Of a DNA stretch of 21,871 nt, positions 1-21,871 are shown one piece after another (position 1 is the first letter of the stretch; every line of letters starts with the position of its first letter). Both the position numbers and the translations under genes were made by a program. The notes under the pieces are model-generated. The model was given only the letters and a program-made list of their open reading frames with translations. It did no database searches and was not told the DNA's origin. The DNA is from a candidate division WOR-3 bacterium (GTDB taxonomy: Bacteria; Hydrothermota; Tepidihabitantia; SM23-42; JAOAFX01): assembly GCA_039802265.1 (NCBI GenBank), contig JBDRWI010000041.1, positions 1 through 21,871 of the forward strand, given 5' to 3'.

Positions 1-464
1 AGGAGGTGGAGATTGTGGGTTTTGGTAAGCAGTTTAAGACGGTGGCGACTTCGTTAGAGATGTTTCGTAAGACATTGGATAGTGCGGAGGCTGGTGATAA
101 TGTGGGTATTTTGTTGCGGGGTGTGGGTAAGGATGAGGTTTATCGTGGGATGGTGGTGAGTAAGCCGGGTACGATTCATCCGCATCATCGGTTTAATGCG
201 GAGGTTTATGTTTTGAAGAAGGAGGAGGGTGGTCGGCATACGCCGTTTTTCAGTGGTTACAGGCCGCAGTTTTATATGCGGACGACGGATGTGACGGGTG
301 TGGTGAAGTTGCCTGAGGGTCGGGAGATGGTGATGCCGGGTGATAATGCGAATTTGGAGGTGGAGTTGATTACGCCGGTGGCGATTGAGCAGGGTTTGCG
401 TTTTGCGATTCGTGAGGGTGGTAAGACGGTTGGTGCGGGTGTGGTCACCAAGATAATAGAATAA
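1..464 (+). CDS. tuf: Elongation factor Tu, C-terminal part (5'-truncated by the window edge)
   Basis: Frame open from base 3. EF-Tu motifs [57 protein letters not shown]. The GTG at 6 is an internal Val, not the start. Confidence 0.98.
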
Positions 465-487
465 TCGATTTAATGAAGGGAAGATAG

Positions 488-634
488 ATGCGGATTATAA
501 TAACCCTTGCCTGCACCAGTTGTAATAACCGAAACTATACAACGACAAAGGACAAGAAAAAACAGGCACGATTGGAGATTAAGAAATACTGTAAATTCTG
601 TCGGAAGCACACGGTGCATAAGGAAGTAAAATGA
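488..634 (+). CDS. rpmG: 50S ribosomal protein L33, zinc-ribbon (CxxC...CxxC) form, 48 aa; absent from the ORF track
   Basis: Hand translation [48 protein letters not shown]. Purine-rich RBS (gaagggaag). Canonical position between tuf and secE. Confidence 0.96.
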
Positions 635-730
635 TTCTGCAGGATTTCAAAAATCTGAAGTACCTTAAAGCCCAATTGATTAGGTTTTTAGGCGTTTAGG
701 TATTTTGAACTTTAGGCATTTATAATGTTC

Positions 731-803
731 AGGCCTGTAGCTCTAACGGTAGAGCATCCGGCTCCAAACCGGAGGGTTGGGGGTTCAAATCCCTCCAGGC
801 CTG
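731..803 (+). tRNA. tRNA-Trp (CCA); 3' CCA end not encoded
   Basis: Acceptor stem AGGCCTG/CAGGCCT. D arm GCTC...GAGC. Anticodon stem TCCGG/CCGGA with loop CTCCAAA (CCA at 764-766). T arm GGGGG-TTCAAAT-CCCTC. Discriminator G803 is followed by TCT. Confidence 0.96.
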
Positions 804-815
804 TCTGAGGTCTCA

Positions 816-1001
816 GTGTTTAAAAAAATAGTTGATTACCTAAAGGATATATATAGAGAAATGCGCAAGGTAACCTGGCCAACGCGGAATGAATTGGCAA
901 GCTCTACCCTGGTAGTAATTGTGATTTCAGCGGTTGTTGCCCTCATCATCTTCGTCTTTGACCGAATTTTCGCCCTGTTATTGGGCATCATTGTCCGATA
1001 A
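816..1001 (+). CDS. secE: Preprotein translocase subunit SecE (single-TM type, 61 aa)
   Basis: EMRKVTWPTR motif followed by one hydrophobic helix. Start moved to GTG 816 (GAGG RBS at 807-810) because the track start at 777 lies inside the tRNA. Confidence 0.93.
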   Translation: MFKKIVDYLKDIYREMRKVTWPTRNELASSTLVVIVISAVVALIIFVFDRIFALLLGIIVR

Positions 1002-1003
1002 AT

Positions 1004-1528
1004 ATGGACTGGTTCGTCGTTCATACCTACACTGGACAAGAACAAAAGGTAAAGAAGATTCTGCAGAGATTTATTGCAGAAAAGAAACTCGAGGCGTATT
1101 TTGGACGAATTATAATTCCGGTGGAAAATCTCGTAAAGGTAAGAAAGGGGAAAAGGGTAATTGAGGAGAAGCGCCTCTATCCGGGTTATATCGTTATTGA
1201 GATGGTTCCCAATGATGAGACACTGCGGCTGGTCAATTCAGTCCCCGGAGTTACGCATTTCCTCGGTTCAAAGCATAAGCCGACTCCTCTGCGTCCCGAG
1301 GAGGTGGAAGCCCTGCTTACCCAGGTTGAGGAGTCTAAACAGAGAGTTGTTACCAAGATTCCTTTTACCAAAGGTGAGCGCGTAACAGTGATTGACGGAC
1401 CATTTACCGATTTTATCGGAACTGTGGAAGAGGTCTATCCCGAAAGGGAGAAGGTAAAGGTAATGGTGATAATCTTTGGCCGGCCTACGCCAATTGAACT
1501 CGGTTTCCATCAACTGAAGAGTTTTTAA
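1004..1528 (+). CDS. nusG: Transcription termination/antitermination factor NusG
   Basis: WFVVHTYTGQE, YPGYIVIEM, KOW-domain VIDGPFTDFIG and IFGRPTPIEL. Lies between secE and rplK. Confidence 0.97.
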   Translation: MDWFVVHTYTGQEQKVKKILQRFIAEKKLEAYFGRIIIPVENLVKVRKGKRVIEEKRLYPGYIVIEMVPNDETLRLVNSVPGVTHFLGSKHKPTPLRPEEVEALLTQVEESKQRVVTKIPFTKGERVTVIDGPFTDFIGTVEEVYPEREKVKVMVIIFGRPTPIELGFHQLKSF

Positions 1529-1544
1529 TTGAAGGAGTAAGAAA

Positions 1545-1970
1545 ATGGCAAAAAAGGTTGTCGCAATAGTTAAATTACAATTGCCGGCGGGTGGTGCCTC
1601 GCCAGCGCCTCCAGTTGGACCGGCCCTCGGACAGCACGGGGTCAATATAATGGAATTCTGTAGGGCCTTTAATGCCGAAACCAAAAATATGGCTGGGCTT
1701 ATTGTCCCGGCAGTTGTTACAATCTACAATGACCGTTCTTTTACCTATGTTCTGAAGAGTCCGCCTGCAGCAGTCCTCTTAAAGCAGGCAGCCGGAATTG
1801 CAAAGGGATCGGGTGCACCGAATCGGGATAAAGTCGGTAAGGTAACAAAAAAACAGATTGAAGAAATCGCCCAGCGTAAACTAAAAGATTTGAATTGTGA
1901 TTCACTGGAAAAGGCAGTAAAGATTATTGAAGGTACCGCAAGAAGTATGGGTATTGTCGTAGAGCAATAA
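1545..1970 (+). CDS. rplK: 50S ribosomal protein L11
   Basis: [20 protein letters not shown] and GTARSMG motifs; AAGGAG RBS. Confidence 0.98.
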
Positions 1971-1983
1971 ATGGAGAAGGGTT

Positions 1984-2682
1984 ATGAAACGCTCCAAACG
2001 CTATAAAGCTCTGAAGTCACAGTTTGATTCACAAAAGAAGTATCCCCTGGACGAGGCAATTGAATTGGTGAAGAAACTTGCCAATGCGAAATTTGATGAA
2101 TCAATAGACCTGGCGATAAAGCTGAACATAGATGTAAAGAAACAGGACCAGCAGGTACGGGGTGCCTCCAGTCTACCCCATGGAACCGGAAAGACAAAGA
2201 GAATTTTGGTTTTGACCAAGGGAGAAAAAGAAAGGGAGGCAAAAGAGGCCGGTGCTGATTATGTTGGATTAGAGGAGTACGTTGAGAAGATAAAAGGAGG
2301 CTGGCTGGACTTTGATTGTGTGATTGCAACTCCAGACGCAATGCCGGAGGTAGGTAAACTGGGTAAAATCCTCGGTCCCAAAGGTCTGATGCCCTCACCT
2401 AAAACCGGAACCGTTACTTTTGAAGTGAGTACTCAGGTGAAGGCATTCAAGAAGGGCAAGGTGGAGTTCAAATCGGATAAAGGCGGTTGTATTCATGTTC
2501 CGGTGGGCAGGGTTTCATTTGAAACCGCAAAACTGAAAGAAAACATTCATACTTTTATTGAAGATTTAATGGCTTTAAAACCACCAAATGTTAAAGGTCA
2601 GTTCATAAAATCAATAACACTATCTTCAACGATTGGTCCAGGAATAAAAGTTGATGAAAAACAGCTAACGAGGGGGTCCTGA
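1984..2682 (+). CDS. rplA: 50S ribosomal protein L1
   Basis: [30 protein letters not shown] motifs. Confidence 0.98.
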
Positions 2683-3197
2683 TGCCATCGCCGAGGAATA
2701 TTAATTATCTCCAGAAGACTCTCCAACTCTTCAAGGAAGGAAAGGCGTTTTACTTTACCGATTTTAGTGGAAGTACGGTGCAGAAATTAGAGTCCCTGCG
2801 CCGGGAATTAAAGCAGAATAAGGGAAATTATCTTGTGGTCAAAAATACCCTGGGATTGATTGCATTGAGAGAGATGGGATTTGATGAGAACCTCTTAAGG
2901 AGTGTCCTATCCGGACCAACGGGAATTGCAATCGCCTATGATGACCCGATTGTTCTGGTAAAGGCATTAAAGGCTAATGAAGGGATAAGGATTAAAGGGG
3001 GAATAATTGAAGGAGTATTTTATGATGCCCAGGGTGTTTCAAGGTTTTCTGAAATACCATCAAAGGCCGTATTATATCGTCAGGTTATAGGTTCACTCAA
3101 TATCTTGGGAAATCTGACGAATTCCTTAAAGTCAATTTTGGCCAACTTAATTTATACACTAAACGCATTGAAAGATAAACAGGATAAAAGAGACTGA
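2682..3197 (+). CDS. rplJ: 50S ribosomal protein L10
   Basis: LRRELK, VVKNTL, SGPTGIA motifs and a C-terminal amphipathic L12-binding helix. TGATG overlap with rplA. Confidence 0.93.
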   Translation: MPSPRNINYLQKTLQLFKEGKAFYFTDFSGSTVQKLESLRRELKQNKGNYLVVKNTLGLIALREMGFDENLLRSVLSGPTGIAIAYDDPIVLVKALKANEGIRIKGGIIEGVFYDAQGVSRFSEIPSKAVLYRQVIGSLNILGNLTNSLKSILANLIYTLNALKDKQDKRD

Positions 3198-3263
3198 AGG
3201 TCGTATACTTATGGACTTCATCAATTACCCACAATGGGTGATGAATTTGAAATAGGAGGCAAA

Positions 3264-3662
3264 ATGACAACAAAAACAAAAAAGAACATTGACGAACTGG
3301 TTGATGAGATAAGTAACCTAACCGTTCTTGAACTTTCTGAACTGGTGAAGGCACTTCAGGATAAATTTGGTGTCTCGGCAGCGGCTCCAGTTCAGGTAGT
3401 TGCCCAACCAGAGGGCGGTCCCACTGCGGCGAAACCAGCGGTGGAAGAAAAGAGCGAATTTACAGTAACAATAACCGCCTGCGGTGACAAAAAGATTCAG
3501 GTATTAAAGGTCTTAAGAGAACTAACCGGCCTTGGGTTGAAGGAGGCAAAGGATATTGTCGATAATCTTCCCAAGGTGGTAAAAGAGGGTGCTACGAAGG
3601 AAGAAGCCCAGAACTTCAAGACAAAACTTGAAGAGGTGGGAGCGACGGTTGAGATAAAATAA
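3264..3662 (+). CDS. rplL: 50S ribosomal protein L7/L12
   Basis: [37 protein letters not shown] motifs. Start moved to ATG 3264, which follows an AGGAGG RBS. Confidence 0.97.
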
Positions 3663-3670
3663 ATATGGTC

Positions 3671-3717
3671 ATTGGGTTAGGGTGGAAAATCTGAGATTTT
3701 TCGCATACTAACCCAAT
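3671..3717 (+). promoter_or_regulatory. Long intergenic hairpin between rplL and rpoB (possible processing/attenuation site)
   Basis: Perfect 10-bp inverted repeat ATTGGGTTAG/CTAACCCAAT enclosing a second stem GTGGAAAATC/GATTTTTCGC with G-U pairs. No U-tract follows. Confidence 0.55.
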
Positions 3718-3744
3718 AACTGCAAACTATAAGGCAGGAGGTTT

Positions 3745-6700
3745 ATGAGAAATATCGTTGATTTTTCAAAAAGAAAGAGCAACTTTGAATCGCCCCATCT
3801 ACTTGAGGTGCAGTTTGAATCCTATAACCATTTTATGGAAAAGTCAATAAAAAAAATCTTTAGCCAGGAATTTCCCATATCTGAACTGCACAATCGGTAT
3901 CAACTCTTATACAACACACATCGATTAGGTCAGGCGAAATACTCGGTGCAAGAGGCTATTGAAAAAGGTGTTAGTTATGCAGCACCATTGAAGGTTAATT
4001 TCCGCTTAGTAAAGAAAGAGGATAATGGGGAACTCCGCGATGTTGCAGAACAGGAGATATACCTGTGTGACATTCCACTTATGACCCATCGCGGGACATT
4101 TGTAATCAATGGGGTAGAAAGGGTTGTAGTAAATCAAATCCACCGTGCACCTGGAGTCTATTTCAGTGAAGAAGAGGGTAACTATTCTACAATGGTGATA
4201 CCACTCCATGGTCAATGGATTGAGTTTGTTGTGGATAATATGAAGATCTTTTATGCAATCCTTGATCGGAGAAAGCGAATTTTAGGCACACTTTTCTTGC
4301 GGAGTATCGGGATTGAAAAGGATGAGGATATTATCAAGACATTCTATCCGGTGAAGATTGTAGAATTAAAGGATGCAAAGAACAGTTTTCTCGCCGAGAC
4401 GATAGATATTGGTGAGAATATCAAACTCCGACCCGGTGATTTAATTGATGAGGCAAATTATGAGATATTATCACACAAAAATATAAAAAGGGTGAGTGTT
4501 ATAAATTCCCATGAAGTTGGTGTAACAATTCTCACCAATACCTTAAAAAAGGATATCAAGAGTTATACCAAAGAGGAGGCAGCAAGAAAGATATACTACA
4601 CTTTACGGTCTATGCCACCCCCCACAGAAGAGATTGCCCTTACCTATATTCACAACCTAATATTTGACCGCGCACACTTTGATCTGGGTGAGGTGGGTAG
4701 ATTTAAACTGAATACCCGATTGGGTCTAAACCGGGACCTATCTGATACTTCTTTTTCGCGCGAGGACCTGGTAAAGGTCATTCAGCATCTTTTTAAATTT
4801 GCCGGCGGCGACATTGCTGCCGATGACATTGACCATCTTGGTAATCGCCGTGTGCGCAGGGTTGGTGAGCTCCTTGAAGGACAATTCAGACTTGCAATCA
4901 CCCAGCTCATTCAAAATATCAAGGAACGTGCATCGCTTATGGAGGAAGATGCCTTATCTCCGCAGGATTTAATAAATCCAAATCTTGTTTCAAATATCAT
5001 CAACAAATTCTTCACCACGAGTCAGCTGTCGCAATTTATGGAACAGACAAACCCTATTTCCGAGATGACCCACAAAAGACGCATCTCTTCATTGGGTCTG
5101 GGTGGATTAACACGGCAGACTGCCGGCTTTGAGGTCCGTGATGTCCATTACTCACACTATGGCAGAATCTGTCCCATTGAAACACCCGAGGGTCCTAACA
5201 TCGGGTTGATCTCCAGTCTTTCAAGTTTTGCCCGGGTTGACAAATTTGGTTTTATTGTAACCCCGTACTGGCAGGTAAAGAATGGCGTAGTAAAGGATAC
5301 TTATGTCTATCTAAGGGCTGATGAAGAGGATCAGTATACAATCGCCCAGGCAAATACACCGATTGACAAATCAGGAAGAATTCTTACTGACCAGGTGCTT
5401 TGCCGCCGAAAAGGCGAATTTCCGCTGGTTTCAGCCCAGGAGGTTAATTTTATGGATGTCTCACCCGAACAGGTCTTCAGCCCGACCGCCGCGCTCATTC
5501 CGTTTTTAGAACACGATGATGCGGACCGGGCGCTTATGGGTTCAAACATGCAGCGCCAGGCAGTACCCCTTATTGAACCCGATATTCCCCTGGTCGGAAC
5601 TGGACTTGAGGCAAAAATAGCCCGTGATTCGGGTAATATTCTAATTGCGGATGAAGATGGGGTGGTTGATTATGTTGATGCTACAAAGATAATCATTGAA
5701 AACAATAAAGGTGTAAAGAAAAAATACCTGCTTGCAAAGTTCTTGCGTTCCAATCAGAATACCTGTATTAACCAGACACCCCTTGTAAAGATTGGGCAGA
5801 AGGTAAAAAAGGGCGATGTCCTGGCGGATGGCTATGCAACCAAAGAGGGTGTCCTGGCACTGGGTAAAAATGTCCTGGTGGCATTTATGCCCTATTTAGG
5901 CTATAACTTTGAAGATGCGATTGTGGTGAGTGAGCGGCTCTTGAAAGAAGATACCTTCACCTCAATCCACATCCTTGAATTTGATTGTGAAATAAGGGAG
6001 ACAAAACTGGGTCCGGAGGAGGTAACCAGGGATATACCCGGGGTCCCCGAGGTTTTCTGTAAGGACCTTGACCAATTCGGAATTGTGCGGATTGGAGCCG
6101 AGGTCGGTCCGGATGATATTCTTGTTGGTAAGATTACCCCAAAGGGCGAAACCGAACTCACACCCGAGGAGCGGCTTATGCGGGCGATATTCGTGGAGAA
6201 AGCAACCAGTGTGCGGGATACCTCACTAAGGGTAGAACCGGGTGTAGAGGGAGTTGTCATTGATGTGCGCGTTTTAACGCGAAAGACCGACGACCCCCTG
6301 GCAAAGTATGTAATGGCTGAAAGGGAGAAGAAAACAAAAGAAGAATTTGACCTATTAAGAAAAGAGACAATAACAACACGAAACACGCTTTTAAAATCCC
6401 TGCTTTCCGGGAATATTGCTGCTTCCACGATTCGCGATGAAAAGGGACATATCTTGCTTAAAAAAGGGCAGTCCTTTAGTGAGGAGTTCTTCAATAATCT
6501 CACCAGCCTTAAAATTACTTCCGATGAGACATTTGTGGATAATCCAAAGATTGATGAAAAGGTGAGACGCTGTATCTTGGAGGCTGAAGAGTCACTCCTG
6601 CGCATCGCGGCTGAACAGAAGATAGAAGAGGATAAATTACTAAGAGGAGATGAGTTACCCTATGGGGTATTAAAGATTGTAAAGGTCTTCATTGCCCAGA

Positions 6701-7419
6701 AGAGAAAGATTTCCGTTGGTGATAAGATGGCTGGCAGACATGGGAATAAGGGCGTAGTCGCAAAGATTGTCCCGGAAGAAGATATGCCCTATCTTGCTGA
6801 TGGAACCCCGGTTGATATAGTTCTCAATCCACTGGGAGTTCCCTCAAGGATGAATGTGGGGCAGATTCTGGAAACCCATCTTGGCTGGGCAGCAAAACAG
6901 CTCAATTTTTATGCAATCTCTCCGGTATTCAATGGGGCAACAATAGAAGAGATAAAGGAAAAATTAAGAGAGGCAAACCTACCCGAAGACGGTCAGGTAA
7001 CCCTTTACGACGGACGGACTGGATTGCCTTTTGATTCCAAGGTCACAGTAGGATATATGTATATGCTTAAGTTGATTCATATGGTTGATGAGAAAATGCA
7101 TGCCCGTTCCAGCGGTCCTTATTCCCTAATCACCCAGCAGCCATTGGGTGGTAAGGCACAATTTGGCGGTCAACGGCTGGGTGAAATGGAGGTCTGGGCC
7201 CTTGAGGCATATGGCGCTGCCTATACCCTGCAGGAGATGCTGACTGTGAAGTCTGATGACATTGAAGGAAGGGCTGCAATGTATGAGGCACTGATCAGAG
7301 GAAAGAACCCACCGCGTCCCCGGGCACCGGCATCATTCAATGTCTTATTAAAAGAACTCCAGGGATTATGTTTTAATGTAACATTTGAAAAGAAAAAGGA
7401 GGGAAAAGATGAAGCGTAG
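3745..7419 (+). CDS. rpoB: DNA-directed RNA polymerase beta subunit
   Basis: INGVERV, RICPIETPEGPNIGLI, RALMGSNMQRQAVP, GDKMAGRHGNKG, GGQRLGEMEVWALEAYG motifs; AGGAGG RBS. Confidence 0.99.
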   Translation: MRNIVDFSKRKSNFESPHLLEVQFESYNHFMEKSIKKIFSQEFPISELHNRYQLLYNTHRLGQAKYSVQEAIEKGVSYAAPLKVNFRLVKKEDNGELRDVAEQEIYLCDIPLMTHRGTFVINGVERVVVNQIHRAPGVYFSEEEGNYSTMVIPLHGQWIEFVVDNMKIFYAILDRRKRILGTLFLRSIGIEKDEDIIKTFYPVKIVELKDAKNSFLAETIDIGENIKLRPGDLIDEANYEILSHKNIKRVSVINSHEVGVTILTNTLKKDIKSYTKEEAARKIYYTLRSMPPPTEEIALTYIHNLIFDRAHFDLGEVGRFKLNTRLGLNRDLSDTSFSREDLVKVIQHLFKFAGGDIAADDIDHLGNRRVRRVGELLEGQFRLAITQLIQNIKERASLMEEDALSPQDLINPNLVSNIINKFFTTSQLSQFMEQTNPISEMTHKRRISSLGLGGLTRQTAGFEVRDVHYSHYGRICPIETPEGPNIGLISSLSSFARVDKFGFIVTPYWQVKNGVVKDTYVYLRADEEDQYTIAQANTPIDKSGRILTDQVLCRRKGEFPLVSAQEVNFMDVSPEQVFSPTAALIPFLEHDDADRALMGSNMQRQAVPLIEPDIPLVGTGLEAKIARDSGNILIADEDGVVDYVDATKIIIENNKGVKKKYLLAKFLRSNQNTCINQTPLVKIGQKVKKGDVLADGYATKEGVLALGKNVLVAFMPYLGYNFEDAIVVSERLLKEDTFTSIHILEFDCEIRETKLGPEEVTRDIPGVPEVFCKDLDQFGIVRIGAEVGPDDILVGKITPKGETELTPEERLMRAIFVEKATSVRDTSLRVEPGVEGVVIDVRVLTRKTDDPLAKYVMAEREKKTKEEFDLLRKETITTRNTLLKSLLSGNIAASTIRDEKGHILLKKGQSFSEEFFNNLTSLKITSDETFVDNPKIDEKVRRCILEAEESLLRIAAEQKIEEDKLLRGDELPYGVLKIVKVFIAQKRKISVGDKMAGRHGNKGVVAKIVPEEDMPYLADGTPVDIVLNPLGVPSRMNVGQILETHLGWAAKQLNFYAISPVFNGATIEEIKEKLREANLPEDGQVTLYDGRTGLPFDSKVTVGYMYMLKLIHMVDEKMHARSSGPYSLITQQPLGGKAQFGGQRLGEMEVWALEAYGAAYTLQEMLTVKSDDIEGRAAMYEALIRGKNPPRPRAPASFNVLLKELQGLCFNVTFEKKKEGKDEA

Positions 7420-10400
7420 TTGGCAGGAGTTTGTTGATGTCTCAGATTTTACTGGACTCAGGCTGAGCCTTGCCTCTCCAGAGACAATCCTTTCCTGGTC
7501 TCACGGAGAGGTTACGAGGGCGGATACAATCAATTATCGGACTCAGAGACCGGAAAAAGATGGCCTTTTCTGCGAAAGAATCTTCGGTCCGGTAAAGGAT
7601 TATGAATGTGCCTGTGGTAAATACAAAAAGGCTAAATACCGGGGTACAATCTGTGACCGGTGTGGTGTTGAGGTTGCTCCCGCTTCAGTCCGGCGTGAAA
7701 GAATGGGACATATTGATCTGGCAGTCCCGGTTGCCCATATCTTTTACTATAAGATTCCCCCCAGCAAGATTGGACTCTTATTGGACCTGACAATAAATAA
7801 TCTTGAGGCAATTTTAAATTATGAGGCATACATAGTTGTAGAACAGGGTACCTCACCCTATCCCAAGGGATATGTCCTCAATGATGAGATGTATCAAGAG
7901 GCAGTGCTCAAAAATTATGAAGGATTTCGCGCTGATACCGGTGCCCAGCCGATCTATGAATTATTGAAAGAAATCGACCTCGATAACCTCTCTTCAGAAT
8001 TAAGGGCAAATCTGGAAATAGAGACACTTCAGGCGAGGCGGATAAAACTTTTGAACAAATTGAAACTGGTAGAGGCATTGCGCCTCTCCAATAATCGTCC
8101 GGAGTGGATGATTCTCACAAGGATTCCTGTAATCCCGCCTGATTTAAGGCCCCTGGTTGCCCTGGAAGGGGGCAGGTATGCAACGAGCGATTTGAATGAC
8201 CTATATAAAAGGGTTATCACCCGCAACAATCGGGTAAAGTCATTACTCTCGGGTATAAAAACTCCCGAGGTGATTATTCGCAATGAAAAGAGGATGTTAC
8301 AGGATGCGGTTGATGCCCTTTTGGATAATTCAAGAAGGAACCGTCCCATTAAGGGACGGGGGAACCGTCCATTAAAATCCCTGGCTGATGCCCTGAAAGG
8401 AAAGCAGGGGAGATTTAGAAGGAATCTCTTGGGCAAGCGCGTTGATTACTCTGGAAGGTCGGTCATTGTTGTTGACCCAACACTCAAATTATATGAATGT
8501 GGTATTCCCAAAGAGATGGCACTTGAGTTATTCAAGCCGATGATTGTACGGAAATTGGAAGAGAGAGGGGTTGTTGATTCAGAACGGAGTGCAAGGAGAC
8601 TGGTCCGTTCCCGCTCCACCGAGGTCTATGAAATCCTTGAAGAGGTAATAAAAGAACATCCGGTCCTCTTAAACCGTGCCCCAACCCTTCATCGCGTCTC
8701 TATCCAGGCATTCCTGCCGGTTTTGAAGGAACACCGGGCGATTGCCATCCATCCCCTAGTCTGTGTCCCTTATAATGCTGACTTTGATGGTGATACAATG
8801 AGTGTTCATGTCCCCCTTTCACCCGAGGCAATTATGGAATCTTACCTTCTGATGCTTTCCGTTCATAATATCCGCAGTCCTGCCAACGGCCGGGCACTTA
8901 TGACCCCAACCCAGGATATGGTAATTGGACTCCATTACTTGACCAAAGAGATACCATCCTCGGTAAAACCTCGTACATTCGACGATGTGAATGAAATCAA
9001 TTATGCGCTTGAAAATAGAGTGATTACCCTGCATCAACCAATAATATTCAATTTCAAAGGCGAATTTATCAAGACTACCCCGGGTCGGGTACTCTTCAAT
9101 GAATTATTACCTGAAGAACTGCGTTTCAAAAATACTACAATGACAAAGAGGAGCCTTGCCGCAATTGTTGATGAATGTCTTAATAAATTTGGCACAGAAA
9201 AGACCGTTGCCGTGCTTGATAATCTGAAGAGTAAGGGTTTTGAGTATGCAACAAGGTCGGGATTGACAATCGGGATTGATGATATGCGGAGCCCAAGGAA
9301 TAAAGAGGACATCTGGAAACAGGGTTTGAAGGAAGTTATTGAGATCAATAAGGCACATAAGGCAGGCCTTATCTCGGAGACCGAAAGATACAACAAGGTG
9401 ATAGATACCTGGACCAGGGTTTCAATGGAGATTGAGGAAGAGTTGATCAAGGAATTGGGCAGGGATAGAAATGGATTCAACCCGCTTTATATGATGGTTG
9501 AATCCGGTGCCCGGGGTTCAAGGAATCAGGCAAGCCAGATCTGCGGTATGCGCGGCTTGATGTCCAAGCCACAAAGAAAGGTAACTGCAGTCCAGATTAT
9601 TGAGACACCGATCAAATCCTCCTGCAAAGAGGGACTCTCGGTCCTTGAATACTTTATCTCCACTCACGGGGCAAGAAAAGGGCTTGCCGATACTGCCTTG
9701 AAGACCGCGGATGCGGGTTATCTCACACGCCGACTTGTTGATGTTGCCCAGAATGTTACCATTACGATTGAGGACTGTGGAACAATTATGGGACAGGAGA
9801 TTTCCGCACTCAAGGAAGGTGAGAAGATTGTTGAATCACTAAGTGAGCGAATTGCGGGAAGGGTGGCATTGATTGATATCACTGACCCCCAGACTAACGA
9901 ACTCATTGTAAGTGCCGGAGAAGAGATTTCTGATGAGGCAGCAATAAAGATTGAAAAGAGTGGTATTGAAAAGGTAAAGGTGCGTTCAATCCTTACTTGT
10001 GAGGCGCCGGTAGGCCTCTGTGCCAAGTGTTATGGTCGGAATCTGGCAACCGGTCGGATGGTGGAAATCGGTGAGGCAGTAGGGATTATTGCCGCGCAGT
10101 CAATTGGTGAACCAGGAACACAACTTACCCTGCGCACCTTCCATGGTGGAGGTGTAGCATTGAGAATCGCTGAGAGTACTTCAAGGGTTGCCGAGTTTCC
10201 CGGTGAGGTGAGTTTTGAAAATCTTTCAGCGGTGGAAAGGCCCGATGGATTTTTAGTGAACCTGAACGATAAGGGACAGATGGTTATCAAAGAGGATAAG
10301 AGGAAGATTACCTACAATATTCCAATCGGTGCAGTTATCTATGTAAAACCAAAGACGAGCGTCAAGGCCGGAGATGTTCTATTTGAGTGGGACCCCTATT

Positions 10401-11452
10401 CAATTCCGATTGTCTCGCCGGTCGGTGGTATTGCAAAGTACTCGGATATAATATTGGGTGTAACGATGCAGGAGAACTGGGTAGATGAACGGTCGGGCGG
10501 GAAACAGTCAATAATCATTGAAGACCGGCTCCGTAAACACCATCCCAAGATAAATGTTTTTGATAAAAATAGCAATCGGCTAATCAAGAGTTTCTCAATT
10601 CCCGCGGGTGCCTATTTACTGGTCAAGGATGGGGATACAATAACACCGGGGACACTCATTGCTCGCATTCCCAAGGAGATAGGAAAGAGCAAGGATATTA
10701 CCGGCGGACTTCCACGGGTGGAAGAGTTGTTTGAGGCAAAGATGGTCAAGGACCCGGCGGTTGTCTCGGAGATAGACGGAATATGTGATGTTGAAGAGCA
10801 AAAGGGAGAATGGATTGTTACCGTCACCCCCGAAGTTGGGGATAAGAAGGTTTACAAAATCCCGACCTCAAGGTATCTGAAGGTTCACTCGGGTGAGATA
10901 ATCAGGGCTGGGGACCCACTCTGTGAAGGGGCAATAGACCCTCACGACATTCTGCGGATAAAAGGTCCGATGGAGACGCAGCGCTTTTTAGTTAATGAGA
11001 TTCTGGAGGTATATAGGATACAGGATGTCAAGATTGATGATAAACATATTGAGGTTATTGTACGCCAGATGCTACAGAAGGTGCGGATTGAAGACCCAGG
11101 AAGTACTCCATTTGTTAGCGGTGAGATAGTGGATAAGCGTCGGGTAATTGAAGTAAATCAACAGATTATGTCTGTGAGTGACAGCGAACGTCCCAGACCA
11201 GCAACCTATCGACCTATATTACTGGGAATCACCCGTGCAGCACTATCCAGTGAGTCATTCTTCTCCGCCTCTTCATTCCAGGAAACGGCAAAGGTGCTTG
11301 CTGATGCAGCCGTGGAGGGCAAGGTGGATAAACTTGAAGGCTTGAAGGAGAATGTTATTGTGGGCAGAATCATTCCCGCCGGAACCGGGGTCAGAGAATT
11401 CCAGAAGATTACCCTTGCTGAAGAGGCAATTGCCAAGACTGAAGCCGGATAG
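7409..11452 (+). CDS. rpoC: DNA-directed RNA polymerase beta' subunit
   Basis: N-terminal zinc finger, GKRVDYSGRSVI, catalytic NADFDGD, trigger loop GEPGTQLTLRTFH with a ~180-aa insertion before DITGGLPRV. Start moved to ATG 7409 (AGGAGG RBS), overlapping rpoB by 11 nt. Confidence 0.99.
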   Translation: MKRSWQEFVDVSDFTGLRLSLASPETILSWSHGEVTRADTINYRTQRPEKDGLFCERIFGPVKDYECACGKYKKAKYRGTICDRCGVEVAPASVRRERMGHIDLAVPVAHIFYYKIPPSKIGLLLDLTINNLEAILNYEAYIVVEQGTSPYPKGYVLNDEMYQEAVLKNYEGFRADTGAQPIYELLKEIDLDNLSSELRANLEIETLQARRIKLLNKLKLVEALRLSNNRPEWMILTRIPVIPPDLRPLVALEGGRYATSDLNDLYKRVITRNNRVKSLLSGIKTPEVIIRNEKRMLQDAVDALLDNSRRNRPIKGRGNRPLKSLADALKGKQGRFRRNLLGKRVDYSGRSVIVVDPTLKLYECGIPKEMALELFKPMIVRKLEERGVVDSERSARRLVRSRSTEVYEILEEVIKEHPVLLNRAPTLHRVSIQAFLPVLKEHRAIAIHPLVCVPYNADFDGDTMSVHVPLSPEAIMESYLLMLSVHNIRSPANGRALMTPTQDMVIGLHYLTKEIPSSVKPRTFDDVNEINYALENRVITLHQPIIFNFKGEFIKTTPGRVLFNELLPEELRFKNTTMTKRSLAAIVDECLNKFGTEKTVAVLDNLKSKGFEYATRSGLTIGIDDMRSPRNKEDIWKQGLKEVIEINKAHKAGLISETERYNKVIDTWTRVSMEIEEELIKELGRDRNGFNPLYMMVESGARGSRNQASQICGMRGLMSKPQRKVTAVQIIETPIKSSCKEGLSVLEYFISTHGARKGLADTALKTADAGYLTRRLVDVAQNVTITIEDCGTIMGQEISALKEGEKIVESLSERIAGRVALIDITDPQTNELIVSAGEEISDEAAIKIEKSGIEKVKVRSILTCEAPVGLCAKCYGRNLATGRMVEIGEAVGIIAAQSIGEPGTQLTLRTFHGGGVALRIAESTSRVAEFPGEVSFENLSAVERPDGFLVNLNDKGQMVIKEDKRKITYNIPIGAVIYVKPKTSVKAGDVLFEWDPYSIPIVSPVGGIAKYSDIILGVTMQENWVDERSGGKQSIIIEDRLRKHHPKINVFDKNSNRLIKSFSIPAGAYLLVKDGDTITPGTLIARIPKEIGKSKDITGGLPRVEELFEAKMVKDPAVVSEIDGICDVEEQKGEWIVTVTPEVGDKKVYKIPTSRYLKVHSGEIIRAGDPLCEGAIDPHDILRIKGPMETQRFLVNEILEVYRIQDVKIDDKHIEVIVRQMLQKVRIEDPGSTPFVSGEIVDKRRVIEVNQQIMSVSDSERPRPATYRPILLGITRAALSSESFFSASSFQETAKVLADAAVEGKVDKLEGLKENVIVGRIIPAGTGVREFQKITLAEEAIAKTEAG

Positions 11453-11474
11453 AATATTAAAATAATAACAAAAA

Positions 11475-11514
11475 GTGAGGCGTCTCATCCTGATTTAAAG
11501 ATGGGACGCCTCAT
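11475..11514. terminator. Strong hairpin after rpoC, probable terminator or 3'-stabilising stem
   Basis: GTGAGGCGTCTCATC/GATGGGACGCCTCAT gives ~15 bp including G-U pairs. An A-run on the left would be the U-tract for the minus strand; the plus-strand U-tract is weak. Confidence 0.65.
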
Positions 11515-11520
11515 TATGAT

Positions 11521-12660
11521 ATGAAATGTTTTGACATCGTTATCGTCGGTGCCGGACCAGCCGGCAGCAGTGCGGCAATAACCGCGGCCCGGGAAGGGGT
11601 TTCGGTTTTGCTCTTTGAAGAACATCCGGAAGTGGGTATACCTTTACAGTGTGCTGAGGGACTCTCGCGCAGTACAATAAGAAAATATCTTGAGATAAAA
11701 CCTGAATGGACCTCCGTAAACCTATCAGGTTCAATTATCCGCGGTCCAGATCGCGACCAATTTAAGATTGAATATCCTAATGTGGGCTGGGTCTTAAATA
11801 GAAAGGTATTTGATTTTGAACTGGCCCAACTTGCCCAGAAGAGCGGTGCAGTCTTGATGACCAACACCAAAGTTGTAGGTGTAGAGGAGAGTTGTGTCAT
11901 CGTGCGACATAATGGTGAGCTTAAAAAATTCAAATTTAAGTTTCTGATTGGTGCTGATGGCATTGCCTCAAATGTTGGAAGGTGGTTGGGTATTGATACC
12001 CGATTGAAAATAAGCGAGATTGAAGTGTGTGCCCAGTACCTTCTTGAGAACATAAAGATTGAACCCAATTACACATACCTGATTTTTGACCAAGATATTG
12101 CCCCGGGTGGCTATGCCTGGATATTCCCAAAATCTGATTCCACTGCCAATGTTGGACTGGGGTTATCACCGTTAAAGACTAAAAAAAGGGCAAAGGAACT
12201 TCTCGATGGGTGGGTAAAAAGAGAATTTCCAGAGGCCAGAATAAAGGAAGTGGTATTTGGCGGCGTGCCCGCAAAGGTCTTAAAGAGGTTTTCGGGTAAG
12301 AACTTTTTTCTCGTTGGTGATTCAGCACGGTTTACCGACCCACTGAGTGGAGCAGGTATAGCCAATGGTATCAAATCAGGAGTAATTGCTGGTAGAAATG
12401 CAGTTTTAAGAATAAAGGGTAAAAAGGACTACTTTGAAAAGGAGATTGAAGAGGAGATCCTGAAAGAGATAAAATTCCACAAGAAGGTGCGGGAGGCGTA
12501 TTTAAGATTAAAAGGGGACGATTATATAAAAATATTCAAACTCGGTAAAAAGTTCTTCAGCAACCAGGTTATCACCGATATAAATACCCGTAAACTGGTG
12601 AAGGATATTATCCTCTCACTACCCCATCTCATCCCAATTGGTCTAAAGTTATTTTTATGA
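11521..12660 (+). CDS. Geranylgeranyl reductase family FAD-dependent oxidoreductase
   Basis: GAGPAG FAD motif, CAEGLS, LNRKVFD, IGADG, PGGYAWIFPK...ANVGLG, VGDSA...DPLSGAGI. Confidence 0.85.
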   Translation: MKCFDIVIVGAGPAGSSAAITAAREGVSVLLFEEHPEVGIPLQCAEGLSRSTIRKYLEIKPEWTSVNLSGSIIRGPDRDQFKIEYPNVGWVLNRKVFDFELAQLAQKSGAVLMTNTKVVGVEESCVIVRHNGELKKFKFKFLIGADGIASNVGRWLGIDTRLKISEIEVCAQYLLENIKIEPNYTYLIFDQDIAPGGYAWIFPKSDSTANVGLGLSPLKTKKRAKELLDGWVKREFPEARIKEVVFGGVPAKVLKRFSGKNFFLVGDSARFTDPLSGAGIANGIKSGVIAGRNAVLRIKGKKDYFEKEIEEEILKEIKFHKKVREAYLRLKGDDYIKIFKLGKKFFSNQVITDINTRKLVKDIILSLPHLIPIGLKLFL

Positions 12661-12799
12661 ATGATTCTTTTTATCAAAATGAAAATTGATAAAATGTTTT
12701 TGATAAATCAAACCGCTAAGGTTGCTGAAATTTAAAATTGCGCAACAAATAAAGACCGATAACCACCTGAAGGCAGCCTTACTCATTATCTATCTTCCC

Positions 12800-12827
12800 T
12801 TGATAATTCTTAATTGCTGGATATAAT
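12800..12827 (+). promoter_or_regulatory. Sigma70-type promoter for hypE (predicted leaderless)
   Basis: TTGATA (12800-12805), 16-nt spacer, TATAAT (12822-12827), 6 nt, then ATG 12834. No Shine-Dalgarno sequence. Confidence 0.6.
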
Positions 12828-12833
12828 TCTCTG

Positions 12834-13835
12834 ATGCAGGATGAATATGTAAAATTGGGTTATGGCTCGGGTGGACTATTAACGAATCGCCTGATTAAAG
12901 AATTAATCTTGAAATACTTTTCCCATCCCATCTTGAAGAGACTTGAAGACTCGGCAGAACTGAGTCTCAGCAATAAAAATATTGCCTTTACTACCGATTC
13001 CTATGTGGTAAATCCCATATTCTTTCCAGGTGGTGATATTGGTAAATTATCAATCTGCGGTACAATAAATGACCTGGCGATGAAGGGCGCGATTCCTGAA
13101 TACATCTCTTTCTCGCTCATTCTTGAAGAGGGTTTGAGTTTTGCAGAACTACAAAAGGTTTTAAAATCTGCGGCCGATGTGGCAAAGAGGGCCGGGGTAA
13201 ATGTCGTCTGCGGCGATACAAAGGTCGTGGAAAGGGGGAAGGCCGATAAGATATTCATCACCACCTCCGGGATTGGAATAATTAAAAAAAAGTTAGGAAA
13301 GGAAAGAATCAATCCCGGTGACAGGGTCATCATCAGTGGGACAATTGCCGACCATGGTATAACCATACTGAATCAGCGTTTGAATTTGAACTTAAGGGCG
13401 GACTTTAAGAGTGATTGCGCCCCCTTAAATTTGCTTACCGATAAATTATTCCAGCGGGATTGGGGGATACACTTTATGCGAGACCCGACAAGGGGTGGGG
13501 TAGTAGCGGTATTGAACGAAATTACCGAGGGAAGTAAATGGGGCATTGTAATAGATGAAAGATGCATTCCCCTGCGAACAGAGGTAAAAGGGGCCTGCGA
13601 ACTATTGGGTTTAGACCCCTTATATGTTGCCAATGAAGGAAAGTTTATCGCGATAGTAGACCGAAGATATACCGAACAGATATTAAAATTTTTACGCCGG
13701 AACCCACTGGGAAGAAATGCCAGGGTCATCGGTGAGGTTAGTGAAGAACTATCTGGAGTATGGTTGAAAACAGCAATCGGTGGAATGAGGCCATTACTAC
13801 AACCTGAGGCAGAAGGACTACCAAGAATCTGCTAA
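12834..13835 (+). CDS. hypE: Hydrogenase maturation protein HypE (carbamoyl dehydratase)
   Basis: G(Y)GSGG, FTTDSYVVNPIFFPGGDIGKL, GDTKVVE, MRDPTRGG, ANEGK and the C-terminal LPRIC with terminal Cys. Confidence 0.96.
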   Translation: MQDEYVKLGYGSGGLLTNRLIKELILKYFSHPILKRLEDSAELSLSNKNIAFTTDSYVVNPIFFPGGDIGKLSICGTINDLAMKGAIPEYISFSLILEEGLSFAELQKVLKSAADVAKRAGVNVVCGDTKVVERGKADKIFITTSGIGIIKKKLGKERINPGDRVIISGTIADHGITILNQRLNLNLRADFKSDCAPLNLLTDKLFQRDWGIHFMRDPTRGGVVAVLNEITEGSKWGIVIDERCIPLRTEVKGACELLGLDPLYVANEGKFIAIVDRRYTEQILKFLRRNPLGRNARVIGEVSEELSGVWLKTAIGGMRPLLQPEAEGLPRIC

Positions 13836-13977
13836 TGCGGTATTAATTTGTTGTATCAGAAATCCCTATAATTTAAAAAAACCGATGATAGTAGAATTAA
13901 AAAATTACGACAGAGGACATACTTTTAAGGGAAATATAACACTACCGAAGTACAATCAAATTTGGAGTGGAAAGTGA

Positions 13978-14241
13978 TTATAACTTATGAAGCAGATATA
14001 TCATTAAAAAAATAAAGATTACTGTGAGAACTGTAATATTAACAAATAACCCGAAAGAGATGGAGATAAACCCTAAATTTATATGAACGGTCGAGAAGCC
14101 AATTTTCAGGGCGTTAAAGAAAAACCCCTTTACCGGACCAGGGGGGAAGAGACCATAAAGTAAATAGGCAAGGGCCGAGCCGATAATCCCGCCGATTAAT
14201 ATTCCCAGAACTGTAGTCTTTAAACCTCTTTTTGTTGCCAT
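13978..14241 (-). CDS. Small membrane protein, DUF4321-like
   Basis: 87 aa with two hydrophobic segments (ILIGGIIGS..., INLGFISISFG...NI) and a GGAGG RBS. The family is recalled from the pattern, not searched. Confidence 0.7.
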   Translation of the reverse strand: MATKRGLKTTVLGILIGGIIGSALAYLLYGLFPPGPVKGFFFNALKIGFSTVHINLGFISISFGLFVNITVLTVIFIFLMIYLLHKL

Positions 14242-14275
14242 AAGCCTCCCTTCTCTTTTTTAATTCCATTGTTTC

Positions 14276-15259
14276 TCAAATTTTTATATTTATCTCCAAC
14301 CCACATCTTGCACACCTATTCTCCATCAAGCCTTTAATTATTGCCTTAAAATACATCCTCTCAATCAACAGGTTACCACACCCTGGACAGTAGGTATTTG
14401 AACCATCTTCACCCGGGATGTTCCCCAGATAGACAAAATTCAATTTTTCTTTTGCCCGCTGGTAGGCATCCTGGAGTGTTGAAATTGGGGTTGGGGGCTT
14501 CGTGTATTTATAATTGGGATAATAACGGGAAAAATGGAGCGGGATATTCTTATCAATACTTGCAACATAATCAATCAGGGCATCAATCTCTTCGGGTTTG
14601 TCATTTAAACCAGTAACGATTAAGTTTGTTATTTCAATAAAACATTGCCGATGGGATAATTCAATTGTCTTCTTTACTGTATCAAGGTCACCCCCCAGTT
14701 TCTTTTTATAGACCTCAGGATTTATTGACTTTAAATCTATATTCAGCGCATCAATATATGGCAAGAGTTCAAGTAAGGGTTTCTCATTTATCAAGCCATT
14801 TGTTACCAGGACATTCTTACCACCATTTTCTCTTATCAGCTTGGTTACATCAAGCAGGTATTCATACCACATCAATGGTTCGGTATAGGTATAAGCAACA
14901 CCAATTGATGGATGGTCAATGTAAATCTTTAAAAGAGTCTGAGGCGAAAGGTATTCAGTTTGAACCTCTTTCTGAGAAATCTCCCAGTTCTGACAGAAGG
15001 GACAACGCATATTACAACTATTACAGGCAACCGATAGAATCTGGGTTCCGGGATAGAAATGGTACAGAGGCTTCTTTTCAATCGGGTCCATTGCAATTGA
15101 GGTAGTCTCGCCATAATCAATCGCCCACAATCTTCCCTCTTCGTTTTTTCTTGCACGACAGATACCGAATTTTCCAGACTGGATTTTACAGCGATGGGGA
15201 CAAAGCTGGCATTCAATATATCCATCTTTCTTTTCATAATATCTTGCCTCAAACTTCAT
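14276..15259 (-). CDS. amrS: AmmeMemoRadiSam-system radical SAM enzyme (PFL-activase-like)
   Basis: N-terminal CxxCxxxC, DPIEKKPLYHFYPG, radical SAM CNMRCPFCQNWEISQ, YTYTEP, PLHFSRYYP, C-terminal CxxC...CxxC. Confidence 0.9.
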   Translation of the reverse strand: MKFEARYYEKKDGYIECQLCPHRCKIQSGKFGICRARKNEEGRLWAIDYGETTSIAMDPIEKKPLYHFYPGTQILSVACNSCNMRCPFCQNWEISQKEVQTEYLSPQTLLKIYIDHPSIGVAYTYTEPLMWYEYLLDVTKLIRENGGKNVLVTNGLINEKPLLELLPYIDALNIDLKSINPEVYKKKLGGDLDTVKKTIELSHRQCFIEITNLIVTGLNDKPEEIDALIDYVASIDKNIPLHFSRYYPNYKYTKPPTPISTLQDAYQRAKEKLNFVYLGNIPGEDGSNTYCPGCGNLLIERMYFKAIIKGLMENRCARCGLEINIKI

Positions 15260-16197
15260 CTGCTTTCCAACCTCTTAAGTTCGCCATTCTCTTCATAGTA
15301 TATTATACCCTTAATCTCCAAGGAGTCAAGAAATTTTATGCCCCTTTTTGCGCCCATTGCCGCAACTGCGGTAGCAATACCATCGGCAAATGCGGCATTT
15401 TTTGCAATTACCGTAACTGAAGCGAATTCCTCTGCCGGAAAACCAGTTTTTGGATTTAAAATATGGTTGTAGCGAATTCCATTTATGACAAAAAACTTCT
15501 CATAGTCACCGGAGGTTGCCAATGCCCAATCACTAATTCCAATCTTTTCAATAACACCACCGCCACGGGGATTTTTTATCCCCACGACCCAGGGTCTATT
15601 CTTTGGCGAATTGCCGAGACCGTATACCTCTCCGCCAATATTTATTATTCCGGATTTTATATTATACCTCTTTAATATCTCTGCAACCCGATCCGCAGCA
15701 AAACCCTGGGCAATTCCGCTCAAGTCAATCTTCATATCCTTCGGGATAAAGATGGAATCACCCTTCAGTGATATCTTTCTATAATCAACCAGTCTTTTTG
15801 CCCTTCTTATTTCTTCCTCTTCGGGTACTCTTTTTTCACCACCATAAAACCCCCAGATTTCAACCAGCGGCGCAATGGAGATATCAAATAGGCCATCGGT
15901 CAGGCCGGCTATTGAATCACAGAGTTTAAATAGATAGAGCATAGTGTTATCCAGGCGGGCTTTGTGATTCTTGTTGATTGCGCTGACCAGACTATTTTCC
16001 GAAAAGAAGTTTAACAGGGAATCCAGGTACTTCAACTCCTGGTCAATTTCTTTTAGTGCATTATCGCCCGACCTTTTATCTGTAGTATAAAATTTCACCT
16101 CACAGGGACCACCAAGAATGAATCGCTGATAATAGAACTCCTGCTGGGAGCAGGAGATAATAACTAAAGAAATAAGTATCGTTCTTATCTTGACCAA
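15256..16197 (-). CDS. apbE: FAD:protein FMN transferase (ApbE family lipoprotein)
   Basis: Signal peptide ending in lipobox-like IISC. GLFDISIAPL, DLSGIAQGFAAD, NIGGE, ATSGDYE, HILNPKTG, ADGIAT motifs. Confidence 0.93.
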   Translation of the reverse strand: MVKIRTILISLVIISCSQQEFYYQRFILGGPCEVKFYTTDKRSGDNALKEIDQELKYLDSLLNFFSENSLVSAINKNHKARLDNTMLYLFKLCDSIAGLTDGLFDISIAPLVEIWGFYGGEKRVPEEEEIRRAKRLVDYRKISLKGDSIFIPKDMKIDLSGIAQGFAADRVAEILKRYNIKSGIINIGGEVYGLGNSPKNRPWVVGIKNPRGGGVIEKIGISDWALATSGDYEKFFVINGIRYNHILNPKTGFPAEEFASVTVIAKNAAFADGIATAVAAMGAKRGIKFLDSLEIKGIIYYEENGELKRLESR

Positions 16198-17795
16198 ATT
16201 GCAAAAAGGATTTGTCCTACAAATATTAAAAATGAGAATAAAATGCCGAGGCTGGATAGAATTTTAAGAATCGGATGGGCTGAAACATTGAAGGTAAATA
16301 TTGAAAGGAGCATAATCCCAAATCCACTTAACAACCAGTAAATCCGTTTGTCCTTATTTTCTTCAACCCTCTTAATCTGGTTAATTGACTGGCTGATTTC
16401 AAATAGCCGATTGATATTTTCAGGTAAATCAAGGAGTACTGAGAACATATCCTTTATCCACCATTTGCCCCTTCTCAGTCTTTCCCTTATTGAAAACACC
16501 CCAAGATTGTGTCTCACCATAAATCCCTTTAACCATTTTATGGTGTCAAAATCGGGATTAAGTTCTTTACCGATGGATTCAATCTGAGAGAGTGCCTTAC
16601 TGAAATATAAAAGTTCCTGGGGAATTCTGATATGATAATTTCTAATTACCCTGTTTATATCACTGGCAAATTCTGTTACTGAAATCTGATGGAGATTCTT
16701 ACCCTCAAACTTGTTCAGGATATAAAGAATATCTTCCCTTAAAGAATCAAAGTCTATTCCATCTTCAACTATCCCAGTTCTTAATAGAGCCCGGGCAATC
16801 CTTTCTGGTTCGCGCTCGGTAACTCCGATAAGGATATTCAGTATCTCATCCTTCATCTTCGGTGTGAGCCTGCCCACCATTCCAAAGTCAACTGGAACAA
16901 TGACATTATTTTCTTTAACGAATATATTGCCGGGATGCGGGTCAGCATGAAAAATACCCCCGATGAGAACCTGTTTGAGGAATATATCAGCGCCATTCTG
17001 GGCGACGACCTTCGGGTCGATTCCGTTTTTCTTCATCGTCTTTATATCGCTGATTTTTATTCCTGCAATATGTTCCTGAATCAGAACCTTATTTGTAGAA
17101 ATCTCTCTATAGACTTGCGGGATGTAAACGCGTGGGTCATTCTGGAAAAAAACACGAAATCTTTCGACATTATTTATCTCATTCAAAAAATCCAGTTCTT
17201 CTCTAATTGTGCGGGCAAATGTATCAACAATTTTATCAAGCCTCCTTCCATAGAAGGCTGGGATGTTACTCTCCACAATCCTTGCGAGCATCTTCAGAAT
17301 AGAAATATCAGTCTCAATTACTCTTTCAATTCCGGGTCTTCTTACCTTAACAATCACTTGATTACCCTTGTATCTTGCCTTATAGACCTGGGCAATTGAT
17401 GCCGAACCAATAGGTTCTTCATTGAATTCATCAAAGATGGAATCAATCGGTCCAACTTCTTTTTCAATAATTCTTTTTATCTCACCAAAAGCCCCGGGTT
17501 TTACCTCATCCTGGAGTTTTGATAATTCCCTTGTAAATTCCTCGGGTAAGATGTCGCTCCTTGTGGATGCAAACTGACCGATTTTGATGAATGTGGGTCC
17601 CAGTTCTTCCAGGACCAATCTCAGGCGTTCGGGAAGGGAACGGATAAAAACTTTCTTTTTACCCAGACCAAGATGGGCAAGGAGGAATGCGGGATGAAAG
17701 GTCTTTACATACTCACCAAGGCCGTACCTCAATAGGATTCGGCTTATTTCCAGATAGCGAACAAACTTTTGGAACGGATTTATGGAGAAAGGCAT
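16185..17795 (-). CDS. AarF/ABC1/UbiB family atypical kinase with two C-terminal TM helices
   Basis: LGPTFIKIGQ, LQD, GSASIAQVY, VKVRRP, FHADPHPGN, DFGMVG motifs. Confidence 0.93.
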   Translation of the reverse strand: MPFSINPFQKFVRYLEISRILLRYGLGEYVKTFHPAFLLAHLGLGKKKVFIRSLPERLRLVLEELGPTFIKIGQFASTRSDILPEEFTRELSKLQDEVKPGAFGEIKRIIEKEVGPIDSIFDEFNEEPIGSASIAQVYKARYKGNQVIVKVRRPGIERVIETDISILKMLARIVESNIPAFYGRRLDKIVDTFARTIREELDFLNEINNVERFRVFFQNDPRVYIPQVYREISTNKVLIQEHIAGIKISDIKTMKKNGIDPKVVAQNGADIFLKQVLIGGIFHADPHPGNIFVKENNVIVPVDFGMVGRLTPKMKDEILNILIGVTEREPERIARALLRTGIVEDGIDFDSLREDILYILNKFEGKNLHQISVTEFASDINRVIRNYHIRIPQELLYFSKALSQIESIGKELNPDFDTIKWLKGFMVRHNLGVFSIRERLRRGKWWIKDMFSVLLDLPENINRLFEISQSINQIKRVEENKDKRIYWLLSGFGIMLLSIFTFNVSAHPILKILSSLGILFSFLIFVGQILFAIWSR

Positions 17796-17811
17796 TATTT
17801 CAGCAATTCTC

Positions 17812-18096
17812 TTAGTGTGTCTTTGTCTCTTTTAGAAACCGGTCAATCTTTTCACTGATTTTATCAAGATGGCTTTTGGTGGCGAGATTCATCCTTTCCG
17901 CAAATCTTGTCCCAAATTCTTCAAACTTTTCGGCAAGGGTATCAAACCTCTGCCAGTTTTTCTTAAAGAACTCGTTATCCTCTTTGAAAGATTCTCCTTC
18001 TTTTATTAAATCCCTGTAAACCTTAATGAATTTTTTCTTACCTAATGATATAATACCCAATCCCGCCAGAAGTCCGTTTCTAATCTTTTCCTTCAT
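17812..18096 (-). CDS. Phasin-like small helical protein
   Basis: LLAGLG..., LIKEGE and NLATK..L pattern typical of the phasin-like proteins encoded upstream of ABC1 kinases; GGAGG RBS. Confidence 0.65.
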   Translation of the reverse strand: MKEKIRNGLLAGLGIISLGKKKFIKVYRDLIKEGESFKEDNEFFKKNWQRFDTLAEKFEEFGTRFAERMNLATKSHLDKISEKIDRFLKETKTH

Positions 18097-18113
18097 ACTT
18101 TACCTCCAGTATA

Positions 18114-18141
18114 ATTATAACCTAAACTCAATTTTGGTCAA
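18114..18141 (-). promoter_or_regulatory. Sigma70-type promoter for the phasin-like/ABC1 kinase operon
   Basis: Minus strand TTGACC (18141-18136), 16-nt spacer, TATAAT (18119-18114), then GGAGG (18107-18103) and ATG 18096. Confidence 0.65.
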
Positions 18142-18153
18142 TAACCAATTTTT

Positions 18154-19125
18154 TCATCCAGACAAGGTCTTAATCATCTTATAAAAAATTTTCTCCACTG
18201 GCTTCTTCTTTGTGTAGGTCTCTTGGAATGGTGTATAGACAATTTTTTTGTCAATCTCACCCACCATACAGTTGAAGACTCCCATCTTTATCGCACGGAC
18301 TGCCTCATACCCTAATCTTGACGCAAGGATTCGGTCGTTTGCTGAGGGTGTTCCACCCCGCTGGATATAACCCAGGACCGCCACCCGAAAATCCTCACCA
18401 GTCTTTTTTCTTACTTTATGGGCAATCTTTAAGGCATTGCCAGCCTCATCACCTTCTGCAACAATTATGATATTAGATTTTTTCCCTTTTCTGATATTCT
18501 CCTTGATCGTTCGGGCAATTTCGTTAATGTCTGTCGGTGTTTCGGGGATTATAACCTCCTCCGCACCTCCAGCAAGTCCAACCGCCAGGGCGATAAAACC
18601 CGCACATCTGCCCATTACCTCAATGAAAAAGACCCGCTCCAGTGAGGTGGCGGTATCTCTTATCCGGTCCACCGCATCCAGAGCGGCATTGACTGCGGTA
18701 TCAAATCCAATAGTGAAATCTGTTCCATAAAGGTCATTGTCAATGGTTCCCGGCAGTCCGACCATCTTTATCCCAAATTTCCTGCTGAACTCGTCCGCAC
18801 CCCTCATTGTTCCCTCACCGCCGATTGCTACAATTACATCAATCCCGCCTCGTTCAACCATCATCCTTGCCTTCTCCATACCCGAGTCTTTCTCAAATTC
18901 ATCACACCGGGCAGTGCCCAGGATTGTTCCGCCGCGTTGAATAATATTTGCTACAGAACTATGGCTTAAAGGCAAAAAATCACCGTCAATCAATCCCTGA
19001 TATCCCTGTTTAATTCCAATTACTTCGTATTTATAAGACAATGCCGTGCGCACCACGGCCCTGATTGCCGCATTCATACCCGGTGCGTCACCGCCACTCG
19101 TCAAAATTCCAATGCGATACTTCAT
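18154..19125 (-). CDS. pfkA: ATP-dependent 6-phosphofructokinase
   Basis: TSGGDAPGMNAAIR, GGTILGTAR, PGTIDND, EVMGR, LGYIQRGG motifs. Start moved to ATG 19125 (MKYRIGIL); the track start at 19155 overlaps the promoter. Confidence 0.96.
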   Translation of the reverse strand: MKYRIGILTSGGDAPGMNAAIRAVVRTALSYKYEVIGIKQGYQGLIDGDFLPLSHSSVANIIQRGGTILGTARCDEFEKDSGMEKARMMVERGGIDVIVAIGGEGTMRGADEFSRKFGIKMVGLPGTIDNDLYGTDFTIGFDTAVNAALDAVDRIRDTATSLERVFFIEVMGRCAGFIALAVGLAGGAEEVIIPETPTDINEIARTIKENIRKGKKSNIIIVAEGDEAGNALKIAHKVRKKTGEDFRVAVLGYIQRGGTPSANDRILASRLGYEAVRAIKMGVFNCMVGEIDKKIVYTPFQETYTKKKPVEKIFYKMIKTLSG

Positions 19126-19131
19126 TTTAAT

Positions 19132-19160
19132 ATTATAACTAAATGAGACCCCCAAGTCAA
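19132..19160 (-). promoter_or_regulatory. Sigma70-type promoter for pfkA (predicted leaderless)
   Basis: Minus strand TTGACT (19160-19155), 17-nt spacer, TATAAT (19137-19132), 6 nt, then ATG 19125. No Shine-Dalgarno sequence. Confidence 0.7.
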
Positions 19161-19189
19161 TAACAATAAAAAGAATTAGTACAAGCCTA

Positions 19190-19217
19190 TTGATAATTGA
19201 CGCTATTTGGTTATAAT
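19190..19217 (+). promoter_or_regulatory. Sigma70-type promoter for the purF-like/ltaE pair
   Basis: TTGATA (19190-19195), 16-nt spacer, TATAAT (19212-19217); AAGGAG RBS before ATG 19248. Confidence 0.6.
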
Positions 19218-19247
19218 AAAATGCAAACCTGAAAGGAGCATCATTAT

Positions 19248-20651
19248 ATGAGCGGAATTGTCGGTCTTGTCTCTAATAGGGATATCAAAGAAGACCTCTT
19301 TTATGCAACCGATTATCATTCCCACCTCGGGACCGAGTATGGTGGCATTGCCATCTATGATGGTAAAAGAATTACCAAAAAGATTCATAGTATTACCAAG
19401 GCACAATTTAAATCAAGGTTTTACGAGGATATAGACTTTTTGAATATGAAGGGCGATGCGGGCATTGGTGTGATAAGCGACCGCGACACCCAGCCCCTGA
19501 TAATCCGATTGAAATTCGGGGAATATGCAATCTGTGGTACTGGCTATATTGATAACCAGAATGAACTTGCCTGCAGATTGATTGATGAGGGCACCACCTT
19601 CAGTGAGATGTATGATGGAAAGGTTAATCAATGTGAACTTGTTGCGGAATTGATCAACCGGGGCAATGATTTGATCGATGGTATTGAATATATGTTCAGC
19701 CAGATTGAAGGTTCTTTCTCTTTTTTGCTTTTGGGCAAAGAGGGCGTCTATGCGGTTCGCGATAAATTTGGCAGGACACCACTTGTTTTGGCAGAAAAGA
19801 AAGATGCCAAGATTGTAGTATCAGAGACATGTGCCTATAAGAATTTAGGATTCAAAACCAAAAAATTTTTGGGTCCGGGTGAAATTATCCTTTTAAAGGA
19901 AACAGGTATCAAGGAGCTTGTCAAACCCCATAATGACCTGAGACTCTGTACATTCTTATTTGTCTATACCGGCTTTCCCGCCTCGGAATATGAAGGTAAG
20001 AATGTTGAGGAATTCCGAGAAGAATCAGGTAGAATTATTGCCCGTCGGGACAATGTAAAGGTTGATATGGTTGCGGGAATTGCCGACTCAGGAACTGCCT
20101 ATGCCCATGGTTATGCCTATGAATCCAAAGTTCCGGTGCGGATTCCATTATTAAAATACACCCCGGGCTGGGCAAGGAGTTATGTACCACCATCGCAGGA
20201 ATTGAGAAATCTAATTGCCTTGATGAAGCAGATAACAGCGGAGTCAATAATAAAAGGAAAGAGAATCGCCATAACCGAGGATTCAATTGTGCGGGGAACC
20301 CAGTTGAAGAATTATCTTTTGGTAAAACTCTGGAATGCCGGGGCAAAGGAACTTCATGTGCGACCGGCCTGCCCGGCCCTGATGTTTCCTTGTAAATTCC
20401 TGTTTTCAACCAGAACATTAGATGAATTATTTGCCCGCAGGATTTTAAAACAGATGCTGGGTGGACAACCGCAAAACATCAAGCCCTATCTTGACCCGGA
20501 TTCAAGGGAATACAAGAAGATGCTCCGGGCAATGGAAAAGGATTTGAATATCACCACGCTCCGCTACCAGCATCTGAATGATATGATTTCGGCAACCGGA
20601 CTATCGCGGGAAAACTTATGTACCTATTGCTGGACCGGTGAGGAAAAATAA
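19248..20651 (+). CDS. purF: Amidophosphoribosyltransferase (PurF)-like protein with degenerate glutaminase domain
   Basis: Ntn domain (RDKFGRTPL, SETCA), PRTase motif EDSIVRGT, Cys residues LCTF/PC/CTYC matching the Fe-S type. Begins MSGIVG rather than MCGIVG. Confidence 0.85.
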   Translation: MSGIVGLVSNRDIKEDLFYATDYHSHLGTEYGGIAIYDGKRITKKIHSITKAQFKSRFYEDIDFLNMKGDAGIGVISDRDTQPLIIRLKFGEYAICGTGYIDNQNELACRLIDEGTTFSEMYDGKVNQCELVAELINRGNDLIDGIEYMFSQIEGSFSFLLLGKEGVYAVRDKFGRTPLVLAEKKDAKIVVSETCAYKNLGFKTKKFLGPGEIILLKETGIKELVKPHNDLRLCTFLFVYTGFPASEYEGKNVEEFREESGRIIARRDNVKVDMVAGIADSGTAYAHGYAYESKVPVRIPLLKYTPGWARSYVPPSQELRNLIALMKQITAESIIKGKRIAITEDSIVRGTQLKNYLLVKLWNAGAKELHVRPACPALMFPCKFLFSTRTLDELFARRILKQMLGGQPQNIKPYLDPDSREYKKMLRAMEKDLNITTLRYQHLNDMISATGLSRENLCTYCWTGEEK

Positions 20652-20667
20652 ACGCTTCATGTAGTAT

Positions 20668-21708
20668 ATGAAGATAATCGACTTAAGGAGCGATACGGTT
20701 ACCCTGCCAACGACCCGAATGCGCCGGGCAATAGCTAATGCTCAACTGGGGGACGATGTATTTGGAGAGGACCCAACTGTAAACAGACTTGAAGCGCTGG
20801 CGGCTGAGATTGTTGGAAAGGAAGCCGGCTTGCTTGTAGCCAGTGGAACACAGGGAAATCTCGTTTCTATTCTAACCCATTGTGCCCGGGGTGATGAAGT
20901 AATCTTAGGTAACCTCTCCCATACATTCTTGAATGAGGTTGGCGCGATATCGGCCCTGGGTGGAATCCATCCCCATACTGTGGTCAATCAAGCTGATGGG
21001 ACAATGAGAATTGATGATATTAAGTCAGCAATAAGGACTGATAATATCCATTATCCCCGAACCCGTCTTATCTGTCTGGAAAATACCCATAACCGCTGTT
21101 ATGGTGCACCCCTAAGCGTTGAGTATACCGATGCGGTCTGTGAACTTGCCCGTAGTTATAACCTAAAGGTCCATCTTGATGGTGCAAGAATCTTCAATGC
21201 GGCTGTTGCCTTGAATGTTGATGTCAGGGAATTAACAAAAAATGTAGACTCCTTGAGTTTTTGCCTTTCCAAGGGACTCTCCGCACCGGTGGGTTCGGTG
21301 GTCTGTGGTAGTAAAGAGTTTATCAAAGAGGCAAGGCGTTATAGAAAGATGCTGGGTGGTGGTATGCGCCAGGCCGGCATAATTGCTGCCGCCGGGATTG
21401 TTGCAATATCCGATATGATTGGACAATTAAGAAAAGACCACGTTAATGCCCGGCTCCTGGCAGAAGGAATAAATAGAATTCCCGGACTTTCAATTGATTT
21501 AGAAAGGGTAAAAACCAACATTATCTATTTTGACCTTGTAAATCCTAAAATTACTCCTGAAGAGTTATTGCAAAAAATGGCGGAAAAAGGGATAAGATTT
21601 TTGAGCACCGGTCCGAGACAATTTCGCATGGTCACGCACTACGGAGTCAATAGGGCTGATGTGAAGAGGACCATTAGGGTGTTAAGGGCAGTGATGGAGG
21701 ATAGATAG
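20668..21708 (+). CDS. ltaE: Low-specificity L-threonine aldolase (PLP-dependent)
   Basis: IDLRSDTVT, GDDVFGEDPTV, LENTHN, HLDGARIFNA, CLSKGL (PLP lysine), GGGMRQAG motifs. Confidence 0.96.
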   Translation: MKIIDLRSDTVTLPTTRMRRAIANAQLGDDVFGEDPTVNRLEALAAEIVGKEAGLLVASGTQGNLVSILTHCARGDEVILGNLSHTFLNEVGAISALGGIHPHTVVNQADGTMRIDDIKSAIRTDNIHYPRTRLICLENTHNRCYGAPLSVEYTDAVCELARSYNLKVHLDGARIFNAAVALNVDVRELTKNVDSLSFCLSKGLSAPVGSVVCGSKEFIKEARRYRKMLGGGMRQAGIIAAAGIVAISDMIGQLRKDHVNARLLAEGINRIPGLSIDLERVKTNIIYFDLVNPKITPEELLQKMAEKGIRFLSTGPRQFRMVTHYGVNRADVKRTIRVLRAVMEDR

Positions 21709-21741
21709 AAAAGGATAGTAGGCACACCGCAAACAAAAAGG

Positions 21742-21847
21742 TGAACAAGATACATCAGGGGAGAACCCCTGAAACCCCCAGAGACGCTCTATCTTAAAGT
21801 TGTGCACTTTCCAGCGACTATCAGAAACCCCAGATGTATCTTGTCCA
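21742..21847 (-). repeat. Structured element bounded by 12-bp perfect inverted repeats (ncRNA or MITE/REP-like; identity unknown)
   Basis: ACAAGATACATC (21745-21756) pairs with GATGTATCTTGT (21833-21844). Internal stems TCAGGGG/CCCCTGA, AGACGCT/AGCGACT and AAAGT/ACTTT. Confidence 0.5.
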
Positions 21848-21871
21848 TATTCTTTTCTATAATGAAAATTT

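What the first reader, a model, noticed from the sequence alone, without database searches (positions are those of the whole stretch)
3..464. Extreme G/T-only third-position codon usage confined to tuf, with a sharp boundary six codons before the stop
Seen (hand count): 143 of 147 codons in 3-443 end in G or T; the exceptions are TTA, ACA, TTC and TAC. All 9 Leu codons are TTR, with no CTN. From base 444, five of the last six sense codons end in A/C (GTC ACC AAG ATA ATA GAA). The adjacent rpmG has 24 of 48 codons ending in A/C, and rplK/rplL are visibly mixed. Replication strand or expression level alone therefore does not explain it, and translational selection normally favours TTC/TAC/AAC. 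Known: tuf is often duplicated and the copies are homogenised by gene conversion. Inference: the biased tract marks the segment shared between two tuf copies, and a conversion-associated process drives sense-strand C->T and A->G changes (a deamination-like spectrum) to saturation, sparing the copy-specific tail.
Basis: partly seen in the sequence, partly recalled or inferred. Interest (0 to 1): 0.75.

Follow-up and report, generated by a model that had tools for sequence, protein, structure and literature searches.

The report
G/T-saturated duplicated EF-Tu gene
The two near-identical copies of this hot-spring bacterium's EF-Tu gene carry G or T at 97% of third codon positions, a bias seen in its phylum only where the gene is duplicated, which likely makes it the footprint of a one-strand bias in copy-to-copy repair rather than ordinary codon choice.

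Summary
Observation confirmed: 143 of 147 codons end in G/T, the highest of 1,761 ORFs. It is not a chimera. A second tuf 3' end lies before rpsJ on contig C62, identical over window 341-467, and public assemblies fork at 467/468. So tuf is duplicated, but the A/C tail is shared, not copy-specific. In the phylum, 0 of 44 single-copy tuf genes exceed GT3 0.62, against 25 of 35 two-copy ones; 10 two-copy genomes show no clear bias. G/T-rich tuf, mostly with a less biased or A/C 3' end, also turned up in 37 genomes spanning at least 7 phyla. In this genome an 840-base cassette shared at 96-100% by two unrelated peptidase genes is equally saturated. It works like GRINS (Nivina 2021). I found no paper describing tuf as one. 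The data favour conversion causing the skew. The likeliest mechanism (inferred) is G·T wobble pairs made or tolerated on the invading strand; plain deamination fits less well. This scan noted the same pattern earlier on other DNA, and the GRINS lead came from those notes.

The parts
3..464 (+). 3' part of tuf (EF-Tu domains 2-3, 153 codons + TAA), copy in front of rpmG-tRNA-Trp-secE-nusG; cut by the contig start
   Evidence: Pfam PF03144 and PF03143; TIGR00485 positions 242-394
3..443 (+). G/T-saturated tract: 143 of 147 third positions G/T; mean absolute GC skew 0.53 and TA skew 0.20 over 1-467
444..464 (+). A/C-ending tail (5 of 6 sense codons), shared by both tuf copies
   Evidence: relatives
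341..467 (+). stretch identical (127 of 127) to the second tuf 3' end on C62:12764-12890, upstream of rpsJ; the repeat ends at 467
   Evidence: fork at 467/468 in 4 of 4 runs laid
488..634 (+). rpmG (L33): first single-copy gene after the repeat, unbiased (GT3 0.49); serves as control

Best explanation
This is the 3' end of one of two near-identical tuf copies, and repeated gene conversion between them has likely driven the sense strand's silent sites to G and T because the copying is likely biased to one strand. Shown: the duplication, the shared tail, the link to copy number, and equally saturated shared cassettes in unrelated genes. Inferred: conversion starts mostly with the sense strand invading and being extended (for example from breaks at co-directional forks), and G·T wobble pairs made or tolerated in that step are kept on the new strand, turning A into G and C into T about equally. 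Near the 3' edge of the homology that strand can no longer contribute, so the bias fades or flips to A/C in the last 5-25 codons and stops at the repeat's end. It works like a GRINS element in a housekeeping gene.
For: Second copy identical to base 467. Shared unitig depth is near the sum of the two branches in 3 of 4 runs: 14.9 vs 8.5+6.2; 45-50 vs 22.5+20.3; 14.6 vs 5.3+7.4; the fourth is 13.2 vs 8.8+9.3. Single-copy tuf body GT3 is 0.40-0.62 (n=44, none more than 0.10 above neighbours). Two-copy is 0.46-0.97 (n=35; 25 above 0.62; 23 of 33 more than 0.10 above neighbours); family-level Mann-Whitney p = 8e-5, 9 vs 25 groups. Sister contrast G131 (one copy, 0.53) vs G132 (two, 0.80). Four genomes with one listed match and high GT3 proved to hide a second tuf tail at a contig end. 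27 of 37 genomes found by a G/T-only tuf pattern show two or more tuf 3' ends. On C10 a C25 peptidase and an M14 carboxypeptidase share 280 codons at 96-100% identity with GT3 0.85-0.97; flanks are 53-90% identical with GT3 0.53-0.90. A>G and C>T are equally complete at two-fold sites, 0.97 and 0.93. The first 30 codons of the next gene are unbiased, 216 of 449. RecA filaments are most stable on TGG and least on CCA repeats (PMC3763553, passages).
Against: Duplication is not sufficient. 10 of 35 two-copy genomes are at or below 0.62, though their second tails are 98-100% identical where compared (3 genomes). Codons in this genome's repeats of 95% identity or more have GT3 0.53-0.55, and only 6 of 40 repeat segments over 500 bp reach GT3 0.70. 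The strongest values come from one clade. Only 4 independent pairs exist on well-supported branches (mean 2.6 same way, 0 opposite, 1.4 no difference; cannot reach significance). Some strong tracts have no partner in this 89%-complete assembly (C28; most of C39). Which strand is favoured, replication or transcription, is unresolved: 9 of 13 contigs agree with replication, and the window's own contig cannot be assigned. No conversion event or wobble step was observed. The GGT-over-GGG and NCG-over-NCT preferences need an extra context effect or selection.
Confidence: 0.55

Rival explanations
1. Conversion-linked, but by chemical deamination: the sense strand is held single-stranded in recombination intermediates and suffers C>U and A>hypoxanthine changes.
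For: Same links to duplication and polarity. Two-fold sites go to T and G. The organism lives in hot springs. Transversion divergence from the same-genus relative is not raised (18 of 67 vs 295 of 1,449, p = 0.22), so a narrow class of changes is involved.
Against: Adenine deaminates far more slowly than cytosine (recalled), yet G-over-A is as complete here. In G195, G213 and G057 it is nearly the only component (T share 0.79 vs 0.75, 0.79 vs 0.79, 0.57 vs 0.53 in neighbours; G share 0.71 vs 0.42, 0.57 vs 0.36, 0.81 vs 0.57). Selection for C-ending codons could mask a T rise there. The purine share at NCN sites rises from 0.44-0.55 to 0.86-1.0, which transitions alone do not give.
Confidence: 0.2
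2. Skew comes first and is selected or self-propagating: G/T-rich alleles are better recombination substrates and so spread between copies (the order of events proposed in the GRINS paper), without any mutational bias.
For: RecA preference for TG-rich single strands (PMC3763553); GRINS discussion (PMC8256042). 15 of 20 four-fold differences from the same-genus relative are G<->T, as if A and C were filtered out.
Against: No pre-existing skew in any of 44 single-copy tuf genes. In break repair the invading strand is normally the recipient (PMC5485169), so a binding preference need not spread the allele. It does not by itself explain the 3' flip.
Confidence: 0.15
3. Translational or mRNA-level selection specific to the most highly expressed gene, or transcription-coupled mutation.
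For: tuf is very highly expressed (established knowledge). Strong tracts are mostly sense-oriented, 15 G/T vs 1 A/C over 40 bits. A short G/T patch lies in recA, which has no partner in the assembly.
Against: Single-copy tuf genes, which carry the whole load, are unbiased. Ribosomal-protein genes are unbiased. Sharply bounded tracts occur inside peptidases and transposases. Folding energy is ordinary, -23.5 vs -22.6 +/- 2.2 kcal per 100 nt.
Confidence: 0.07
4. Assembly chimera with another organism's tuf.
For: The fragment is at a contig end, and many foreign tuf contigs lay on it at low stringency.
Against: A contig of run X3 covers 218-467 with no difference. Both junctions occur in 4 of 4 runs from 2 studies. 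All 21 genomes of the order examined have body GT3 0.74-0.97. The protein groups with its own family in the tree.
Confidence: 0.01

Closest known systems
[quoted passage not shown] 2021, PMC8256042)
   Same: Long near-identical intragenomic repeats with correlated GC and TA skews, strongest at third codon positions, abrupt G+T / C+A switches, tied to gene conversion, also found in transposases; mechanism unknown.
   Different: Described mainly for polyketide synthases and mobile genes; tuf and EF-Tu do not occur in the parts read or in the one supplement file searched. Here the host is an essential housekeeping gene, so no diversifying role is plausible. The polarity is fixed (G/T body, A/C or neutral 3' end). 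The one-copy/two-copy contrast points to conversion causing skew, the reverse of the order that paper proposes.
tufA/tufB concerted evolution by gene conversion (Paulsson et al. 2017, PMC5485169; Wang and Chen 2018, PMC6053082)
   Same: Two copies, one before rpsJ and one before rpmG-secE-nusG, with identity ending at the gene's bounds.
   Different: In what I read of these papers there is no base-composition bias. The Salmonella model has conversion starting uniformly and running equally both ways, which alone predicts no strand polarity.
Leading-strand G+T skew and GC-biased gene conversion (recalled)
   Same: G over C and T over A on one strand; a recombination-linked bias at silent sites.
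   Different: Replication skew here is about 0.05 in GT3 against 0.43 for tuf. gBGC is strand-symmetric and would favour C over T, whereas T/(T+C) is 0.93 here.

Membership tests
GRINS | Duplicated region longer than 500 bp | tested here: inconclusive
   Only 467 bases of one copy and 127 of the other are assembled. Depth is about double over 1-467, and a 514-base unbranched contig ends at the fork in run X5. Whole-gene pairs of about 1,200 bases are assembled in other genomes. Likely met, not shown for this genome.
GRINS | Over 80% DNA identity to another region of the genome | tested here: met
   127 of 127 identical to C62
GRINS | Mean absolute GC skew and TA skew both above 0.15 (150-nt windows, step 30) | tested here: met
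   0.53 and 0.20 over window 1-467. Four relatives of the order also pass; two milder two-copy genomes (G042, G132) fail on TA skew (0.08, 0.11).
GRINS | Correlated skews concentrated at third codon positions | tested here: met
   Both skews positive in all 11 windows; positions 1 and 2 are close to single-copy tuf, position 3 is 86% G/T vs 54%
GRINS | Undergoes gene conversion | not testable with these tools
   Inferred from identity of copies in different contexts across divergent genomes; no event observed
Concertedly evolving tufA/tufB pair | Two copies in distinct conserved contexts, near-identical within a genome, identity ending at gene bounds | tested here: met
   Before rpmG (window) and before rpsJ (C62); identity ends 3 bases after the stop. 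The 5' ends are not assembled.
GC-biased gene conversion | Strand-symmetric gain of G and C over A and T | tested here: not met
   C is removed: T/(T+C) 0.93 at two-fold sites

The most novel reading that the evidence does not exclude
Intragenomic gene conversion in many bacterial phyla carries a strand-polar G/T (wobble-pair) drive, a counterpart of GC-biased conversion that can override codon selection in the cell's most expressed gene. It is the cause of GRINS, and its polarity (G/T body, A/C at the 3' edge of homology) records which strand invades.
Probability: 0.4. Interest if true: 0.8.

Novelty: new variant of a known kind. Interest (0 to 1): 0.6.

Why it matters
The origin of GRINS is stated as unknown (PMC8256042). 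tuf gives a universal gene with repeated natural gains and losses of a second copy and an established laboratory conversion assay, so the direction of cause and the responsible step become directly testable. It also warns that tuf, a standard reference for optimal codons and a phylogenetic marker, can carry a recombination-linked compositional bias. And G/T saturation of tuf can flag an unassembled second copy in draft genomes.

Tried and rejected
Copy-specific tail: rejected. Chimera: rejected. mRNA folding: not unusual. Loss of repair genes as the reason some two-copy genomes lack the bias: mutS and ruvA were each found in 40 of 41 genomes, biased and unbiased alike. Leading/lagging assignment: inconclusive in this genome and in G229, a gapped scaffold in which nusG was not found, so it cannot count as single-copy. 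Raised overall mutation rate in tuf: not seen. A/C bias running on into the next gene: not seen. G147 was first counted as two-copy, then dropped because both its tuf ends precede rpmG; the tree test still included it. G114 was moved to single-copy. 17 genomes were left unclassified, 10 of them above 0.62. The viral-contig scan (49 loci) was only a format trial and was not analysed. Ten literature searches found no paper on G/T saturation of tuf. The library lacks most subscription papers, and a report on G-rich codon ends of Thermus tuf mentioned in an earlier scan note could not be found.

Full report
Observation. The window is the start of contig C41 of an 89%-complete, 2.3-Mb draft genome held in hot-spring metagenomes. 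Bases 3-464 are the last 153 codons of tuf. The count is exact: 143 of 147 codons in 3-443 end in G or T, Leu is TTG/TTA only, and five of the last six sense codons end in A or C. The fragment ranks first of 1,761 ORFs (0.939; mean 0.524, SD 0.045; next 0.754). The nine downstream translation and transcription genes measured lie at 0.41-0.59.

Copy number and the tail. A second tuf 3' end closes contig C62, in front of rpsJ, identical to window 341-467. In four public assemblies from two studies the graph forks at that point. The shared piece has about the summed depth of the two branches in three runs and less in the fourth. A contig of run X3 spans 218-467 with no difference. The best runs may include the source sample. 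So the gene is duplicated, it is not a chimera, and the tail belongs to both copies. The 5' two thirds of tuf are not assembled.

Relatives. All 21 genomes of the same order that were measured have body GT3 0.74-0.97, against neighbours at 0.41-0.61. Pooled over 18 of them, GT3 stays near 0.85 along the gene and falls over the last 25 codons to 0.21-0.33. The last 12 codons are 65 of 216 G/T, against 237 of 516 in single-copy tuf, and the first 30 codons of the next gene are unbiased. Many tail codons are C-ending (GGC, GCC, GTC, ACC), which selection for weak mRNA structure would not favour. The order is one clade, so this tail contrast is not independent evidence.

One copy versus two. I searched 225 genomes of the phylum (189 with a match) and hand-picked 97 to cover families. 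Copy number was set from listed 3' ends and, for most, by looking for tuf at the other site, before rpsJ or before rpmG-nusG. Result: 44 single-copy, body GT3 0.40-0.62, none more than 0.10 above neighbours; 35 two-copy, 0.46-0.97, 25 above 0.62; 17 unclassified; 1 dropped. The 0.62 line was chosen after seeing the data. Outside the window's order, 9 of 19 two-copy genomes, in 7 families, are above it. By family, p = 8e-5. Four high-GT3 genomes with one listed match had a hidden second tail, but so did four with low GT3 (G051, G124, G130, G208). On a tuf protein tree copy state changes at least 7 times; four independent pairs never go the opposite way but are too few for significance.

Beyond the phylum. 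A 54-base G/T-only tuf pattern matched 45 loci in 37 GTDB genomes, labelled Thermodesulfobacteriota, Myxococcota, Nitrospirota, Acidobacteriota, Pseudomonadota, Planctomycetota and Zixiibacteriota, or unlabelled. Body GT3 is 0.65-0.95 against neighbours at 0.41-0.67, and most tails drop to background or below. These loci were selected for the bias, so they show spread and not frequency. 27 of 37 show two or more tuf 3' ends; the other 10 are draft assemblies. Where both copies are assembled they are 98-100% identical across the gene (8 pairs from this scan and 2 whole-gene pairs from the phylum; one partial pair is 96%).

Same genome. A tract scan found 36 G/T and 11 A/C tracts (random expectation 2-6 and 3-7; one A/C hit is the antisense of tuf); above 40 bits there are 15 and 1. 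They lie in secreted paralog families and transposases. The clearest is a cassette shared by two unrelated peptidase genes on C10, where near-identity and saturation have nearly the same bounds. Expression level cannot explain that. But most repeats are not biased, and some tracts have no assembled partner.

Spectrum. Two-fold sites: T/(T+C) 0.93, G/(G+A) 0.97. Four-fold sites: NCN codons end in G 22 of 26 times and Gly is GGT 18 of 19, so the purine share moves from its genome value. Against the same-genus genome, 15 of 20 four-fold differences are G<->T, transversion divergence is normal, and two-fold differences are reduced (4 of 45 vs 288 of 1,219). The gene keeps evolving inside the G/T space while A and C are removed. 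Equal strength of A>G and C>T, and cases where only G rises, fit G·T wobble pairing on a new or invading strand better than cytosine deamination. That step is inference. Strand choice was not resolved, and mutS and ruvA presence does not separate biased from unbiased genomes.

Known systems. An earlier scan note led me to GRINS. I read parts 1-4 of 5 of PMC8256042 and searched its one supplement file held as text (figures not visible, and its gene-family figure S7 could list translation genes). The window meets the skew and identity criteria (0.53, 0.20); the 500-base length is likely but not shown. For tuf conversion I read part 1 of 5 of PMC5485169 and passages of PMC6053082; for RecA preference passages of PMC3763553; for later GRINS work passages of PMC10394414. 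Ten searches found no description of G/T-saturated tuf, within a library that lacks most subscription papers. Earlier notes of this scan report the same pattern in other genomes; they are unchecked AI notes and are not counted as support.

Verdict. A real, inherited, duplication-linked recoding: a GRINS-like element in an essential gene, with a fixed polarity and a natural one-copy control. A link to conversion is probable (about 0.8-0.9 across the first three explanations); the wobble-pair step about 0.55. New variant of a known kind; interest 0.6.

Noticed in passing
G000:C10:30592-31785 and 34086-35282 (L275): A C25 peptidase gene and an M14 carboxypeptidase gene share a cassette (1,204 bases at 92.6%, core 280 codons at 96-100%) with GT3 0.85-0.97 and skews 0.36-0.38 / 0.26. 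It is a fully assembled element that meets the GRINS definition.
   Followed up: yes
G000:C39, C94, C106, C79, C28, C49, C63, C108: Further G/T-saturated tracts of 80-430 codons in large secreted proteins (C25 peptidases, FG-GAP, beta-propeller, Ig-like domains). Several end in a short A/C run. Those on C28 and most of C39 have no partner in the assembly.
   Followed up: partly
G000:C6:50515-51351, C40:7786-8946, C83:7026-8243: Transposases with internal polarity: the C6 DDE gene is A/C-rich at the 5' end and G/T-rich at the 3' end (opposite to tuf); C40 is G/T with an A/C tail; the IS91-family gene on C83 is A/C-rich over most of its length (GT3 0.31, lowest in the genome).
   Followed up: partly
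G000:C13:12567-13598: The recA-like gene (named from its translation by eye) has G/T-rich patches: 19 codons all G/T, a 50-codon window at 0.82, no repeat partner. This is near the detection threshold.
   Followed up: no
window 11452 onward; G000:C28, C22, C62: The str operon is broken up: rpoC is not followed by rpsL-rpsG-fusA, rpsG and fusA lie on other contigs, and fusA is mid-contig with no tuf after it.
   Followed up: partly
L072 / L268 (G064:C72): A second, diverged tuf (79% DNA identity to the main copy); neither copy is biased (GT3 0.50 and 0.52). This fits a need for ongoing conversion.
   Followed up: partly
G027 and G034: Three tuf 3' ends each in gapped single-scaffold genomes; may be a third copy or mis-scaffolding.
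   Followed up: no
L007, L008, L009, L013, L021: The tuf stop overlaps the rpsJ start (TAATG) in many relatives, so the tail may also be constrained as a translation-initiation region.
   Followed up: no
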